Below, piece by piece: positions 1 to 64,000 of a stretch of 64,000 nucleotides of DNA. Source of the DNA: a virus. Its lineage: Duplodnaviria; Caudoviricetes. The stretch spans positions 1 to 64,000 of IMG/VR virus record IMGVR_UViG_3300011701_000001; one strand, written 5' to 3'. Positions within the stretch are counted from its first letter, which is position 1. Each line of letters begins with the position of its first letter. The translations under genes and the position numbers were made by a program. The notes under the pieces are model-generated. The model did not search any database. It was not told where the DNA came from and saw only the letters and a program-made list of their open reading frames with translations.

Positions 1-781
1 AGTCGGCAACATCACCCAACAAGAGCTGGAAAAGCAACCAAACCAAGCCACTACCCTTGATACCATACGAGGTTTCCCATAACTCACCAATACCACCCTT
101 ATATTGCTTAACCTCACAGGTCATAGGGTTGTACACCAGAGGGTCATATCTCCACTCTTGCCAGAAGTCTTTATCAACTCCATAAGTGATAGCTTTAATC
201 CCTTGCCTATGCAACTCATACATTCTGATTTGAACGAAATCGTCTGTCTCTACAGAGCAAACACGATAACCATCTAGAGCCTTAAGAACAAAATCTTTGC
301 ACTCTTTCAGATAAGTTGGTCGGTAGTTACCCTCACGATCTTTGTACTTTGTTGGCAATGGTAGTTTATTCCTAAAGTTTCCACTTCCTTCTACATATAG
401 TTCTGCATGTGTTGCTCCAGAATTACGCATAGCAACCTTCAAGGCTTGTTTCAGCGTGTTTAGGCAATAACTTAACGGTTCTGACTCCACAATATCTTCA
501 ACTGTGTAATCATTAAAATCTTTACTTTTTTTCTCACACCATTCTTTAAACTCTGTGCGATGCTTAAAATCTTTAGTGATTCCTTTGCTATTAGTGATAC
601 GTACAAATCTGTTATCTACCATAGCTGCTACTCGATAGCAAAAAACGTCTGCATCAAATACTAAAACAACATCACCCTCTTTATATTCTTTACGAGGAAT
701 GTCTTTTGGGTGGTATTCCACATCCCACCACTCTTTAATTGGGAATTGCTTTTCAGCACTCTGGAACTGTTTATTTGTCAA
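1..781 (-). CDS. 5'-3' exonuclease (T7 gp6/PIN-like), partial; runs off the window start
   Basis: Manual translation from TTG at 781 after an AGGAG RBS gives MTNKQFQ...VLVFDADVFCY...GNFR...Y...ETDD...DKD...GD, the acidic motif set of phage flap exonucleases. Not in the ORF track because the stop lies outside the window. Confidence 0.85.
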   Translation of the reverse strand, partial: MTNKQFQSAEKQFPIKEWWDVEYHPKDIPRKEYKEGDVVLVFDADVFCYRVAAMVDNRFVRITNSKGITKDFKHRTEFKEWCEKKSKDFNDYTVEDIVESEPLSYCLNTLKQALKVAMRNSGATHAELYVEGSGNFRNKLPLPTKYKDREGNYRPTYLKECKDFVLKALDGYRVCSVETDDFVQIRMYELHRQGIKAITYGVDKDFWQEWRYDPLVYNPMTCEVKQYKGGIGELWETSYGIKGSGLVWLLFQLLLGDVAD

Positions 782-804
782 AACTTTCTCCTTTATGAAA
801 TAAA

Positions 805-833
805 TAAACCCCAAGATTTCTCTCAGGGCTTTT
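805..833 (-). terminator. Probable intrinsic terminator
   Basis: Imperfect GC hairpin (CCC...GGG) flanked by A/T runs between genes. Confidence 0.4.
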
Positions 834-1059
834 GAATTTAATTCAATACTTTCAGAAACCTTTAGGTTAATCTTTCAACTCAACCTCTGTGGCTGAAACA
901 TTTGTGATAATTACCGAGATGAAAATTAACACCCACAAAGTCATAAAGATTGCAAAACCCCACATTGGTAGTGCGTAGAAGTCAAAGAACATATACGCAA
1001 AGAAGGGTGTTAATATACTGTACTTTAATGGTAAGTTTTTACGGCTTAAATGTTTACGT

Positions 1060-1476
1060 TTAATCACAATCTTCCTCGTCATCAGTTGTGTTACTTGCGG
1101 ATTCTTTATCCGTAAGCTCTTTAACAACCTCAAGAACATCAACATAAGAAGTTTTCTCTTGAATAATATCTGTCAGATTACCACTATCATAATCAGAGAT
1201 TAAACTCTTAAACTTAGCAACAGATAATCCTAAGTTCTCAGCACTAGCTTTAATATCTTCACGTAACCCTTCAGCGCGTTGCTTCTGCAATTCAATATCT
1301 TTAGCTAAACGTTTAATCTGAAACACTAAAGCTTCACGTTTTTCTTTTGATGTCAAAATGTCATCCATTGCCTGTGTATCTTTTTCTTTAGCAGAAGGTC
1401 GCCCTGCTTTACCACGCTGAAACTCTTGCTTAACAACACTGGTTAATTGTTCTTGTGTAATCTCAATAAAACTCAT
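1060..1476 (-). CDS. Small dsDNA-binding protein, T4 DsbA/GapR-like
   Basis: Helical segment QIKRLAKDIELQKQRAEGLREDIKASAENLGLSVAKFKSLI resembles the DsbA/GapR family; strong RBS. Confidence 0.5.
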   Translation of the reverse strand: MSFIEITQEQLTSVVKQEFQRGKAGRPSAKEKDTQAMDDILTSKEKREALVFQIKRLAKDIELQKQRAEGLREDIKASAENLGLSVAKFKSLISDYDSGNLTDIIQEKTSYVDVLEVVKELTDKESASNTTDDEEDCD

Positions 1477-1643
1477 TATTTAATCTCCTTAATATCAATC
1501 TCTGTATTATCAGCATCCACTGTACTCAAATCACCCAAAAAATCAAATACACTCTCTTCAGCAAGATCTTCATTCTTTGCCTCAACGTTAACTTTAAATG
1601 TTAGAGTTATGGTTGCTTCATAATCGTTTAACTTATCACTCAT
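1476..1643 (-). CDS. Small hypothetical protein (55 aa, MSDKLNDYE...KEIK)
   Basis: Manual ORF with TAAGGAG RBS and TAATG coupling; below the ORF track cutoff. Confidence 0.7.
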   Translation of the reverse strand: MSDKLNDYEATITLTFKVNVEAKNEDLAEESVFDFLGDLSTVDADNTEIDIKEIK

Positions 1644-1822
1644 TATTTAATCTCCTTAACATTATCAATAGTGATTGGCGAAGTGCACACTGTTAGGTCG
1701 TACAAACCTCTACTCTCTAAATGCTCAATAACCAATGATTCAGCATCATCCTCGTTATTCTCTTCCACTTCAATGTAGAAATTTACAGAACAAGATACTT
1801 CGTACAACTTTACATCACTCAT
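1643..1822 (-). CDS. Small hypothetical protein (59 aa, MSDVKLYE...KEIK), paralog of 1476..1643
   Basis: Manual ORF, coupled to both neighbours, similar sequence to the adjacent ORF. Confidence 0.7.
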   Translation of the reverse strand: MSDVKLYEVSCSVNFYIEVEENNEDDAESLVIEHLESRGLYDLTVCTSPITIDNVKEIK

Positions 1823-2043
1823 TGCACTTTCTCCATCTCTTTAATTAATTCTTTAGCAATGTGCAAATCATCTGGATACATCTGGTGCATTCTCTTAAGG
1901 ATTTCTTTTCGCTGTGGTAACATGTGCATTGGAGGTAGAAAATCTGGTAACTCATACTTCTTGCGAATTTCATTAACCCAAGATTCTTTAGCCATTTCCT
2001 TACCAACACAATGAACAAGGCTTTCAAAATATTGACTGCTCAT
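1819..2043 (-). CDS. Hypothetical protein
   Basis: ORF track; GGAG RBS; overlapping start/stop with neighbour. Confidence 0.7.
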   Translation of the reverse strand: MSSQYFESLVHCVGKEMAKESWVNEIRKKYELPDFLPPMHMLPQRKEILKRMHQMYPDDLHIAKELIKEMEKVQ

Positions 2044-2193
2044 TAGTTATTCTCCACATTGAGGTGCGAAATGTTATCTCCATCAATAACACGTTGATCA
2101 ATAATCAAAGATAGAACATCGTATAAGTATTCAAGTTGTTTCAAATCTAAACTGTGAAACATTTCACCAATCTTTTGTTCATCATAAACAATA

Positions 2194-2580
2194 TCATTCA
2201 CTTTCAATATCTCCTAAAATTTCATCAATTGAATTTAAAACTTCTTCTTCATTCTCTTTAATACGTCTCTCATTCTCTTCTTGAGCACGTTTAAGTTTTC
2301 TCTCATTAATCTCTTTAATAAGGTTTTTCTTGAAGTTAACTCCACCATAATTCTTTTGCATATAAGCTGAATATTTCTGACGAGATAATGTTGTAATATC
2401 TTCTAACAATGCAGGGTCTCTACGCCATAACTCCATAATCAACCTACGAGTTAAACGCTCAAGCTCTTTATCACCATAAAATCCTTTAGAGATGTTCCTT
2501 TTAAACTCTTGGAGAATGAAACTACTATTTACTGTGACAACTGCTGTACTACGCCTATTGTCATAAGGGTTTCTAGCCAT
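2194..2580 (-). CDS. Hypothetical protein (start revised to MARNPY)
   Basis: AAGGA RBS precedes ATG at 2580; the longer track ORF overlaps the tRNA. Confidence 0.7.
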   Translation of the reverse strand: MARNPYDNRRSTAVVTVNSSFILQEFKRNISKGFYGDKELERLTRRLIMELWRRDPALLEDITTLSRQKYSAYMQKNYGGVNFKKNLIKEINERKLKRAQEENERRIKENEEEVLNSIDEILGDIESE

Positions 2581-2605
2581 TGTGTTTTGTTCCTTAAAAT
2601 ATGTT

Positions 2606-2682
2606 TGGTGCGCCATGTAGAACTCGAATCTACAACCGTTACCTTAGAGGGGTATTGCTCTGTCCAGTTGAGCTAATGGCGC
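2606..2682 (-). tRNA. tRNA-Arg(UCU) with encoded CCA
   Basis: Cloverleaf read by hand: acceptor GCGCCAT/ATGGCGC, D-arm GCTC-AACTGGACA-GAGC (A20 Arg identity element), anticodon loop CCTCTAA, T-arm GTAGA-TTCGAGT-TCTAC, ACCA end. Confidence 0.93.
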
Positions 2683-2733
2683 TATAAGAAAGAGCCAACC
2701 GAAGTAAGCTCCCTAAGTTTAACTTAACAATTA

Positions 2734-3369
2734 TTAGAAATCATCGTCATCATCTGATGTAGAACCAATAACTACTTCTTGTTGTTGTGCTTGCTTTGGA
2801 GCTTCAGCCAAGCTTTTAACATTACCAAGAACATTGTAGTTAGCACCACCAGAAGCAGATTGCTCAACAACTACTAAATCATCAACTCGAATAGCTTGTA
2901 GTTTAGCAAATGTACCGAAGTCATTTGAATTAGTTTGGAATTGAACCGTACCAACACTGCCATTTCCAACCAGCTTATCAAAAGTAATATCCTCAAGATT
3001 ACCTTCACCATCTGATAAGAATACACGAGGGATGTATTGTTCAGGGATTGGTACAAGTTGTCCTGTAGTTTTATCCTTATACTGTGCAGCTTTCTTCATC
3101 TTAATAACGAATTGCTCATCACCATCAAAAGGAACTTTCTCAGATTTAAACTTCTCCAAGAACTCATCATTATCAAGCTCTTTAGCTTTTTGCTTAGGAA
3201 ATTGTTTGTTCCACGCTTTAGCTGTAGCTTTATCAACAACAACATCTACTGTGTACTCACGTTCTGTTTGACTACCGAACTTTAAAGATGGTGTTTTAAT
3301 CTTCGTATAATAAAGAACAGCGTTCTCGATAATACCTTGTTCAAAATTAACATTTACTGAATTAGCCAT
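2734..3369 (-). CDS. ssb: Single-stranded DNA-binding protein (T7 gp2.5-like)
   Basis: OB-fold-like pattern (LVGNGS...AKLQAIRV), acidic tail ending DDDDF; GGAGG RBS before MANSVN. Confidence 0.8.
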   Translation of the reverse strand: MANSVNVNFEQGIIENAVLYYTKIKTPSLKFGSQTEREYTVDVVVDKATAKAWNKQFPKQKAKELDNDEFLEKFKSEKVPFDGDEQFVIKMKKAAQYKDKTTGQLVPIPEQYIPRVFLSDGEGNLEDITFDKLVGNGSVGTVQFQTNSNDFGTFAKLQAIRVDDLVVVEQSASGGANYNVLGNVKSLAEAPKQAQQQEVVIGSTSDDDDDF

Positions 3370-3581
3370 GTATTCCTCCATAGAATAATTGAATAGGACA
3401 TTAACAGTTCCTATTGGCATGTTTATAGAACTTTATGTTCTGCTTAAATAAAAATAATAAAACACCTAGAGATTTAAACATAGAGTCTAAATTCAATAGG
3501 TGTTTGTGTGTGAGATTGCAGTAGTTTATATGTAAATCACAAAAGGGTTAATGATATTCCACTGCAATCTCTATGTGGTGT

Positions 3582-3610
3582 ATTGTAGACAAATACGAAA
3601 TACGTGTCAA
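3582..3610 (-). promoter_or_regulatory. Sigma70-type promoter for ssb
   Basis: TTGACA-17 bp-TACAAT. Confidence 0.8.
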
Positions 3611-3628
3611 TACATTTTTATAAAATAT

Positions 3629-4414
3629 TTAATTTAATTTATCACCAAAGTCATTCTTAATACTTTCACGAAGTTCTTCAGCAAAGAATATAATCTTGTT
3701 AGCATCGTATAAAGCATCAATACCTTGCTTACCACCACCTTTCTTCCATTCCTGAATACGCTTCAAGGCTTTAGTGATGTCTTTGCAATCAGAATCATTA
3801 TCGTATACATAGCGTGTAATGTCTTTGATTTCAATTCCACCTTTTTCAACAATTTTATCAATCATATGTTGAGGTAGTTTTGTAAAGTAATAACTACTAC
3901 TTCCACCATCTGATTTAATAGGTGTCTTTTCAGATTCATTTGAGTTGTCAATTAATGGTTTAGTTAAAACTGATACTGGTAAATCATCTTGTTCTGATTT
4001 TTCATCGCTTCCAACCTTCTTAATCTGATCAACGCCCACTACAAATATCCGCCCATTAGTGGTTTCTAAGTGTATAGAATCCTTTGAGCGAATGCGGTTG
4101 ATCTGATACTTCTCTCCAACAACCCCCCCATACATATTTTCCCATTTCGTACTGTCATCATACTTTATGAAAACAACCTCATCGCCAACCTTATAGTCGA
4201 TCTCATCTCTAACAACCTCAACATCTTTTGATGAAATCGACCATAACTCATTATCACAATAAACCTGTAAATCCATTCCGCAATCTTCGATAAACCTACA
4301 GAACTCCACAACCTTATCTATTTCCAGATTAGAGTCACCAACATTAGTGTAATCTAAAGAAACAATCTTCAGTTTATCACCACTTTTTAAACTTTCATAC
4401 TCTTGCTTATTCAT
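3629..4414 (-). CDS. Hypothetical protein with N-terminal SH3-like repeats and a C-terminal DUF3310-like domain
   Basis: LKSGDKLKIV and YKVGDEVVFI repeats; IKSDGGSSSYY motif. Confidence 0.55.
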   Translation of the reverse strand: MNKQEYESLKSGDKLKIVSLDYTNVGDSNLEIDKVVEFCRFIEDCGMDLQVYCDNELWSISSKDVEVVRDEIDYKVGDEVVFIKYDDSTKWENMYGGVVGEKYQINRIRSKDSIHLETTNGRIFVVGVDQIKKVGSDEKSEQDDLPVSVLTKPLIDNSNESEKTPIKSDGGSSSYYFTKLPQHMIDKIVEKGGIEIKDITRYVYDNDSDCKDITKALKRIQEWKKGGGKQGIDALYDANKIIFFAEELRESIKNDFGDKLN

Positions 4415-4616
4415 TATTTCTCCAATTGTTGTTTAACTAAACGTTTCACTTGAGCTAATGTTAAATCATCTTTATCTGAAACACAATACCCTTTAATACA
4501 TTTTAAGCGCAAGTCTGACGACTTGCAAGCCCATGTATCATTATATCTTTTACACAACCTCGTAGCAACCGAGGGCGATAAGCCCTCATCCACTATGAAG
4601 TGTTGATTGTCGGTAG

Positions 4617-6851
4617 TTAGGATGTAGATGTTGATTTGTAAACCTCCTTTTTAAATGGTTCTAAGAGTTTCTGAACTTCATTAATGTAATAATCATAATT
4701 AATATCCCAAGAGAAATCTTTCATGTTATTACACGTTTTAACCTTATACGAACTCTCAATACTAAGTCTACGATCTTCACCACCTTCAACTAATGGAGGC
4801 ATAATTTTAACAAGTTTACCGCCACTTTCAGAAGGATAATATCGACAAATATTCTGTTGCTCAATATCTTCACCATCGACTTCTAACACCAATCGACTAG
4901 AACGAGGAACTTTAGTACGCAACATAAAATCAAAAGGATTGTCATGATTCCTAATAAAAGAAATAGCATCTCCACCATCAACAATCTCATGAGCAACTGC
5001 CATTTGAATAACTGTAGCTGAATGATTCTTGTGCATTGCACCAAGCTCCTGATTAATAAATGGTAGAAACTCGTAAGCACCTTTATATTTAACCTTACCA
5101 CTCGTGTAGATTGCTAGATAGTTATTTACATCGCGTATGTGCATTGATGAATAATAAGCATCTTCCATAGTGAGACCTGTAACCTTCTCCCATCTTTCTA
5201 CATGAATCTTCATTTCATCAAGCTTAGATTTGGGTATCTTAAAGGTCACACCGTCTGTATTAATTTGGACAACTCTAATAGAGCAAACTTCTATCAACCT
5301 TTCAACCAGCATACACAAACTCAACTGTCCACCAATCGTAATCGACATTGTATATTTCGGATCATAAAAAGGGGAGTATTGGTTATTTGAGTTTCCGTAT
5401 GTAGCATTCAATCCTAGTTTGATTGCCAAATTCTCACCAGTACCCTTAGCATAATTACCGCGTTCTTTGTAGAAGTCCTCATAACTATCACAGAATTTTT
5501 CACTAAGGTGTTCTGGATAAATTCTATTACTAATAGCCATATTTGGGTAGTACGAAGCAACATCAAGGTCAATCACGTAATGATCACTATCTTCAGCAAC
5601 CACACCACACACACTGCCATGAATTCCACCCACACCATAGTCATATCTAAACCCATCAATTACAACGTTTAATGTCTCAGCAACATTATAACAACCATAG
5701 TAAGACTTCTTAGGTACTTTTACACTACGAAGTTTAGTCTTACCTTTTTCATCAATATACTCTTCTTTAACAATGTTACCATCAGTATCTCGAACAATCT
5801 CCATTGCTTTAAGTTCTTCTTCAACAACCCAACCCATAGGATGATCTTTCTTGAATAATGCAATATCTTCTTCAGTAGGTTTACCCTTAAACTTAACACG
5901 CTTAGTAACCATCTCAGCATGATTTGATACATCACCTAGTAAGTGTTCTTCAATGTCAGAAAAAACACCTTTAGTTTCCGTAATAACTTGCTTTTTTAAC
6001 CAATCGTGAATCGCTTTAAATTCAGGTCGCTTAAATCGAATATAAGGAAATAAACAATCTTTAACAACAATACGATCACGTTTTGTTTGACGCATTACTC
6101 GCTTACCAGATGATGAATGGTCATAGAAAGCGTAAGGGTTTTCAGCCTCAATACGCTTCATAAAGAACTGCTCACCAATCTTTGAATCATTTAGGTTTGT
6201 ACAATCAAAACCATACTTGACTGTTAAATCCTCACGAAACAGGATAGCATCCAAACAAAACTCGTAAAACTTTTTAGTTGCGTAAATATCTGAGAAGTTA
6301 TATTCAACAAGAGTTTCAATCTCAGAATTCGTCAACTTCTTTCCAACAGGAAAAGGTAAATCCTCAATACTATCAAGACGCATGTTAAACTCTAACAACT
6401 TCAAAGAAGTCATTTTAGCTTTATTGTCATAATGGTTGATCTTAAATAAATCTAACTGTTTAATAACAACATCAGAGTCTTTAACACTAATTCCAAAACC
6501 TTCTCCACGATGACTATCAATAACTTTCATTGCGTATTTGTAGATAGTAGAAGATGTCAGGTTTAACTTCTTACCCTCTTGTTTGGCTTTCTTTGCTCGA
6601 CCAATAATCCAATGAATTACGCAACTATCAAACCCTAGATTATTAAAGCCCACTAGACGCTTATTTTCTTTTTTACACATGCGAAAGAAAGAAAGAAGCT
6701 CTTGTAATTCCACCTTTCTATCTGAAATCTCAAAAACACCCTCTTTAGAACCATCTGCATAAACATAAGCTAGTGTGAAGCAGTTTGGGAAAGTTTCACA
6801 GTCGTAGATTATGTCATTGATTATAAAAGGATATTTATATAAATCAATCAT
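4617..6851 (-). CDS. Family B DNA polymerase with 3'-5' exonuclease domain
   Basis: Exo YDCE and GFNNLGFD motifs; Pol motif A DVASYYP, motif B KLGLNATYG, motif C NTDG. Confidence 0.93.
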   Translation of the reverse strand: MIDLYKYPFIINDIIYDCETFPNCFTLAYVYADGSKEGVFEISDRKVELQELLSFFRMCKKENKRLVGFNNLGFDSCVIHWIIGRAKKAKQEGKKLNLTSSTIYKYAMKVIDSHRGEGFGISVKDSDVVIKQLDLFKINHYDNKAKMTSLKLLEFNMRLDSIEDLPFPVGKKLTNSEIETLVEYNFSDIYATKKFYEFCLDAILFREDLTVKYGFDCTNLNDSKIGEQFFMKRIEAENPYAFYDHSSSGKRVMRQTKRDRIVVKDCLFPYIRFKRPEFKAIHDWLKKQVITETKGVFSDIEEHLLGDVSNHAEMVTKRVKFKGKPTEEDIALFKKDHPMGWVVEEELKAMEIVRDTDGNIVKEEYIDEKGKTKLRSVKVPKKSYYGCYNVAETLNVVIDGFRYDYGVGGIHGSVCGVVAEDSDHYVIDLDVASYYPNMAISNRIYPEHLSEKFCDSYEDFYKERGNYAKGTGENLAIKLGLNATYGNSNNQYSPFYDPKYTMSITIGGQLSLCMLVERLIEVCSIRVVQINTDGVTFKIPKSKLDEMKIHVERWEKVTGLTMEDAYYSSMHIRDVNNYLAIYTSGKVKYKGAYEFLPFINQELGAMHKNHSATVIQMAVAHEIVDGGDAISFIRNHDNPFDFMLRTKVPRSSRLVLEVDGEDIEQQNICRYYPSESGGKLVKIMPPLVEGGEDRRLSIESSYKVKTCNNMKDFSWDINYDYYINEVQKLLEPFKKEVYKSTSTS

Positions 6852-6886
6852 TACTTCCTCCTTAATTTTGCACTATGTTATCAAAC

Positions 6887-7807
6887 TTAACCTAACAATT
6901 CAAGCAACTTAACAACATCGTTAGGGTCTAACTTAAAACACTCAGTTTCGCCATCAAAACTAATTAAAGGTTTGTATGAATCTTCGACAAACTCAGTATG
7001 TAAAATCTTCTCAACATCCCAAGAATCTCCTGAATAAGAATACTCCTGTGAATGTAATAACTCAACATTATACATGTTATTCGTGTCTTTTCTAATATCA
7101 TTAGCTCTAGAATGAGGGTTTAGTGATATACCTATCTTATAAAACAATTCAGTGTCATTACTTAGTTTTAATAAATAAACATTTGAACTTCTTTCACCAC
7201 AAACCCTAACATAGTCACTCTTACCATACCCACCAGTAATTAAACCACATTTTTGACATCCGTTTCCATTATGATGATAATACGCAACAACATCAAACCA
7301 ACCGTGCTCAGGACAACCAACAGTAACAATCTCTCTAGCACCTTTAAATACAGTCCTAGAATAATCATATCTATCACCATGTTTCTTCTTAACGTTTTCA
7401 ATATACTGTTCAGTTGTTAGTACTGGTTTCCTCTTTTCTTCATTACAGCATTCAATACAACTCATACCATTATTCATCAACCAGTTAGGTTTTGTTTTAA
7501 TATCACCATGAATTTTACAGGTTACAGTCGTATATTCCAACGCTTTAACATAATTAAATTTTGAAAAATCACAACGATCATCAATGTCTTGAAATTTTTC
7601 TCTTAACTTAAATAAGAAATAGTTGTTTTTATCTAATGCTGACTTCATACCCAAACCAGTAGTACCTCTACCCATCATATCCCTAAGTAGTTTATGAGCA
7701 AAACCATTCTGGTCTTCCACATATAAGTACCTACCAACCTCTTTAATTAATCTTACATTATAATTCTCACACATTTCAACAGCATGATACTTTCTAATAT
7801 TTGCCAC
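6887..7807 (-). CDS. Putative homing endonuclease: DUF723-like Zn repeats plus C-terminal GIY-YIG-like (T5orf172-type) domain
   Basis: CKIHG...CIEC and CPEHG...CQKC repeats; VYLLKL...YKIGIS...R...E...G.TECF. Confidence 0.7.
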   Translation of the reverse strand: MANIRKYHAVEMCENYNVRLIKEVGRYLYVEDQNGFAHKLLRDMMGRGTTGLGMKSALDKNNYFLFKLREKFQDIDDRCDFSKFNYVKALEYTTVTCKIHGDIKTKPNWLMNNGMSCIECCNEEKRKPVLTTEQYIENVKKKHGDRYDYSRTVFKGAREIVTVGCPEHGWFDVVAYYHHNGNGCQKCGLITGGYGKSDYVRVCGERSSNVYLLKLSNDTELFYKIGISLNPHSRANDIRKDTNNMYNVELLHSQEYSYSGDSWDVEKILHTEFVEDSYKPLISFDGETECFKLDPNDVVKLLELLG

Positions 7808-7822
7808 AATTTCTCCATAAAT

Positions 7823-7845
7823 AAAAAGAGGTCTTTCGACCTCCC
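7823..7845 (-). terminator. Intrinsic terminator after primase-helicase
   Basis: GAGGTC-GAAA-GACCTC followed by a T-run on the minus strand; identical 16-mer at 61149..61164. Confidence 0.8.
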
Positions 7846-7861
7846 GTTTAAGAAATTAAGA

Positions 7862-9910
7862 TTACCAATCAGGTAACTCTACATCATCTTCTACATAGTT
7901 ACTTTGGACATTCTCGTACTCATCTGGATTGCTTGTAATTAAATCTAATGAGTATCCGGAATCAATATCAATATCTTCAACATTCTTACCAATATCATCA
8001 ACAAAGAACCCTGCTGCGCTTGCGTCAGAATACGGGTACAGTCTATTGGCTTTAGAGCGATAAAATAATTTAGCAATATGACGACCTGTTCGTTGATCAG
8101 TTCGGTTTTTAAACAAACTAATTAAAGTTGTATTACGCTCAATATCATCAACAGCTTCTTTGTTTCGCTCAATACCAATGTTCACTGTAGCTAATGAAAT
8201 CAACATACGACTACCTTCACCATCCTCCTCCGCAAGCTCACCACCTTGAGAAGCATTCTTACCAGAAGATAAGTTTTTGCGAGTATGTTGAACTGTAATA
8301 ACGAGCGCATCGTGTTCTAGCCGAATGTTCTGATCAATCCAAACCAATAAGTCGTTAAAGTCCTTATCAGTATTACACATTGCTTTTAACGAAAGTACAG
8401 GGTCAATCCAAAAGACCTTAACATTCTCCACCTTAACAAGACGCAATAACATCTTTTTAAACTGTTCAATACTCTTTGGAACTTTTGAGATAAAGTAATA
8501 TTTAGGTTTACCGTCCTCACCAATAACTCGATCCATGTATTTTTGACGTTGACTCTCGTAAAAATCAATACGGTTTTGCTTACCTGAAATCTGAATGATA
8601 TTCTTACCAACCATAGCTGATACTTCTTTAATACCATATCGACCACTAGATGCTTCAAAAGAGTTTACACACTGATTATAAGGGGAGGTATCAATCCAAC
8701 CATCTTTCCAAGCATCGATAATAGTTGATTTACCTGACGATGTTGCAGCAATAACGTTGACCCACTCACCTAAGCCAATTTCACCGTCAGTGAAAAACTT
8801 AGCTAAATCTTTAAGAAAATAAGGGAACTTGATTTTCTCTTGATTTAAAACTCGGAGTCCTTCATCAAACAACTCATCAGCACCCATAATACCAAAGTCA
8901 TCAACTGGTTGAGCATTCCAATAAATATCTTGCGCTAGTCGCAGACTGTCCAACTTGTATTCAGCAGGGTCTTTTAATTCACCAAAGTTAGCCGTATAAC
9001 ACTGTTCGGATGGTAGAACAGATAAAGCTGCATCAATAGCTTTCCAACCAGCATCATCGTTATCTAAAGCAAGGATAATTTTCTTATGAGATACTACCCA
9101 ATCGTAATCAGAACGAATACTTTCAACAACACTCTGCTCACCAATAGTAGTTGATACAACATTGATGTTATGAGTCTTATATTTAGTCATCAAATCATTG
9201 ATTGCTCCCTGAGTAGTTATATAATCAATAGCTCCACCAACAATAATCAAAGTATCAGCAACTTTAGGATTATAACTCTTACCAACCCACTCGTTTACTT
9301 CTACAGAAGAATATCCAATTGTATAAAATTTCTTATCTGCTACAACTCGAACCTGATAACCAGTTAAATGACGATTCTCACCATCAAAGTAATAAAATGG
9401 TACATACATTTTTACCACCTTATCATCTTCGATTTCATATCGAATACCATTTTTTCGAGAAACATCATTATATCGTTGTAGACCTCGATATTTTACACTC
9501 AATGTATCTACTGTATTACTCTCGATCTTATCAATTTCTTCTTGAGTAATAAACTTCTCTTTAACACCTTTACCTAATCGTTTAACTCGACTTTTAACAC
9601 TGTTATTAATAACACTTTTGTTCAACTTTTTTCTCCCAGAATTATCTAAATCTTCCTCCACATAACTAAGTGATGGAATCGTAAAATGATCTTCTCTAAA
9701 GCATTTTGCACCTAATGGTTTACCATCGCTATCCAATCCAAATACATGAAGATTATTACAACTATTATCAAGTCCTTGTTCAGCACAAGATAAACATTGA
9801 TAGTTTCCCTTTACATTGAAATCAATATGAGAAACATCGTGACCCTTCCACTCTTTAATATAGTAAAATCTTTCACCATTAGAAGATTCATCAAACAACC
9901 AAACACTCAA
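7862..9910 (-). CDS. Primase-helicase (T7 gp4-like)
   Basis: N-terminal Cys Zn-binding region, TOPRIM LALDNDDAG and KDP motifs, DnaB-type Walker A ATSSGKST, H.RK and KNR motifs. Confidence 0.9.
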   Translation of the reverse strand: MSVWLFDESSNGERFYYIKEWKGHDVSHIDFNVKGNYQCLSCAEQGLDNSCNNLHVFGLDSDGKPLGAKCFREDHFTIPSLSYVEEDLDNSGRKKLNKSVINNSVKSRVKRLGKGVKEKFITQEEIDKIESNTVDTLSVKYRGLQRYNDVSRKNGIRYEIEDDKVVKMYVPFYYFDGENRHLTGYQVRVVADKKFYTIGYSSVEVNEWVGKSYNPKVADTLIIVGGAIDYITTQGAINDLMTKYKTHNINVVSTTIGEQSVVESIRSDYDWVVSHKKIILALDNDDAGWKAIDAALSVLPSEQCYTANFGELKDPAEYKLDSLRLAQDIYWNAQPVDDFGIMGADELFDEGLRVLNQEKIKFPYFLKDLAKFFTDGEIGLGEWVNVIAATSSGKSTIIDAWKDGWIDTSPYNQCVNSFEASSGRYGIKEVSAMVGKNIIQISGKQNRIDFYESQRQKYMDRVIGEDGKPKYYFISKVPKSIEQFKKMLLRLVKVENVKVFWIDPVLSLKAMCNTDKDFNDLLVWIDQNIRLEHDALVITVQHTRKNLSSGKNASQGGELAEEDGEGSRMLISLATVNIGIERNKEAVDDIERNTTLISLFKNRTDQRTGRHIAKLFYRSKANRLYPYSDASAAGFFVDDIGKNVEDIDIDSGYSLDLITSNPDEYENVQSNYVEDDVELPDW

Positions 9911-9944
9911 AACCTTTCTCCAGAAATTTAATTACAACTAAATT

Positions 9945-10178
9945 TTAATCCTTACCGAACATCTTATCGTAATATTTATCTAATGTATCCGTATCTTTAG
10001 CAATTAAGAAATCCAAGTAAGTTTCTAAACACTGTAACTCATCAATACGAGCATTAACTTCGCTTTCATCCACATCATCCCAAGTGGCAAGGTCTTTTAA
10101 TTGCTTACCAATATAAACCTTAATGCACTTTAAACTTTCTACATCTTTAATCACTGTTATTCTCCTAAATAAGAACAA
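9945..10178 (-). CDS. Hypothetical protein
   Basis: ORF track; true start probably GTG after AGGAG. Confidence 0.6.
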   Translation of the reverse strand: MFLFRRITVIKDVESLKCIKVYIGKQLKDLATWDDVDESEVNARIDELQCLETYLDFLIAKDTDTLDKYYDKMFGKD

Positions 10179-10492
10179 TCATACAGGTTATCACTAATCT
10201 CTTGACGCTTGCGCTGAATCTCCAACCCAATTTTATCACACTCAAACACTAAATCCAATTTGCAATCAATAAGCTCTTCAACAGTGCTTAAGATGCTTTT
10301 AGAGTAACTACACGTCTTACCAACATGATCACTAAATAGGTTATGTTCATCAGATTTAACCAACTTATATAACTCCAGATTAAACTTAACCAACTTAGTA
10401 ATTCGCTTAATACGAGATTGATTGTGCTTTAACTTTTTCTTTAACTCAATAGTCTCATAATTCGTTGTTGGGTATTTAAAATAATTAGCCAA
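10157..10492 (-). CDS. Hypothetical protein
   Basis: ORF track; RBS present. Confidence 0.65.
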   Translation of the reverse strand: MANYFKYPTTNYETIELKKKLKHNQSRIKRITKLVKFNLELYKLVKSDEHNLFSDHVGKTCSYSKSILSTVEELIDCKLDLVFECDKIGLEIQRKRQEISDNLYDCSYLGE

Positions 10493-10531
10493 TATTACTC
10501 TCCTAAAACTAATGAACCAATTCTACACAAC

Positions 10532-10942
10532 TCAACACATCTTTTCAACTCTTATCCCATACTTCTTTAACAACTCCACACCAGTTGAATCCCTGTAGTC
10601 GTATTTGTAGAACACTTCTTTAATACCAGAATCAATAATCTCCAAACTGCATAACTTACAAGGACTGTGTGTAATAAACATTGAAGCACCAACACAACTC
10701 TCATGACTCTTACGAAGTTTATTTAATGCTTGCCGTTCTGCGTGGAATACAAACCAAGATGTCTCCCCATTTTCATCCTCACAAGCATTTGTATCCCACC
10801 CTGTAGGCGTACCATTGATCGCTAGAGAGATGATTCTCCCATCCTGTACTATGGTAGCACCCACCTTCAATCTACGCGCCTCAGAGGTCTTAGAGAACAC
10901 CTCAGTCATATCCATAAAGGCTTGTTTGTATTTCTCTTTCAA
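10532..10942 (-). CDS. dCMP deaminase
   Basis: KVGA, NGTP, HAE and PCKLC Zn motifs. Confidence 0.92.
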   Translation of the reverse strand: MKEKYKQAFMDMTEVFSKTSEARRLKVGATIVQDGRIISLAINGTPTGWDTNACEDENGETSWFVFHAERQALNKLRKSHESCVGASMFITHSPCKLCSLEIIDSGIKEVFYKYDYRDSTGVELLKKYGIRVEKMC

Positions 10943-10945
10943 CCT

Positions 10946-11197
10946 TTAAATCCCTCGTCTCACTTTAACACCACCTAATATAAACGTATGCTCATTTACA
11001 CGCTTGTAAAATTTCTTAAAGTTATGTGTATCAGTTAACTCAATAACATTCGTAATGTACTCAAACTCACTATTACGCATATCAATAAAATAAGAATTAT
11101 CTTCAAGTTGTAATCGTTTAAGACAACCGCCCACTTGCTGCAACCCTTCAAAGAATTTCTGAATCTCTTTGTACTCTTTATCTTGACCGTTGTTCAT
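10946..11197 (-). CDS. Hypothetical protein
   Basis: ORF track; operon packing. Confidence 0.6.
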   Translation of the reverse strand: MNNGQDKEYKEIQKFFEGLQQVGGCLKRLQLEDNSYFIDMRNSEFEYITNVIELTDTHNFKKFYKRVNEHTFILGGVKVRRGI

Positions 11198-11209
11198 GAA
11201 TTAACACCC

Positions 11210-11392
11210 TCACATATTATCAATGAATTGATCTAATTCATCTACAGCTTCTTCAATAGAAACACCTTTATGAAATAGTGCATGAATCTTACTTACGATT
11301 GGTTCGTATTGGTAATCATCTTTAGCAATATAATCACCTGTCTGTTCTTGATACTCTTTAATAACAGCTTTAGTAAATTGTTGTTTATTCAT
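11210..11392 (-). CDS. Hypothetical protein
   Basis: ORF track; AAGGAG RBS. Confidence 0.65.
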   Translation of the reverse strand: MNKQQFTKAVIKEYQEQTGDYIAKDDYQYEPIVSKIHALFHKGVSIEEAVDELDQFIDNM

Positions 11393-11407
11393 TAAGACTC
11401 TCCTTGA

Positions 11408-11587
11408 TTACTTTTTAACGCAATTTGCACTGTAAACTTTCTTGTTGTTCGCACGAAGAAATTTAGATGCTGACAAACAACTCTCTCTGGAAGAAAACTC
11501 AATAGATGTTACAGATACAGGTGTTGCAGTTGAACCGTTGTAATCGTGATGACCAAACCAATTCGTCATTAAAATCATAACCCACAT
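11408..11587 (-). CDS. Small hypothetical protein (59 aa, MWVMILM...)
   Basis: Manual ORF with AGGAG RBS. Confidence 0.6.
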   Translation of the reverse strand: MWVMILMTNWFGHHDYNGSTATPVSVTSIEFSSRESCLSASKFLRANNKKVYSANCVKK

Positions 11588-11632
11588 AAAACTCTCCTAA
11601 ATTAACTTGTTTAATACATCGTGTTGAGGAAC

Positions 11633-12067
11633 TCAATACAACCATGAATTATACTGTACATTGAAATCATCACTATTGTCAATCCAATTTAAAACAAAAT
11701 CGTAATCAGAAATTGATACATCAATAATAGCATTGTTTTTAATAACACTAGATGTAACACGTTCTAATCGCAAGAATCTCTGATCAGTATCATGAAAATG
11801 ATCGTAACGATTCAAGTAATCCTTATAGTTTTTACTTGGACTGTAATCTTTAGAGTATTCTTCAAAAGTTTTCAACTTCTTCCCGAAAACTTTACCAAAC
11901 AAAGTTCTATTCTCATAAGATTTTAACAATTCATTGTAAGATTCTTCAACTGTAAGATTAGCTCCACCATTATTTAAAATAAAATCTTGGAAGTTAGTAA
12001 AACCTTGCATAACCATATCGTAGAATTTATCAGCATCAATGTGAATCACTGTGTTAGTCTTTTTCAT
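11633..12067 (-). CDS. Hypothetical protein
   Basis: ORF track; RBS. Confidence 0.7.
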   Translation of the reverse strand: MKKTNTVIHIDADKFYDMVMQGFTNFQDFILNNGGANLTVEESYNELLKSYENRTLFGKVFGKKLKTFEEYSKDYSPSKNYKDYLNRYDHFHDTDQRFLRLERVTSSVIKNNAIIDVSISDYDFVLNWIDNSDDFNVQYNSWLY

Positions 12068-12729
12068 TATTTACTCACCTTAATATAAAAACCACACAGG
12101 TAATGTGGAATCTTCTCTTTATCAAAATTAAAAAGTTTAGCTACTCGTTCACTCACATACTCGACACGAATAGTATCACCATAACTCTTTTCTTCTTTAA
12201 CAATAAACATTACTATCTCCAATCAACTAAAGAAAACCTTGCAACCACATTTCTTACAACAAACGAAGTAGTGTCTACGCCACTTATCCTTACCTTTCTT
12301 TATTTTAGGTATATCGAAATTCAAGCATCTATAGCAAAGTTTTTTTACTCTTATCGAATTTATCATACAACATAAAACACCTATTTAATTTAATATTTAA
12401 TTAATTATGCACTATTTCAATAAACAAATCAACTGTTTTAAAAATACACTTAAACTCTTGATATTAAAGGTTGTTACAATTTACTACAATAAAACACTTG
12501 GATTTACATCTTGACAAGAGTATAGTGAATTTTTCTTTGGTCACTTTCTTTTAGACGATAATAGTCATAATCCTTAATGGGCATTCTGATAAGAATGCAA
12601 CGAATAACTGATAAGTTATTTGGATACTAAAGAATAACTCTATAAGATTAAACTTTAAGTAACAGAAATAGCAGTAATAGATTATATAAATAATAAAATA
12701 TTAAATACTACTGTTACTACCTCTAACTT

Positions 12730-14156
12730 CTATAAATTCTCTCTAATAAATTTAACTAACCTTTCATCTTGATCATCACCACAATGATTACAGATAGATT
12801 CAGCTACGTTAATCTTCTTACCGTTCCTACGTTCTATTACTTTAATCACCTTAGTAACGTACACACCATCACAACCTTCGACTAAGCATTTCTCTGTGTT
12901 ACTCAAGATATTATTCCTCACCAAACCATTCAATAAAAGTAAATAAGCAGTCCTTGTGGTAATAGTATTCTTTCGCTGTTAAGAAACATGCTCTACTACG
13001 CAACGTCCATGCCTTCTCATATCCACCAAAGTCAGCAATATAATTGATTGCATCTTCTATGCTTGGTTGTTCATAACCCATCTTAATATCCTCAGAAATA
13101 ATATTATCAAACATTACACTTATAACCAGTAAGTTTAACCAAATGCTCTACATGAAACCCACCGTACTGATTTGTACTAATAATGCCCTTTGGATTTAAT
13201 TCACTATCAATATCAACATACTTACCATGTGTCGGAGTATGTGCGATATTCTTACTTAACCAATTCAAAGTAAATTCAACACCATGTTTGTTTATAAATT
13301 TCTTTGCTTTATTGTATCCACTCATTCATAACCCTCCTCAAAATCTCTACAACTCTCACCCCACTTCTCTCCAGCATATTGATAAGCTTCACTTAACATC
13401 TCTTGTGCTGAGTCAATAAACTGTTGTAGATGTTCATCAGCTTCTTGATGGTGTCTTACACTGTCCTCTAACGTATTCTGAATAACAGAAATACGATCCA
13501 TAATTTCATACCAACCACAATTCATTCTTTAATCTCCTTAATAAAAGCATAAGTAAAACTCTCATTCAAAAACAAATCTAACCTTACATTTCTTGTCAGC
13601 TCATACCAACCTGTATTATTTCTGTTGTAGACTAATATGTAATCTTCAAAACCATAACCCCTCTCTTTGTCCAGAAACATTTTACAGATAACAGAACCTT
13701 CCATCTCAATAATGTCAGATTCGTTGTATTCTTTAGAGTAAAACCCTCTAACCCAATTACTAGCGTTGTTAAATCTCATTACTTGCATTTATTAATCTCC
13801 TTAATAATCTTAATCATCTCGATTGAGTGGTGCTTCTTTAAGTTGTGAATCTTATTTCGTAGAGTATGCAACTCTTCTAAGTATTCTCCCTGAACTTCTA
13901 GTAGGTTCTCTAGTTTCTCTATGTTATCAGAAACCAACAACCCTCGTATGTGGTAACTACTGTAAATGTCATTGTCCAATATCACATAACTATCTGCATA
14001 ATTTTTACTAACACCTGTAATAACGCTAATCTCTGGCCTAAATTCTATCTTACTTGGTGTCATGTAAACCAAACAGTATTTACCAATTAAATCTTTAATC
14101 ATTTTAAAACATCTCCTTAAAGTTTTTAATATAAGTTTCAATATTCTTTTTACCAA
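12730..14156 (-). other. Cluster of six small, tightly coupled hypothetical genes (12730-12933, 12911-13114, 13107-13325, 13322-13525, 13522-13788, 13779-~14102)
   Basis: Overlapping start/stop codons and GGAG RBSs; no recognisable family. Confidence 0.65.
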
Positions 14157-14463
14157 TAGGATTTTTACTGTGAACCACTACATTGAGATGATCACTTGGT
14201 ATGTTGTTATCAATAAAGAAATCTACTAACCATTTCGTAAAAGAGTAACCTGTAAGCTCACCATTTTCAGTAAACTCTTGTAAGTCATGATCTAAGCTGA
14301 ATAAGGTGTTCTTAAAATCAATAACATCTTTATATCGAATAATATCCTCAATCATTTGAGATGATGTTCTAAAGGTTCTAAACTGTTCAACATTATCAGG
14401 ATAACTAATCCAAGTTACATCATTGTAAACTCTTTCATCATCCAAGAAATAGCAGACTTTCAT
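14104..14463 (-). CDS. Cyclic-phosphate-processing receiver-like domain protein
   Basis: FLDDER...SLDHDL...TGY...VHSKNPIG motif set. Confidence 0.75.
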   Translation of the reverse strand: MKVCYFLDDERVYNDVTWISYPDNVEQFRTFRTSSQMIEDIIRYKDVIDFKNTLFSLDHDLQEFTENGELTGYSFTKWLVDFFIDNNIPSDHLNVVVHSKNPIGKKNIETYIKNFKEMF

Positions 14464-14744
14464 TTTAAAATATCTCCTAAATATTCTATACGAGGTTTGA
14501 CATATTCAATTGTATTCAAATCTACACCATATACAAATAAGTCTTTCTCTAATATTCTACCATGATGTACGGCAGCGTATGGTTTACCATTTAAGTTGAC
14601 TACATTTTTATTAGGGAAGTAATCAATAGTAATTTCACTCCAATATCCTTTTTGAACGAGGTGAAGAAGAACTGTGTCCATATAAGGACTTACTTTAATT
14701 TCACTTAGAAGTTTATTTTTCAAGGTTTCAAAAATCTTGTTCAT
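14460..14744 (-). CDS. Hypothetical protein
   Basis: ORF track. Confidence 0.6.
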   Translation of the reverse strand: MNKIFETLKNKLLSEIKVSPYMDTVLLHLVQKGYWSEITIDYFPNKNVVNLNGKPYAAVHHGRILEKDLFVYGVDLNTIEYVKPRIEYLGDILK

Positions 14745-14757
14745 ATTAAACAGTCAC

Positions 14758-15042
14758 TCAATCTTCGTAAAAATATTGACTAATACACCAATCAATGTGC
14801 TCTTTTACAGCTAACATGTGAATCTCGTGTAAGCTCTGACTGAACTCGTTAACTTCACCACTTCTAGCCAAAGAATATAACCCACTCGAATCGTTCAAAT
14901 CACACGTATTTTTCAACTTAGTGATTGTTTTTTGTTTACACACGTGCTGCTCTGGACAGTAGTAGAACTCACCAAATTTACCATTTCTAGTTAACATCTT
15001 TGTGTTACACGTTGGACAGAACATACCATTCTCCTCAATCAT
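14758..15042 (-). CDS. Zn-ribbon protein (topoisomerase I C4 finger-like)
   Basis: CPTC..KMLTRNGKFGEFYYC....C. Confidence 0.6.
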   Translation of the reverse strand: MIEENGMFCPTCNTKMLTRNGKFGEFYYCPEQHVCKQKTITKLKNTCDLNDSSGLYSLARSGEVNEFSQSLHEIHMLAVKEHIDWCISQYFYED

Positions 15043-15317
15043 TTTAACCCTTCCGTAAAATTCTTAAACTCTTTTTTAATGTAATCTTCATCTTGTGATT
15101 TAAGTAAAACCTCTTGGTGATGATAATCAACAGGATCACAATATCCGTAATTGTCAAAATCATAACGAGTACCAGAAGTGTACTTTACTAAACACCAAAC
15201 AGGGACTTTCTCATATTCACACAAAAATAACCACTTGCGATTCTTTACAACATCTTCAATACGTCGTTCAATCTTATACTCTACGACTTTATCCATAACA
15301 TCTCCTAAATACATCAA
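15039..15317 (-). CDS. Hypothetical protein
   Basis: ORF track. Confidence 0.6.
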   Translation of the reverse strand: MMYLGDVMDKVVEYKIERRIEDVVKNRKWLFLCEYEKVPVWCLVKYTSGTRYDFDNYGYCDPVDYHHQEVLLKSQDEDYIKKEFKNFTEGLK

Positions 15318-16201
15318 ACATTGGTGTTTGTACTCTTACCTTTCATCTTCAACATCTTAGCAAGAGTTGGGTTGTTTAACAAGTAATCAGGAATACCTTT
15401 TGTCGCATGAGGGTTGCCTTTCATACCATCTTTCCAGCCTTTAATCATACTCTTAGGGATAAATGGTTCTTTGTTGAGTTGTTCATCAATACGTTTCTGT
15501 TTCATGTGTTCAGCGTACAAGTGTCTTGGAATCCATTGTTTCTTTTGTTGCTGTATATTGCTGTGTAAGCTCTTTACAGCGTTGTTTTGTTGTTCATGTA
15601 CACATTTACCACCTACCTCTACATTCGAGCTATTAGGCGCTGTTTTTAAGCTCTCAAGCAAATCTCTAACAACGATTTCACCACACTCAATAAAATCTCG
15701 TTGTTTTGGTTTTAAAACAATTTCTTCATCTAAATTAAAATCTTTTTCGCTGTTAAGATTATTTTTAGATTTAATTAAAGATTCTTTTAGATTCTGTGTC
15801 CCAAATTTACCACCGTTACTAGGAAATTCCACACCGTTTATTGGTAAATTTACCACTGTTTCTTTGGAAATTTCATCCTGTTTATTTGGAGATTCTTTAT
15901 CTACCTGTGGATAACTTTCTTGTTTAACAGCATTAATCTTTAATACTCGAACTTGATTAGTTCCCCCTTTACGTTCACCTGTGTCAGAAACAAGACCTAG
16001 AGTAATAAGGTCATTAATTGTGTTCATAACAGTTTTTCTATCCATACCAGTATCTTTAACAACTCTTGCAATTGATGGGAAGCAAGTGTTCTCTTTGTTT
16101 GCACGATCTGCTAAAGCTAAAAGAACAAGTCGTTTAGCACTTCTCTTAGTTGTTTTTGACAAGTCACATTCCCACGCAAAACGTGTAGCATTAACACTCA
16201 T
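15314..16201 (-). CDS. Replication initiator with N-terminal winged HTH (prophage-type)
   Basis: AKRLVLLALADRAN...CFPSIARVVKDTGMDRKTV N-terminus typical of HTH_36-type phage initiators; internal iterons. Confidence 0.8.
   Translation of the reverse strand: MSVNATRFAWECDLSKTTKRSAKRLVLLALADRANKENTCFPSIARVVKDTGMDRKTVMNTINDLITLGLVSDTGERKGGTNQVRVLKINAVKQESYPQVDKESPNKQDEISKETVVNLPINGVEFPSNGGKFGTQNLKESLIKSKNNLNSEKDFNLDEEIVLKPKQRDFIECGEIVVRDLLESLKTAPNSSNVEVGGKCVHEQQNNAVKSLHSNIQQQKKQWIPRHLYAEHMKQKRIDEQLNKEPFIPKSMIKGWKDGMKGNPHATKGIPDYLLNNPTLAKMLKMKGKSTNTNV
15803..15882. repeat. Four iteron-like 15-mers (AAATTtaCcaCtGTT) at 21-22 bp spacing
   Basis: 15803 AAATTTACCACCGTT, 15824 AAATTCCACACCGTT, 15846 AAATTTACCACTGTT, 15868 AAATTTCATCCTGTT. 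Confidence 0.8.
15906..15914 (-). promoter_or_regulatory. Consensus DnaA box (TTATCCACA)
   Basis: TGTGGATAA on the plus strand, adjacent to the iteron array. Confidence 0.65.
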
Positions 16202-16230
16202 TACAAATCTCCGAATATTTTAAAGTGTGT

Positions 16231-16261
16231 TAAATTTACCACTGTTTTGTTTGAATGTAAA
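16231..16261 (-). promoter_or_regulatory. Promoter of the initiator gene overlapped by a fifth iteron
   Basis: TTTACA-17 bp-(TG)-TAAATT; 16231..16247 is identical to 15845..15861. Confidence 0.7.
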
Positions 16262-16274
16262 CCTGAAAGGCATT

Positions 16275-16306
16275 AAAAAACCCCACAATCCGAAGATTAT
16301 GAGGTT
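16275..16306 (-). terminator. Intrinsic terminator ending the structural operon
   Basis: Hairpin with a TTCG loop followed by T6 on the minus strand. Confidence 0.7.
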
Positions 16307-16346
16307 GTGTTTTAATTAAAGATCAGGGTCGGTGGTGGTTTGTTGG

Positions 16347-18323
16347 TTAATTAGATTCAATAAATCCAGAAATTTTAGGAGCCATGACATTTTGTTGTGC
16401 CCATTCGGTGGGATGTAGTCCATCACTCAACCATACAGGCATAGTGACTTGATTAAATCCACTTGTATTGTAGTTATCTAACACAGGCAAAGAGTAATAC
16501 TGAGCAATTTCTTTCACTGCATTCACATAGTCTATCAACTTGTGTCCAAGACTGTTTGTATCCGTTCCTGTTCCGGCTGCTTGGGTTCTGCGAATAGGCG
16601 TAATAAGCATAACTCTTGCGTAAGGGTTTGCAGCAAATACGCTCTCAATCACTCCCTTATAGTCAGCATAAAAACTTCCTGCTGTACTTTCGTTTGCCTT
16701 ATAGGTTGGATCATCAAGTAATGATCTTGGCGTTGGTGTATCGGAAATTGTGCCTAACGGTGTTTCAATCTTGAAGTCATTTGTTCCATAAGCAATCGTA
16801 ACAATATCGGCTTCAAGCAGAGATGTTGGCGTAGTTTTGGTGAAGGCATAGCGAATACGTGTACCACTGGCTCCAACATTATTTAAGATCATTCCAAGAG
16901 TGGCAGCCACCTTGCTTGGATAAGTCCACGGTGTCGTTGATCCGTAGGTAATTGAGTCCCCCATAGTCATCAAGGTCATACCGCTGTATTTCTGAGTACC
17001 ACCGCCATTTTCGCCAGAGATTTCAATAATTTTATCTTCAAGCAAACCGTATTTTTCAGCAACTCGACCTTGTGACAGAACTGTATCAGCTATCGTTTGA
17101 CTTGCGGACTTTGTATAGTTTACTCGTATGAATGATACGTCAGATGGGATTAAAAATGGAGTTCCCGCGACATTTTTCCCGCCATAATTAATAAAAGTCT
17201 TATTCGCATCATAGTAGTGAATCCCTGCTGATACAGCCCCTCCAGCAGTTCCGTTTGTTGTGTAATATTCATTAGGGATAACGGGAATAAAATCTGAAAC
17301 AAACCACGTTCCTGAACTTGTTAAAACATTATTCAAGAGGACTTGGTTGTCGCTCGCAGTAGATGGATTAAACAAATTAGGCTTGGCGGTGATTTCACTC
17401 CAGACATCATCGGAAATCTCTTTGCTATTTAAAAGATCGGTTTCAATTTGAAATGGCTTATACATAAAGAAATAAGCAGTACTATTTGCAGAGTAATATG
17501 AAACTCGGACAAATTTAACATCAGTAGGAATCTCTACTGACCCCGTTTTAACAACCAAGCTCGAATTAGGTGCAAGAGGCACTAAATGACGCAAGAAGTT
17601 TTTATTAGCATCATAAGCCGCTATTGTTGAGACAAGGTTATTTGTTGTCGCAGAATAGTCAATAACATCACGATATTTAACTGGAAGAAATCCAGAGCAT
17701 GACCAGTTGGTTGATGCTGTTTGCGCGCCTGAAGCGTTAATGTATGCCTGATTGATCTTGCTTGTAGATAGGAATAGGTCTGTAGCTGGCGTGTTTACAA
17801 CCTCGGTAAACCTGTTGTCTGTGTAAAGTTTAGCCTGCATTAACGGATCATAAGGACTTTTTGTTAAAGTCGTTGCTTCTGCTGTTGCCTTATACCACAA
17901 TCCCCCATTCTCGGACTCACCTACATTGACTGGTTGATTAACTTCAACATTTGCAATATCCGCATTTGCTTCTACAAGTGTTGGGTAGAATTTTGAAGCC
18001 TGTGTACTTAAATTTGATAGAGCTGCGTCCACGTAGGATTGATTAGCTTTTAAATCCAGAGCTTGTTGTGTTGAAGTAGAGATTGGTTTGTTAATGTCAC
18101 TGGTATTATCAACGTTCCCCAGACCAACCTGATACTTAGTGACATCATGGGGATTACTTTCATCATTAATGTGCTCTTCAAGTTGTTGTGGTAATTCATC
18201 ACGAGTGTATTCTTTAATTTGATCAATACTTACAGTATAATCACCACGACCACCCGTAGGAATCTTCTCCGTTCCATTAACATCTGGTAATAAAGGCGCA
18301 TCGGAGATTCTTAATGTAGACAT
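16347..18323 (-). CDS. Tailspike/receptor-binding protein with C-terminal SGNH esterase (probable capsule deacetylase)
   Basis: N-terminal virion-attachment region (H..DxSNPH.VTK.QVGL); SGNH blocks GDSIT, G.SG, GTND, DGLHP. Confidence 0.85.
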   Translation of the reverse strand: MSTLRISDAPLLPDVNGTEKIPTGGRGDYTVSIDQIKEYTRDELPQQLEEHINDESNPHDVTKYQVGLGNVDNTSDINKPISTSTQQALDLKANQSYVDAALSNLSTQASKFYPTLVEANADIANVEVNQPVNVGESENGGLWYKATAEATTLTKSPYDPLMQAKLYTDNRFTEVVNTPATDLFLSTSKINQAYINASGAQTASTNWSCSGFLPVKYRDVIDYSATTNNLVSTIAAYDANKNFLRHLVPLAPNSSLVVKTGSVEIPTDVKFVRVSYYSANSTAYFFMYKPFQIETDLLNSKEISDDVWSEITAKPNLFNPSTASDNQVLLNNVLTSSGTWFVSDFIPVIPNEYYTTNGTAGGAVSAGIHYYDANKTFINYGGKNVAGTPFLIPSDVSFIRVNYTKSASQTIADTVLSQGRVAEKYGLLEDKIIEISGENGGGTQKYSGMTLMTMGDSITYGSTTPWTYPSKVAATLGMILNNVGASGTRIRYAFTKTTPTSLLEADIVTIAYGTNDFKIETPLGTISDTPTPRSLLDDPTYKANESTAGSFYADYKGVIESVFAANPYARVMLITPIRRTQAAGTGTDTNSLGHKLIDYVNAVKEIAQYYSLPVLDNYNTSGFNQVTMPVWLSDGLHPTEWAQQNVMAPKISGFIESN

Positions 18324-18404
18324 TCTTATTGTCTCTCCTAGTTTTAATATTTTGTTTTTACGGAAGAGAAATACTTATAGTAGTACTTTGTTTCCAATTA
18401 TAAA

Positions 18405-19538
18405 CTACAACCAAGATGTAGAGATTTTGGCAATTTCTTCCGTTGTAAGCTTTCGATCATAAATCGCAAGACGAGTTAATATCCCACCTGCAGCACCTGT
18501 TGCTGATGAGAAGCCATCACCGCCACCAATCGTCATTTTGTTGAAATTGATTGCAATACTCTCCCCTGTAACTTCTTTCGTTGAGCCGTTTACAGCCTGA
18601 ATTGTATTCAGACCTCCACTACTAAATGCGACCACGCTTGTCACTTTTCTAGAATCAACCGATGGCATTGCATTCTGTTTAGCAATCGATGTTGATCCGG
18701 GGTTCACAACAACTGTCTTTTGAGTCGCATCCCCTGATGTGGCAGCTAAAGCACGGGTTAAAAATACACCACCTTTCGCATTATTTTTATCCTCCAACGA
18801 TACAACACCTATTGACTCCGCAAAGCCTTTAACAAGTCGTTCCTGATAGACAAATTGACAAACTACTGTCTTAGCAGTTGCTAACTTTGTGGCAAGCAGC
18901 TCAGATAAAGCAACAACATCACCAGCTCTTGACGCAATATCTGCTGGAATAAAACTTGACGCATAGTTACCACCCGTTGATGATGGTGTGCGTTCAAGCT
19001 GACAGCGAGTTACATTTCCTGTAATTGTTACAGTCACATTGATTGTAGACAGACCTGAGATCGGTAACGCACCTTGCGGATTCCCCTCTGTTGCTGATGT
19101 ACGTGACAGATTCGTAACATCACCACTCATTGTTGCAGAACCTGTGCCTTCAACCTTAAGAGCAAGTGCTTGAACTGTTCCTGTGTTTGGAATTTGGATT
19201 GTCTGCGTCACAGGTGTATTCGGGTTCAAAAACAAATTAGTTCGAGCACCCTCAATTAATAATCCCTGAACGTCTAAATCACTCATGTAGTGAATGCGAG
19301 GTTCATTCGCTTGAGCTGTTTTTACAACTCCTGAACGATCCTTATACTCTGCTTTTGAGGCACGTGTCAGCGTTATTGCTTGTGACAATGAAATATCTTT
19401 GAGTTCCCCTGCATCTTTATAACGATACAAGCCACGGTTAAAATCAAGCATAACCTGAAAATCAAGCTCTCCGTTGATTCCGTAAATATTGCCGATTGAA
19501 TTTGATGCAATTTGATCGGATTTTAAAATTAATGTCAT
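18405..19538 (-). CDS. Spike/fibre-associated protein with LamG-like C-terminus
   Basis: TLTRAS...ANEPR...GLLIEG.RTNL motif; ends AIYDRKLT.EEI. Confidence 0.6.
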   Translation of the reverse strand: MTLILKSDQIASNSIGNIYGINGELDFQVMLDFNRGLYRYKDAGELKDISLSQAITLTRASKAEYKDRSGVVKTAQANEPRIHYMSDLDVQGLLIEGARTNLFLNPNTPVTQTIQIPNTGTVQALALKVEGTGSATMSGDVTNLSRTSATEGNPQGALPISGLSTINVTVTITGNVTRCQLERTPSSTGGNYASSFIPADIASRAGDVVALSELLATKLATAKTVVCQFVYQERLVKGFAESIGVVSLEDKNNAKGGVFLTRALAATSGDATQKTVVVNPGSTSIAKQNAMPSVDSRKVTSVVAFSSGGLNTIQAVNGSTKEVTGESIAINFNKMTIGGGDGFSSATGAAGGILTRLAIYDRKLTTEEIAKISTSWL

Positions 19539-19550
19539 CTTTATGACTCC

Positions 19551-21542
19551 TTAAATTTCGACTGAATTTGTTTTTACGTTGAAAAGTTTGCGCATTAAAT
19601 CAGGTGTACTGGAATGGTTGGTGGTGTAGAAGATATTCAGATAAAGATCATCATTTACATCAAACTCTGGAAGGAACGTTGCTTTATACAGGGCTTCCAT
19701 CTGCACATCAAAAAGTGGAACGTTGCTAAACGTCCAGTTTTCACCGTCTGCGCTAATAGCTAGATAGTAATTAGATTCTGGATCACGCTTATTGATTAAC
19801 ATCACAAACTTGTCACCAACATAGCGAACTTCTATATGCCACGGTACAGTCGTACCAGATGGAACTACGGTAGGTTCAGACCACTCACCAAACAAATCTG
19901 ATGCTGTGCGATGTACAATTTGACCAGCTTGCTTGATGTTCCACAAGTGCCAAAGATTTGTTCTCGGATCAAAAGCAATTGCAGGACTTGTCAGGCCATC
20001 CACACCATTTTCAAGCTCAGGAAAGAATTGCTCCTTATCCGTCCACGTATATAAATCCTTGGTTCGTTTACACCAGTATGATGTATATGTAAGACCATCT
20101 GCCGGTCTGCGAGTAACTCGCCAGTAGACAATCAACTCACCGCGATTCAAGTCATAAGTAAACCCGCTATCAGATAAGAAGCCACCCTCAGGCGGAGTAT
20201 CAAGCGGTTGTACAAAACCAGTTAGCATTTCAAAGTTAATCAAATCATTTGAGCCATAGATAACAGGGTTTTCGTGAGCCTCAAATGTGTACGGATTAAT
20301 TGCCAAAATGTAGCGATAGCCACGCATAGTTCCGATACACTCGATTAAAAACGGGTGTACTACCCAATCATCCTTGTAATAAGGCGTATCGATCTTTAAG
20401 CGCCCAGTTGGTGGAGTAAGTTTAAAACTATTAATAATCGAATTCGGCACAGTGTAGTTTGAAGGCATCAAATTCAATGGAATTGGCGCAATCCCCATAC
20501 CAGATGCAACTAAATTGTTTAGATAAGGTTGAACTGCATCGATAAACAAGTGCTTCTTGTCTCTAATGACATTTGTAAACTTTGGTGAAACTAAGCTGAT
20601 ATTTTCTTGAACTGTTCCATTGATTTGTGGAACGTGTAGTCCTCCACTATTGTCAATGCTCGCAACAATAGAACCATTAGGGTCTTCCAGTGACCAAATA
20701 TCCGACTCGGTTGTTGGAGAATACTGTGGAGAGGATTTAAACTTTTCCTGTACAGATTTACCGTCCAGCCCAGTTAAAAACAAGTTCCCATCTTTATCAG
20801 TTCGGGAGAAAATCTTCCCCTCGGCATCAATTTCTTGTTTCAAGTCTGGCTCATCGCTAAGAGTGACTTTTGCATCTGTATATGTTTTTGCACTTAGCTC
20901 TGCCTCATTAGCTTTAGCGGTTGCGTCTGCTTGAGCAGCAGTGATAGCAGCAGCTTGAGCTGCATTGGATTTAGCGGTTGCGTCTGCTTTAGCCTGTGTC
21001 AGAGGGTCATAAGGACTTTTAGTTAAACTTGTTGCTTCTGCTGTGGCTTTGTAATAAAGTCCACCATTTTCACCAGCTTCTCCAACTTGGACAGGTTGAT
21101 TGACTTCAAGGTTTGAAATATCAGCATTGGCTTCTGCTAGTGTTGGGTAAAATTTAGAAGCTTGTGTACTCAAGCTAGCCAAAGATTCGTCAACGTAAGA
21201 TTTATTAGCCTTTAGGGATAAGTTTTCATCTACTTCTGTTTTAGTGTAGGTTGTAGATTGATTAGCTTTTAAATCTAAAACTTGTTGTGTTGCATTGGAA
21301 ATGGGTTTGTTTAAATCAGATGTATTGTCAACATCACCTAAACCAACTTGGTCTTTAGTAACTTGGTGTGGATTGCTTGTATCATTAATGTGATCTTCAA
21401 GTTGTTGTGGTACACCGCCTTGTGCAAACGTCTTAATTTGATCAACAGATATTGCGTAGTCACCACGACCACCTGTGGGGATTTTTTCTGTTCCATTAAC
21501 ATTAGGAAGTAAGGGTGCATCAGAGATTCTTAATGTAGACAT
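19551..21542 (-). CDS. Tailspike/receptor-binding protein with C-terminal glycosidase-like beta-propeller
   Basis: Same N-terminus as 16347..18323; VVHP...HENP...SD...TSP...WH propeller blades. Confidence 0.75.
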   Translation of the reverse strand: MSTLRISDAPLLPNVNGTEKIPTGGRGDYAISVDQIKTFAQGGVPQQLEDHINDTSNPHQVTKDQVGLGDVDNTSDLNKPISNATQQVLDLKANQSTTYTKTEVDENLSLKANKSYVDESLASLSTQASKFYPTLAEANADISNLEVNQPVQVGEAGENGGLYYKATAEATSLTKSPYDPLTQAKADATAKSNAAQAAAITAAQADATAKANEAELSAKTYTDAKVTLSDEPDLKQEIDAEGKIFSRTDKDGNLFLTGLDGKSVQEKFKSSPQYSPTTESDIWSLEDPNGSIVASIDNSGGLHVPQINGTVQENISLVSPKFTNVIRDKKHLFIDAVQPYLNNLVASGMGIAPIPLNLMPSNYTVPNSIINSFKLTPPTGRLKIDTPYYKDDWVVHPFLIECIGTMRGYRYILAINPYTFEAHENPVIYGSNDLINFEMLTGFVQPLDTPPEGGFLSDSGFTYDLNRGELIVYWRVTRRPADGLTYTSYWCKRTKDLYTWTDKEQFFPELENGVDGLTSPAIAFDPRTNLWHLWNIKQAGQIVHRTASDLFGEWSEPTVVPSGTTVPWHIEVRYVGDKFVMLINKRDPESNYYLAISADGENWTFSNVPLFDVQMEALYKATFLPEFDVNDDLYLNIFYTTNHSSTPDLMRKLFNVKTNSVEI

Positions 21543-21563
21543 TCTTCTTGTCTCTCCTAGTTT

Positions 21564-22136
21564 TTATTTTAAAAATAATTGTCTTTCTTTTGCTCTGCGA
21601 TTAACTAAACCTTGTAGAGTCCTTCCACCAGCCTTGTTCCAGACAAGGAATTGATCGGCAGCACCTTTGTAGTCTTTAGCGTTTAGCTTCTTAAGTAGTG
21701 TTGATTTTGAGAAAGCACCACTACCGATGTTGTAGACAAGAGATGTTAAAGCATCGAATTGATTTTGTGTCAGTGGAACTTTAACAAGGAAGTTTACATC
21801 ATCTTCGAACTTGGTTAGGTCATGTCGAAGATATTGTTCTGCTTGCTCTATTGTAATCTTATCACCATGTTTAACTCTATTTCCGTTTGGGTAACGTGTC
21901 GTACCATAACCAATAGTTTGTATCCCCACTCCATCATCGTAAGCTGAAAGTCTTAAACCTTCAAATTCTTTGATGATGTTTAAATTTTTTGTTTTCATCT
22001 TTTTGTCACCAGCAACAACTAACATCTCACGAACACTGTTTTCATCAAAGTTGAGAAGTTTGTTTGTAGCATCCACTTGTTTTTGAGAAAGCTTTCCACC
22101 AGACATTTCTCTTAATTTGTCGAAAACATCTTTCAT
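21564..22136 (-). CDS. Endolysin, GH24 lysozyme
   Basis: FEGLRLSAYDDGVGIQTIGYG catalytic E-D-T motif; GL..RR..E. Confidence 0.95.
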   Translation of the reverse strand: MKDVFDKLREMSGGKLSQKQVDATNKLLNFDENSVREMLVVAGDKKMKTKNLNIIKEFEGLRLSAYDDGVGIQTIGYGTTRYPNGNRVKHGDKITIEQAEQYLRHDLTKFEDDVNFLVKVPLTQNQFDALTSLVYNIGSGAFSKSTLLKKLNAKDYKGAADQFLVWNKAGGRTLQGLVNRRAKERQLFLK

Positions 22137-22444
22137 TTCTTCACACCTTTCATTCTTTCAAGTCGTTTGAGCTTTCTACTTCTTCTTGTATACTCATGTG
22201 CGAGGTACTTAAATCCAAAAACAGTTAAGGCCACCACAATAAGGAAAACTAGATAAACAACAACGTATGGTGTTGCAATTAGGAGTTGTGCGTAATACGA
22301 TAATGCAACTAAGCAAATAGCTAATACTGTTCGTAGGAGGACATTAACAGGATGGTCTGAGAATACTGGGGTGAGTTCGCAAGCAAAAAGGAGTACAGCT
22401 TGAATGATTAGACATATTTGAATTATTGAAATATAAATTAACAT
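22133..22444 (-). CDS. Holin/antiholin candidate
   Basis: About three TM helices, basic C-terminus, adjacent to the lysin. Confidence 0.6.
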   Translation of the reverse strand: MLIYISIIQICLIIQAVLLFACELTPVFSDHPVNVLLRTVLAICLVALSYYAQLLIATPYVVVYLVFLIVVALTVFGFKYLAHEYTRRSRKLKRLERMKGVKK

Positions 22445-22873
22445 TTAAATACCCTCATCTCTGTCTTTGTTTTTAGATTTGAATTTACCTGTTAGTTTAT
22501 CTACAATACCTTCCACCATATCTGTAATCCCTGATATCACAATGTTTAACCAAACATCAATATTCTTCATAAACAAATCTAAAATCTTTAGGGCAGACAA
22601 ACCACACAGGATATAGATTAAAAAACTAAAACCGTAAATGCTAATGTTCAATATTTCAATAACACCACTACCTAAAGCACCACCCATTGCAACACCAACA
22701 AGGATTGCAAAAAAACCTATCAAGGAAATTATAAACTTTTCAACAGTTCTTTTATCACTCCATACAATATCCTTTCTACGATACCACACAGCTAAAGCAC
22801 TACCGATAAGGGTTGGAAGCAACCAATGCAATACTGCTATAATTGCTCCAATTCCTGTTGTGTTTGCTTCCAT
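22445..22873 (-). CDS. Holin candidate
   Basis: About three TM helices, charged C-terminus, within the lysis cassette. Confidence 0.6.
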   Translation of the reverse strand: MEANTTGIGAIIAVLHWLLPTLIGSALAVWYRRKDIVWSDKRTVEKFIISLIGFFAILVGVAMGGALGSGVIEILNISIYGFSFLIYILCGLSALKILDLFMKNIDVWLNIVISGITDMVEGIVDKLTGKFKSKNKDRDEGI

Positions 22874-22907
22874 TTTATTTCCTTATCTGTTTTGTAATTT
22901 TTTTAAA

Positions 22908-23930
22908 TTAGGACACTCTGCGCCACACGTAGATTACTATTGAGGGTTGAACGTTATTGTGTGGTTCATCACCACCAGAGTCTTCAGAGAAGACATTTGT
23001 TGCTTGTGGTTGTGATGAGTTGTTGTAGTCGATTTGATAACCTGTGGCATTACCACCATCCGTTGAACCATTCTGTCTATGATTGTGCTTCGGCATTTCC
23101 GAGATGGTTAGTTTATGCTCGTAAGAGCCGAAAGTGTTTCCAGCAACTTTGACCCAATCAGGTACAGATGTTGTTACATTACTACTGTAACCGACTAATG
23201 CCCTACCTTCCGCATACCGTACCCAAGAACCGTAACCGAGTCTTTCTGATGGATTACCAACCTCAGAGGTTAAATACAAATCCCCCACTTTATACAGTTC
23301 TAAATACTTCTGAAGCATGTCAAAAGTAACAACATCTTTAGCTGACGGGGTGTTGGTATTTCCACTAAACGAAGCAACTGTTGCACCATCATTTAAGACT
23401 ACAGGGTTTATGCCGTTGTGAAATAGTCCATCTCGACTATGATTATTAAACTGATAACCATCATTAGTACCAATGCCAGAATTAGCTGAGAATGATGTAC
23501 CAACAGCTTTACCAGTCATTACGGGGGAGTCTTTATAGACTAGATTATCAGCATATCCTGACACATTCTTTGTATATTGTAAGTCTTGATAGAGGTCTAA
23601 ATAGTCTTGATAGTTAGCAAAAGCAACTTTCCAATTATCAGGGTTAGTATCAGGCTGTTTACCAATATTTTGTAGATTAGCCTTATAGATAACCCCATCA
23701 TACTTTACATAAGATGTATTCGAGTATTCTGTTTCAATATCCCAATCAGCAAAACCCTCTTGATATAAGTAGGCTACATCAGTGTCATGTTTGTTGTGCA
23801 ACCAGTTTACTACCTCGTAAGGAGGTTTCTCTACAACAAAACCAAGCTCCTGAACTTCTGATGATGGTTCTAGTTGGTTTCCACCTTCAGCCCATCTAAT
23901 ATTAACATTAGGCTTTGGAATTAGTGCCAT
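22908..23930 (-). CDS. Baseplate wedge/short tail fibre protein
   Basis: WA..G...GF..EKPP...NW N-terminus; H.LT..EMP.H.H...HNNVQPSIVIYVW C-terminus. Confidence 0.75.
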   Translation of the reverse strand: MALIPKPNVNIRWAEGGNQLEPSSEVQELGFVVEKPPYEVVNWLHNKHDTDVAYLYQEGFADWDIETEYSNTSYVKYDGVIYKANLQNIGKQPDTNPDNWKVAFANYQDYLDLYQDLQYTKNVSGYADNLVYKDSPVMTGKAVGTSFSANSGIGTNDGYQFNNHSRDGLFHNGINPVVLNDGATVASFSGNTNTPSAKDVVTFDMLQKYLELYKVGDLYLTSEVGNPSERLGYGSWVRYAEGRALVGYSSNVTTSVPDWVKVAGNTFGSYEHKLTISEMPKHNHRQNGSTDGGNATGYQIDYNNSSQPQATNVFSEDSGGDEPHNNVQPSIVIYVWRRVS

Positions 23931-23933
23931 TTA

Positions 23934-24596
23934 TTATTCTCCAATTTGTTCTGTTCCAATGTAGTTTTGTTCTAGTCGATAACCAAGTGGAATAGGAAGT
24001 ATTCTGTCATCTGACCAAGTTCTTGAAATGAAGTATGACAATAACCCAATACCATCTTCAACAATGTTCAAGTTGATCACCCCATGTCTATCCCAAGAAA
24101 CGCTGTTTTGGGTTGAGTAGCTTAGAAGCTCAACAATTCGCAAGAACTCGTTTGTTCTACAATTTGAATTGTTGTAGATTATTCTAGCTTTAATAACTCT
24201 ACGATATTCTTCATCACTCAAAACTTTACCTGAAACTTGGTTTGTAGTTAATTTGGAGAAGAATGGAGCACCTACCGATGGGTCTGCAACAGTACCGAAA
24301 GTTCCACTCTTGTAACTCCCTTCAAAACCAAAGTGAACACCTTGATTAAAGTCTACAAGTATTCTAGGTTGTTTAACTAAAGCACCAATGAAATCCAAAC
24401 CTTTACCAAAACTGTTATCAATGTTAAAAACGTTCCTAACAAAATCTAAGTATTGTTGCTGGTAAAAGTTAATAACTTCTGTCTGAGAGGTGATTAGTGC
24501 ATCCCACACCTCATCACCTTTAAACAAGTCTGTGTATCTGGTTCTCGCTAGTTGTGTGTAATCAATAAAATCTACTGTCATATTAACTACCACCAA
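23934..24596 (-). CDS. Baseplate wedge protein (DUF2612-like)
   Basis: G..LD.IG..V...R and LSDEEYRRVIKARI motifs. Confidence 0.8.
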   Translation of the reverse strand: MVVVNMTVDFIDYTQLARTRYTDLFKGDEVWDALITSQTEVINFYQQQYLDFVRNVFNIDNSFGKGLDFIGALVKQPRILVDFNQGVHFGFEGSYKSGTFGTVADPSVGAPFFSKLTTNQVSGKVLSDEEYRRVIKARIIYNNSNCRTNEFLRIVELLSYSTQNSVSWDRHGVINLNIVEDGIGLLSYFISRTWSDDRILPIPLGYRLEQNYIGTEQIGE

Positions 24597-26052
24597 TTAG
24601 AATGTCTTCTGGTCTTATTGTTGCAAGCTCATTAAACTTAAGAACAATGTCATCTACACCAAGATTACCTGAAACCTTACCAATTCTTAAATTATTCGCA
24701 CTAAAACCTTGAATAGAGTTAATTGGTTCGAATAAACGAGAATACAAAATATCTTCACCAACATCTAAAGAGTTGAAATAATCAACAATTGCTTGCTTGA
24801 TCATGTTCTTACCATTCGTTGGGAAGTTTGGTAGAGCTTTCAAAGACATTGAAATTTTGATAGGGATTAAGTTTGGTCTTGATATTTTAACTGAGTGGTT
24901 TACACCAGTAATATCAGAAACAAAATATTCCTCTGTGCCATTTGTAACTGTACCAATCGGTAGGTTTCTAAAAACTTCATTAGCAATATCTTGACCAACC
25001 CCGCCTTGTACAACAATACTTACACCCTGATTAATTCTTTCACCATTTGGTTGCGATGTAATGTTCTGTTGAATATTTACAAACTTAACGCCACGAACTC
25101 TTAGAAGAGAAGATAGCATTGCATCGTAATCACCAAAAGCATTCGAAGCCTTAGATAATCTCCAGCGATAACGTAAATCGGTATCACTCTCTACGGGTGT
25201 ACTTTCTGACGTAGCGTAAGGGTTTGTTACACTCAACCACCCAGAAGTCGCACCACTATTAATCTGAGTTAATGTGTCCGCATCTTGAGAAACTGCTGTG
25301 TATGTTGCACTTGTCGAATAGACAGGCATGTAAGAAGATTCAATAGGGAGGTTTGCTGTTGTGTTAAAGAAACCTACATCCATTCTGTTTCTAATATAAA
25401 CATTAACTTTATTTGAATTGGTGACTGTAGCCACAAGATCAGATGTTTGTGAGTTGATTGTCTGAGCAATTCGTGCAGCTAAAGTTTCTTTTGTATCTGT
25501 AGGAAGCGATAGCAGCTCGATAGGAGGGTTTTCTGATGGTTTACCTTCAACACCATAGGTTAATCTGTAAACGCTCTCTACGGAGCTTAAAACCACATCA
25601 AACTCAACACCGTTACAAGCGGTAGTATTGAAAATAACAGGGTTATCTAAGTTAAATACATCACCTGTAACTTTACTTCTTGCACTAGCACCTTCGTTGA
25701 TTGTTGCACCTACAGTACCAAACACAATCAATAAACCGAAAGCTGGATCAGAGTCTAATCGATAATCACCTAATGTTAGGTAGACAAGATCATCTAGAAT
25801 ACTCCCTGCTGCTTGTTGTGGATCAAAGGATGTAACTACAGCTTGTAAAGCTTCTTCTTGTAATGCTAATGATTCTGAAAGAATACCGAGCTGCCTACCT
25901 ATAACACTACTATCATCTGTTGATAATGTTTGTCCGTTTAGCAATGGTTCAAACTTAGCATTCGCACTATTTGTTAACCTTTCTCTGATTTGAACTAACC
26001 CGTCAATCTCAAAACCATTCTCTGTAAATTTTGCCAATTTAGTATTCTCCAA
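24583..26052 (-). CDS. Baseplate J-like protein
   Basis: FDP..A.G..LD and ESD.DLRYR motifs; synteny. Confidence 0.85.
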   Translation of the reverse strand: MENTKLAKFTENGFEIDGLVQIRERLTNSANAKFEPLLNGQTLSTDDSSVIGRQLGILSESLALQEEALQAVVTSFDPQQAAGSILDDLVYLTLGDYRLDSDPAFGLLIVFGTVGATINEGASARSKVTGDVFNLDNPVIFNTTACNGVEFDVVLSSVESVYRLTYGVEGKPSENPPIELLSLPTDTKETLAARIAQTINSQTSDLVATVTNSNKVNVYIRNRMDVGFFNTTANLPIESSYMPVYSTSATYTAVSQDADTLTQINSGATSGWLSVTNPYATSESTPVESDTDLRYRWRLSKASNAFGDYDAMLSSLLRVRGVKFVNIQQNITSQPNGERINQGVSIVVQGGVGQDIANEVFRNLPIGTVTNGTEEYFVSDITGVNHSVKISRPNLIPIKISMSLKALPNFPTNGKNMIKQAIVDYFNSLDVGEDILYSRLFEPINSIQGFSANNLRIGKVSGNLGVDDIVLKFNELATIRPEDILIGGS

Positions 26053-26057
26053 TATCT

Positions 26058-26468
26058 CTAAGGTGTTGTAATATATTTATCGTTTTGAGTTAAAAGGGCA
26101 AAACCATTTTGTGTTGTAATAATTCTGTATTGAGTTTCTGTTGATATGCCGACAAGTTTAACAGTAAAATCACAACTGTAATTACGTGTTTGGGTATCAA
26201 TTGTTGATCTGAATCTTGTAATCCTAACTACATTTTCTTCTTTTAAGATTTCATCTTTAAGTAAGAGATCAACACGAGTTTTATTTTTAACCTTACCAAA
26301 GATTTTACCGTAGTAATCAACACCATAAGTTGTGTCTAAAAACCATTTACCATAATTTGATTTAAGTCGAATATAAAGTCTCTGTGCAACACTATCAAAG
26401 TAATCAGAAGTTAGTTGAATATCTCCCACCAACAACGAGAGCTTACCGTTTGTAAGTTTGTAATCCAT
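26058..26468 (-). CDS. Baseplate wedge/sheath initiator (gp25-like)
   Basis: VAQRL.IRL....G.WFLD..YGVDY. Confidence 0.75.
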   Translation of the reverse strand: MDYKLTNGKLSLLVGDIQLTSDYFDSVAQRLYIRLKSNYGKWFLDTTYGVDYYGKIFGKVKNKTRVDLLLKDEILKEENVVRITRFRSTIDTQTRNYSCDFTVKLVGISTETQYRIITTQNGFALLTQNDKYITTP

Positions 26469-26473
26469 TTAAC

Positions 26474-27148
26474 TTAAACTCCTGTCTTTGTTGGTGGCAA
26501 TGTTTCTGCGGGATTTCCGTCATCAAAGTATCTATGAGTGTGAGATAACATAAACTGCTTAACACTTCCAACACCTTCAATGTTTATATCTTTTGCATTT
26601 ACAACTGGTGCATCTGCATCAATCTGTTTTGTACTCTTGACTTTTACAACACCATCTTCAGAAAGCTCAACAAAAGTTTCATTACCCTGACCAAGATTGT
26701 TGTAAATCTTGACAGAACCCTCTTGATAACTGTTTGAGTGGTTATCTGAGTTCCATACACTATCTTGTGTTGTATTAAATCCAACAAAAGCAACTGCATC
26801 TGAAATATCAAAACGTCTTAAGTCTAAAGTGTCGTGTGGAACTTTCACACCGAGTTTGAACTGATCGAAACAATGTTGACCAATCACAAGGAGCACAGTA
26901 TCGCCACGTTTAACAGGAAGGATTATCCCTGCTGTTGTGGTTGCTGGCATAACTACAGGAACATAAGAGATAACAGGGTATTCGTAAGTGTCGTAGTTGC
27001 CACCACGCTTATTAACGAGTGGTTGCACATCAACAAAACCATTTGAAAGGTTGTCTGTATTAACAACTTCACCAACCATACAAGTGTTGATTTGATTAAT
27101 GTTAAATGAGACAAAGGATTTAAGAATACTCTCTAATGAAACTTCCAT
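26474..27148 (-). CDS. Baseplate spike (Gp138/gpV-like)
   Basis: VDVQP, PV..GD, R.FD.SDAVA motifs; C-terminal HTH metal tip. Confidence 0.85.
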   Translation of the reverse strand: MEVSLESILKSFVSFNINQINTCMVGEVVNTDNLSNGFVDVQPLVNKRGGNYDTYEYPVISYVPVVMPATTTAGIILPVKRGDTVLLVIGQHCFDQFKLGVKVPHDTLDLRRFDISDAVAFVGFNTTQDSVWNSDNHSNSYQEGSVKIYNNLGQGNETFVELSEDGVVKVKSTKQIDADAPVVNAKDINIEGVGSVKQFMLSHTHRYFDDGNPAETLPPTKTGV

Positions 27149-28411
27149 TTATTCTTCATCTCCACCTAACACTTCTATTTCTTGTTCTTCACCAGCTAAA
27201 GCTTTACGTTTAAACTCTGGAGTAAAGTCTGATGTATCTTCAAGCTCCATCTCAACATACCAAGCTTGTCCGTGAGTATCACCTGTAAACTTGCAATTAC
27301 GAACACGATATAACCCGTCTGCTCTGGGATTGCCTGTGTCAATCCTCACCATACCAAAAGGTTTAATGTCTGGATTAATAAGAGCTTTAGCAGATAAGAA
27401 TCTACGATAGACAGTAATCTTCTTAGGGGGTTTAGTCCAACGTAAATTTCCTTCTTTGTCTTTCTTTTGCTCACCAGTCTTTTTATCAACAACAGCTTTG
27501 ATTGCCTTTCTTTCTACAACTAAACTTTCTGAAACTTTAGTATCATAAGGTACTTTAACATTTCTACTATCTAAGTAAGGTTGTTCAACCAATCCAGTTT
27601 CATAACCAAGAACAACTGCTGTCTTCGAGTCTTTATCTTCGTAAAGAACTCTTATGCTTTCTTTCTTGTGATTTTCAGTGTTGTTATCTGCTGAAAGTTG
27701 AACCCTCTTGTTATCTTTAATAGCTTCAATTAATGGTGTATAAAACCCGACATAACTTTGATCTGAGATGTAAAACATGTAATGTCTTTTACCATCTTCA
27801 AAAACTTCTGTGTGGTAAGATAAACCAAAGTTGTCACAAATCTTCTTAAGGTAATCACCAAGAGTTCCTGAGAAAGACCAATTCAAAACAGTTGTTTGTT
27901 GAATAATCTTAAGTAACTCTGTTGAGTTCTGTTCTTGGTCTGGTGTAAGTTTCAGGGAGAACTCACCACCAAACACTTCCCCAATATCTTTTAACAACTC
28001 TTCAATAGATGTATTAACATACTGTTTACTCTGAACTGTACCAAGTCTGAAACTTCTAAAGTTTGCACTAACATTCATTGTGGTTTCAGAAGTTCCTTGA
28101 CCTTTTGTGTATTTAATCTCAGAAGTAACACCAGCATAGAACAAAGTTTGGAAGTTTTCCTTGTCACCTTCATAACCAACACTTAACCCAACTTCAGTTT
28201 GAAAGTTATTATTTACATAACCACCAAGTTTTTCTGCTGTAGCTTGTGTTAATCCAAAGATGGTGATTTTACCTGTTGATGAATTTGTATTCTCATCAGC
28301 ACTTTTAAAGAACTCAAATGAGATACGCAATTTCTGATCAATAGTAAACTTCTTCTTTGTCACAAGGTTTGTAAATTCAAGTTTACATAATCTTCCTGAT
28401 TGTATTCTCAT
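27149..28411 (-). CDS. Baseplate hub protein
   Basis: ITIFGL...VGY...LINP.I.P...G.YRV...F.GDTHG.AW. Confidence 0.75.
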   Translation of the reverse strand: MRIQSGRLCKLEFTNLVTKKKFTIDQKLRISFEFFKSADENTNSSTGKITIFGLTQATAEKLGGYVNNNFQTEVGLSVGYEGDKENFQTLFYAGVTSEIKYTKGQGTSETTMNVSANFRSFRLGTVQSKQYVNTSIEELLKDIGEVFGGEFSLKLTPDQEQNSTELLKIIQQTTVLNWSFSGTLGDYLKKICDNFGLSYHTEVFEDGKRHYMFYISDQSYVGFYTPLIEAIKDNKRVQLSADNNTENHKKESIRVLYEDKDSKTAVVLGYETGLVEQPYLDSRNVKVPYDTKVSESLVVERKAIKAVVDKKTGEQKKDKEGNLRWTKPPKKITVYRRFLSAKALINPDIKPFGMVRIDTGNPRADGLYRVRNCKFTGDTHGQAWYVEMELEDTSDFTPEFKRKALAGEEQEIEVLGGDEE

Positions 28412-28433
28412 TTGTTCTCCAAAACGTTATAGG

Positions 28434-28817
28434 TTACTCAATATCACTTAAGTTTCTAAAACCTTCCAATCTCTCTGTTGGTGGTAGTGATACAAAAGCA
28501 AGTCTGTAACTACTACTCCAATTTAAATAATCTGTAGAGGTTTGTTTAACACCATTAATAGTTAATGCTTCAAGAGTGACATAAACATCTAACTCGTTTA
28601 GAATCATGTTGAAGTTTAAGAACACTCTATCTAGGTTAGTAATGAATGTTGGTTTTAGATAAACAATCTCACCATCGTAAGAGGTTAAAGAAATTAACCT
28701 TTGCCCTTTGCGACTGTTGTAAGAAGCAGTTAGTAAGCAAGGAACGCCAAATATATCAACAGGGCAGACATATTTAGAGAAGTTTTTTAACTCAACATAG
28801 GTTATATCTACCGTCAT
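28434..28817 (-). CDS. Baseplate/virion structural protein
   Basis: Synteny between Dit-like and hub genes. Confidence 0.55.
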   Translation of the reverse strand: MTVDITYVELKNFSKYVCPVDIFGVPCLLTASYNSRKGQRLISLTSYDGEIVYLKPTFITNLDRVFLNFNMILNELDVYVTLEALTINGVKQTSTDYLNWSSSYRLAFVSLPPTERLEGFRNLSDIE

Positions 28818-29650
28818 TATCTAGCCCCTGTATAATAGTTTTCTGGCTTCATAATAACCCAACCGCCAGTGTTAGGGCTTGGAATTACCTTCCATGAAAC
28901 AGCTTTAACATTACCAGAACGTATCTCGTTGTTAATAGCTTCCCAGAGGTTTGTTTGTGTAATCTTTGAATCTACTTCACTCTGAGCTTTTGCTAGTCTC
29001 TTGATTGCATCGGGATCACCTTTAACAGCTTTTGTTGCAGCGGTCTTGCTAGTGACGCTTTCATTTGGTGTTGTTTCTGAACCTGTTTCAGTTGATTGTT
29101 TTGCAGTTGTACTTGTTGCATTTTGATTTAATATAGGTACAATCTGAGGGATTGCATTTGGAACATCTTCTTCTAAAACTGTAGCTTGTCTAACTTGCAC
29201 AATTTGCATCGAAGGGAATACTGCACCATGTCTATCAGCAGTTGTATTAAATACTAAACCTCGCATTACACAACTATCAATACGATCAACTTCTGTACCG
29301 CTAATATCATCCAAACTTGTAGACTTAATGATAGAGAAAGGCTGCTTAGATTCGTATATATTTCTAATCTTCTTCTCAATATCAATGTGAGTTTCTACAG
29401 GGTTGTTACTTTCATCCCGAACAACAAACTCACCATCAATTAAAACAATCTCTCTCTTCATACTATTGTAGTAAGAGAACACCCCTGAGATTGAAAACTC
29501 AGGGTTTGAAAACACTACATTATCAGAGATAGGAAAACCAACTTCGGTTTCGTGCATTGTAACAATTGCAGAAAGGTTTTCACTGAAATCCGTAACACTA
29601 CTAAAGGAGACGATCTCATCTGTAGATGCAATTCTAAGACTATAAATCAT
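28817..29650 (-). CDS. Distal tail (Dit-like) protein
   Basis: VT.H..E.G..ISDN motif; follows tape measure. Confidence 0.7.
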   Translation of the reverse strand: MIYSLRIASTDEIVSFSSVTDFSENLSAIVTMHETEVGFPISDNVVFSNPEFSISGVFSYYNSMKREIVLIDGEFVVRDESNNPVETHIDIEKKIRNIYESKQPFSIIKSTSLDDISGTEVDRIDSCVMRGLVFNTTADRHGAVFPSMQIVQVRQATVLEEDVPNAIPQIVPILNQNATSTTAKQSTETGSETTPNESVTSKTAATKAVKGDPDAIKRLAKAQSEVDSKITQTNLWEAINNEIRSGNVKAVSWKVIPSPNTGGWVIMKPENYYTGAR

Positions 29651-29659
29651 TATCTCTCC

Positions 29660-31690
29660 TTAAGGTTGTGTCAGTGTTAGTGGACTTAAATCTCCAAGTC
29701 TTGCAGAACCTCGATCTAAAATACGCCCTGCTTGATCTTTAAGTAAGATATTCACAGTATTATTAGTTGACTTAGGTTCTTGGAAGTCTGGCAAGGTACT
29801 TGGGAATCTGCTGGTATCTGCTGGCTTGTTTGGTTTAAACTTTCTCTCAACAGCTCTAAGAGCATCTTTAGCATATCCTAAAACCCCAATGTCAGGGATC
29901 ATGTTTGATGCTCTAAAGGTACTACTATCACCAAACAATTCTAGAGGGTTCTTAGCGTAATACTTCATTTTCAAGAAGAAGTTATCAATCCTAGAAGATG
30001 CTAGATCAATATTTGCAAACAACAACTGAAACTGCATCCCAAGTAGAGTTACCCAGTTCACTTCACCAGAGTTACTTCTTTCTAAAGCAGATAGTGCTTC
30101 AAACAACGCCCAAACAACTAAGGTTGTCTTTCCGATTCTTTTGGCAAGAGTAATGTGTTTACTGCTTAGTATTGAAGTTTGCAAGGCGAACAGCTTAGAC
30201 ATGTTAGTAGCAGCTTTACCAGCAGTCGTGAACCTGAGAATTAGTAGTAATGCACCAGAAAGTGCTACAAGTAATCTTCCATCTACAGCAGAAGCAAGAT
30301 TCTTAACTCCAACCCCAAAATCCCACACACCTTTAGTCATTAAACCAAAACCTTTAATCATTGGTTCAATAAGCTCTAGGACTTTAGCCATACCAGAGAA
30401 TACATAGAATAAAGATTTATCCAATCCACTACTCATGATAGTTTGAGACAACTTATCAATAGCATTCATGAATCGTTGTTGAGCAACAGCAGAGGTTTGA
30501 AGCATCTTGTTTAAGGCATCATTGTTATTTGCCATAGCTCTCATTCTTTCTGAGAGGTTTACAGCGATATCTTCAACCTTAACTGCGCCTTTTTGACGCA
30601 TATTTTCGTAACCAGCACTATCAACACCGTAGACTTCCATAGCTGATTGCTTAATCAACTCTTTAGCTGGAAGACCACGTTCAGCCATTTGTCCTTCTTC
30701 TTCAGCTTCGATCTTACCCTTAGTAAGCATTTGTCCGAATGCACGATAGATACCTTTCTGGTCATCTACGTTAGCACCCATAGCTGTCATCAACTCACCG
30801 AAGCCTGTGAATACTTTCTCAATATCCTCATACTTCATTTTACCACGAGCTGATTGTAAGACTTTACCAAAAGCCATACCCATCTCTTGTGTACTTTGAC
30901 CAAGACGATGAGATTCTTCATTTACAAACTGTAAGGCTTCTGCATATTGTTCTTGACCACTAGCTGCCATTAAAAGAACATTATTCATCTTAGTCATTTC
31001 ACGACCACGTTGAACAACTTCTTTAGCTGCAAAACCTGTTGATACTAATCCACCAGCAATTGCTGTAGCTGGAGTCATACTACGGAAGAAGTCTTTAACA
31101 CCTCCACCCAAAGCACCGAACATCATTGCACCGCCAGCAGCACTTGTAGGTGACTGTGTAGGGTGCGCTACAGATGGTCTAGGTGAAGTCTGATTACCAC
31201 CGTAATACTTGTTGTTTACAGCAACACTACCAGTACCTCTACGCATATCAGCCATAGACTGTTTAAAGCTACGCATCTCGTTGTTAGCAGAAGAAACATT
31301 CTTACGATATGCTTCCCAAGCATTACTACCTTTCCATACAGTAGTACGAATGTTGTTTAAAGCTTTAACAAGAACAGGTTCATGAGTTGTGATACTCTTG
31401 TGTGATTGCTCAACACGTTCAACGTAATTAGCTAAACGACTGTAGCTTTCAGACATTCCTTTGTTGTTCTTACTCTTAGAGCTCTTACTATCAGAAGCTA
31501 AACTTCTATTAAGAGCATCAACTTTCTTTTTAACTAAGGTTAGTTTATTAGCAACAACACCTAAGTTACGAGCAAACATTGCAGAGTTTTCACGTAGAGT
31601 ACGTAATCTTGATTCAAACTGTGCAGCACCAGTGTCATCAACTTTGAATCCAAGTGATGCAAACATTCTTGTTAATTCAGTTTGAGCCAT
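29660..31690 (-). CDS. Tape measure protein
   Basis: SLGFKVD N-terminus; QM..KGKI.AEE..Q..ER tape-measure domain. Confidence 0.9.
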   Translation of the reverse strand: MAQTELTRMFASLGFKVDDTGAAQFESRLRTLRENSAMFARNLGVVANKLTLVKKKVDALNRSLASDSKSSKSKNNKGMSESYSRLANYVERVEQSHKSITTHEPVLVKALNNIRTTVWKGSNAWEAYRKNVSSANNEMRSFKQSMADMRRGTGSVAVNNKYYGGNQTSPRPSVAHPTQSPTSAAGGAMMFGALGGGVKDFFRSMTPATAIAGGLVSTGFAAKEVVQRGREMTKMNNVLLMAASGQEQYAEALQFVNEESHRLGQSTQEMGMAFGKVLQSARGKMKYEDIEKVFTGFGELMTAMGANVDDQKGIYRAFGQMLTKGKIEAEEEGQMAERGLPAKELIKQSAMEVYGVDSAGYENMRQKGAVKVEDIAVNLSERMRAMANNNDALNKMLQTSAVAQQRFMNAIDKLSQTIMSSGLDKSLFYVFSGMAKVLELIEPMIKGFGLMTKGVWDFGVGVKNLASAVDGRLLVALSGALLLILRFTTAGKAATNMSKLFALQTSILSSKHITLAKRIGKTTLVVWALFEALSALERSNSGEVNWVTLLGMQFQLLFANIDLASSRIDNFFLKMKYYAKNPLELFGDSSTFRASNMIPDIGVLGYAKDALRAVERKFKPNKPADTSRFPSTLPDFQEPKSTNNTVNILLKDQAGRILDRGSARLGDLSPLTLTQP

Positions 31691-31695
31691 AATCC

Positions 31696-31985
31696 CTACT
31701 TCCTATTATTCTTAGCTTCTTGTTCTTTTTGGATTCTGATTTCTTCAATCTTATACATCTTACGCATATCTAAAGCTTCAAGAACATCCTGAACTTCTTC
31801 AACTGACATGTTTTTCAAATTGTTATATGTTGCAACAACATCAATCTTTTCTTGTTGTAAGATGATTAACCACTCAACAGGCATTGACCAATCTTGCTCT
31901 AACCTTCTTAACTCGTTAGGATTTACCCTCGATGATGAATTTTCGGGGACTGTTAACCCACATTCATACCGAGTTCCGAAAAAAC
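31696..31985 (-). CDS. -1 frame extension of the tail assembly chaperone (GT-type product)
   Basis: The -1 frame is open from the GTTTTTTC slippery site (31978..31985) through ORF 31696..31884. Confidence 0.7.
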
Positions 31986-32348
31986 ATCTTTGTAGTTATA
32001 AAGAACGATTTCAGCAACAAGTTTATAGAGGGTTACATAGTTTTGAGAGAACTCAGTATCGAAATCAATCTTACCTGATTCTGTTTTAGCTCCAGTTAGA
32101 AGTTCTTCAATTAAGTTAAATAATGAATCATCATCTGAATGCTCCATAACTGATTGCACAGCTACAGCTAAATATTCTAAGATTGTATTATCTTCTTTTA
32201 ATGTACCAACTTCTTTAAGTACAGGTGCTAAGAGACGTACAACTTTTTGTTTAATCTTAAATCCTTTCTTACCAAGAAAAGGTTCTAGGATGTATTTCTT
32301 ATCTTTAATTTCTACGATTTTATAATTATCTGACATTTTATTCTCCAA
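31953..32348 (-). CDS. Tail assembly chaperone
   Basis: Position before tape measure; slippery run near the 3' end. Confidence 0.75.
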   Translation of the reverse strand: MENKMSDNYKIVEIKDKKYILEPFLGKKGFKIKQKVVRLLAPVLKEVGTLKEDNTILEYLAVAVQSVMEHSDDDSLFNLIEELLTGAKTESGKIDFDTEFSQNYVTLYKLVAEIVLYNYKDVFSELGMNVG

Positions 32349-32361
32349 TTTTCATTTAAAT

Positions 32362-32946
32362 TTATTCGTTACCAATCTGATTAACATTCAGTAGAGGTCT
32401 TCTCACAATATCATCAGCACCTTGATTATAAGGGAAGCTTGTGGCATTTCCGTCATACCCAGTTGGTGCAGTTTCAGTTGTGATTTTAGCTTTCTCATTT
32501 CCAGTGATAGCACGTCTTGTTTTAACTGAGAAAACAACTGTTTTAGCACTGCCTTCTTTGTCTAAGGTTCTTCCACCTAATGAAAGAATACTTCCAACAA
32601 AAGAATCAACCACTTCACCATTCTCGATTACAGTGATGGGTAATACTGCTTTTTCTTGTTTTAACATCACGTCTAGCGTCTGTAGAGCACTGTAGCATCG
32701 CGATGTTGTTAGTAAGGTAACTGACAAGGTAACTTCACTAAAGTCCTCTACAATCGCGTAATATTGAGCGTCAACACCCTTTACGGTTGAGGTCTTAGTA
32801 TCTTCTGATAATTCTGCTGATATAATCCCATCTAACTCTAATCCTTCCGCAACAATAACTTTGTTTTTAGATGGATCATAAGTTTTAGTTTTCTTTGTAA
32901 CAACACCTTTAAGGAAGTCTTTAGCTTCTCCAATTAGCCCAAGCAT
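32362..32946 (-). CDS. Tail tube-like paralog 3
   Basis: TYDPS..V...LSVTLLTTS similarity to neighbouring tube genes. Confidence 0.55.
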   Translation of the reverse strand: MLGLIGEAKDFLKGVVTKKTKTYDPSKNKVIVAEGLELDGIISAELSEDTKTSTVKGVDAQYYAIVEDFSEVTLSVTLLTTSRCYSALQTLDVMLKQEKAVLPITVIENGEVVDSFVGSILSLGGRTLDKEGSAKTVVFSVKTRRAITGNEKAKITTETAPTGYDGNATSFPYNQGADDIVRRPLLNVNQIGNE

Positions 32947-33524
32947 TAGAACATCTCCTTAAGTTTAGATACAGCACCTTGTTGAAATGAGGTTAGTTGG
33001 TCAGTAAAACTACTAAGGTTAATACCAAACATGTTTGCAACCTCTAAAGCTCCAGCAAGTAATTGTAATGTTTCAATGATTTGATCAGGTTCAACATTAC
33101 CACCATAAGTGTAACTTGGAGATATACAAAGGAATGACCATTCACTCACAGACATTGTACTGTTAAACTCTTTATCTGGTACTGTCTCAAAGAATACATC
33201 AGTACAAAAGAAGTTAGTGTCACCACTTTTGTCTTTAATACTTAATGGCATCTTAAATTCAACACCAGCTCTCTCATACAACTTATAAATCAAGTGCAAC
33301 CAAGAGTTAGCTGATGATGTGCTTTGAAGGGATACAGTGACACGATATGGAGTATATTTATTTACAGTAGCTTTAGCACTTCCATCTTGTGCAACCTCAA
33401 GAGTTGTTGTAACTTCCTCTTTAGTGATTCTTACAACACTCTCAGATGAGAAGCCTTCCATTTGAACACCAAACAAAGAAACTTCAACTAGGCTTGGGGC
33501 ATAACTTGCAACTTCTCGTGTCAT
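32946..33524 (-). CDS. Tail tube-like paralog 2 (DUF3277-like)
   Basis: SYAPS.V...EGF...DG...V.LQSTSSAN..L...IKDKSG. Confidence 0.7.
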   Translation of the reverse strand: MTREVASYAPSLVEVSLFGVQMEGFSSESVVRITKEEVTTTLEVAQDGSAKATVNKYTPYRVTVSLQSTSSANSWLHLIYKLYERAGVEFKMPLSIKDKSGDTNFFCTDVFFETVPDKEFNSTMSVSEWSFLCISPSYTYGGNVEPDQIIETLQLLAGALEVANMFGINLSSFTDQLTSFQQGAVSKLKEMF

Positions 33525-33558
33525 TGTATTTCCTATTTATTTTAATTGATTATTGATC

Positions 33559-34092
33559 TTAGTTAATCAACCAATCTTCATCTAAGACGTAACCTAATTG
33601 TTCCAACACTTGTTGTACATCAGCTCCCGCGCGAGTGTTACCACCAACATGCCAATCCGAATACGGCATGATAATTTGCCAATCGTTAGTAGCTAATGTT
33701 CCACCGAATGATTGGTTTGGAAGCATAGTTACACGAGCTTGTGTACTAAACAAAGCTGTACGACCACTCTTATCAATAATAGAGATAGCGAACAAACCTT
33801 GACCACGAAGGTTTTGTTTATCGTATTCATAGATACGGGATAACACATCGTTAGAAGATGAAGTTTGTGCTAGGTGTAAAGTAACCATAGCTGTTTCATC
33901 AATGTTATGAACATATGATACAAAACCATCTGTACCTACTGAGTGTGTCCAAGCAGCTTCACCACGCTCAATGTCAATTGCTGTGTCATCAGCATATCCT
34001 TCGACAACGTGAGTAACACCTGTTGCTGTATGGCTGATAACAGCTAATACCTGAGAAGGTACTAAGCTACCAGCCTGACGACCATTTGCCAT
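33559..34092 (-). CDS. Tail tube protein (DUF3277-like)
   Basis: EGYADD...VG.DG...LAQTSSSNDVL...IDKSG. Confidence 0.75.
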   Translation of the reverse strand: MANGRQAGSLVPSQVLAVISHTATGVTHVVEGYADDTAIDIERGEAAWTHSVGTDGFVSYVHNIDETAMVTLHLAQTSSSNDVLSRIYEYDKQNLRGQGLFAISIIDKSGRTALFSTQARVTMLPNQSFGGTLATNDWQIIMPYSDWHVGGNTRAGADVQQVLEQLGYVLDEDWLIN

Positions 34093-34106
34093 TTATAATT
34101 CTCCTA

Positions 34107-35153
34107 TTAAGCGTAAACTGTACCGCGAATACCATCAACTTTCTGAATAGCACCAGCAAGACGAGCTTCAAAAGTGATACCTGAAAGGATACGAGTATTA
34201 CGAGTAGATGATGGGATGTTGTTAGCGTTAGGAACAACTACACGGATAGGGTCATCAGCAGTTAGGATGTTCATTGCTACAGCTTCATCTAGTACTTCAC
34301 GAAGTTTAATTTCAACCATCGAAATACCAGCGTTAGTGTAGTTGATTTTGTTCTGAGCTTTGATTAACCCCCAGATACGTTCACCCGTACGAACTTCAAT
34401 CCATGTTGCTCCAAGCATTACATCGATGTATTCGCCACCAACCACTTTGTTCTCACCAAAAACAACACTTTCATCTTCTACAGTTGTGTAGTAGTTAGCA
34501 TTCTTAGATTGCAGGTAAGCTTCTTCTGTTGCTGTATACCCGTCAGCAATAACACCATCAAGCTCTTTGTAAATCCAGACAGCACTACCAATAGGTTCAG
34601 CAGAGAATCGACCAACCCAAGCTGCTTCAATCATTGCATTACTCACACCATCTTTAGTGTAAATACCGAATGATCGATCATAACTTTTAGCTTTTAACTT
34701 GCTAAAAATGTCTGTTGTTGCAGCGGTATAAGTTGCAGCATTACTATCACTAAATACATAGAACATACGAGATTGAGTTTCTACATAATCAGCAATTGCT
34801 TCCTTTTCTGCATCCGTAGCAGTATCAGTGATGACATATAAAAACTTATTATACGCTCCTTGTTGACGTACAAGAGCTTCTACGTAAGTTTCACCGTCTT
34901 TAACAACACCAACAACAACTTTACTAGGTCGAGGGTCTTGAGCAAAAACTCTTTGTGCTGCAATATATGCTACATCTGTTGTTAGAAATCCATCTTCCAA
35001 CATAGCGGTAGTTGATTCATAGATTCTGTAATCTTCATCTGCTGTGAATCGAGTGTGTTTTGTTAAAAATAAGATTGTTTCTAAGTCACGAACAGTAACA
35101 TTGTTACTTTGACGAACAATCTCAACCTTAACAACATTATCAATCGTTGCCAT
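34107..35153 (-). CDS. Tail sheath protein (DUF3383-like)
   Basis: F.QDPRP, W.YK.L.GV, GEYID.M.G..W, YT.AG, A.LAGAI motifs. Confidence 0.85.
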   Translation of the reverse strand: MATIDNVVKVEIVRQSNNVTVRDLETILFLTKHTRFTADEDYRIYESTTAMLEDGFLTTDVAYIAAQRVFAQDPRPSKVVVGVVKDGETYVEALVRQQGAYNKFLYVITDTATDAEKEAIADYVETQSRMFYVFSDSNAATYTAATTDIFSKLKAKSYDRSFGIYTKDGVSNAMIEAAWVGRFSAEPIGSAVWIYKELDGVIADGYTATEEAYLQSKNANYYTTVEDESVVFGENKVVGGEYIDVMLGATWIEVRTGERIWGLIKAQNKINYTNAGISMVEIKLREVLDEAVAMNILTADDPIRVVVPNANNIPSSTRNTRILSGITFEARLAGAIQKVDGIRGTVYA

Positions 35154-35202
35154 TTTGTTTCCTTTGTTTGTGGTGCGGTTTGTTAATTAACATTTATTAT
35201 TG

Positions 35203-36228
35203 TTAGGGGTACAGAGTCCCATTTACTGTAACAACACCAACAATGGCGTGTTCTCTTTCATAGGAAAAGTCGAATGATACTTTCCTTTGTTGTCTATTTA
35301 ATTGTGGGTTGTAAACCTTGTATGAGATAATTCCATTTTGTCTAAGGTTGAACTCTAAAACTTCCTTAATCTTCATCTCAATTTGATCATCACCATTTCG
35401 TGTTGCAGAAATCTTAGGGGAGTCTTTCAGCAGCTTCCAAACATTTCTTCTTATAGCCCACTTAATCCAATCATCATTGACTTTGTGATCAATCCATTCT
35501 CCATCACAAGTCTTTCCACTACCCCATGTGTAGAAGTCAATCCCATCAATACTGTTCATAAAAGATGCTGAAGAAGGAATTGTTGGTGTGTCTATAGGAT
35601 CAACACCATTTAATGATTTACCTAACCATTGCATCTGAGATGGGAACACGTTAGCACAATAGCTAATCCAAGCTGCTTCGGGGTACTTTAAGGATGTTGC
35701 TGTAACTTCTAAGTAACTGTCCCAGAGGACAACATCCCAACTACTCCACAACCAAGATTGAGCATCCCACCACCATACTAGGTTTGAAATACCCTTAACT
35801 TGTGCTGTAACATCTTCATATTTTGTGAAGAAGATTAACTTATCATCGCGCTCTGTCAGCAAGAATGATGATAATGATAGGATGTCTGAAATCTCTTTGC
35901 TTTCTAGTGTAATGTAGTAATAAAGAGTGTTGTGAGAAGCTTTGTAAGCCTCTACATACGTTTCTATACTACGCTTAGCTACTAACACTACAGAATCAAC
36001 TCTTTGTTTCTGAGAGAAAGCCATAGCGCAATACGCGTATGCGTTAGAATCCTTACTGTAACCTTTATCTATAACTTCTTTTAATGAGGTAACTTCTACT
36101 GTTCTTTCTACTTCATCGTTTTCAGATATAAAAGCAGGAGTATAAAAAGCATAACGATTAACTTCTTTTTTATTGATGCTTACATTAACAACAACAGGGA
36201 TTGTGTTTCTTAAATTTTGCATTAACAC
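35203..36228 (-). CDS. Second, diverged tail sheath paralog
   Basis: Co-linear similarity to 34107..35153 (ETYVEA, EAAW, GEWID..W, GT.Y). Confidence 0.75.
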   Translation of the reverse strand: MLMQNLRNTIPVVVNVSINKKEVNRYAFYTPAFISENDEVERTVEVTSLKEVIDKGYSKDSNAYAYCAMAFSQKQRVDSVVLVAKRSIETYVEAYKASHNTLYYYITLESKEISDILSLSSFLLTERDDKLIFFTKYEDVTAQVKGISNLVWWWDAQSWLWSSWDVVLWDSYLEVTATSLKYPEAAWISYCANVFPSQMQWLGKSLNGVDPIDTPTIPSSASFMNSIDGIDFYTWGSGKTCDGEWIDHKVNDDWIKWAIRRNVWKLLKDSPKISATRNGDDQIEMKIKEVLEFNLRQNGIISYKVYNPQLNRQQRKVSFDFSYEREHAIVGVVTVNGTLYP

Positions 36229-36241
36229 CTTCCTGTTACTA

Positions 36242-37306
36242 TTAGATTAATTTTGACACAGTAACTTCAATATTGGAGATGGACATTGCTCTACTATAAG
36301 TTTTAACTCTAATTGTTAACCCATTAGTTGATAAAGGTGTGTCACCATATATTACTGTACTGAAATTCATATCCTGAATTAAGCTGTCACCTCTTACTAA
36401 ACGATCTTCACTGTAAGGATTTTCTGTTGTGTCCTTACTCATTGAAATGTTAATGTAATCCGCCTGTGATCCAGCTTGAACTTTAAATCTAACTCGCACA
36501 GAATAAAAACCTTGTGGGTCTTGTAATAAGTATTTCTGTGTTGTTGGGTTATAGAATGTAGTAACCGATGTAGGTAAGTTTGTTTCAAGTTTAACACCAG
36601 CACTATTAGGTAAAACAACCTGAGTGTTAGTGGCAATAACTAAAGGGGAGGCATCTGTATAAACACCATCTTTATAACTTGCCCAACCATATTGCTTAGG
36701 TGGTGTATCAGATGTTACTGTTGTTGTGTCTGTATAAGTAACTGTTACTGACATATCAGGGTTGAAAGTGATAGAAGAAACTGTTCTACCGTCTTCACCA
36801 TCCTCACCCTTATCACCTTTTTGACCCTGAATACCTTGCAGTCCTTGAATACCACGAATATCAGTAGCTAATGCAATATCAGAAACTAATCCAGATGAGC
36901 CTAAATATAAACCACTTGCAGGAGGTGTTCCAGTACCACCAGTCCAAGAATCAACCCTAACAACTCTACGGTTATTATCTGCTACAACAGATAAGACAGG
37001 AGACCAACCATTGAAACCTTGATCACCTTTGTCGCCTTTAGCTCCTGTAGCACCCTTAGCTCCAGTATCCCCCTTTTCACCTTTCTCCCCTCTATCACCC
37101 TTAGCGCCAGTAGCACCTGTTGCACCTACAGCACCAGCATCACCTTTTTCACCTTTAAATATAGGTTGTAAGGCTGTTGTGAAATCTAAGCGAGAAATCT
37201 TTTTAGCATCTGTTCCATTATCAATAGCAAATAAGAAGTCGTTTGCTGTAAACTCTTCTGCTGTCATTGTTGGTAAATCACCAACTCTAATTTCACCCGT
37301 TGCCAT
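36242..37306 (-). CDS. Collagen-like neck/head fibre protein
   Basis: Gly-X-Y runs (GEKGDAGAVGATG...). Confidence 0.8.
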   Translation of the reverse strand: MATGEIRVGDLPTMTAEEFTANDFLFAIDNGTDAKKISRLDFTTALQPIFKGEKGDAGAVGATGATGAKGDRGEKGEKGDTGAKGATGAKGDKGDQGFNGWSPVLSVVADNNRRVVRVDSWTGGTGTPPASGLYLGSSGLVSDIALATDIRGIQGLQGIQGQKGDKGEDGEDGRTVSSITFNPDMSVTVTYTDTTTVTSDTPPKQYGWASYKDGVYTDASPLVIATNTQVVLPNSAGVKLETNLPTSVTTFYNPTTQKYLLQDPQGFYSVRVRFKVQAGSQADYINISMSKDTTENPYSEDRLVRGDSLIQDMNFSTVIYGDTPLSTNGLTIRVKTYSRAMSISNIEVTVSKLI

Positions 37307-37913
37307 CTACATCAATCTCCACTTTTACTAAACTTGAAATAATTTGTTCGCCAGAATCAGAAAGAAGAATCTTGTCGGTGTCAGTAAATGTCTCCACAAA
37401 ATTTAAATCCCCCTCAACTTGAACACGATTAATATGTCCAATAGGGAAATCTTCCATTCTTGTTGTTAAAATTGTTAAAGAGATTGTGTCATTGATGAAT
37501 GCAGTATTACCATTAATGTTTAAATTAATACGAGGAATTGCTTGGTAATCCATAAAACCCATACCGTATTTATCTAACACTTCTTGACCAAAATCACTAT
37601 CTAAAGCAATCGCTAAGTAATCACACCATTCTTCACTCTTACTCTTAGCTTCACCCTCAAATGTGATTGTGTAAGTAACAAGGTAATCAACTAAAACTGT
37701 TTGCCATCCATTCCCATTAACATCTAATCTTGTTGTATTTGTTCTCTGAACAGATTGTTTGTTTCTATTTAAAATGCTGACAACACAGTAAGGATTCTTT
37801 GGAGGGCTGCCAGCTCTACCAGCTAAAATGAATGTACAATCAGGAATAATCTCTTGTAACGCTCTTATAATATTCTTTTCATTGTCAGCGACAATTGGTG
37901 TCGTGATTGACAT
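37293..37913 (-). CDS. Tail terminator/neck protein
   Basis: Synteny and P..PY motif. Confidence 0.55.
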   Translation of the reverse strand: MSITTPIVADNEKNIIRALQEIIPDCTFILAGRAGSPPKNPYCVVSILNRNKQSVQRTNTTRLDVNGNGWQTVLVDYLVTYTITFEGEAKSKSEEWCDYLAIALDSDFGQEVLDKYGMGFMDYQAIPRINLNINGNTAFINDTISLTILTTRMEDFPIGHINRVQVEGDLNFVETFTDTDKILLSDSGEQIISSLVKVEIDVDGNG

Positions 37914-37930
37914 TCTAACTAATCCTTCTG

Positions 37931-38398
37931 TTAAGGTGGAGTTGGATCATTCGGTACAGGTGTTTCTGGGTTAATATTTATTGTATTAGTCCTACCGAAA
38001 ACATCACCCATTAATCTTTCTCTTTCACTATCTAAAACTTTAACAGCTACGGCTTCAACATGATAACCTAGGTTTTGGTAAGGCATTGTATAAGCAACTT
38101 TCCAATAACAATCGTTATATAATATTAAATCAGCTTCCAATGGATGTTCACTACCGCTACGAGAAGTAAAGATGTATTGATTACTAGAAATAAAGATTGC
38201 TTCTTTCTCAGTAAATCCACGTTCCTTTAACTTAGTATAATGTCCTTGAAAAGCTGGTTGAATATTTGCTTTAATATAGACAGTTTTTTTTTGTGGAGGA
38301 ATCCATTCGCCATCTTCATAAACACCGCTACCAACTGATTCATCATCCCGAATAACAGGGTAAGTTTTCTTTCCTAGTTTTGCTCTTAGAATTTTCAT
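37931..38398 (-). CDS. Head closure/head-tail connector
   Basis: G.Y.DG.W...ANIQP...AD.I.Y motif. Confidence 0.65.
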   Translation of the reverse strand: MKILRAKLGKKTYPVIRDDESVGSGVYEDGEWIPPQKKTVYIKANIQPAFQGHYTKLKERGFTEKEAIFISSNQYIFTSRSGSEHPLEADLILYNDCYWKVAYTMPYQNLGYHVEAVAVKVLDSERERLMGDVFGRTNTININPETPVPNDPTPP

Positions 38399-38400
38399 AC

Positions 38401-38961
38401 CTAACCACCCTTATTCTTTGCAATAGATTTAGCTTGTTCTTCTTGTTTGGTTAAAGATGACTTATAAACCTCATAATCAAAAGATTGAAGCATATGTCCT
38501 GTATCATCCCACTGGAAAGCATGTCCTTTAAGATCAATTGTTAATTCAGAAAGTTTCTTCATGTTCTGTTTCATAACACTATTATGGAAATCTTGTTTAG
38601 CGTTATAACCAATCTGATTTAACTCATCTGTGAAGTCTTGACCCTGTAGAGCTTTATAGAACAACATTTGAATACGCTTGTGAGCTGTCTTTTTTGTTTC
38701 TTCTATAGCTTGCCTAAAGTAAGGTCGTGCTGGAATCTTCTGATCACCACTTGTACCAAACTCTTGCATATAAGCTAATTGAGCAACATAGAAGCCACTT
38801 TCATGTTTCTGCTTCTTCAACCAACCCCACTTAACGTGCCTATTCTTTAATATGTTAAGGTTTTTCTTTAACTCTTTAAGGTCTGTAAAGTCATACTCAA
38901 GGGAGAATTGTATTCCATCACCTTTTGTGTATGTCTTATTATCTTTCCACTTTACAGCCAT
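38401..38961 (-). CDS. Tail completion/neck protein
   Basis: A...EFGT..IPARPYFR...DTG.M. Confidence 0.75.
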   Translation of the reverse strand: MAVKWKDNKTYTKGDGIQFSLEYDFTDLKELKKNLNILKNRHVKWGWLKKQKHESGFYVAQLAYMQEFGTSGDQKIPARPYFRQAIEETKKTAHKRIQMLFYKALQGQDFTDELNQIGYNAKQDFHNSVMKQNMKKLSELTIDLKGHAFQWDDTGHMLQSFDYEVYKSSLTKQEEQAKSIAKNKGG

Positions 38962-38970
38962 AAGAAGTCT

Positions 38971-39492
38971 CTAAGGAGTTGTTGAGTACGGATACAATGT
39001 TCTACGTTCTTCTGGTTCAACAACAGTGTCCCAAAACTCTAAACGCTTTCTATCCCAATATGGTGTACGAGCTTGTTGTCCACGATAGAAAGGGCTATCA
39101 ATAAACTCAGGATTACGTGCGTAGAATGCTGTGGCTTCTCGAAGAACACCACCAACGTAAATCGTTGGACTACCACCACCTTGATACTTACCTTTCTGAA
39201 GCATCTGCAAGAACTTAACCCAAGAATCTACAAGCTCTTTACCGTAGATTTCTTCTTGACCAACACGTTGTCTTGCACCTTGTCCAGCTAGTTGAGCTAG
39301 GATAGACATTCCAGCAGACATTAATGCTGATCTGAAATAGTATGTTCCATCAGGTTTTGTATATTTGGTAATAAAGTATTGGTAGGCTTCATCACTAAGG
39401 AATTGATCTTCACCTTGTTCAATATCACCAAGATCACCTAAGTAAAGTCTAAGTTCCCAAATCTTGTCTGGGTCAGTAACAACGATGTCCAT
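38971..39492 (-). CDS. Head-tail adaptor
   Basis: LRLYLGD...FLSDE; directly after the capsid gene. Confidence 0.65.
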   Translation of the reverse strand: MDIVVTDPDKIWELRLYLGDLGDIEQGEDQFLSDEAYQYFITKYTKPDGTYYFRSALMSAGMSILAQLAGQGARQRVGQEEIYGKELVDSWVKFLQMLQKGKYQGGGSPTIYVGGVLREATAFYARNPEFIDSPFYRGQQARTPYWDRKRLEFWDTVVEPEERRTLYPYSTTP

Positions 39493-39562
39493 AATATTCC
39501 TTAATATTCTTGTGTTATTTTAAAAGAATCTTTGTGTTTAAATAAAATCCCTTTAGAATAAC

Positions 39563-39579
39563 AGGGGAGAAAACTCCCC
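39563..39579 (-). terminator. Hairpin after the major capsid gene
   Basis: GGGGAG-AAAA-CTCCCC inverted repeat. Confidence 0.55.
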
Positions 39580-39606
39580 ATATTATCCCAGACTACACTA
39601 CTTCAA

Positions 39607-40707
39607 TTAAGGAGTAGGTAGAGTGAATGTGATGTCTAAAGACAACTCTGGTTGAGACATGAAGTAGATTGCATGCTTCTCAAGATAGAACTCGAAGTGA
39701 GTGCGATCTTTAACAGGAGTTTGCCAAGCGTAAAGCTTTTGACCTTGAGTACCAATGTAGTCTAGGTATGGAGCTGGAACATACTTAGCTTGATACAAAC
39801 CGTCAACACCACGTAGAACAGTGAAACCTTTGTTATCAGCAATTGGAGTGATTGCAGTACGATCCCAACGAGTAAACTTCTGTGGGTATGTAGAGAAGGT
39901 TACACCATGAATAGTGACAGAACGAACAAAACCAAACACAGAACGGTTAAGTTCATTCACACGACCATTGATGAATGGGTTGTTGATATACTCAGAACCA
40001 GTACCAGTGTAAGCTGCTTCGTACATAGCTACGATTTGTGGGTGAGCTACTAGAGCAGAGAATGCTGCTTCACCAATCATAACTTCAACACCAGTAAAGC
40101 CAGAGCCGTAAGTTTGAGCAGTCATCAACTGGTTAACAAGAGCTGTAATCTGACCTAGAACATCTGCTGTAGCAGTAAGATCGAAAGTCAGAGTTGTACG
40201 AGTCTTGTTCAGATTAGCAAACATATCAATTTCAACAGAATCATCATACGGGTCAAGAGTACGACCTTGCAGAGCTGTTAAAAGAGAATACTCTTCCATT
40301 TGTTCCATTGATTGACGGATAGGAGGAAGCTTCTCAGCCATCAAGTCTGCAACTGTATAGTTACGAGCTTCTGTTGTTAAACTAGCCCAATCACGAACAC
40401 GGTTAGCGATGTCTTCGTACATGATAGCACCTTCTTGTTTATAGGTGATACCAGACAAGTGCGCACGTTTTTGTTTACCAGTGTTAACGCGATCAGCTTC
40501 ACGACCTAGACGAGATTTAGTACCAGTCATTACTGATACGTCTTCATCGTTGTAGCGGAAAGCATAAGTGTCAGTTACAATGCCTTCTTCAGTGAAAAGA
40601 CCACTTTCAGCGATACGACCATAACGCTTAGGGATTGAGTTTAGGATCGCATCATCAATCGTTACGAGTGTAGATGGATCAAAGTCGATATTTTGAACTA
40701 CTGCCAT
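39607..40707 (-). CDS. Major capsid protein (lambda gpE-like)
   Basis: Size, position after decoration and protease genes, strong codon bias, GLF..EG and E.....ALQG motifs. Confidence 0.85.
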   Translation of the reverse strand: MAVVQNIDFDPSTLVTIDDAILNSIPKRYGRIAESGLFTEEGIVTDTYAFRYNDEDVSVMTGTKSRLGREADRVNTGKQKRAHLSGITYKQEGAIMYEDIANRVRDWASLTTEARNYTVADLMAEKLPPIRQSMEQMEEYSLLTALQGRTLDPYDDSVEIDMFANLNKTRTTLTFDLTATADVLGQITALVNQLMTAQTYGSGFTGVEVMIGEAAFSALVAHPQIVAMYEAAYTGTGSEYINNPFINGRVNELNRSVFGFVRSVTIHGVTFSTYPQKFTRWDRTAITPIADNKGFTVLRGVDGLYQAKYVPAPYLDYIGTQGQKLYAWQTPVKDRTHFEFYLEKHAIYFMSQPELSLDITFTLPTP

Positions 40708-40729
40708 TTGTTGTTATATCCTTAAGTTA

Positions 40730-41248
40730 TTATACGATTGCTAAAAGAGGTTTTACTTGACGTTGCATTTTGAAACCATTCTCTAGTTTCAGTTTAGTGC
40801 GAAGAGCTTTTTGCACATCAGCAGTTTGATTGTGGAAGAATGATGCTGGAACAGTTGCTTCACCTAAATGTAAGTAACCTTCTGCAACTTGACCACTACC
40901 ATAACCACGATCAATTACCACAACATCCAGTTCAGCACCATCTTCAGCGAATGAAGCTTCTAGGTATGAACGATGACCAGCGCCATTAGTATTAAGATCA
41001 CGACCTAAGAAGATACCTAGACGAGTGGTTGTAACAACAGCGTCAGTAGCGAATACATCAGCAGCTACAGCGAAACGTGCGGTCTTTTCAACATCGTCAA
41101 TCACCAATAGACGACCAACGTTTACAGTGTCACCAGAAGCTAGGGTTAGGGTAACAACTTCACGAGCATAACCAGCGTCAGTTGAAGGTTCAGCCCCAAA
41201 TACATCTGTAGGGATGATTAGAGCATCTTGTTCTTGAAATACAGCCAT
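40730..41248 (-). CDS. Head decoration protein
   Basis: GYAREVVT motif; between protease and capsid. Confidence 0.7.
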   Translation of the reverse strand: MAVFQEQDALIIPTDVFGAEPSTDAGYAREVVTLTLASGDTVNVGRLLVIDDVEKTARFAVAADVFATDAVVTTTRLGIFLGRDLNTNGAGHRSYLEASFAEDGAELDVVVIDRGYGSGQVAEGYLHLGEATVPASFFHNQTADVQKALRTKLKLENGFKMQRQVKPLLAIV

Positions 41249-41265
41249 TTATATTTATCCTTTAA

Positions 41266-41748
41266 TTATTGGTTTTTAGCTTTCATGCGTTCAGCAAGAA
41301 TGTCATTGAATGATGGAGTAGTAGCTTTCTTAGTATTTGAATTACCAAGCTCTTCCATCTCTTTATCTTCTTTTTCAACTTTAGCTTCTAGTGCTGAAAC
41401 AATCGCATCAAATGCTGTAGCTTCAAGACCGGCTGTAGTAGTTAATAGTGTAGCAACTTGATCATTTTCAGAACCAAGAACAGATTCCAACTTGGCTTTG
41501 CGTTCTGCTTGTAGAGCATCAGCTTTAAGAGTTGCTAACTCTGTTTCTAATGCTTCTTTAGCACCTTGAAGTTCTGTCAATTGCTTTTCTAGTTCAGAAT
41601 ACTTACCTTCAAGTTCTTCTTTCTGAGTTGTTAGTTCAGCAACTAAACCTTCTTTCTCAATAACAAGTTGTTGAGCAGTAGTAAGTTGCTCTGTTAGCTG
41701 TGCAGTAACATCGTCATTGCCACCAGCGTTCTTTGTAACGTCTGTCAT
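41266..41748 (-). CDS. Nested in-frame scaffold protein (internal start MTDVTKN)
   Basis: GAGGA RBS just upstream of the in-frame ATG at 41748; lambda C/Nu3-type arrangement. Confidence 0.65.
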   Translation of the reverse strand: MTDVTKNAGGNDDVTAQLTEQLTTAQQLVIEKEGLVAELTTQKEELEGKYSELEKQLTELQGAKEALETELATLKADALQAERKAKLESVLGSENDQVATLLTTTAGLEATAFDAIVSALEAKVEKEDKEMEELGNSNTKKATTPSFNDILAERMKAKNQ

Positions 41749-42675
41749 ATTTTCCTCATATGAGATTGTGTTTTCTTTTGATTGATTTATCATGCCCTTC
41801 ATGTAAAGATCGAAATCCTCAATTTCCATGATCTTATCAATAAGACCAATTTCTAAAGCTTCATCTGCATCAAATACTTGAGCATTAGTTTCAACTACCG
41901 ATTCAACCGTCATATTACGATTTGTGGCAATGAATTTTGTGAACTGTGTATAACTTTTATCTACACTCTTTTGCAAACCAGAAATGAAATCCTCTGTGAA
42001 AGAACCATCCTTAGCAAAAGGAATTTTGTTTTTACCAGCATAAACAAATGACCGTTCAATACCGATATTGTCTAACATCTTAGAATCGTTATAGAGTTGA
42101 ATAACAACACCAACACTACCGACACGACTTGCAGGGTTAGCAATGATTTCATGAGCGATAGAAGATAGTCCGTAACTTGCAGAAGCAGATAAACCATCAA
42201 TGTAAGAAATGATTTTTACACCATTATCATCTGCCATTTTACGAATAGCTTTTGAAGTACCGAATAAACGGTAAGCTTCACCACCTCCGCTATCTTGCAT
42301 GAATACTACAGTCTTAACGCCTTCTGCAACTTGAGCTTCAAATGTTGACTTAATCTTCTCGTAAGATGTTAATTCAACACATGCTTGTGTTTGTCCAGCT
42401 CGGTTAACAAGTGTTCCTTTAATATCAATAGTGCCGACCATTGTTTCAGGATTTACACCAAGTTGTTTTAACTTGTACTGACGATAAGCTTCTTCATCTC
42501 CGAAGTCGCTACGCATCAATTGAACTTCTTCAACATCTGTTTCAAACTGTGCTAACTTCATTGTTCGTTCAGGGTCAGCAAAGTATTCAGCAATCGGTGC
42601 TAAACTTTCCTGAGTGATAAACAATGGCGTATTAAACACCTTCTTTGAAAGATGAGCTAATGAGCGTTTAGCCAT
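41266..42675 (-). CDS. Prohead protease (S49) with C-terminal scaffold
   Basis: DSGGG, SASASY, GSVGV, G.NK motifs; coiled-coil C-terminus. Confidence 0.9.
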   Translation of the reverse strand: MAKRSLAHLSKKVFNTPLFITQESLAPIAEYFADPERTMKLAQFETDVEEVQLMRSDFGDEEAYRQYKLKQLGVNPETMVGTIDIKGTLVNRAGQTQACVELTSYEKIKSTFEAQVAEGVKTVVFMQDSGGGEAYRLFGTSKAIRKMADDNGVKIISYIDGLSASASYGLSSIAHEIIANPASRVGSVGVVIQLYNDSKMLDNIGIERSFVYAGKNKIPFAKDGSFTEDFISGLQKSVDKSYTQFTKFIATNRNMTVESVVETNAQVFDADEALEIGLIDKIMEIEDFDLYMKGMINQSKENTISYEENMTDVTKNAGGNDDVTAQLTEQLTTAQQLVIEKEGLVAELTTQKEELEGKYSELEKQLTELQGAKEALETELATLKADALQAERKAKLESVLGSENDQVATLLTTTAGLEATAFDAIVSALEAKVEKEDKEMEELGNSNTKKATTPSFNDILAERMKAKNQ

Positions 42676-42684
42676 TATTTCCCC

Positions 42685-44175
42685 TTATTTCTTATTTAAA
42701 TTGTTAGCATTGTTGTCTGTTTCAGAGACATTATCTGACGTACCGTTACCTGAGCCTTTAGCAAGTCCATCCCCACTTCTAGAATCATCGTCATCCTCTA
42801 CGCCTAATAGCTCATCAAGTTCTTCTTTTGTCATATCATCAGGAACACGATAAGTGAATCCCATGATCTCAAGAACACGATTGATAACGTTAGGAGTAAC
42901 AGGGATAAGCTTAGTTGCTTTAAGTTGCTGCATTGCTTTAGCAAATACTGCCATATCAACTTCTTCAAGCTCACCGTAACGTAATGTAGGAAGTTTAGAA
43001 TCATCCCAACCATTGCGTCTGAATAACTCTGGAATCAAGTCATTGTTAAGAACACGTAAAACTTCTTGAACTCTTGTTTCAACAAGCATGTTAAGCATAC
43101 TTTTCTTGTTCTTAGAAACGTTGGTAACTTCATCACCAGAACGTAGAATGTCAGCAAACATTAATTGTAAGATTTCATTCTGTAAGCGTTTAACAATGTC
43201 TGAGATTGAAGTGACATGAGAACTAGATGACTGTAATGTTGTAACATCCCAATCCAAAGAACCATGTGCATCATCAGAACGTGTAGATGGAAGAACAATA
43301 GCTGCTTGCTCATTTACCGCAAGCTTACTTAAACTTCCTTTAACAATGTCACCAGCTTTCTTCATGTCTTCATCAGCATCAGCAGCAAGGTACTCTTGTG
43401 GAATACGACCAACCAAGATACCATTCATGTTCTTGGATGCTGCAATGTTTTCCATATCCTTATGTCTTTGAAGTTCTCTCCATCCACCATAACAGGCATA
43501 TAGAGGAGAAACACTTTCAGGGAGATCACTGGATAAGTCAGCTTTGAAGTGTAGGTAACGATTACGAGGAATGAACGTATCATTCTCTGTTGGTTTAAAC
43601 AGTAAAGGGTTTTTAATGTTGTTAGCAAAGTAGTTGTAATATGATGGTGGTTTAGGTCTATTAGCCTGATACAACCCCTCTACCTTACGGAAGTTTTCAT
43701 CCCACTTAAAACCACTAATACTGTGTTGGTTACGCATTGGGAGAGCTTTAATACCAATCTTACCATCATCGTACTTACTACCGTTCTTGTGTCTACGTCT
43801 ACGAAAGACTTTCTCAAGAATGGAGAAACCATACTTATTTAATGTTAAAGCCTTTTGAACAATATTCTCTAAGCTCTCACCATCTTCCATATCTTGAAGA
43901 CACTGCATGACAAAATCAGCGCGTTTCTTATGAACATTAGATTGATCGTAAGATTCAACATAGATGTGTACACGACTAGCAATAACGTTAACAGCATTCA
44001 ATGCTGAAGCAATCGTTACATCCATTGCCATTTTGTCGTATGTATCTAATGAATGTGGGAAGGTTAGGTCTTTAACACCCTCATCGAAATATGAACCGAT
44101 GTTCTTTGAATAAACACCTGTAGTTCCAATTTCAGATGGTACTTTACCCTTCTCTTTCTCTTGTTGTGTTGCCAT
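42685..44175 (-). CDS. Portal protein
   Basis: EIG.TG, Y.KM..D, YGFS..EKV motifs; position after TerL. Confidence 0.85.
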   Translation of the reverse strand: MATQQEKEKGKVPSEIGTTGVYSKNIGSYFDEGVKDLTFPHSLDTYDKMAMDVTIASALNAVNVIASRVHIYVESYDQSNVHKKRADFVMQCLQDMEDGESLENIVQKALTLNKYGFSILEKVFRRRRHKNGSKYDDGKIGIKALPMRNQHSISGFKWDENFRKVEGLYQANRPKPPSYYNYFANNIKNPLLFKPTENDTFIPRNRYLHFKADLSSDLPESVSPLYACYGGWRELQRHKDMENIAASKNMNGILVGRIPQEYLAADADEDMKKAGDIVKGSLSKLAVNEQAAIVLPSTRSDDAHGSLDWDVTTLQSSSSHVTSISDIVKRLQNEILQLMFADILRSGDEVTNVSKNKKSMLNMLVETRVQEVLRVLNNDLIPELFRRNGWDDSKLPTLRYGELEEVDMAVFAKAMQQLKATKLIPVTPNVINRVLEIMGFTYRVPDDMTKEELDELLGVEDDDDSRSGDGLAKGSGNGTSDNVSETDNNANNLNKK

Positions 44176-44184
44176 CTGTTATCG

Positions 44185-45702
44185 TTATCCTATAAGGGCT
44201 AAGTTAAGTTTTTTATACTCTTTAGTTGTTGCTAAGACGTTGAAAGAATCAGATGTTCCGTCACACTGATCGTCATGATAGCGTCTACTTACACCATCAA
44301 ATCTTTCTAACTCTGTAAAGTAGTCATCGTTCCAATCACCTTTAACAACTGAAACAATACCGTTTTCACAAGCTGCTGAGAAAGGTAGGAAGCGTACAAG
44401 TTTTCCACTCTTAGTGTTAGGTTTCATAAACTTGACAGGTAGACCAGCATTCGCAAACTCTTTAGCTCGTTGATGCTTGATACTTTTACCAGCTTCACCG
44501 GGATCGGTTGGAAGGTATGTCATTACACTACCAAACTGTTTGTTATCTTGCTTTGAGATTTTTATAATCTCATCAACAACTTCACCTTCACGTTTTCTAA
44601 ATCTGACAACATCTTCGACAATAAATCTTCCATCTTTTGTCTTAGCTATTAACACCCCTGCTGTGTAATCGGGGTCTGGATAAGCTTCTGATGGTATAGA
44701 ACATGCCATATCCCAACAACGAACTCGTCTAACTACTTTTGATAGGTAAGACATATCTTCGGGAATATGCGGATTTAACTGTGTAACCCAAGATTTCTTA
44801 AAGTAACCACTCTCTTCTTCAGAAGCATACCAGTTACCTTTTAATAATCGTTCCATCGTAACACGAGGTTGTGATGCTAATTGAGCAACATAGTCTGGAT
44901 TCTTCTTAATCGCTTCTGGGTTATCGAAACAATTAGCTCCAATAAATACAAAAGATTTAGGCTTACAGAGGTTTTCACCAGTGATAGGATTTGTTCCGAA
45001 CTTCGTGTGATATTTATCATACAGTTCTTCGAATGAATTACCCCATTTAAGGTCATTACCTACACGTAAGTAGTATCGAACAACACCGTTCACATCTTCG
45101 TTAGGTCTACCTTCTACAAGCTCATCATCAATGTATGTTCCTTCTGGATGGATGTAGAAATCATTAATCCACTTAAGAATATACGAAGACGGGTCAGGGT
45201 TACATGTTAACCAAATACAAGGTTTCATTTTTGCATTAGTACGAAGACGAGAAACAATCCACCAAATATCTTCTTCGATAAAGTGTGTTGCTTCGTCACA
45301 CATTGCTGCTGAAATCTCAATACCTTGAATAGCATCTCGACCAGCTTTATCATCCATACCTAAGAATGAAACAGATGCTCCACTAGGGAATCGAATCACC
45401 ATAGGTTGTTGTGTGTATGTTGTACCTTTTCTGAATGCTTGGAAAATCTTAACAGCAGTCCAGAATGCACCACCTTCTTTCTTCAAGTCAGTTGCATGTA
45501 AACGAAACACATAACCTACAAAGTCTGGATCATCACACCATTTTAAGAATTTTAATAGTCCAGTGTAACTCTTCCCACTCATCGCTGCTCCACCATATAC
45601 AGTGAAGAAAGCATCAGTATTTAAGAAGAGTGCTTGCTTATAACTTGTAGCACCAAATTTGGGTTTCTCAACAACCTGTTTTCTTTGTTGTGTTCTTGCC
45701 AA
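44185..45702 (-). CDS. terL: Terminase large subunit
   Basis: Walker A GGAAMSGKS, Walker B AAMCDE, TCNP coupling motif, nuclease WDMA...DYTA...HDDQCD. Confidence 0.95.
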   Translation of the reverse strand: MARTQQRKQVVEKPKFGATSYKQALFLNTDAFFTVYGGAAMSGKSYTGLLKFLKWCDDPDFVGYVFRLHATDLKKEGGAFWTAVKIFQAFRKGTTYTQQPMVIRFPSGASVSFLGMDDKAGRDAIQGIEISAAMCDEATHFIEEDIWWIVSRLRTNAKMKPCIWLTCNPDPSSYILKWINDFYIHPEGTYIDDELVEGRPNEDVNGVVRYYLRVGNDLKWGNSFEELYDKYHTKFGTNPITGENLCKPKSFVFIGANCFDNPEAIKKNPDYVAQLASQPRVTMERLLKGNWYASEEESGYFKKSWVTQLNPHIPEDMSYLSKVVRRVRCWDMACSIPSEAYPDPDYTAGVLIAKTKDGRFIVEDVVRFRKREGEVVDEIIKISKQDNKQFGSVMTYLPTDPGEAGKSIKHQRAKEFANAGLPVKFMKPNTKSGKLVRFLPFSAACENGIVSVVKGDWNDDYFTELERFDGVSRRYHDDQCDGTSDSFNVLATTKEYKKLNLALIG

Positions 45703-45716
45703 AATATTCCCCTAAA

Positions 45717-46112
45717 TTAATTTAAGGGTTTGTCGCCCTGTTCTAAAAAGTGATAACCCATATCTAATGTTGGAGTATCATCGTCTTCCAAATCAGTTAA
45801 CTTTTTGTACCCTTCACCATGTTCAGCTTCAAGCTCTTGACGAATAAGTTGATTGTTTTTAAGTACAGCATTTTGTTTATGAATCTTTTGAAAGTCAGCT
45901 TTTTCTTCCTTGTCTAAGATTACAATATGTGTCTTAACAATATTCATACCCATAGCAGCTTTGTCTTTAATACTTACTTTAGGGTCATCCATAAACTGTT
46001 CCATAACAGCTAATGCTTTAGCAACTAATGGGTTGGATTTAGCTTTAAGGGTTTTTAATGAGTAATCTTTAACAGGCTGCCCTGATTTAATCTTATCTAG
46101 TTCATCTGCCAT
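45717..46112 (-). CDS. Putative terminase small subunit
   Basis: Helical 131-aa protein immediately upstream of TerL; position only. Confidence 0.45.
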   Translation of the reverse strand: MADELDKIKSGQPVKDYSLKTLKAKSNPLVAKALAVMEQFMDDPKVSIKDKAAMGMNIVKTHIVILDKEEKADFQKIHKQNAVLKNNQLIRQELEAEHGEGYKKLTDLEDDDTPTLDMGYHFLEQGDKPLN

Positions 46113-46124
46113 TTTATTTATATC

Positions 46125-46553
46125 CTATTTAATAAATACTTTTGCTTCTTCTATATTATCAAAACAATCAATGTTGTTCTTAAACATAAAGTCTACGGAG
46201 TAGGATGGGAATTTATACGGTATAGAACCAGTCTCTTTACTACTCTCAACAGGAATTACGACAAACTTTGTATTATCTTCTGTTAAGACAATTTGAAGGC
46301 TTAATCCAACAATAGATTCACTGGGGATTGCTGTTGTATAAACAATAGTGTACTTAGACATGTCACCACTAAAGAATAAATCTTTGAGTTTTTCTTTAGG
46401 TGTATTTCCCTCGTAAATTCCATTACCACACCCCTCATTGCTTTCATACCAGTCAGCAAATACATTACTCATCCCAACAACTCCTAAGAAAGCAAAAGTT
46501 TTAATCCTAAAACAAACAAAAGGACACCAAAGGCATCCTAGTATTATTATCAA
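46125..46553 (-). CDS. Hypothetical protein (true start probably MSNVF)
   Basis: ORF track; AGGAG RBS before the internal ATG. Confidence 0.55.
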   Translation of the reverse strand: MIIILGCLWCPFVCFRIKTFAFLGVVGMSNVFADWYESNEGCGNGIYEGNTPKEKLKDLFFSGDMSKYTIVYTTAIPSESIVGLSLQIVLTEDNTKFVVIPVESSKETGSIPYKFPSYSVDFMFKNNIDCFDNIEEAKVFIK

Positions 46554-46575
46554 TTTATTTAAAAATTTCTTTTAT

Positions 46576-46941
46576 TCAAAAGAATACGTGATTACCAATC
46601 TTAACCTTCAAGGTCTTTTGGAAACGTACTCCAAGACGTTGGTGGTTGAAGTAAAGACTTCCTTTTGTATAATTCGTTTTATTTGTATAAAAATTCTTTG
46701 CGACTTTAACGCTCTCATCCCAAGCTTCTTTTTCATACTTAGGAGGTTTCAAAGAATTAGAACCTTTATACCAAGAAAACTGACCTTTCTGTTTAACTAC
46801 ACCGCAATACGTATTGGGGTAATTGTTATGCTTGCTTCTATTGTGAACAACTTCCATCACTCCATATTTACCCTTTGAGGGTTCTCCGCGAGCTTCCATG
46901 AACGCTGTCATTGCCAAACATAATATACTTTCACTAATCAA
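46576..46941 (-). CDS. Cell wall hydrolase, SleB/Hydrolase_2 family
   Basis: CLA.TA..EARGEP, V.NR, QFSW and IGNHVF motifs; start revised to TTG after GAGG. Confidence 0.88.
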   Translation of the reverse strand: MISESILCLAMTAFMEARGEPSKGKYGVMEVVHNRSKHNNYPNTYCGVVKQKGQFSWYKGSNSLKPPKYEKEAWDESVKVAKNFYTNKTNYTKGSLYFNHQRLGVRFQKTLKVKIGNHVFF

Positions 46942-47103
46942 AACACTTATCCTCTTTACGTAAACATGATAGTCTACAGGAAAGTGTTTAATTCGTAAAC
47001 TATCAATAGAATGACTGAAGTCTTCAAGACCTCCCCTGTCACCAATCGTATCCATTCTTTTAAATGTTTATCCTACATTTAGATTAAAAAATTGGTTTTT
47101 AAA

Positions 47104-47754
47104 TCATAAGGATTTAACATAATGACCATATAGCAGTCTATATGAATCTAAACGAGACAGGTTTGACAGGTTTTTAATATAGTCTGGATAACTATCTAAA
47201 ATCTCTATATTGTCTTCACATGTACCGTGAATAACCTGAACACCATCATAAATACAACCATTCTTTTCTTTGTCGAACTCATAATAATCTTCGTGTTCTA
47301 CTAAATAAGGTTTAACAAGGTTAAAGATGAAACCTCTGTCCTTTGTAGAGTTTGTATTCATGATAAGTTGTTTATTACTTCTTTTGGAGAAAAATTCTAA
47401 TGTGTAAGCTTCATCAACTTGACTTGCATTATCTACGAATGTGTAATCAAACTTTCTACCAACAAGTTCTTCTGGTGTTAAAAAAGATAACGTGGCACCA
47501 TTCTTCATAATAAGAAATAACTCTGGTTTATTCTCATAATGAATTTCTTTCGATAGAATTTCTTTAGAGGTGGTAAACACTCCACCATATGTTTTTAGGT
47601 CTGGTTTGTTTCTCATGACTACAGCACAAGAATTACCTTCTAATAAATATTTTTTTAACTTGAGCAGTCCTGTATAAGAACCACCTTTTCCTGCACCACC
47701 TGTATAGATGACAACAGAAGCTCCACTGTTTAAAAACAGTTGAATACTCTTCAT
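47104..47754 (-). CDS. Truncated TerL ATPase-domain paralog with degenerate catalytic motifs
   Basis: Co-linear with TerL residues ~20-290; Walker A K>G, Walker B DE>DN; no nuclease domain. Confidence 0.8.
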   Translation of the reverse strand: MKSIQLFLNSGASVVIYTGGAGKGGSYTGLLKLKKYLLEGNSCAVVMRNKPDLKTYGGVFTTSKEILSKEIHYENKPELFLIMKNGATLSFLTPEELVGRKFDYTFVDNASQVDEAYTLEFFSKRSNKQLIMNTNSTKDRGFIFNLVKPYLVEHEDYYEFDKEKNGCIYDGVQVIHGTCEDNIEILDSYPDYIKNLSNLSRLDSYRLLYGHYVKSL

Positions 47755-47790
47755 TTTAAATATCCTTAATAGGAAGTTAATATTTTGTTG

Positions 47791-48045
47791 TTAATATAAC
47801 GTACTCTTAAACACCAACATGTCCAAAACCTCTTTAGAGAAACCTACGTGTCTCTCAACCTCTATTCCTTGAGATTCTAAACAGATTGTTGGAACATTCT
47901 TGACTTTGTTGTTCTTCCCTTCTTCTGGGGATTCATCAACATCGACAATTAAATATTTCATGTAAGGGTAATACTTATCAAGATACTTAATTGTTTGAGC
48001 ACAAGGAGAACACCAATGAGAAACATATATCTTCATTTCAAACAT
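47791..48045 (-). CDS. Thioredoxin/glutaredoxin-like protein
   Basis: WCSPC active site and VPT cis-Pro motif; start MFEMK after an AAGGA RBS. Confidence 0.85.
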   Translation of the reverse strand: MFEMKIYVSHWCSPCAQTIKYLDKYYPYMKYLIVDVDESPEEGKNNKVKNVPTICLESQGIEVERHVGFSKEVLDMLVFKSTLY

Positions 48046-48069
48046 TGTATTGTCCTTGCATTTAGAATA

Positions 48070-48765
48070 AAAACACAACACTCACAACACAGGAGAATCG
48101 TACACTGAGTTACCTTTATAATCATTATGTAAGGCTTATTTTATTCGATGTGTGTACTATGTGTGAGGTTGCTAGGAGTAATCGTAAATAAATTTACTCA
48201 AAGTAATCGTTGTCAGTCTTTCCTGACAGTCATCTTACCTATTGCAAATCCAATCACGTTATGGAAGGATAGGTTGTGTTACCTTTCGATAAGACATTTA
48301 AAAGCATTCTGTTCCGAAGAACAACACCTCCGTCAGTACGTGACAACCGATAGATGTTTTTCACACATTACCTAAATTACAACACGTTGCAACTAAGATT
48401 AGTAATGTATTTTTCAATCCGCATTTAAAGTGGCGGAACACTCACAATCCAAGCAGAGAATCAATTCTTGTGCAAGGTTGCTAATGACCTAAGATACCAA
48501 ACTAACCGCGCTTGGGGTTAACCTTTATGTACTTCTACAAAAGCTCTTAGGTGCTACTGAGTCATGCCTAAACGGCTAAAATGTTGTCAGTTATTAAGGA
48601 CTCTGACAAACCTGATGGTAACTGCTACTTACCCTGTGTTATTCCACTCTTATCGTGATGCCACACAGTTCGGCTGACACAGGCTCAATTTATGTTTAAA
48701 CTCAGCTTGAGCTAATTAGCGGAGTACCCGATTCAGAACGTCAATTTGATAAGCCCTGAATCTTG
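48070..48765 (-). ncRNA. Putative large structured non-coding RNA / leader
   Basis: No credible ORF; many hairpins including C(UUCG)G and GAAA tetraloops on the minus strand; duplicated stem modules. Confidence 0.55.
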
Positions 48766-48768
48766 TTC

Positions 48769-48867
48769 TTAAAACAAGAAAATGTAGTAAGGGTAAATAG
48801 AGTAAAATAATACTGAGATAATTAAAAACCAGACAATTACTTTCTCCCAAGTTGTTAATGCTCTCAT
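48769..48867 (-). CDS. 32-aa hydrophobic peptide MRALTTWEKVIVWFLIISVLFYSIYPYYIFLF
   Basis: Manual ORF with a weak GAG RBS; single TM helix. Confidence 0.5.
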   Translation of the reverse strand: MRALTTWEKVIVWFLIISVLFYSIYPYYIFLF

Positions 48868-49056
48868 GTTATCTCAATATAATTTAATATTTTATTAAAT
48901 AAGGAATCCCTGCTTACCAATTACGTGAAGGATTCCGAAACTTTGAATTAAATGCCACTTCACGTAGTAGCCACGTTATCCCATGTGGAAGTTAATCTCA
49001 TGACAGGGAGTAATTGTTTATCTATTGCGACAGTGTTTGTCGTCTTGATAAAGTGA

Positions 49057-49085
49057 ATCATACAGAAGTTGAATGTCTATGTCAA
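49057..49085 (-). promoter_or_regulatory. Sigma70-type promoter driving the leader and morphogenesis operon
   Basis: TTGACA-17 bp-TATGAT. Confidence 0.8.
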
Positions 49086-49163
49086 TACCTTTACGTAAAA
49101 ACAATAAAAGTATTTTTTCAATAGGTTTTAACAATAATATTTAATTATTTATTAAATATTATA

Positions 49164-50431
49164 CTATTCCAATAACCACCTTTCTTTTGTAATTAAATCA
49201 ACACTAATCATATCTTTAACACATGATAGCACCAATAAATCTTCATCTTTATGTTGTACACCCATTAGAGAATCTTCTAAAACCATAAAGTTAAACTCTA
49301 CAGTGTAATCAACTTCCAATTGCAACACCTTATCTAAGTTGTATTTATCAATCAAAGCAATACTCCTGTAAATAAAAACTTAAGACGTTGCCAGAAAGTT
49401 AAAGTGTTAATCTTATTAATTGTCTCTTGGGTTGTATTGAAACTGTCAGTTAGTGCTTCAACCTCAGCCAGCAAATCATTTTTATACTTAACAAGTGTCT
49501 CGTTTGTCTTTAAAGCTCCATTAAGACGCTCTTCTTGTAAACGACACAACTCTTTATAATCATTCAAAGCCTTTAACTCTAAACCAAACACTTCTCTAAC
49601 ATCTTCTGTCATAGCAATGTAATACTCTTGTTTGTCGCCTCTACGATAGAATACACGATGTTCTACGGGGATTTGTTGTACTGTAATAAATTCTTTTGTT
49701 GGGCTATCACCACCTAGATTATATACAGGAACAGAATCGCATCTTCGTTCATAGAAATCTATATGATCTTGAGCAACTACTCGCTTCTCTTTAACGACTG
49801 TGTACAACGTAACTTCTTTCACTGACTGTCTCCTAAATTATCAACATACTCTTGCAACGTACCTTTAGTGTACTCATGAGTAATCAGTAAATTACCATCA
49901 CTATTACCACAAAACAACACACCATCTTTCCAGAAATAAGATTTAAAATTATCACCATCTTGCTCTACATGAAACAAGTAGTAATCACCTTTAACTAATT
50001 CTGATACATCCTTAGTCATAAATTCATCATCAATTATTTCATTGATATTTTCATCAAATAAAGCATTCATTCTACAACTCCTTCATTCAATAATAACACA
50101 CATACCATCATACCAAGCCTCTTTTATCTCGTGTATATCGTTCGCATAATCACAATCATAAGTGTAAACTTCAACATCTCCATGTTTTACTTTATATTCC
50201 TCAAGAAGCTCTACTAATTCACTAATCTTCATATCAGCACCCCTACTTAGTATATTCCATATATGTTTGCACTAAACAAAACACAAAGAATATAGCATAC
50301 ACAATACCAATAATAATAGCTGATGTTAAATCTACACTAACAACATTGTTCTTTAGCAATATAAACAGAACAAATCCTGTTAAAAGTAGTAGCACATCAA
50401 CAAACAAATAAAAATATAAAAACATTAACAT
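49164..50431 (-). other. Five small hypothetical genes (49164-49355, 49352-49822, 49819-50070, 50083-50232, 50243-50431 membrane protein)
   Basis: Coupled ORFs with RBSs. Confidence 0.6.
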
Positions 50432-50985
50432 CTCCTTTAAATTAAGTTAAAGAAGTTATAGCACAACAATAAACAACAATGCAATACCTATTTAATTAAT
50501 AATTTTATTATTTACATTGCTGTTAATGAACACAAACGATAGTGAAGTGTGAATGTTATAGCAATCATTAGAGACTGCAACGCAGACGATAATGCAATCT
50601 AAAAGTATCCAATACAGAATATACATTCTGTTAGCACCAAACAACAATTACTTTATCCGACAGGATAACATTGTGTTGAATATTCTAACTGTGTACGACT
50701 CTGTAGTTTCTATAGTGTAGAACACCCTTTAAGTATCCTTTTAGTTTTATGGATTTGTTTGATTACGACAACAATCCCTTTTTCCTTTAGTGTTATTGTT
50801 GGTGTTGTCTGCACGATATTACTATCCGTAGGATGGTATTCTGTGCTTATTAACTAACAGTGTTATAGTAATATCATACTCAATAGTGTTATAAGGCTCT
50901 TAAAAATTTATTGAAGTAAGTATTTGATTATTATATTAATATTTTTAGTATAAACCAGAAAAAAGCAAACGTCTTGCTTTTAGTG

Positions 50986-51014
50986 TTGACACTTAATTTA
51001 TAAAACACTACTAT
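50986..51014 (+). promoter_or_regulatory. Sigma70-type promoter at the start of the plus-strand arm
   Basis: TTGACA-17 bp-TACTAT. Confidence 0.75.
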
Positions 51015-51043
51015 TCCACTTTAATTAACTTTAGGAGTGTGGA

Positions 51044-52435
51044 GTGAATAGACCTAAGATAACTGTTTTAGATGCCATTATGGGTAACAGTAAAACACAA
51101 AGACTGAAAGAGATTATGTTGAAATTAGAAAATCCTGTCCTGTATATAACACCTTTATTAACAGAATCTATGTCTGTTGTTGGTATTGTTTATGATGAAG
51201 ATGGTAATCAGGTTAAATCTGATGATGGTGTTTACATGTATAATGAGAACAACCCATTGTGTGCTAAAAGATTTAAGATTCCTAATACAAAGAATAAGAA
51301 TAACAGTAAATTAGACAGTTTGGATTTTCTTGTTAGTAAAGGTTACAACATTAGTAGTACACATAAGTTATTCAGCATGTTAACACCAGATATTGCTGAG
51401 AAGTTTGTTGAGAAAAAGTATGTCTTGGTTGTTGATGAAAGTTTAAGTTGTTGGAATAACTTAGCTTTGTTTGATGCTTTCTCTGACGATATGAGAAGAA
51501 TCTCTGAGGATGAAAAGTCTGATCAAAAGGGTGGTGCTACTTCAAGGACAGATAAAGAAGTTCTTGGTTTAATAGAAACAGGAAGTATTGTCGTTGACCC
51601 TGTTGGTTTGTTACACTGGGACTCTGAATCAGAGTATGTACCTAAGGAGGGGATGATTCATTATAACCTAAAGATTCTGTGTGACATGAAGCAGTTGTAC
51701 TTATCTAATGGTAAGGTCGTTTTTTGGGAATTGACTGCTGACCTTATGAAATCTTTCTCTGAGATTTATATTGGTACTTACATGTTTGAGGCAAGCATAA
51801 TGTCACATTATATGGATGTACATAACTTAGAGTATGAGGTTATTAAATTTGGACACAAACCTTCTTTCTACAAAACTTACATTGACATAGTACAAGGCAA
51901 GATGAATGATGTTGGTGAGGGTAAATTTGCACTGTCCTATAGTAAGTTGGAAGGTAAAACTAGAGTTAAAGAAAGTACAAAAGAAACACGAAACACTTTA
52001 AAGAAAAACTTAGATAACTTCTTTAAGAATCGTTGTAAAACCAAAAAAGAGTTTAATCTTTGGACGACTTATATTGATGCTAAGAACTCCATAATGAACT
52101 CCCGATGTAATATTAATTTTGTACCTTACAATATTAAGGCTACCAACGATTATCGACACTGTACAAGTGTTGCATATTTGGTTAACAATTTTCCGAATAC
52201 TTTCTTGGTTGCTATGATCACTAAGAGAAATCAGAAGCGTAAGTTTGATCAAGACATGTGGGCTTTAAGTGAAATGTTACAAATGATTTTCAGAAGTGCA
52301 ATACGTGGCGATAAGGAAAAAGGTGATGAAAGTAGGTATATTAAACTTTATATCCCTTCACAACGTATGAGAAATTTGCTAGAATCTTGGTTAAATGATG
52401 AATTTGAGGAGAAAACTTTTGATAATAAGTGTTGA
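51044..52435 (+). CDS. SF2 helicase-like / origin-binding-type ATPase with degenerate Walker A
   Basis: VLDAIMGNSKT, YITP..TE, STH.LF, LVVDE, Q.IFRSAIR motifs. Confidence 0.7.
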   Translation: MNRPKITVLDAIMGNSKTQRLKEIMLKLENPVLYITPLLTESMSVVGIVYDEDGNQVKSDDGVYMYNENNPLCAKRFKIPNTKNKNNSKLDSLDFLVSKGYNISSTHKLFSMLTPDIAEKFVEKKYVLVVDESLSCWNNLALFDAFSDDMRRISEDEKSDQKGGATSRTDKEVLGLIETGSIVVDPVGLLHWDSESEYVPKEGMIHYNLKILCDMKQLYLSNGKVVFWELTADLMKSFSEIYIGTYMFEASIMSHYMDVHNLEYEVIKFGHKPSFYKTYIDIVQGKMNDVGEGKFALSYSKLEGKTRVKESTKETRNTLKKNLDNFFKNRCKTKKEFNLWTTYIDAKNSIMNSRCNINFVPYNIKATNDYRHCTSVAYLVNNFPNTFLVAMITKRNQKRKFDQDMWALSEMLQMIFRSAIRGDKEKGDESRYIKLYIPSQRMRNLLESWLNDEFEEKTFDNKC

Positions 52436-54609
52436 CAAAGAGATGTCTAAAATAAAAGAAAATCTTTGGAAGTTGCTGTACGATGATCTGTATATTGTTA
52501 TAAATAGAACATATGCAATCAGAGTTACCAAAGATGGAAAAGACATTTGGTTTGAGGTTCAGAATGAACCTTTAATGTCTGGTCGGTATTTATATGCAAC
52601 AAATGACCTTAGAGAGTGTCTTTCGTGGTGCTGTGATAATTTGGATATAGATTTAAATTTTTATTAAATATTAGGAGAAATAAGTGTCTTACGGTAAGAT
52701 TATCCCAACAAACAAAGTTGTTGATGAAGTTTATGAGGAACATGTTAAACATAATGATAATGGGTTATTAACAAACAAGTTGAAATGCAATGTTAAACTC
52801 AATGTAGAACAAGTTGCAGATATTATTTGTTTGTATATTTTTGGTGTTCCAACACTACGCCTCAAAGATGTTTACGAGTATAATGTTGATGGGGTGATTC
52901 ATCGAAGTAGTTATCGAAACATTAAGATTCCATTTCAAAAATCACGTAAGAAGAAACTTGGTAAGATGGTTTTCACTTATGATAAAGAATTAGTTGAAGA
53001 GCACTTTAACTCTCTACCAGAGCATCTTAAAGGGTTGTCTGATGGAATTATTCGAGAAGATCGTCTAGTGAAAGTTACAAAGATTCTTAAGAGTGAAATG
53101 TGGATTTAATTAAATAGGAGATTGTTATGGGTAAGATAAAAAACATGTTATTAAGCCTAATTCATTTTCTAAAGCTTTACAGTATAACGGAGATAATACC
53201 ACATAAGTTTCCTGTGCCATATCAAGTATTACCTGAAACACGAAAGTTTAAGTTATATGAGATGGTTTGGTGGCGAAGTGAGAAGTGGTGGATTAAGAGT
53301 ATTCACTGCACTTGTTACGGAGATTGTGAGGTGTGTTGGTTAGAGTTGGAAAACTATCCTTGCAAATGCAGTTCACACAATATACAATACGTTAATAGTC
53401 GAGAAGTTAAGAAGATAATTAGGTGTGGAGAATCGAATGTACAAAGTTGGTGATACAGTGATGTTGGTCAAGATACTGGACAGTGAAGAACGAGGAACAT
53501 TGACAGGTAAAGTTCCTTTAAGAACTAAAGGTGTTGTTAGTTATGTTTTTAAAGATAGTGTAGCTATTGATGATTATGTCTGGTATTTTGATGAGATCAA
53601 ATTAGTTGTTCGTGGAGAAATAAATGCTAACAATGTTGTATGATGCAGACACACTAAAACCACAATTGCTGATTAGTGAAGATATTGAGAATGGTGATAT
53701 TGGTAAGAAGTTTTGGGTGATTAATGGTTGTTGGGATGGAACATTCAATGGTGATAGTATTATTGTTCATCACCCATATTATGAAGATCATATTCCTAGT
53801 ACGATATACAAGTGTTATAAGTTTAAATCTAAACCACCTGAAGAATACTATGAGTTGTACGAATCATATTACCCAGAAGATTTTCATGGTAGAATCTCCT
53901 ATGAGCCGTGGTTTTCACACTTTAATGATTTAGTTGAGAAGGGAGAAATAATTAAATGAAAGAGTTTTCAAGAGTCTTGTATGGTAAAAAGTACACAGTT
54001 AGGAAAGGTGTTGTGTATGATCTGCTTATAGATGATGTATGGGTTAATTCTTCAAATAGTTTAGATAATATTCGTGGAGAGTTATTTGAATCTCTGTTGA
54101 ATAGGTTGTACGAGGTTAGTCTTGGACAAGTGGTATTGAAGTCAGAGATCATTGAGTGTTATTATAAGGCAGAATTATTTATAGCTTGTTTTAAGCAAGA
54201 TTTGGAGAGTTGAGTGAAATTAATTGATGATTTAGAAGCTACAAGAAATATTGCAATGATGCAACCTGATGGGAAAGATGTTAGATTTCTTAGTGACGTA
54301 ATCCTTGTTAACCATAAAGGAAGTTTGAGGAAAGTTTTAGATTACTTGAGTAAGTATGAGTTTTCTGTGCGGGAACAACAAGGTGTTGCTATTAAAGGTG
54401 ATCATAATATTATCGTTAAGATTTACGATTCGATGAGTGATGATAATAACGGTCTTTGTGGTATTGAAATTCTTAAGGTTTACATTTATGATGCTGAAAT
54501 AGACTTGGATGGTTTGTATTATTGTAGCACAAGAAAACGTTGTGATTTCGGAAGTCTTAGTAGACTGGCGTTTATATATGAATCAGATGGTTTTAGGGTA
54601 ATTAATTGA
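52395..54609 (+). other. Seven hypothetical genes (52395-52667, 52684-53109, 53127-53453, 53425-53643, 53624-53959, 53956-54213, 54214-54609)
   Basis: ORF track; RBSs; tight packing. Confidence 0.6.
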
Positions 54610-54693
54610 GGTGTATCTAACAGTACGGTGATAAATAAAATGTACACTTATAAATGATAGTTTTAGTAAAATATTTTACCTTAAGGAGACATA

Positions 54694-55368
54694 ATGAGTT
54701 ATCACAAAATAAAGATATGTAAACACGATGTAAAAAGCCCTTTTAAACTGCAAGAAGAGTTTTTTGAATATTTGGATGCTGTAGCTAATAAAAACCCCAT
54801 TATGGCTGTTCAGGAGCTTTCTGACTTGTATGGCTGTTTGGAGAATGAAATATCCAAATATGGTATGTCTGTTGAAGACTTGAAAAAGATGTCTGAATTA
54901 ACGAAAAGTGTTTTTAAATCTGGCTTGCGTAAAAGCACACCATTCATCGAATATTTGAAAGATAACAGTGATAGTATTAAGTGTTTTGGACTTGGTTTTG
55001 TTCAGGTTAAATGTGGTGAGTTTAATTATAACTTTTACTCTGATAAAATTGAAAAGTTTTTAAACCATAAAGCACCTCATAATCACCAGCAAGATTTTGT
55101 TGGCGAAATCCTAAAAGGTGAGTTGAAAGAGACTCTTTATAATTTTGAAGAAGGTGTTTCAATAAAACACACAAAAGGTGAGTTGTATTTAAGGTTGAAA
55201 GATGAGTATCATTCTGTGTTAGGTGCTCACGGAACGGTGACTAAAGTGTACAGGATGGGTTCAAAATCTGACGCTTATGATTTATCGGAAAATACCTTGC
55301 ACAATAATACAATTGACTATAGTGTAGATCAGCTTTGGAGTATTGTAGAGGATGTTTGGAATGTATGA
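54694..55368 (+). CDS. MazG-like NTP pyrophosphatase domain fused to a cupin-like domain
   Basis: KLQEEFFEYLDA...ELSDLYG (EE..E...E..D MazG motif); PHNH..DF..EILKG.L.E...YHSV cupin motif. Confidence 0.65.
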   Translation: MSYHKIKICKHDVKSPFKLQEEFFEYLDAVANKNPIMAVQELSDLYGCLENEISKYGMSVEDLKKMSELTKSVFKSGLRKSTPFIEYLKDNSDSIKCFGLGFVQVKCGEFNYNFYSDKIEKFLNHKAPHNHQQDFVGEILKGELKETLYNFEEGVSIKHTKGELYLRLKDEYHSVLGAHGTVTKVYRMGSKSDAYDLSENTLHNNTIDYSVDQLWSIVEDVWNV

Positions 55369-55891
55369 AATAGATTTAAAAGTTTTGTATGAAGCTTTAA
55401 ACCACTATAAAGAACTTGGTTATAAGATGATACCAGCACCTTTATTGGTTGATGAAGATATTGTTTCTTTAACACTACCTGAAGGACGTAAAGCAAAAGA
55501 ACATATAAATGGTTTGTTTTATGTTGGTAGTGCTGAACAATCAGCATATCAATTATACAAAGACGGAGTTCTTAGTTCAGGTAAATACATGCTATTAACA
55601 CCGTGCCAAAGGGATGAAGATATTTTAGATGAAACTCACCTAGAAATATTTTTAAAACTGGAGTTAATATCTTTAGGTGGTGAGTATTCCTCGATATTGA
55701 ATGATGTTTTATCTTTCTATAATAATGACAAATGTGTTGTTATTAATACCTCACAAGGAGAAGATATAAATATTAATGATATAGAGGTTGGTAGTTTCGG
55801 AAGCAGAATTTTTATGGGGACAAATTTCTGTTTTGGTACAGGAATAGCTCTACCAAGATATACACAAGCAATTAATAGGAGTGCAGCATAA
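55352..55891 (+). CDS. Stand-alone class II aminoacyl-tRNA synthetase catalytic core (SerRS-like)
   Basis: Motif 1 GY..I.AP, GSAEQS, motif 2 TPCQRDE...F.KLEL, EVGS.G, motif 3 GTGIALPR. Confidence 0.75.
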   Translation: MFGMYEIDLKVLYEALNHYKELGYKMIPAPLLVDEDIVSLTLPEGRKAKEHINGLFYVGSAEQSAYQLYKDGVLSSGKYMLLTPCQRDEDILDETHLEIFLKLELISLGGEYSSILNDVLSFYNNDKCVVINTSQGEDININDIEVGSFGSRIFMGTNFCFGTGIALPRYTQAINRSAA

Positions 55892-56407
55892 ATGCGTATT
55901 CAGAAAGGAAAGGTTAGATTTAATAAGCGAGAGCTTTGGAACTTAGATAAACACCTCTCTAGAGTTATTGTTCAGGGGTTGGAACAGTTTAAGGGTATTC
56001 GCAAGAATACAATCCCACCTAACTTAGTTACTGAGGATGTTGATCCTGAAACGGGTAAAGAGGTTTATTGGGATTATTCTAGTGAATATTGTGAGGAACA
56101 ATGGCAAGAGTTGTTAGATAAGATGATCTTTGCTTTCACAGAACATCCAACATATTTTAATATTGAACCTTATGATTTTCATTACGATGACTTATCACAC
56201 CCTGAGAAGTTTCCTCCTGTTGTTTGGGAAGATCACCCTGTTTATGGTAAAGTTACTGAGTGGAGACAAATTCTAAAAGAAGGTGTCACACAAGAGGAAG
56301 TTGATGCTTGGTGGGAACGTAGTCGAGCATACGATGCTAAGATTAAGCGTAAGGTAAATGAAGGGCGAGAGTTGTTCATCAAATATTTTGATGACTTGTG
56401 GGATTGA
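55892..56407 (+). CDS. Hypothetical phage protein
   Basis: WNLD..L...W...LDKMIFAF...G.ELF..YF..LWD pattern common in phages. Confidence 0.7.
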   Translation: MRIQKGKVRFNKRELWNLDKHLSRVIVQGLEQFKGIRKNTIPPNLVTEDVDPETGKEVYWDYSSEYCEEQWQELLDKMIFAFTEHPTYFNIEPYDFHYDDLSHPEKFPPVVWEDHPVYGKVTEWRQILKEGVTQEEVDAWWERSRAYDAKIKRKVNEGRELFIKYFDDLWD

Positions 56408-56451
56408 TTTAAAAATCAGGATTAAGTTTAGAGTATTATTAGGAGTAAATA

Positions 56452-56691
56452 GTGGAAATTAAAGTGCATGAAAAGAGTGGTGATTACTTCACGGTAATCG
56501 AATTAGAGGGTGTTGATACAGATTGGGGAGCAATACACGGTATCTATACTTGTAGTTGTCACTGTATCCACCTTAAAACAGACCTAGATACTTTCATCTA
56601 TGTGTATGGTGCAACTACAGATTGTGTTGAGGAGGTTGCAAATAATATGGTTGAAGTAATTAACTCTAGAAAGTCACACAAAATATATTGA
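56452..56691 (+). CDS. Hypothetical protein
   Basis: ORF track; RBS. Confidence 0.6.
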   Translation: MEIKVHEKSGDYFTVIELEGVDTDWGAIHGIYTCSCHCIHLKTDLDTFIYVYGATTDCVEEVANNMVEVINSRKSHKIY

Positions 56692-56716
56692 CACAGATTT
56701 CAAAATTATGTATATT
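56688..56716 (+). promoter_or_regulatory. Sigma70-type promoter
   Basis: TTGACA-17 bp-TATATT. Confidence 0.7.
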
Positions 56717-56753
56717 TGTGTCTCTTTAATATTATCGAACAAAGGATTTAAAA

Positions 56754-57065
56754 ATGTCTAACGAACAAAGTAAAGTTGTAACAAAAGTAATTGATGTACG
56801 TCATAAAGCACCAGATCAAGCTATTCATGAATTGATGCAAGCTGCTAAAGATGGATTTGCTGTAACTAAGATTGCAACACGATTCAATCACACTCATGTT
56901 TATCTCGAAGCGAGTACCAAGCAAGTGCCAAAAACTGATGATGCTGCTAAAGAAGCAGTGGTAGAGAAAGAGGAAGATAAACCTGTAAAAACTACAGCTA
57001 AGAAAGCAACATCTAAAAATACTGCTACCAAGAAAGTTGAGCAGGGAGAAAAAGATGCTGAGTGA
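56754..57065 (+). CDS. Hypothetical protein with K/A/T-rich tail
   Basis: ORF track; own promoter. Confidence 0.7.
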   Translation: MSNEQSKVVTKVIDVRHKAPDQAIHELMQAAKDGFAVTKIATRFNHTHVYLEASTKQVPKTDDAAKEAVVEKEEDKPVKTTAKKATSKNTATKKVEQGEKDAE

Positions 57066-57226
57066 TGGTTATGGTTTAGGTAAAGAAGGTTGGGATGGTA
57101 AACAATCTGAAGGGTATGGTCTAGGTTAACTAATGTGCGAAGCGTAGTGCATTAACAATGGATTGATGTTAAACATGGAAGTTTACTTATAAGTAGTTTA
57201 ATTTAATATTTTATTTAATTGGAGAT

Positions 57227-57526
57227 TTGAAGTTGAGTGTTCTAAATAAGTTAAATGAATTTATAATGTCGTTAGATGAGTACAGTTTTAACAAAGTTGA
57301 GTATCAAACTGCATCATCTGGTTTGTTTTCAGAGACAACGGTTTTAATTAACGATACGAAGATTATTTTAGAAAAGATTGGTTCTGAGTTTAGTCTAACG
57401 GTTAACGATCAGACCGGAGAGTTGAGTTTAGAGGAATATTTAGATTTGTATGACCGTTTTGCAGATGCTAATAGAGAAATGCAGGATGTTTTAAATTCAG
57501 AATTTTACAAAAGTTTGGAGAGTTAA
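57227..57526 (+). CDS. Hypothetical protein
   Basis: ORF track; RBS. Confidence 0.6.
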   Translation: MKLSVLNKLNEFIMSLDEYSFNKVEYQTASSGLFSETTVLINDTKIILEKIGSEFSLTVNDQTGELSLEEYLDLYDRFADANREMQDVLNSEFYKSLES

Positions 57527-57527
57527 T

Positions 57528-57797
57528 TTGTATAAAGCAGTTGGTGATGGATTGGTAGTTGAATACCAAGAACAAGAGAATATGTCCAGTGGTGGTATTG
57601 TATTAACAGGCACAGCAATGTCTACACCACATGATATTGTTCAGAGTAAAGTGTTAAGTGTTGGTAGTGGTGTCCCACAAAATAGTTTAATTAAAGTTGG
57701 TGATATTGTATTGACATCTAAAGAGGCTTTAGTTAAACTTGATGACAACACTAGCAGTGTTAAGTGGACACGAGTTGTTGGGGTGGTCAATGGATAA
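57528..57797 (+). CDS. groES: GroES-like co-chaperonin
   Basis: GD.LVVE...E..SSGGIVL mobile loop; V.SVG.G...IKVGD.V. Confidence 0.85.
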   Translation: MYKAVGDGLVVEYQEQENMSSGGIVLTGTAMSTPHDIVQSKVLSVGSGVPQNSLIKVGDIVLTSKEALVKLDDNTSSVKWTRVVGVVNG

Positions 57798-58032
57798 GTT
57801 AACAATGGAGCACATCAAAAGCTTAATTGATGATGTTGAGTTTATCATAGACCCTCAAGTTATTGTCTGTAAGGTGAAAGTTGATGAAGCAACAGTGGTC
57901 GGTGTATCATACTGTTTCAGTAAATCATCTTACAATGAGGAAGCTGGTAAGAAATCGGCATACAATGATGCAATAAATCAGTTGTTTGATTTAGAAGCAT
58001 ATCACCAAAAACTTATTCGTAGTGAAGTTTAA
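57790..58032 (+). CDS. Phage Gp49/Gp66-family protein
   Basis: LT.EHI..LI...VC......VVG.S.C....Y.EEAG...A..DAI.QL..LEAY. Confidence 0.7.
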   Translation: MDKLTMEHIKSLIDDVEFIIDPQVIVCKVKVDEATVVGVSYCFSKSSYNEEAGKKSAYNDAINQLFDLEAYHQKLIRSEV

Positions 58033-58051
58033 TTAAGAGTGGATAAGTAAA

Positions 58052-58567
58052 ATGGTTTCAGTATTAAAAATTGGTAATTTAGAATGGCTATCGGGAATAA
58101 CTTGTGGAAAAACTAATATGACAAATCCTAATACAATTGAAATACATGGTGAAAAAACAATAGTTAAGCTTTGTGAGTTTGGAGCTGAACACAACATGGA
58201 AGGTTGCTCATTTACTGAAATTGTTGAACGTCTGGTAACTGAGTACCAACGTGCCAAAGATATAATTCCTAAGAACCCTAAGTTCTTTAGTTATGATTTC
58301 GATGGTGAAGGTATTCAGTTTCACAAAACCATAGATGAAGCCAAAAAGAATACTGAGGCAAACCTCGATCATTATAGAGATAGAGTTGCTGATGGTTTTA
58401 ATGTTGTAGATGATGGTAACTTTCATGATGTTTGCTATGGTGTTGTGCTTGGTTCTGCGGCTTATTCAGTTGATGAAGTGGTAACAGAAGAACATCATCA
58501 AAACGATGACTACACAAAATATGAAGTTGGAACAGAAATTCTCAGTCTATATGTGGAAGAAGCTTAA
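58052..58567 (+). CDS. Hypothetical protein
   Basis: ORF track. Confidence 0.6.
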   Translation: MVSVLKIGNLEWLSGITCGKTNMTNPNTIEIHGEKTIVKLCEFGAEHNMEGCSFTEIVERLVTEYQRAKDIIPKNPKFFSYDFDGEGIQFHKTIDEAKKNTEANLDHYRDRVADGFNVVDDGNFHDVCYGVVLGSAAYSVDEVVTEEHHQNDDYTKYEVGTEILSLYVEEA

Positions 58568-58664
58568 TTAAGTTTAAAATAGGAGAAGTAAATGTTAAAC
58601 GTAAATGATTTTAAAAACCTAAAGAGTACAAAAGAAAGTCGTCTTAAACTTCTATACTTGTTGA

Positions 58665-58979
58665 ATGATAAAGAGAAGCAAATTTTTAAGAACTTTGTTA
58701 AGAGTGTGGGTGTTTAATATGACACCACACAATAAGTTCCTTGATTTTTTAGACACAGTTGAAAATGAACAAACAGAAGTCGTAATTGAAAGTGTTCCTG
58801 CTGATAAACACTGGATTTCAACAATTGAGATCAATGGTGAAGAAGCTAAGTTATTGCGACTTAACGATAACTACATTTTTGTATTCAACGATGAAGCTCA
58901 GGTTTTGAATTTGACTCAGTACAACAAGGTTGCTGAATCTTTTGAGAAAGTTTTAAAATTCTTACAAGGTAATAGTTAG
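58665..58979 (+). CDS. Hypothetical protein (start probably MTPHNK)
   Basis: ORF track; resembles 57227..57526 in composition. Confidence 0.55.
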   Translation: MIKRSKFLRTLLRVWVFNMTPHNKFLDFLDTVENEQTEVVIESVPADKHWISTIEINGEEAKLLRLNDNYIFVFNDEAQVLNLTQYNKVAESFEKVLKFLQGNS

Positions 58980-58986
58980 TGTTTAT

Positions 58987-59022
58987 GAGGTGTGATGCTA
59001 TAAAGGTGTTGCACCTCTTTTT
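58987..59022 (+). terminator. Intrinsic terminator
   Basis: GAGGTG...CACCTC hairpin followed by TTTTT. Confidence 0.65.
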
Positions 59023-59043
59023 GTACATATTTAAGGAGTTATC

Positions 59044-59295
59044 TTGAACAGAAAACAGAAGAAGCTTAAGCGACTTAAAGCTACATTCCACAAAGATCAT
59101 TGCAATTGGTTGAAAGGTGGAAACCCTCGTAAATTTAGAAAGAAAACCTTTCGTGGTATTCTTGCATCGAGGGGTATCAGGGTCAGTCATAGGAAGCTGC
59201 GAGAGTTAAGTGATAGAACCATGAAAGCATATTTAGATGCTTACAATGATGGTTCTTATCTAAATTGGAAGAAAGAAGATATTGTTGAGTTATAG
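59044..59295 (+). CDS. Basic hypothetical protein
   Basis: ORF track; AAGGAG RBS. Confidence 0.6.
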   Translation: MNRKQKKLKRLKATFHKDHCNWLKGGNPRKFRKKTFRGILASRGIRVSHRKLRELSDRTMKAYLDAYNDGSYLNWKKEDIVEL

Positions 59296-59304
59296 GAGTG
59301 TTAA

Positions 59305-60081
59305 ATGAAATACATGGGTAGTAAAGCGAGAATTGCTAAACACATTTTACCAATCATGTTAGCGGAAGCAGAGAAACATGGGATTACTAAATGGGTAGAA
59401 CCTTTTGTTGGTGGAGCAAATTCCTTACAGAAAGTTCCAAAGACTTTTGATCGCATTGGAATTGACAACAACAGATTCTTAATTGCAATGTACCAGTCTT
59501 TACAAAAGAATGGTTTTTGCTTCCTTGAGGATATTGATAAGGAGTTCTATTCAAATATTCGAGATTGCTATAACAATTCAACAACCTACACAAAAGATGG
59601 TGATGCTGTTGGTGATGAACTTATTGGTTGGGTCGGTTTCATGGCATCAGCAAACGGTAGATTCTTTGAGGGTGGTTACAGTGGTAAGTCTAATACTAAA
59701 GTTGGTACTGTTAGAAACTACATTGATGAGAGTATTCGAGGGTTGAAAAAAGAATGGGATGATATTAAGGGTATTAATTTTGAACACGGAACATTTAGTG
59801 ATTTTGATTTTAATAACTCCTTAATTTATTGTGACCCACCGTATAAGAACACTAAACAATACTCAACATCTAAAGGTTTTGATTACGACTTATTTTATGA
59901 TTGGTGTCGTAAGCAAAAAGAAAATGGTAATATTGTTTTTGTTAGTGAATATGAGATGCCAGAAGATTTTAAAGAGGTCTGGGCGCAAGAGGTTAAGAGT
60001 TCGTTGTCTGCCAATGGTGTGACTGGTGGGAATAAAGTTAGTGTTGAGAAGTTGTTTCGTGTCAACGGAGGATTTAAATAA
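59305..60081 (+). CDS. dam: DNA adenine methyltransferase (Dam/D12 class)
   Basis: YMGSK, EPFVGG SAM-binding motif, IYCDPPY catalytic motif. Confidence 0.9.
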   Translation: MKYMGSKARIAKHILPIMLAEAEKHGITKWVEPFVGGANSLQKVPKTFDRIGIDNNRFLIAMYQSLQKNGFCFLEDIDKEFYSNIRDCYNNSTTYTKDGDAVGDELIGWVGFMASANGRFFEGGYSGKSNTKVGTVRNYIDESIRGLKKEWDDIKGINFEHGTFSDFDFNNSLIYCDPPYKNTKQYSTSKGFDYDLFYDWCRKQKENGNIVFVSEYEMPEDFKEVWAQEVKSSLSANGVTGGNKVSVEKLFRVNGGFK

Positions 60082-60239
60082 TGGGTATGTTTGTATTTTT
60101 ATTTAGTATGCTAATGTTTGTATTGTTAGCTGTTATGGGAACAATGTGGTGTATTGTCCCCTTGTTAACAATGATCTTAGGGTGTTACCTTGTTGTGTAT
60201 GTTGATAATAATTATATCCCATCTGAGGGTGAGAAATAA
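60081..60239 (+). CDS. Small membrane protein (52 aa)
   Basis: Manual ORF with GGAGG RBS; hydrophobic. Confidence 0.55.
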   Translation: MGMFVFLFSMLMFVLLAVMGTMWCIVPLLTMILGCYLVVYVDNNYIPSEGEK

Positions 60240-60275
60240 ATGTGTTAAATAGTTGTTAAACTGTTCATAAGTGTA

Positions 60276-60304
60276 TTGACAATGATGAACAATTCAAGTA
60301 TGTT
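60276..60304 (+). promoter_or_regulatory. Sigma70-type promoter for phoH
   Basis: TTGACA-17 bp-TATGTT. Confidence 0.65.
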
Positions 60305-60341
60305 TAGTATTCATTTATTATAAAGTATATGGAGATGTTTA

Positions 60342-61145
60342 GTGTCATTAAATGCTCAACGCTACGGTGATCGTGGTAGTAAAAAGAACCGAAATAGTAA
60401 CAATCGAAAAGCAAAGGTTGAGGGAACAACTGATAGTTTACCTAAGAACAAGTGGGAGGAGGATCGTAAAGCTAAGATTAAAGTTATTCACCCTCGTAGT
60501 GATGCTCAGAAGGCTTCATTGTGGTCTTTTGAGGAGAACATGGTAACTGTTAACTCTGGCGCGGTAGCAAGTGGGAAGACTGCGGTGGCTTGTTGGTGGG
60601 CTGCTAATCAGGTAGCACAAGGTAACTTCGATAAGATTATTATTGGTCGACCAACAACAAGATTAAATGGTCGAGATAATGGACATCGACAAGGTAGTTT
60701 ACTTCAGAAGCTTTATGGTTTCCATGCACCAATGATCGAGTACATTTCTGATGTTTTTGGTCGCAATGCTGTTGATATGCAACTTGAGAAAGGTACAGGT
60801 TGGGTAGAGATACTTGATTTCGAGGCGATGCGTGGAATTACTGTACGAAATCGAACAATCCTGATTCTAGATGAAGCACAACTGCTGTACCCAGACGAAG
60901 TGGATTGCCTTATGACACGTTTAGGGGAGGGTTGTAAGATGATCTTGTGTGGAGACCCTAGCACCATGCAGAACGATAATAAAATCGAAATGAACGGGTT
61001 GCAGTATTTAGAAGAGATTGTTAGTCGTTATCATATTCCGAATATTGGTTTTGTTAAATACCGAATTAAAGATATTTGTCGAAGTGATTTTGTTTACGAT
61101 TATGTTATTGCAATGCAAGACTATCATAATTTAGACGTACAGTAA
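60342..61145 (+). CDS. phoH: PhoH-like ATPase
   Basis: G...SGKT, RP, MRG.T, ILDEAQ, TRLG, GD..Q, RS motifs. Confidence 0.92.
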   Translation: MSLNAQRYGDRGSKKNRNSNNRKAKVEGTTDSLPKNKWEEDRKAKIKVIHPRSDAQKASLWSFEENMVTVNSGAVASGKTAVACWWAANQVAQGNFDKIIIGRPTTRLNGRDNGHRQGSLLQKLYGFHAPMIEYISDVFGRNAVDMQLEKGTGWVEILDFEAMRGITVRNRTILILDEAQLLYPDEVDCLMTRLGEGCKMILCGDPSTMQNDNKIEMNGLQYLEEIVSRYHIPNIGFVKYRIKDICRSDFVYDYVIAMQDYHNLDVQ

Positions 61146-61148
61146 TGT

Positions 61149-61169
61149 GAGGTCGAAAGACCTCCTTTT
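61149..61169 (+). terminator. Intrinsic terminator after phoH
   Basis: GAGGTC-GAAA-GACCTC-CTTTT. Confidence 0.75.
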
Positions 61170-61181
61170 AGGAGTTTAACA

Positions 61182-61385
61182 TTGAAACAAGATGATCAAG
61201 ACTTTAACGACTACTACAATGCTGTTGTTGTATTAGCTATAGAAGCTGGTTTTAATCCTAAGTTTATTAAATATTATGAACTCGATATTAAAGATTATTA
61301 CTACGATGGTTTAACACCTCAAGAGTGCTTTGAGAAAGAGTTTTATGTAGGTGATGACTTAGAGATTAAATCTATTTTATATTGA
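61182..61385 (+). CDS. Hypothetical protein
   Basis: ORF track; RBS. Confidence 0.6.
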   Translation: MKQDDQDFNDYYNAVVVLAIEAGFNPKFIKYYELDIKDYYYDGLTPQECFEKEFYVGDDLEIKSILY

Positions 61386-61400
61386 TATTAGGAGAGATAA

Positions 61401-62120
61401 ATGTACGAAGAAGAAAACAAATACCCTACGATTTTTGCAACTCCACGAGGAGCGCAATATTCGATTAATGTGAGTCAGGTGTTTGGTAACGCTCACACAT
61501 TCGATGAGGTTATCCATGTACTAATGACAGCTACACCAGAAGATGTTATTGTATTTCACATTAATAGTGATGGTGGTCAGTTGTTCTCATTGGTAGCATT
61601 AAAGAATGCAATTGCATCATCTCAAGCCCAAATTCATATGAACCTTATGGGAATGGCTGCGAGTGCTGGTTCTGCTTTATTCCTAACTGATGGTGTTTCA
61701 AGCTACAGTATCGGTGAGAATACTTGCATGATGATTCACAACATGATTTCTGGAACTGGATACGACAATACGGTTACTATCAAAACTCGTGCTGACTATA
61801 ATATGAAGATGAATGAGCGATTTGTTCGTGAGACCTACAAGGACTTCTTGCTAGAGTCTGAGATTAACGATGTGATTTTTAATGCTCGTGAAATATATCT
61901 AGAAGACTTTGAGATTCGTGAACGCCTACAAAAACGAGAAGAAATGAAAGCACAACAGATGCAGAAAGAGTTTGAGGATAGTGTTAATGCTGCACCAGAC
62001 CTCTCACAATTCTCTGTAGAGGAACTTGAGGAAGAAATTCAGTTGTGTAAGGAAGATATTAAAGCTTATCAACGTGAAGTTAAATCTCGTACATCAGCTA
62101 AGGTTACTAAGGAGACATAA
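61401..62120 (+). CDS. ClpP-like serine protease
   Basis: HINSDGG, AASAGS nucleophile, MMIH. Confidence 0.85.
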   Translation: MYEEENKYPTIFATPRGAQYSINVSQVFGNAHTFDEVIHVLMTATPEDVIVFHINSDGGQLFSLVALKNAIASSQAQIHMNLMGMAASAGSALFLTDGVSSYSIGENTCMMIHNMISGTGYDNTVTIKTRADYNMKMNERFVRETYKDFLLESEINDVIFNAREIYLEDFEIRERLQKREEMKAQQMQKEFEDSVNAAPDLSQFSVEELEEEIQLCKEDIKAYQREVKSRTSAKVTKET

Positions 62121-62752
62121 TGTTCACAGCACTAGCAATTAAAAACTTTGCTGGCAGTGTGTTATCTTTTCTATGGGAATATAAATGGAGCATCCTTGTT
62201 GGTGCTCTAATTGCCTTCTTGTGGATTAGAGGTAATAATTACCAACACAAGTACGAAGAAGAGGTAATAGCACATAAACAAGAACGTGCTGCACACCTTG
62301 TCACAAAGATTGAGAATGAATTGACACTGAGGAAACTGCAAGCTGATAGTGAAACAGCTTTACGTTTAGCACAAGAAGAATCTTTACATGAGTATCAATC
62401 TTTAGTAGATAAAACAACACAAATTCAGAAGGAGTATTCTGTTCGTGAAAAAGAAATTAACAACACTATTAGTTCTCTCAACAATAGCAATGCTAGGTTG
62501 TCAGAAACAATCAGACAATACACGACCACTACCAATAGTAGTGCCAATTCCAGTGGAGAAGAAGGTGACACCAGTTCCAAGCGTTTATCTACCATCGGAG
62601 GATTACTTGAAGCGTGTACAGCAGAATATGTCTACATGGGAACAGAAGCTTCAAAACTAGGTAATAGTGTGAATACCTTGAAGACTTGGGGTGATATTGT
62701 TTTTGATAATGTTAACTCAAAAGAGGAGGGTGTAACAAATGCTATTGATTGA
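62120..62752 (+). CDS. Inner-membrane spanin (Rz-like)
   Basis: N-terminal TM helix, long coiled coil, single Cys near the C-terminus, nested lipoprotein gene. Confidence 0.75.
   Translation: MFTALAIKNFAGSVLSFLWEYKWSILVGALIAFLWIRGNNYQHKYEEEVIAHKQERAAHLVTKIENELTLRKLQADSETALRLAQEESLHEYQSLVDKTTQIQKEYSVREKEINNTISSLNNSNARLSETIRQYTTTTNSSANSSGEEGDTSSKRLSTIGGLLEACTAEYVYMGTEASKLGNSVNTLKTWGDIVFDNVNSKEEGVTNAID
62445..62660 (+). CDS. Outer-membrane spanin lipoprotein (Rz1-like), embedded in the +1 frame
   Basis: KKK plus hydrophobic signal, MLG/C lipobox, Pro-rich body; AAGGAG RBS. Confidence 0.8.
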   Translation: MKKKLTTLLVLSTIAMLGCQKQSDNTRPLPIVVPIPVEKKVTPVPSVYLPSEDYLKRVQQNMSTWEQKLQN

Positions 62753-63152
62753 GAAGTCTAAGAAGTTTAAGTTTAAGTATTACTCAGGATATGAGTTTAA
62801 CGATGTAAACAGGCACAAAATTTATATCGTTTATTTCATGTTCTGGTGTTTTGTCTTTATGAATAAAGATAGCGATATTACAAACACATTTAATGCTGCA
62901 TACACAACGAAGGACTTGTCTTGGGTTGATGCTATTAAAGAGGAGAAAGAGAAGTGGAAGGACTACTATGAAAAGTACTGGTACGACACCTACATGGATG
63001 ATTTTACACACTTCAAGGGATTAATTGAAGATCGTGATAAAGAGATTCAATTGTACAAAGACTCATACCATAACGTACTTAACCTTGCTAGAGGGTTGAG
63101 AACACTTCAACGTGATGGTATTGAACTGTTGGAAAGTTTAGAAAAGAAGTAA
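62739..63152 (+). CDS. Hypothetical protein
   Basis: ORF track; RBS. Confidence 0.65.
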   Translation: MLLIEKSKKFKFKYYSGYEFNDVNRHKIYIVYFMFWCFVFMNKDSDITNTFNAAYTTKDLSWVDAIKEEKEKWKDYYEKYWYDTYMDDFTHFKGLIEDRDKEIQLYKDSYHNVLNLARGLRTLQRDGIELLESLEKK

Positions 63153-63159
63153 TATTCAC

Positions 63160-63196
63160 AAGGAGTGTTGACACAACGTTAGCACTCCTTTATTAT
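63160..63196 (+). promoter_or_regulatory. Hairpin terminator overlapping a sigma70 promoter
   Basis: AAGGAGTGTTGAC...GTTAGCACTCCTT inverted repeat containing TTGACA-17 bp-TATTAT. Confidence 0.6.
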
Positions 63197-63238
63197 TGTC
63201 TTTAGAAAGTCAAACATGTATTAAGTAGGAAAAAACAA

Positions 63239-63628
63239 ATGTCGTTAGCATTAGCACTCAAAACAGCATTAGCATTAAATGAGTATGAAACAGAGCAGCA
63301 ACAGAAGAAAGAACTCAAAGAGAAAGCATGGAATCCTGATGTTCTTGTAACAGGTGGTATTACTTGGTGGAATCGTAAAGTTGTTAAACAAGTCGTAGAT
63401 AAAAAGACAAACGTTGTTAAAGATAAAGAAACTATACAGAAGGTTAAAATCACTGTATTAACACAAGACCAAGACCCTACAGAAGTGGGTAACAAAGGTA
63501 AGTTTTCATTCCGTAATGCTTGTGGGAACAGAATCTATATTGGTGTAAAATCATATAAAGAAGCTGATGAGTTTGTTGCAGAGTTTTATGGTAAAGGGAC
63601 ATATCGTGTTTCGTCAGTTGTAAACTGA
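63239..63628 (+). CDS. Hypothetical protein
   Basis: ORF track; RBS; follows a promoter. Confidence 0.7.
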   Translation: MSLALALKTALALNEYETEQQQKKELKEKAWNPDVLVTGGITWWNRKVVKQVVDKKTNVVKDKETIQKVKITVLTQDQDPTEVGNKGKFSFRNACGNRIYIGVKSYKEADEFVAEFYGKGTYRVSSVVN

Positions 63629-63660
63629 GAACAGTTCACAATTAATTTAGGAGAAAAGAA

Positions 63661-64000
63661 ATGAGTGATAGTTGGAAAAAGAAAGTTAAATCTAGAATCA
63701 CTGATGAGCAGAAAGAGATTGAAAAGTTTAAGAATGATCGCAAGGTTATCTTGGATAAAGTTACCAAAGCTGTTTATGAGGTTTATGATTTAACAGGAAT
63801 TAAGATTAGAAATATATATGATGTTTCTGAGTATATTGATGGTCATCCAGTTAAGGATGAGTTGAATATGAGTGGGTTTAATCGTGCGGTAGATTATTGT
63901 TTTAGAGTAACATATGAAGGACGAACACATGACTTCTACTGGCATGAGTTTCACTCGTCTATAAACAAAAACTACAAGAAGCATAGTTGGAAAGGTTGGT
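63661..64000 (+). CDS. Hypothetical protein, partial (MSDSWKKK...)
   Basis: AGGAG RBS; frame stays open to the window end. Confidence 0.65.
   Translation, partial: MSDSWKKKVKSRITDEQKEIEKFKNDRKVILDKVTKAVYEVYDLTGIKIRNIYDVSEYIDGHPVKDELNMSGFNRAVDYCFRVTYEGRTHDFYWHEFHSSINKNYKKHSWKGW

Follow-up and report, generated by a model that had tools for sequence, protein, structure and literature searches.

A dispensable stand-alone paralog of the terminase ATPase domain that has lost the catalytic residues of the packaging motor

Beside the terminase genes of the phage genome studied here lies a gene for a 216-aa stand-alone paralog of the ATPase domain in TerL, the large terminase protein, and the main new result of this work is that the gene is dispensable. 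The catalytic residues of the motor are gone in the whole family of such paralogs, and, judged from its sequence, the product appears to be a complete TerL ATPase-domain fold that would no longer be able to work as a packaging ATPase. The gene is nevertheless maintained by selection, and a role as a TerL look-alike that acts by binding is the reading preferred here.

Genomic Context

The window, meaning the whole stretch of DNA analysed, covers the first 64 kb of an IMG/VR virus record that is 97,814 bp long and carries direct terminal repeats. The paralog gene occupies 47104..47754 on the minus strand, and the initial annotation was right in describing it as an intact ORF with a ribosome-binding site: the ATG is at 47754, the stop at 47104, and an AAGGA lies before the ATG with a 7-nt spacer, in the short interval (47755..47790, minus strand) that separates the paralog from a thioredoxin/glutaredoxin-like gene (47791..48081, minus strand). 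These genes belong to a late operon on the minus strand, which runs from a promoter-like site through the thioredoxin-like gene, the paralog, a cell-wall hydrolase (Hydrolase_2, SleB-like; 46576..47055), a 142-aa ORF (46125-46553) and a 131-aa ORF (45717..46112) to TerL (44185..45702), and continues past TerL with Mu-type portal, S49 protease and capsid genes. The strong promoter-like site is at 49085-49057, and about 1 kb without ORFs separates it from the thioredoxin-like gene. No convincing promoter of the paralog's own was found in 47755..47790, where the best promoter-like matches (9/12) are at the level of shuffled sequence, and no terminator was found on the minus strand between 48081 and 46576. 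The resident TerL (505 aa; Terminase_6N and Terminase_6C) has an intact Walker A GKS, Walker B DE and TCN, and the 131-aa protein encoded directly upstream of it, which has no Pfam, PHROG, NCBIfam or PADLOC match, is a putative small terminase (TerS-like) by its position only.

Homology and Predicted Structure

The co-linearity of the paralog with the TerL ATPase domain, which the initial annotation had noticed, is borne out: in a BLASTP alignment to the resident TerL (E 3e-16; 271 columns at 26% identity), paralog residues 6-215 align co-linearly with TerL residues 25-294, exactly the ATPase domain. In addition, the paralog matches PF03237 (Terminase_6N) with 26.3 bits against a cut-off of 22 (E 7e-6), its best PHROG is phrog_979 (E 3.2e-16), to which the resident TerL also belongs, and it matches phrog_9526 at 1.9e-7. 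The resident TerL is its closest full-length relative. The motifs that had been quoted as common to the two proteins (LFLN, SYTGLLK, DLK..GG.F.T, GA.[VL]SFL, C.DN......PDY..L and RLL.G) are all present, although the gap between the Y and SYTGLLK is 8 residues and not 7. PF17289 (the Terminase_6C nuclease) has no match in the paralog, whose ORF stops 6 residues past the ATPase domain. No family other than terminase was found for it in Pfam, PHROG, NCBIfam or PADLOC, the last two giving no match at all.

An AlphaFold2 model built with nine homologs has a mean pLDDT of 87.9, and its closest structures in Foldseek are solved TerL ATPase domains (E 3e-7, TM about 0.65–0.70), from which it follows that the paralog corresponds to the whole domain including the lid rather than to a fragment of it; the fold is thus the ASCE/RecA-like TerL ATPase fold with its lid subdomain. 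By sequence, an hmmsearch of the paralog alignment against the PDB found no solved structure at E up to 1, and TerL was recovered by the fold search only. The ESM Atlas returned short terminase-N clusters only, which had no discriminating power.

Family Census and Phylogeny

The family comprises about 16 clusters of 196–227 aa that are 37–87% identical and monophyletic, and its carriers are FelixO1/Acinetobacter-B9-like myophages of about 95–120 kb. A search of 5.8 billion proteins gave eight relatives (44–87% identity, 209–227 aa). In an exhaustive search without profiles, 1.84 billion representatives yielded eight clusters (196–216 aa) with E of about 1e-30 or better; the next matches were full-length TerLs, much weaker at no better than E 2e-10, and none of these 1.84 billion representatives is a fused or longer version of the paralog. 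When the 16 paralogs were placed in a tree together with 33 TerL ATPase domains, they grouped as a single clade with a support of 100, which is parted from all TerLs by a branch of about 2.8 changes per site; because of this long branch, the clade can be placed neither inside nor outside the subclade of the resident TerL.

Pattern scans yielded one further relative in IMG/VR (L008), none in the JGI metagenomes and, in the genome collection, only a MAG contig already in the family; this sole MAG is a horse-faeces bin and may merely contain a phage contig. Megablast of the region against 50,697 phage records gave no match, and tblastn of the paralog against cultured phages matched only the TerL of one phage, so none of them carries the paralog. 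No description of the family was found in the literature on terminase pseudo-ATPases, paralogs or decoys.

Residues Lost and Kept

Residue conservation was surveyed after 16 family members and 27 TerLs had been merged into one alignment. The initial annotation had inferred inactivated motifs, and this applies to the family as a whole. The Walker A lysine (TerL K44) is replaced by G in 14 members and by S in two, the catalytic glutamate of Walker B (TerL E137) by N in 13, C in two and S in one, and the coupling motif T166-C167 is lost in all 16, with N/S and T/S in its place. Similarly, R152 and R154 of the R-L-R motif and the adenine-binding glutamine (TerL Q23) are gone in every member. The paralogs also lack the first 19 residues of TerL, its 55-residue insertion (TerL 187–245) and the nuclease domain, so that the Walker A lysine, the catalytic glutamate and the RNase H-like nuclease of a functional packaging ATPase are all missing from the protein of the window.

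A second set of positions is kept. The glycine-rich loop (TGGAGKGGS, aa 18–26 of the paralog) has not decayed, and in this respect the description of Walker A as inactivated needs to be qualified: G19, G20 and G24 are invariant, TerL G38 and G43 being retained within an invariant and even glycine-richer loop, GG.G.G[GS][ST], and the Mg-ligand Ser/Thr is kept as S/T26. The Walker B aspartate (TerL D136) is present in all 16 members, and E143 is kept; within the segment FVDNASQVDE (aa 106–115), D108, Q112 and D114 are invariant in the family. E115, together with K138 and R140 in NTNSTKDRGF (aa 133–142), is at least 90% conserved across the 16 sequences, which reach down to 37% identity. TerL R67 is kept in 12 of the 16, and G77-G78, D260-N261 and the lid residues P269, Y271, L275 and G289 are kept as well; in paralog numbering, the kept positions include R48, GG57-58, the DN motif and the lid, whose motif H.T..DN...L...P.Y...L...LL.G spans aa 176–210. 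The loop lysine K23 was considered as a relocated catalytic lysine and rejected, since this position is K, N or R across the family. These patterns suggest that the motor chemistry is gone and that the shape of the ATP-site face and lid is under selection.

Presence, Absence and Co-Inheritance

The dispensability of the gene is seen most directly in G001, an IMG/VR record of 95,415 bp (98% complete) whose TerL and TerS-like protein are 99% and 98.5% identical to those of the window. No paralog is present in G001: the family profile, run across the whole record, matches TerL only, the thioredoxin and hydrolase genes are adjacent, and there is no match to window 47065-47792. The collinear 25-kb structural block (23.2–48.06 kb) has 89–94% nucleotide identity to G001, and its only two gaps are 46128-46481, in the 142-aa ORF, and 47065-47792, at the paralog. 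Four runs, each from a different study (X16, X18, X19 and X1), gave contigs in which 47058/47060 is joined to 47792-47807, and the joints contain 14–39 other letters; the paralog is therefore part of a gene-sized presence/absence cassette (47059..47800), in whose place close relatives have 14–39 nt. Zero cover of 47175-47694 was counted as absence only where contigs join across. An RNA-seq-labelled run contained only relatives' contigs of the form without the paralog.

The TerL type itself is very common: at E <1e-30 it counts 2,409 proteins, and 972 records of cultured phages have it, among them FelixO1-like, PAK_P1-like and Acinetobacter phages. None of the 50,697 cultured-phage records has the paralog, not even those of Acinetobacter phage B9 and Vibrio phage VH-8, whose module layout is that of the window. 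A sibling with a 99% identical TerL that lacks the gene, together with inheritance independent of the TerL allele, shows that the paralog is not a core part of the motor. The proposal that it is a timing subunit of the packaging motor has thereby been weakened and is now unlikely, in view of G001, the joints in four studies, the cultured relatives with the same module, and the lack of co-variation with TerL described below.

In every recovered locus the paralog lies 1–3 genes upstream of TerL on the same strand, with Cpn10, thioredoxin, cell-wall hydrolase and the small TerS-like gene as neighbours; it precedes the hydrolase in the window, L003, L005 and L006 and follows it in L001, L007 and L008. 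Between the window and L006 the paralog is 84% and the TerS-like protein 90% identical, against 48% for TerL, and between L006 and L007 the values are 50% for the paralog, 27% for the TerS-like protein and 69% for TerL. The paralog thus tracks its upstream neighbours and not the TerL allele, and the body of the 131-aa TerS-like protein is co-inherited with it. The TerS-like proteins encoded at window 45717-46112 and L006 7306-7692 are 90–96% identical over about 113–122 residues, with the C-terminal tail replaced; in L006 this tail has been swapped together with TerL (48% identical), which places a recombination breakpoint inside the small gene. The pattern would fit a TerS with a TerL-binding tail.

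Other parts of these genomes are also variable. The 142-aa ORF, which has no family match, is a second gene-sized presence/absence cassette: contigs of X16, X19 and X1 join 46126/46127 to 46497-46521 and so skip it, G001 and L005 are without it, and L007 has a weak relative (32% identity) at the same place. Between G000 and G001 about half of the genome aligns at the nucleotide level, with a mean identity of 88%; the structural module is collinear, and the early and replication regions consist of a mosaic of exchanged cassettes. In phage B9 the slot of the paralog, upstream of TerL and on the promoter side of the hydrolase gene, is occupied by a 221-aa hypothetical ORF, AB9_038 (L013 5134-5799). 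With an hhalign probability of 0.15, this ORF was rejected as a distant homolog of the paralog. This slot has the look of an accessory-gene hotspot.

Selection

The dN/dS comparison that had been suggested for this gene gave 0.12–0.32 for codons 1–175 among close relatives (window, L005 and L006), which indicates purifying selection, and the reading frames are intact, at 196–227 aa, in all 16 clusters. The view that the gene is maintained and is not a fresh pseudogene therefore stands, and a decaying pseudogene is excluded. At short range the paralog, with a dN/dS of 0.24, is less constrained than TerL (0.007), the portal (0.047) and the 131-aa gene (0.053), and its GC content is 31% against 38% in its neighbours. 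Over longer distances this difference is gone, and paralog, TerL and portal are equally conserved: between the window and L001 the identities are 48% for the paralog, 52% for TerL and 47% for the portal.

The last 40 codons (176–215) are much more diverged than the rest, and dS rises there to about 1.2 from 0.23, a roughly fivefold increase. For 47104-47229 (codons 176–216) the dS of about 1.2 is saturated against L006, compared with 0.13–0.27 in the rest of the gene. Since the excess divergence of these last codons is accompanied by raised dS, it points to a recombinant 3' patch relative to L005 and L006. Positive selection was considered for the high amino-acid divergence and rejected, because the excess is confined to codons 176–215 and dS is raised as well.

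Terminase Split Sites and a Proposed Origin of the Paralog

The TerL genes of L006 (7701-10590) and L007 (7355-10281) are split by an HNH_3 homing-endonuclease gene after ...LY[YF]G, a site that corresponds to G289|N290 of the window TerL; the ATPase-half ORF continues 5 residues beyond it, and the nuclease ORF starts with MNWYA. Rfam detected no group I intron in the split TerL loci. The TerL-N-only ORFs P0021 and P0024, from other metagenomes, end 4–8 residues past the same glycine, and the paralog ends 6 residues past it (G210). A second insertion hotspot is seen in L003 (2880-5412) and L014 (Vibrio phage VH-8; 5855-8404), where a short exon-like piece (...DADVIVFG) ending just before Walker A is followed by an HNH gene and then by the rest of TerL; such a TerL probably needs splicing, and the position of the insertion explains why the called TerL ORF of L003 has no Walker A. 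Meanwhile, the TerL homologs P0051, P0053, P0062, P0103 and others have 800–860 aa and contain intein/LAGLIDADG domains (PF14528, PF05204, PF14890), which makes the TerL of this clade a frequent target of several kinds of selfish insertion. Replacement of TerL is visibly frequent in these phages.

It is plausible that the paralog originated as the orphaned 5' half of a TerL after a split or a TerL replacement. The gene goes back to an old duplication of a FelixO1/B9-type TerL; it probably started as the ATPase half left over at the recurrent ...LL.G|NW insertion site, and purifying selection has kept it as an accessory gene of the late operon. The shared end point could also simply reflect a domain boundary.

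Possible Functions

The reading to which we give the best odds, although somewhat below one half (about 45%), is that the paralog binds as a TerL look-alike and brings a benefit under certain conditions, set by the host or by a competitor; this mode of action is one that we infer. A binding role is favoured because the protein has no packaging chemistry and the gene is optional and indifferent to the TerL allele, yet maintained, and because the best-conserved residues lie on the former ATP-site face. As a non-catalytic look-alike acting by binding, the protein would offer the ATP-site and lid face preserved from TerL to a partner whose usual contact is TerL itself, and only certain hosts or competitors would make it beneficial. 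A host protein that senses TerL's ATPase domain, of the Avs1-3 or Upx type, is the foremost candidate for this partner, although the specific target is a guess; TerL-sensing defence is the most concrete candidate because of the literature on such sensing. It has been reported that Avs2, Avs3 and Upx sense the TerL ATPase domain, that SeAvs3 reads TerL active-site residues and bound ATP, that EcAvs2 envelops the ATPase domain with a bridging ATP, and that Upx is activated by the ATPase domain alone, while Avs sensors appear to target monomers (PMC13601566; PMC13581612). Stand-alone TerL-ATPase-like phage proteins are known to exist, and their role has been stated as an open question (PMC13601566; PMC11564622). 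Two of them, T4 vs.8 and Ksap2, activate Avs2, and an anti-defence role was only speculated by the authors (PMC13601566; PMC11564622); the anti-Avs proteins reported so far, the ORF55 ligase and the DprA-like ORF83, are not TerL mimics (bioRxiv 10.1101/2025.06.06.658234). The paralog might be a decoy or shield that occupies or masks TerL sensors (Avs1-3, Upx type) or shields monomeric TerL without triggering them, in effect a copy of the TerL ATPase domain from which the catalytic and ATP-dependent recognition features have been removed. We regard this version as rather improbable; the activation of Avs2 by vs.8 and Ksap2 means that binding such a sensor is not obviously protective, and a look-alike may even be a liability.

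Several observations could be read differently. The fixed place beside the terminase genes would also fit a packaging role, in which the paralog would be an optional modulator of its own terminase that binds TerL (as a mimic of a ring neighbour, or at the nuclease domain through the lid), TerS or the portal, and tunes initiation, nuclease activity or timing for a gain in fitness without being essential. The position 1–3 genes upstream of TerS/TerL in the same late operon is constant across relatives whose TerLs are only about 50% identical, the paralog and TerL have the lid and the end-of-domain motif in common, and separate ORFs encode the two halves of TerL, ATPase and nuclease, in L006 and L007, so that the lid region may be able to dock a nuclease in trans. 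We still consider such a modulator unlikely, because the sibling with a 99% identical TerL and a 98.5% identical TerS-like protein is without the gene, as are cultured relatives with the same terminase type, because paralog and TerL do not co-vary (84% against 48%), and because the first 19 residues of TerL, and likewise its C-terminal domain, are missing from the paralog. These two regions of TerL are the parts usually used for contacts with TerS and the portal. The lack of the domain that presumably docks TerL on the portal also speaks against the idea that the paralog is a weapon, either a poison subunit or a sequestering mimic, which blocks the terminase of co-infecting phages or packaging-hijacking satellites. 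An accessory gene that is patchy among siblings, keeps the TerL fold apparently without its activity and is expressed with the late genes, as the promoter/terminator survey suggests, would suit that purpose; a weapon must, however, spare the resident TerL, and there is no allele-specific co-variation, nor is any satellite or competitor context known. To this idea we give only a slim chance.

The remaining alternatives turn on what the conserved residues mean. The invariant loop, together with S/T26 and D108, could be a sign that the protein still binds nucleotides or has an altered activity, which would count against a pure look-alike. With Q112-x-D114-E115 and K138/R140 added, these residues might make up a non-canonical site for phosphate or nucleotide, whose task would have nothing to do with TerL mimicry; nucleotide sensing and DNA-end binding are examples. 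G19, G20, G24, D108, Q112 and D114 are invariant, E115, K138 and R140 are at least 90% conserved, and together they make up the best-conserved face of the protein; degenerate sites in true relics usually decay. Against a remodelled enzyme or nucleotide binder stand the G or S in place of the Walker A lysine in all members, the variable K23 (K/N/R), the universal loss of the catalytic glutamate and the adenine-binding glutamine, and the lack of any family match except to terminase, so that we hold this doubtful, more so than the decoy. The least probable reading, to which we give very little weight, is that the gene is a functionless relic, the leftover 5' half of a split or replaced TerL riding in the operon. 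The end at the recurrent TerL split site, the ease of loss, the GC content of 31% against 38% and the close-relative dN/dS of 0.24 against 0.007–0.05 for TerL and portal would all agree with a relic, but the intact frames in 16 clusters down to 37% identity, the blocks of invariant residues, a dN/dS well below 1 and a long-range conservation equal to that of TerL and portal largely refute it.

Comparison with Known Systems

TerL-ATPase look-alikes have been noticed only recently, Ksap2 in 2024 and T4 vs.8 in 2026, in both cases through their triggering of Avs2. The present family adds an example that arose independently and is catalytically dead by nature. It is a copy of the full domain and lies next to the real terminase genes, and the splitting of TerL by a homing endonuclease, leaving an orphan half, offers a plausible route for its birth. 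Its presence or absence between otherwise near-identical phages provides natural isogenic pairs with which evasion, packaging and competition can be compared. If the decoy reading were true, bacterial protein-pattern-recognition immunity would have its first natural decoy in the paralog, which would also offer a function for look-alikes of the vs.8/Ksap2 type; if the protein were only a mild packaging helper, the outcome would be a modest annotation, "TerL-like pseudo-ATPase, accessory".

The closest parallel is T4 vs.8 (219 aa; Evans et al. 2026, Nat Commun, PMC13601566). Both proteins are stand-alone, of about 217 aa and with a TerL ATPase-domain fold, and each occurs beside a full TerL in the same genome and is restricted to one phage lineage. 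Unlike the paralog, vs.8 has intact Walker A and B motifs, is encoded in an early region far from gene 17, derives from a T4-type TerL and is toxic with EcAvs2, whereas the paralog has lost the lysine and the glutamate, adjoins the terminase genes and derives from a FelixO1/B9-type TerL. As a homolog of the paralog vs.8 was rejected (hhalign probability 0.2), and the lack of a detectable sequence relation indicates independent origins. Ksap2 (Bas60_220; Bechon et al. 2024, Nat Commun, PMC11564622) is likewise small and lineage-restricted and resembles the TerL ATPase domain; it was rejected as a homolog, there being no detectable homology, and its binding to the Avs2 sensor pocket shows that such look-alikes do meet TerL sensors (PMC11564622).

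The N halves of split TerLs (phrog_9526; L006/L007 TerL-N; P0019, P0021, P0024; phiPDS1, PMC10773633) are also ATPase-domain-only ORFs and, like the paralog, end a few residues past the same conserved glycine. They differ in that GKS/T and DE are intact in them, that a nuclease half accompanies them and that they constitute the only TerL of their genome, whereas the paralog is catalytically degenerate and stands beside a whole TerL or, in L006 and L007, a whole split pair. With the resident TerL the paralog shares its fold, its PHROG and 26% identity over the whole ATPase domain, and it differs in lacking the nuclease, the Walker A lysine, the catalytic glutamate, the N-terminal 19 residues and the 55-aa insertion, and in being dispensable. 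Among these systems, the paralog is an independently evolved, catalytically dead and dispensable example of the stand-alone TerL-ATPase look-alikes.

Follow-up and report, generated by a model that had tools for sequence, protein, structure and literature searches.

A covarying structured RNA retained in a tRNA-gene island of Acinetobacter phages

Which elements occupy the ~1 kb that separates a 63-aa gene ending at position 49164 from a thioredoxin-like gene starting at 48045 in a densely coding phage genome, and which of them are maintained as RNA? The window, by which we mean the whole stretch of 64,000 nt analyzed here, corresponds to the initial 64 kb of a phage genome that measures 97.8 kb and has terminal repeats. 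On the minus strand, the thioredoxin-like gene is followed by a gene whose 216-aa product is paralogous to the N-terminal domain of TerL, an endolysin gene, the gene for the classical large terminase TerL (44185–45702) and the portal gene. An earlier note on this DNA had placed the gap ahead of the morphogenesis operon. The gene order downstream on the minus strand confirms that it precedes the genes for lysis, packaging and morphogenesis. By direct inspection of the sequence, all the hairpins and repeats named there were also found where the note had put them.

A BLAST search of phage records yielded only four matches, all in Acinetobacter phages (Ab3-TPeters, MD-2021a with two records, and BS46). 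Further relatives, including those called L007, L008 and L009 here, were collected from IMG/VR via their endolysin. The syntenic gap contains annotated genes for tRNA-Tyr and tRNA-Leu in BS46, genes for tRNAs Asn, Pro and Ser in Ab3-TPeters (found by ARAGORN), a tRNA-Thr gene in L007 and six tRNA genes in L009; MD-2021a likewise has tRNA genes there. L008 carries a long-arm tRNA-like element scoring 27 bits with the Rfam tRNA-Sec model. Within 47700–49400 of the window, neither ARAGORN nor the Rfam covariance model detected a tRNA cloverleaf.

The consensus promoter proposed previously is the best site within 47000–50000, an interval in which promoter-like sites are no more numerous than in shuffled sequences. 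Both hexamers and their spacing are kept in L008 (TTGACG-17-TATAGT) around a diverged spacer sequence, and BS46 has an equivalent site (TTGACA-18-TATAGT) ahead of its tRNA genes. Because the tRNA genes of the relatives sit at this very place and the promoter is kept in L008 and matched by an equivalent in BS46, the comparison identifies the gap as the tRNA-gene island of this phage group, which in the window has lost its canonical tRNAs, with a conserved, putative sigma-70-type promoter at its head from which it would be read. The features of the island are compiled in Table 1.

Table 1 Features of the gap and of the first gene downstream, listed from the predicted promoter toward the late genes.
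Feature	Position	Strand	Evidence or remark
Putative sigma-70-type promoter of the RNA island, TTGACA-17-TATGAT	49057–49085	-	11/12 positions match; predicted function
5' leader block A, from about the predicted transcription start	48948–49049	-	Conserved in L007 and L008
Probable 3'-truncated tRNA relic, 47 nt	48901–48947	-	Loose alignment to tRNAs of relatives; weakly supported
AT-rich repeated motif of 23 nt, possible phage-specific promoter or linker	48876–48898	-	
Probable gene for a 32-aa hydrophobic membrane peptide	48769–48867	-	ORF conserved in three relatives
Pair of near-invariant hairpins across and beyond the peptide stop codon	48731–48778	-	
Block with predicted CCUGUGU/ACACAGG stems	48610–48730	-	Only in L008, 93.9% identity
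Module D, small hairpin cassette	48490–48580	-	Common to MD-2021a and BS46; weakly supported
Shell module copy 1, short insert	48437–48483	-	Present in L008 and MD-2021a; fold z = -1.19
P0 hairpin, conserved 10-nt ACUUUAA-type loop	48418–48437	-	Extends the RNA at its 5' side in the myovirus lineage
Optional variable hairpin between P0 and P1	48366–48410	-	
Core structured RNA, ~160 nt	48204–48365	-	Covariance model R1: 138 bits, E = 1.8e-36
P1	48327–48356, loop 48338–48345	-	11-bp hairpin, fixed A-C mismatch, nearly invariant 8-nt loop
P2, optional UUCG hairpin	48311–48322	-	
Conserved single-stranded CUUUUAAA	48297–48304	-	Between P2 and P3
P3, GNRA-capped hairpin	48275–48296	-	Central pyrimidine mismatch
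P4	48269–48274 paired with 48237–48242	-	Encloses P5
P5 hairpin	48249–48265, loop 48253–48261	-	Invariant 9-nt loop
P6 hairpin	48211–48228	-	Invariant GAAAGA loop
Shell module copy 2, long insert, then U-run	48065–48174	-	Just upstream of the thioredoxin-like gene
Thioredoxin-like gene, 84 aa, first gene downstream of the gap	47791–48045	-	PHROG matches and ORF map

Leader block A (fold z = -1.34) matches L008 at 99% identity (102 nt) and L007 at 98.6% (73 nt); in L007, the tRNA-Thr gene comes directly after it. The exact place of this gene, between two blocks common to both genomes, is taken in the window by a stretch of 47 nt, for which a loose alignment to tRNA-Thr from L007 and tRNA-Ile from L009 was obtained over the 5' two-thirds of these tRNAs. 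Neither ARAGORN nor Rfam calls a tRNA there, and the stretch is probably a 3'-truncated tRNA relic. The adjoining AT-rich motif, which is conserved in L007 and L008 behind their tRNA or tRNA-like gene, has three matches in the window (0.01 expected) and another copy at genome position 71876–71902.

The gap had been described as non-coding and free of long sense ORFs. Minus-strand ORFs within 48046–49056 indeed do not exceed 44 aa in the ORF map, but the stretch is not wholly non-coding, because the 32-aa ORF is conserved with equal length and the same stop in L007, L008 and Ab3-TPeters (annotated there as CDS0058). Most differences between these copies affect third codon positions, and the substitutions in the peptide are conservative, so that this ORF is very probably a gene; a PHROG match to the peptide was not found. 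The two hairpins at its 3' end hardly vary among four genomes, the changes being confined to the loop of the second hairpin and to the flank of its closing pair. They do not resemble a typical terminator, since a U-tract is absent after them.

Looking at the remainder of the island, BLAST block maps and a multiple alignment revealed blocks that come and go independently of each other in the relatives, some being duplicated or in another order. In L007, the hairpins after the peptide gene are joined straight to the second shell module, and the sequence corresponding to 48188–48720 is missing entirely. Both ends of this deletion, which starts in the block at 48610–48730 (fold z = -2.52 for 48625–48770), adjoin a repeated UACUCC motif, one copy of which lies at 48721–48726 and the other directly upstream of shell copy 2. 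L008 carries additional cassettes, including a weak second copy of the core RNA (22 bits) and a displaced piece of module D, and in Ab3-TPeters the 5' half of shell copy 1 is replaced. Module D itself folds no better than shuffled sequence (z = -0.02), and one of its hairpins stays paired in BS46 through a C-G to U-A change. The sequence comparison thus shows the gap to be a mosaic of modular blocks that recombine between related Acinetobacter phages.

Two kinds of duplicated modules had been noticed previously. The UGUCAG...CUGACA hairpin sequence occurs at 48585–48608 and 48211–48228. The shell copies (48437–48483 and 48077–48174), bounded by TAGCAACCT at the 5' end and GTGAGTG at the 3' end, are real as well, but they enclose inserts that differ in length between genomes. 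The shell and UACUCC motifs lie at the borders of the blocks. We infer that these repeats act as cassette shells or as recombination junctions and do not represent functional domains in duplicate. Shell copy 2 is 96.7–97.4% identical in L007 and L008 and has a predicted 16-bp closing helix (fold z = -1.83); with the U-run that follows, it may serve as a terminator.

The question is then whether the whole ~1 kb could nevertheless be a single ornate non-coding RNA with duplicated internal domains, comparable to GOLLD or ROOL. These are, like the core RNA described below, structured non-coding RNAs borne by phages and often found near tRNAs. The region folds somewhat better than its shuffles (z = -3.09) and its shell motifs are repeated, but the antisense strand folds almost equally well (z = -2.36; 20 shuffles each), so that the dense pairing claimed for it exceeds chance only weakly. 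The GOLLD and ROOL models and all other Rfam models give no hit, the blocks are independent and reordered in relatives, and a conserved peptide ORF lies inside. In size, too, the unit found here (160–240 nt) differs from the 500–800 nt of GOLLD and ROOL. The recurring UAGCA(ACCU) motif, another element of the earlier description, is not clearly enriched (24 one-mismatch matches compared to 14.2±3.7 expected). We consider a single large RNA hardly credible. What stands of the earlier interpretation as a functional large non-coding RNA is a structured RNA on the minus strand, within a mosaic that also holds a peptide ORF.

Fold energy does not discriminate between the modules. The z-scores of single modules range from -0.02 to -2.5, and the best-supported one, the core RNA, has a z-score of -0.95. 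The support for RNA structure comes from covariation. This analysis established the segment at 48204–48365 as a real structured RNA with five covarying helices. In a plain MAFFT alignment of eight sequences, 90.4% of the cells are paired according to the hand-drawn structure and 11 pairs have changed on both sides. The covariation score of 0.204 was reached in none of 500 shuffles (0.081±0.017), and slid controls gave at most 0.083. With 21 distinct members aligned to covariance model R1, 15 pairs have changed on both sides in 55 cells and the score rises to 0.270, compared to 0.099±0.010 in shuffles (0/500) and a maximum of 0.063 in slid controls. The MAFFT result is the cleaner control, because the 21-member alignment was fitted to the model. 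RNAalifold independently finds P1, P4, P5 and P6.

Compensatory changes were also observed in the individual hairpins recognized before, namely the UUCG hairpin (GUUC/GAAC versus GCC/GGC), the GAAA hairpin (48279–48292) and the hairpin now called P6. The GNRA loop stays GAAA, GUGA or GAGA over entirely different, covarying stems. On the opposite strand, numerous U-G and G-U pairs would turn into A-C mismatches. Since these frequent pairs and the tetraloops make sense on the minus strand only, the RNA is assigned to it. A conserved ORF within the core was rejected for either strand, with indels of 1, 15, 17 and 18 nt and stops in all sense frames; in the longest antisense ORFs, the invariant block is read in different frames in the two lineages.

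These data also bear on the possibility that conservation acts on the DNA, as the target of a homing endonuclease, a recombination hot spot or a packaging site, with the hairpins being incidental. HNH endonuclease genes adjoin the element in L012, L028 and BS46, terminase genes lie downstream, and the blocks recombine at short repeats, all of which would fit such a role. However, pairing is kept by compensatory changes in five helices, and the G-U pairs, GNRA loop and UUCG loop are meaningful on one strand only, which makes an explanation at the DNA level very improbable.

The helices of the core follow each other in series, and a conserved UAAG-N-UGAC linker joins the P4/P5 part to P6. At its 5' side, the myovirus lineage has the additional hairpin P0, whose stem changes, as judged by eye, from CCGC/GCGG in the window to CCGC/GUGG in L008, CCAC/GUGG in L017 and GGUAG/CUACC in MD-2021a, with the loop being kept. 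Between P0 and P1, the window, L008 and Ab3-TPeters have the variable hairpin; BS46 and L017 lack it, and in MD-2021a another element takes its place. At the 3' side, a U-tract that would make P6 an intrinsic terminator is absent after 48211 in the window. A tract of U4–6 follows P6 in the second lineage and in distant relatives of the 3' domain (U6 in the latter). Because three divergent relatives (L039, L041 and L042) share only the P5-linker-P6 domain, located there after tRNA-derived remnants and followed by the U-tract, this domain appears to be a reusable module that can act as a terminator-like end.

The loops of P1 and P5 are nearly invariant, but this constancy is inflated in appearance, since the search patterns that brought in most of the family were themselves anchored on the two loops. 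A pattern anchored on the 3' domain recovered L011, L013, L017 and L040, again with loops nearly unchanged. Both loops are complementary to each other over 6 nt. Because they vary so little, a kissing contact between them lacks support from covariation, and the sole loop variant (L040) as well as the divergent L008 paralogue show no compensation.

We identified 22 homologues of the core RNA in two phage lineages; in BS46 (MN276049.1), it occupies positions 7378–7525. Exact-pattern scans located it in IMG/VR contigs of the second lineage, which has a complete genome of ~82 kb, as well as in 14 metagenome contigs. The second lineage, too, consists of Acinetobacter phages: the N-terminus of its tail fibre matches such phages almost exclusively, and the DNA adjoining the RNA shares 90.8% identity with an A. 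johnsonii phage. Searching 185,579 prokaryote genomes with the anchor pattern yielded no copy, and the core RNA thus appears to be restricted to phages. In the window and the 97.8-kb genome it occurs once, whereas L008 has the second, divergent copy in tandem. A Zn-ribbon gene, without a Pfam family, always follows the core RNA in the second lineage and is absent from the phage studied here. In L012, a member of the second lineage, a tRNA gene (45.7 bits) lies 85 nt downstream of the core RNA.

The earlier note did not recognize the RNA as a known family, and this held at gathering as well as permissive thresholds. Rfam 15 gave no match at the gathering score in the window and only chance-level miRNA and snRNA hits at E ≤ 10; when five homologous loci were searched at E ≤ 0.1, the core remained without any hit. 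We found no description of it in the literature, in a comparison that leaves out the 8,495 candidate RNAs from IMG/VR that were catalogued in bulk by Fremin et al. 2023 (PMC10690425). The core RNA is therefore a well-supported family new to Rfam and apparently undescribed.

What might such an RNA do? Self-cleaving ribozymes are known from phage tRNA regions, and the core could be a ribozyme of this kind or a dedicated signal at which the tRNA-island transcript is cut into units. Many of its unpaired positions do not vary although the helices do, a pseudoknot-like contact between loops is possible, both typical of ribozymes, and it adjoins tRNA or tRNA-like genes. However, it matches no known ribozyme family even at permissive E-values, its architecture of serial hairpins is unlike that of the known small self-cleavers, and no cleavage site can be deduced. 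We regard this function as quite unlikely.

Another function would be that of a cis-acting leader, in which the core alters the transcription complex or its own transcript, by processive antitermination, attenuation or mRNA stabilization, and so controls the lysis, packaging and structural genes downstream. In both lineages, the core RNA is co-oriented with the late genes and located upstream of them, an arrangement that fits a role in cis too. A single, weak terminator-like site was found on the minus strand, within the 5' leader (48954–48971), and none between the core and the first gene. P1, behind which a short U-rich stretch lies, was flagged as terminator-like in BS46; with this and the U6 after P6 in distant relatives, parts of the fold could double as regulated terminators.

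The antiterminator proposed earlier was modelled on the put sites of phage HK022, which act without a dedicated protein and, like the core, are phage-encoded structured RNAs upstream of a long operon. HK022 put consists of two hairpins, ~70 nt in total, directly after the promoter. The core, in contrast, has six helices in ~160 nt, begins ~690 nt downstream of the promoter, is dispensable in L007 and is duplicated in L008, which weakens the comparison. The 96%-complete genome of L007, a close relative, has the leader, the genes for the peptide and the thioredoxin-like protein and also the late genes, but the core RNA is missing from it. The RNA is therefore accessory, and this speaks, though indirectly, against an antiterminator essential for the structural operon. 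Furthermore, the distance from the core to the next gene ranges from ~120 to ~890 nt, a tRNA can intervene, and the next gene varies, encoding a thioredoxin-like or spanin-like protein, an endolysin, a homing endonuclease or a Zn-ribbon protein. A leader acting in cis is unlikely on these grounds. A riboswitch was rejected as unlikely as well, because the downstream genes are not consistent between carriers.

The closest parallel may lie in phage T4, whose RNAC and RNAD (species 1 and 2 RNAs) are small structured RNAs of the tRNA region with unknown function (PMC3014915, PMC9697503). RNAC, RNAD and the core RNA are all located within or beside phage tRNA genes on the same strand, and are presumably co-transcribed with them and processed. 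In BS46, the order is promoter, tRNA-Tyr, tRNA-Leu and core RNA, a location within the tRNA cluster and on its strand as in T4. The differences are that the host group is another one, that expression was demonstrated in T4 whereas the core is known here from sequence alone, and that the tRNAs themselves are gone in the window; kinship in sequence or structure is not expected. By this analogy, we favor, with an even chance of being right, the view that the core is released by processing from the transcript of the tRNA island and works in trans as a small RNA, like RNAC and RNAD.

Two other phage-related RNAs were considered and rejected as identities. The pRNA of phi29, too, has a pair of hairpin loops that are Watson-Crick complements of each other (over 6 nt in the core), and likewise belongs to a phage that packages its DNA with an ATPase motor. 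However, there is no Rfam pRNA match to the core, the phage has a classical TerL, the loop pairing lacks covariation and a close relative lacks the RNA altogether; to our knowledge, pRNA occurs only in phi29-like phages. The Y RNAs (YrlA) of bacteria and phages, partners of Ro60/Rsr, are modular too, include parts derived from tRNAs and lie among phage tRNA genes. The core has no match to the Rfam YrlA model, and neither a Ro60 or other TROVE (PF05731) gene nor a DUF2828 (PF11443) gene was found in the 97.8-kb genome.

If the core is a small RNA acting in trans, the tRNA and RNA processing enzymes of the host would cut it from the polycistronic transcript of the island, and the freed RNA would accumulate as a stable small RNA. 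Its fold would probably be locked by the 6-bp kissing contact between P1 and P5, and the invariant loops could be the surface to which a partner from the host or the phage binds. As the RNA is accessory and travels with phage tRNAs, the likeliest class of function would be host takeover or counter-defence, possibly as a decoy for a host factor directed at tRNA or RNA.

A bolder version, which we regard as possible but doubtful, is that the core represents a mobile class of trans-acting RNAs, exchanged as cassettes among unrelated Acinetobacter phages within their tRNA islands, whose kissing loops would neutralize a host factor, e.g., a defence nuclease directed at tRNA or RNA, or which would itself be catalytic. 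If true, phage tRNA islands would be general arsenals of functional RNAs rather than loci for codon supply.

The usual explanation of phage tRNA clusters is codon supply, and a more recent one is escape from tRNA-cleaving defences. The locus described here is an island without tRNAs that still keeps a structurally selected RNA of another kind, common to two different lineages of Acinetobacter phages. The modular exchange of RNA blocks seen in it bears on the way in which non-coding regions of phages are annotated. As BS46 and Ab3-TPeters, both carriers of the core RNA, are cultured and genetically tractable isolates of phages with therapeutic interest, the function of an RNA resembling T4 RNAC and RNAD becomes directly testable.

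In the second Acinetobacter phage lineage, with genomes of ~82 kb, the structured RNA is in every case followed by a gene encoding a Zn-ribbon protein of 73–86 amino acids (CxxC...CxxC). This small protein matched no Pfam family, and the window phage lacks the gene. In L012, a member of this lineage, a tRNA follows 85 nt after the structured RNA. Despite its Rfam score, it was not called by ARAGORN, and its anticodon loop apparently comprises only 6 nt (CACUAA), including CUA. This tRNA could be decaying, or it could be of an unusual suppressor-like type.

Features in the window phage, in its relatives L007 and L008, and in other carriers of the structured RNA or its 3′ domain
Feature	Location	Strand	Remark
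Divergent cassette	L042:10636-10770	-	3′ domain of structured RNA; others in L039, L041
Zn-ribbon protein gene	L012:1405-1656		15 further second-lineage loci
tRNA	L012:1296-1368	+	Rfam, 45.7 bits
Element with acceptor-like stem and T arm, ~150 nt	L007:3263-3420; L008:2413-2570		approximate coordinates
tRNA Arg-UCU	window 2606-2682	-	sole canonical tRNA in window
216-aa terminase-like protein	window 47104-47754	-	PHROG 979, E = 3e-16
AT-rich 23-nt motif	window 12382-12404, 48876-48898, 57195-57217	all -	recurrence
AT-rich 23-nt motif, further copy	genome 71876-71902		

Two relatives of the window phage with a syntenic tRNA island, L007 and L008, possess an element that combines an acceptor-like stem of 7 bp and a perfect T arm with a strongly enlarged interior. 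It was called by neither ARAGORN nor Rfam, and the window contains no counterpart. The tRNA Arg-UCU of the window lies between two protein genes, distant from the tRNA island.

Of large terminases, the 216-aa protein matches solely the ATPase part at the N terminus. The gene of the real large terminase comes two genes further downstream, and homologs of the 216-aa protein occupy the equivalent position in L017, another carrier of the structured RNA. The AT-rich motif, with three matches in the window against 0.01 expected and on one strand only, is possibly a phage-specific promoter.

The cassettes of three divergent relatives (L039, L041 and L042) share with the structured RNA solely its 3′ domain, in which the UAAG-N-UGAC linker leads from a small hairpin to a GAAAGA-loop hairpin with a U-tract. 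An orphan T arm precedes this domain, a hint that tRNA-derived cassettes may form a wider superfamily.

Follow-up and report, generated by a model that had tools for sequence, protein, structure and literature searches.

The window, a 64,000-nt stretch of an Acinetobacter phage, carries two overlapping genes on the + strand. ORF1 (54694..55368, 224 aa) encodes a MazG/HisE-like domain fused to a cupin, and ORF2 (55361..55891, 176 aa counted from 55361) encodes a minimal class II catalytic core that resembles seryl-tRNA synthetase (SerRS). An earlier sequence-only reading had described the two genes as a cassette, and the ORF list of the window places both of them where it did. That reading gave ORF2 179 aa, which holds for the longest frame, starting at 55352. 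The likely start is instead the ATG at 55361, giving 176 aa, because a GAGG Shine-Dalgarno sequence (55348..55351, + strand, read directly in the sequence) lies 9 nt upstream of it and homologues begin 'MYNID'. From this start, ORF2 overlaps the ORF1 stop by 8 nt, ATGTATGA. Residue numbers of ORF2 in this text follow the 179-aa form. The cassette sits among small early-type genes, and a scan for promoters and terminators gave a signal no higher than background.

We found that the AF2 model of ORF2 (pLDDT 93.5) has the fold of a class II aminoacyl-tRNA synthetase (aaRS) catalytic core. Foldseek matched it to PylRS, SerRS and PheRS (E 1e-9, probability 1.00, TM 0.73) over the antiparallel beta-sheet core. 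With VIA, 68 chains reached a Z of at least 8, the best 50 of these 68 all being class II cores or paralogs. The top match was mt-SerRS (7u2a), with Z 17.6 and an rmsd of 2.6 A over 177 of the 179 residues; HisZ and PylRS scored about 2 Z units lower. EpmA and AsnA, which the sequence-only reading had cited as truncated paralogs, proved more distant: these class IIb paralogs gave Z 12-13 (GenX/EpmA, 3a5y, Z 12.3), and SerRS, a class IIa enzyme, is closer. At the sequence level, ORF2 matched phrog_4806 in PHROG (E 1.4e-45) and fell below the curated SerRS cut-offs, with no TIGR00414 match in the phage genome (controls positive) and tRNA-synt_2 as its sole Pfam match, scoring 15.4 bits where the cut-off is 25.

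The likeness to SerRS extends through the sequence motifs. Motif 2 (55598-55663, + strand, TPCQRDE...FLKLE) and motif 3 (55835-55858, + strand, GTGIALPR) stand as first recognized. The 'GSAEQS' that had been taken for motif 1 aligns with the 'PTAEVP' loop of SerRS; motif 1, the usual dimer element of class II enzymes, is GY..P.P.LV at residues 23-33, where P30 is 93% conserved among 262 sequences. In the comparison with E. coli SerRS, TPCQRDE corresponds to TPCFRSE and FLKLE to FDKVE within motif 2, and EVGS corresponds to EISS and GTGIALPR to GSGLAVGR in the other blocks. The motif-2 and motif-3 Arg and the positions aligned with SerRS active-site blocks are 99-100% conserved in the 262 ORF2 relatives, with R87, F100, K102, E104, E145, S148, T163 and R169 at 100%. 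The conserved positions would correspond to the Ser-OH and Mg/ATP contacts of the T. thermophilus SerRS structures, and ORF2 presumably retains the adenine-stacking Phe and the Mg/ATP Glu-x-x-Ser of SerRS.

ORF2 begins at the core. Residues 1-179 of the model align with residues 233-469 of mt-SerRS and the N-terminal coiled-coil arm is absent, which bears out the earlier description of a class II core that stands alone and lacks a tRNA-binding arm. The motif-2 loop is also short, with ~6 residues versus ~13 in E. coli SerRS. Across 1,364 clusters the family has a uniform length of 170-200 aa, and the short form is therefore native. ORF2 is one of the smallest class II cores that look active.

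Such a core could still perform genuine, if minimal, tRNA charging. It would act on host tRNA(Ser), another tRNA or a damaged tRNA end, with tRNA binding supplied in trans (by YqeY in some phages), while its partner would remove (p)ppGpp or a blocking nucleotide, keeping translation going and damping the stringent response. The active site, SerRS-like throughout, is what this explanation predicts of ORF2; the missing arm is not, nor is the short motif-2 loop, which in SerRS contacts the acceptor stem. Justusliebigvirus KMB37 has a YqeY/GatB-type tRNA-binding domain immediately downstream (Pfam E 4.6e-7), and a 254-kb jumbo contig has one near the pair; MetRS and RNA ligase are occasional neighbours. 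However, YqeY is not a universal neighbour, and in the whole genome of the window phage we found neither YqeY nor serS and a single tRNA, Arg-UCU. Charging also leaves the obligate, repeatedly fused MazG-like domain unexplained, and we consider it unlikely as the function of the pair.

The partner domain occupies residues 1-88 of ORF1 (54694..54957, + strand) and is all-alpha in the AF2 model. Its acidic motif EExxE(16)ExxD, formed by E21, E22, E25, D28 / E41 and D44 (54754-54825, + strand), is intact and lies on consecutive helices of the model. In 138 sequences these six residues are 93-99% conserved, as are Y3, H4, K18, T70, F74 and R79. This conservation, together with PRA-PH and MazG matches that are consistent across members, supports the MazG-type NTP pyrophosphatase motif that the sequence-only reading had recognized. 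Among 40 stand-alone members, 34 matched Pfam PRA-PH (E 1.3e-3 to 1, below cut-off) and 6 matched MazG; the domain stays below the Pfam gathering cut-off for PF01503 and PF03819, with a best score of 15.8 bits versus 21.3. Residues 2-80 matched phrog_6408 (E 2.7e-17). A PDB profile search with the partner domain placed HisE (1yvw, 2a7w) and the MazG-like 1vmg among the top matches, at E 0.4-0.8 with the motifs in register; the same kind of search with relatives of ORF1 at full length matched nothing. An ACP-like reading of 'ELSDL' was rejected: Ser43 is not conserved, being Ala in several sequences, and there was no carrier-protein match.

The N-terminal Y3-H4 tail of ORF1 is 97% conserved. 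It lacks regular secondary structure in the AF2 model, and in natural fusions it sits right next to the C-terminus of the core. A tail of this kind might be an acceptor. In that case ORF2 would ligate amino acids to a protein or small molecule, in the manner of EpmA or the amino acid:carrier-protein ligases, and the MazG-like domain would be an adaptor or acceptor, not a hydrolase, offering Tyr3-His4 (or K18/T70) to the adenylate site. Transfer of amino acids to EF-P or carrier proteins is known for truncated class II paralogs (PMC9437257), and two of this kind matched ORF2 in VIA, Bll0957 (3mey) at Z 14.3 and GenX/EpmA at the Z given above. Yet the complete acidic metal-binding motif is invariant, and a passive acceptor would not need one. 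The genome also lacks a carrier protein (PF00550 had no match in the complete genome, and none is among the listed recurrent neighbour families), and stoichiometric self-modification would bring the phage no obvious benefit. The acceptor explanation is quite improbable in our view.

Regulation offers another explanation for a class II core beside a hydrolase. The pair could work in the manner of HisZ, with the core only sensing ATP and an amino acid and allosterically controlling the HisE/MazG-like hydrolase, which would trim the nucleotide pool or an alarmone. HisZ, a class II paralog that is a purely regulatory subunit and has no adenylation activity (PMC9437257), was the second-best structural match of ORF2 (3od1, Z 15.5; also 5m8h and 1z7m), and the best sequence relatives of the partner are HisE. 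But every catalytic-type residue of ORF2 is 100% conserved, SerRS matches better than HisZ, and HisG (PF01634) had no match in the complete phage genome with controls at 14/14. A regulatory pair of this type seems to us a distinctly remote prospect.

The tie between core and partner was then followed across phages. In 77/80 diverse IMG/VR loci the core and the MazG-like domain lie on the same strand within 700 nt; the MazG-like part is directly upstream of the core in 54 loci, often overlapping it, and the pairing was also seen in 7 distant named phages. P0182, P0197 and MaMV-DC ORF129 are core-to-MazG fusions, in which only ~8-10 residues separate the motif-3 helix from the Tyr-His tail. A separate search found no fused forms longer than 315 aa, which is weak evidence. 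The phyletic profiles of the two parts are near-identical (263 versus 275 of 50,697 phage records, with matching per-genus counts), and neither the 80 loci nor the 50,697 records held the MazG-like partner without the aaRS-like core. Both parts are missing from the complete genomes of the sister phages Bestia and BS46, and both are present in Phab24. These data show that the pairing, almost unbroken in large phages, is far beyond chance and that the conserved unit is the MazG-like domain plus the core, gained or lost as a unit, with the cassette as a whole being accessory to the phage. The sequence-only reading had staked itself in part on the two folds and on co-occurrence of the genes: the models agree with the predicted folds, the MazG-like part being helical, and the pair co-occurs across very distant phages.

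The core family comprises about 1,400 clusters at 50% identity and occurs in 0.5% of sequenced phages. In a genome-contig scan with two subfamily-specific peptide patterns, which covers close relatives only and not diverged cellular copies, these relatives were found almost only in viral sequence. Among the recurrent neighbour families of the IMG/VR loci, no other neighbour is universal. The neighbours lean loosely to nucleotide metabolism (RNR, ThyA, dCMP deaminase, RpiB, a PRPP-synthetase-like protein and NUDIX). DNA hypermodification was set aside as a role, as the phages with the module differ widely in DNA chemistry and no modification enzyme is a recurrent neighbour.

The pair might instead serve counter-defence, by producing, degrading or binding up a nucleotide immune signal or by refilling a pool that a host defence system has drained. 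An accessory cassette that the window phage and Phab24 carry and their sister phages lack, surrounded by small early-type genes and with close relatives nearly confined to viral sequence, would suit such a device. However, phages of very different hosts carry the pair, which suggests a general metabolic role, and it matched no known anti-defence family and had no recurring defence-related neighbours. The roles first suggested for the cassette, whether making or destroying Ap4A, (p)ppGpp or an immune messenger or aminoacylating a host target, are speculative. We found nothing that favours an immune-signal role specifically, and we hold counter-defence to be very unlikely.

The second half of ORF1, residues 89-224 (54958..55365, + strand), forms a cupin barrel according to AF2, Foldseek and VIA; the AF2 model of the whole protein has a pLDDT of 90.6. 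In structure searches with whole ORF1, the cupin filled the lists of matches. Foldseek gave HppE, 3-hydroxyanthranilate dioxygenase (3-HAO) and cysteine dioxygenase (CDO) at a probability of 1.00, and VIA gave cupins at Z 10.2-8.3 over residues 78-205, with about 100-115 residues aligned. Conservation marks out GLGF.Q.K, H129-x-H131, D134 and H173 (55078-55212, + strand), and the His ligands H129, H131 and H173 are conserved at 100%, 98% and 95%, respectively, in 73 sequences. Fold and ligands agree with the His-rich cupin-like domain first noticed from the sequence. Residues 92-166 match phrog_4784, and no Pfam family matched, CDO_I included. Language-model features placed the cupin with the CDO/PCO_ADO clusters at a score of 0.85, a range that shuffled proteins often reach, and in VIA the CDO-type chains scored Z 8.5-8.8, below generic cupins at ~10.

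Only ~5/80 loci have the cupin; in other loci it has become degenerate or been deleted, and reversed-order and stand-alone forms also occur among relatives. It is a facultative, shuffled third part that does not belong to the conserved unit. ORF1 of the window phage is 77% identical to Phab24_id036. DNA alignment with Phab24 revealed that 66 nt, which Phab24 and nearly all homologues have, are deleted in frame, with the junction at 55147..55148 and bounded by GAAGAGG / AAGAAGA. The deletion removes the C-x-C-G hairpin of the cupin and leaves ORF1 22 aa shorter than nearly all homologues, whereas a Cys of this hairpin is kept even in reversed-order and stand-alone cupins. Because the conserved Cys hairpin is lost, the activity of the cupin may be altered or dead in this phage. 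The behaviour of the cupin and the 66-nt deletion are new here.

Collectively, the observations point to one phage-specific, two-part enzyme system that would act on amino acids and nucleotides and not on tRNA, a reading to which we give a probability of roughly 0.55. ORF2 would be its first part, a SerRS catalytic core reduced to ~176 aa by loss of the tRNA-binding arm and shortening of the motif-2 loop, which appears to keep motif 1, the ATP-binding motif-2 and motif-3 Arg and the positions that contact serine in SerRS. The second part would be the ~85-aa HisE/MazG-type domain, with its full Mg-binding acidic motif and its family-specific invariant Tyr-His tail. We think it probable that the two bind each other and work on a common stream of substrate. 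The chances seem about even that the core binds ATP and a small amino acid, most likely serine, to form an aminoacyl-adenylate. More tentatively, and at somewhat less than even odds, the acceptor or next substrate would be a nucleotide-type molecule handled by the MazG-like part in place of tRNA. For example, an NTP might attack the adenylate, and the resulting Np4A-type dinucleotide or aminoacyl-nucleotide would then be trimmed by the MazG-like part with release of PPi. The cupin would be an optional third activity, its His-rich metal site perhaps serving an oxygenase or isomerase that acts on the amino-acid moiety.

In the most novel form of the two-part reading, core and partner would act as one enzyme, linking an activated amino acid with a free nucleotide or synthesising an Np4A-type dinucleotide and trimming it. 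The product would be a new aminoacyl- or capped-nucleotide metabolite with which large lytic phages reprogram the host, and the lineage with the cupin would also oxidise the amino-acid moiety. Such a scheme strikes us as highly improbable. Since both enzymes would release PPi, what their coupling would achieve chemically is not self-evident.

Truncated aaRS paralogs run unexpected chemistry, including EF-P lysylation, carrier-protein loading and asparagine synthesis, but to our knowledge no studied member loads a free nucleotide. Their reviewed targets and roles take in carrier proteins, EF-P, lipids, small molecules and regulators (PMC9437257). The pair is described neither in that review nor in a jumbo-phage survey, and the full-text literature gave only annotation mentions, with no functional study found. 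Public annotation labels the core family histidyl- or seryl-tRNA synthetase. Identifying the substrate of the core would put this widespread annotation error right, and might uncover a new phage metabolite or a step in host takeover. The family is of interest in that its close relatives are almost only viral and are locked to a nucleotide pyrophosphatase-type partner, and the locus offers natural controls in the sister phages without the cassette and in the cupin deletion variant beside the intact copy of Phab24.

Among known systems, the cupin of ORF1 is closest in kind to metal cupins and to the 3-His thiol dioxygenases (CDO and PCO/ADO), with which it shares the barrel and the H-x-H ... H site; B. 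subtilis CDO (3eqe, 4qm8) and ergothioneine dioxygenase are among the chains that Foldseek and VIA matched to it. It differs from the CDO type in having no sequence-level Pfam match and, in the window copy, no conserved Cys hairpin. Bacterial and mitochondrial SerRS of class IIa have in common with ORF2 the TPC.R.E / F.K.E blocks, the E..S strand, G(T/S)G.A..R and the (T/S)AE loop. The SerRS core is ~250 aa, whereas ORF2 has 176 aa with all its loops trimmed and a motif-2 loop about half as long, and the obligate MazG-like partner is on the ORF2 side. Amino acid:carrier-protein ligases such as Bll0957 are likewise class II, SerRS-derived and free of a tRNA-binding domain, and they adenylate for a non-tRNA acceptor (PMC9437257). 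The ligase structure 3mey appears among the matches of ORF2. However, these ligases are ~300 aa, originate from the methanogen-type SerRS, depend on zinc and work with a carrier-protein partner; ORF2 is nearer to bacterial and mitochondrial SerRS and has a MazG-like partner and no carrier protein.

HisZ and HisE offer a likeness to the pair as a whole, being a class II paralog (HisZ, Z 14.5-15.5) and a HisE-type pyrophosphohydrolase within one nucleotide-centred pathway. HisZ is non-catalytic and works with HisG, whereas the catalytic-type residues of ORF2 are invariant and HisG is absent. We know of no case in which HisZ and HisE are fused or adjacent, unlike the phage core and its MazG-like domain. 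With the MazG, HisE and dimeric dUTPase enzymes, the ORF1 domain shares EExxE(16)ExxD, and its alignment to HisE is in register. The phage domain is shorter, its alignments setting in ~28 residues into HisE, whose first helix is apparently missing from ORF1, and to the common motif it adds the invariant Tyr-His tail and T70/F74/R79.

The MazG-like domain and the class II aminoacyl-tRNA synthetase (aaRS) core of this cassette are linked closely enough to count as a single system. We found the MazG-like domain beside the core in every named phage examined, seven in all (Acinetobacter phage Phab24, a T4-like Lazarusvirus, a Justusliebigvirus, Caulobacter phage CcrPW, a Vibrio jumbo phage, Citromicrobium phage RXM and Microcystis phage MaMV-DC), and MaMV-DC carries both parts in one protein in the order core-MazG. 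Moreover, 77 of 80 diverse IMG/VR loci place the domain within 700 nt of the core and on its strand, and one of the three others ends at a contig edge. The pairing from which a sequence-only reading had proposed a two-gene pathway is therefore conserved across distant phages. Among 50,697 phage records, the partner occurs in 263 and the core in 275, with agreeing per-genus counts. Phab24 has both parts; Bestia and BS46, which share its genome type, lack both genome-wide. Further core/MazG-like fusions were found in two family proteins, P0182 and P0197, in which the invariant GYH lies only about 8-10 residues beyond the motif-3 helix. In a metagenomic protein of 247 aa, P0037, the MazG-like domain runs straight into a core whose first helix is missing, and there is no cupin between them; this chimera looks as if a deletion had joined a MazG-cupin gene to the core gene next to it.

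The complete phage genome is 97,814 bp with terminal repeats, the window being its first 64 kb, and its relative Phab24 is about 88% identical in nucleotides across the cassette. As first described, the cassette consists of two overlapping plus-strand genes, ORF1 (54694-55368, 224 aa) and ORF2 (55352-55891 in its longest frame, 179 aa). The ORF2 frame stands, but its length is more likely 176 aa, because a GAGG (55348-55351, plus strand) precedes a second ATG at 55361 by 9 nt and homologues begin 'MYNID'. Started there, ORF2 would overlap the ORF1 stop by 8 nt (ATGTATGA), an arrangement typical of translational coupling. ORF3 (55892-56407, plus strand, 171 aa) begins directly after the ORF2 stop and belongs to phrog_11543, which carries no functional label. 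Since the cassette-less sisters Bestia, BS46, Ab3/5/7 and phiAB441 also have ORF3, with 81-85% nucleotide identity, it marks the downstream edge of an accessory insertion and lies outside the module. Farther upstream, at about 50000-52000, the negative GC skew gives way to a strongly positive one and the genes switch to the plus strand, which looks like a divergent transcription boundary before a long run of small plus-strand genes. A TTGACA-17-TACTAT site (50986-51014) lies ahead of the first gene of this run. The 463-aa protein at 51044-52435 (plus strand) matches phrog_2467 (E 3e-53), which has no functional annotation; the one clue to its role, a resemblance to Rv2179c-like 3'-5' exoribonuclease, is faint.

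ORF2 falls in phrog_4806, labelled 'histidyl tRNA synthetase' (E 1.4e-45), and its only Pfam match, tRNA-synt_2, is sub-threshold. Its AF2 model is confident (pLDDT 93.5), and Foldseek matched it to the catalytic domains of PylRS, SerRS and PheRS-alpha (E ~1e-9, TM 0.73). In a Foldseek-independent structure search of 48,161 chains, human mitochondrial SerRS was the best match (Z 17.6, rmsd 2.6 A, 177 of 179 residues aligned), followed about two Z units lower by HisZ, PylRS and other SerRS entries, and then by the aa:CP ligase Bll0957 (14.3), archaeal AsnA (13.0) and GenX/EpmA (12.3). ORF2 folds as a class II catalytic core, which bears out the stand-alone core of the sequence-only reading. Its motif 1 had been misplaced at GSAEQS, which aligns with PTAEVP of E. 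coli SerRS; motif 1 is GY..P.LV, matched in the same alignment. After motif 1 the shared blocks follow in identical order, with T.LP, GSAEQS, TPCQRDE, HLEIFLKLE, EVGS and GTGIALPR of ORF2 corresponding to TGQLPKF, PTAEVP, TPCFRSE, RMHQFDKVE, EISS and GSGLAVGR. The loops between them are shorter in ORF2; that of motif 2 is about 6 residues long, where SerRS has about 13. Eleven residues (S60, E62, C85, R87, F100, K102, E104, E145, S148, T163 and R169) are 100% conserved among 262 family members, and they would correspond to the ATP, Mg and serine contacts of T. thermophilus SerRS structures. An exhaustive profile search gave 1,364 representative clusters of the core at E <= 1e-10; nearly all span 170-200 aa, and the small size is thus the native state.

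ORF1 residues 1-88 are covered by phrog_6408. Across 138 sequences, the acidic set of the proposed pyrophosphatase motif (E21, E22, E25, D28 ... E41, D44) shows 93-99% conservation, and Y3, H4, K18, T70, F74 and R79 fall in the same range. Stand-alone members matched Pfam PRA-PH (HisE) in 34 of 40 cases and MazG in 6, every score being under the cut-off, and a domain-only profile reached the HisE structures 1yvw and 2a7w and the MazG-like 1vmg with motifs in register (E 0.4-0.8). The region is thus a probable remote member of the all-alpha NTP pyrophosphohydrolase superfamily, from which it differs in being shortened and in carrying a family-specific Tyr-His tail. In RXM, the MazG-like domain of gp119 (L006:1624-2316) is followed by a different C-terminal domain, which shows faint signs of a P-loop NTPase; immediately before this gene comes another MazG gene, of the ordinary type.

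The fused His-rich domain, ORF1 residues ~89-224, proved to be a cupin barrel (Foldseek probability 1.00; VIA structure search Z ~10) with conserved GLGF.Q.K, H129-x-H131, D134 and H173. Matches to CDO and ergothioneine dioxygenase and an Atlas language-model feature score of 0.85 give no more than a lead towards a thiol-dioxygenase flavour, for which no Pfam match was found. The cupin is a particular feature of this phage's lineage: it occurs in only about 5 of the 80 loci. In this phage, as in dozens of relatives from metagenomes, it is fused to the C-terminal side of the MazG-like domain; in three loci it is fused N-terminally, and in one it is a separate gene between MazG-like domain and core; two distant MazG-cupin fusions (254-kb and 21-kb contigs) each have the core gene next (E ~1e-75). 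The H-x-H ligands are gone from the equivalent domain of T4-like Acinetobacter phages, and in the window a clean in-frame 66-nt deletion (edges GAAGAGG/AAGAAGA) takes out a hairpin whose Cys is retained in all other versions. These varied positions, lost ligands and the deletion indicate an optional module decaying in different ways, and the cupin may be impaired in this phage.

No third gene universally accompanies the pair. The genes on either side are a mixed set that leans loosely towards nucleotide and translation functions. In the IMG/VR loci L008-L087, PF14243 and PF18299 (R2K-clade ATP-grasp; three members each) and RpiB ribose-5-phosphate isomerase (two members) recur as neighbours of the module in a few lineages. 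On the 254-kb metagenomic jumbo contig (L091:220-8370), a PRPP-synthetase-like phosphoribosyltransferase lies directly upstream of the MazG-cupin and core pair, a 60-aa ORF separates the two genes, and a NUDIX hydrolase, a YqeY protein, a HicB-like protein and a glutathionylspermidine-synthase-type ligase are nearby. A pattern scan of 185,579 species genomes, which detects close relatives only, gave two matches, one on a phage-sized contig.

The two universal parts both have the look of active enzymes. The predicted activity of the core is to form an adenylate from ATP and a small amino acid, probably serine. Ordinary tRNA charging in this phage is opposed by the core's missing tRNA-binding arm and short motif-2 loop, by the absence of YqeY, and by a tRNA-Arg (anticodon TCT, 2606-2682, minus strand) being the sole tRNA gene of the genome. 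Protein acylation of the aa:CP-ligase type is opposed by the absence of a carrier protein from the genome, and a regulatory pair on the HisZ model by that of HisG; counter-defence is a further alternative. We therefore favour, with modest confidence, a non-tRNA amino-acid/nucleotide reaction that the core would share with its pyrophosphohydrolase-type partner, and retain these four readings as less likely alternatives. No functional study of the pair was found in the literature searched, and the SerRS paralogs named in a 2022 review of the aaRS paralog field (PMC9437257) are SLIMP and the aa:CP ligases only.
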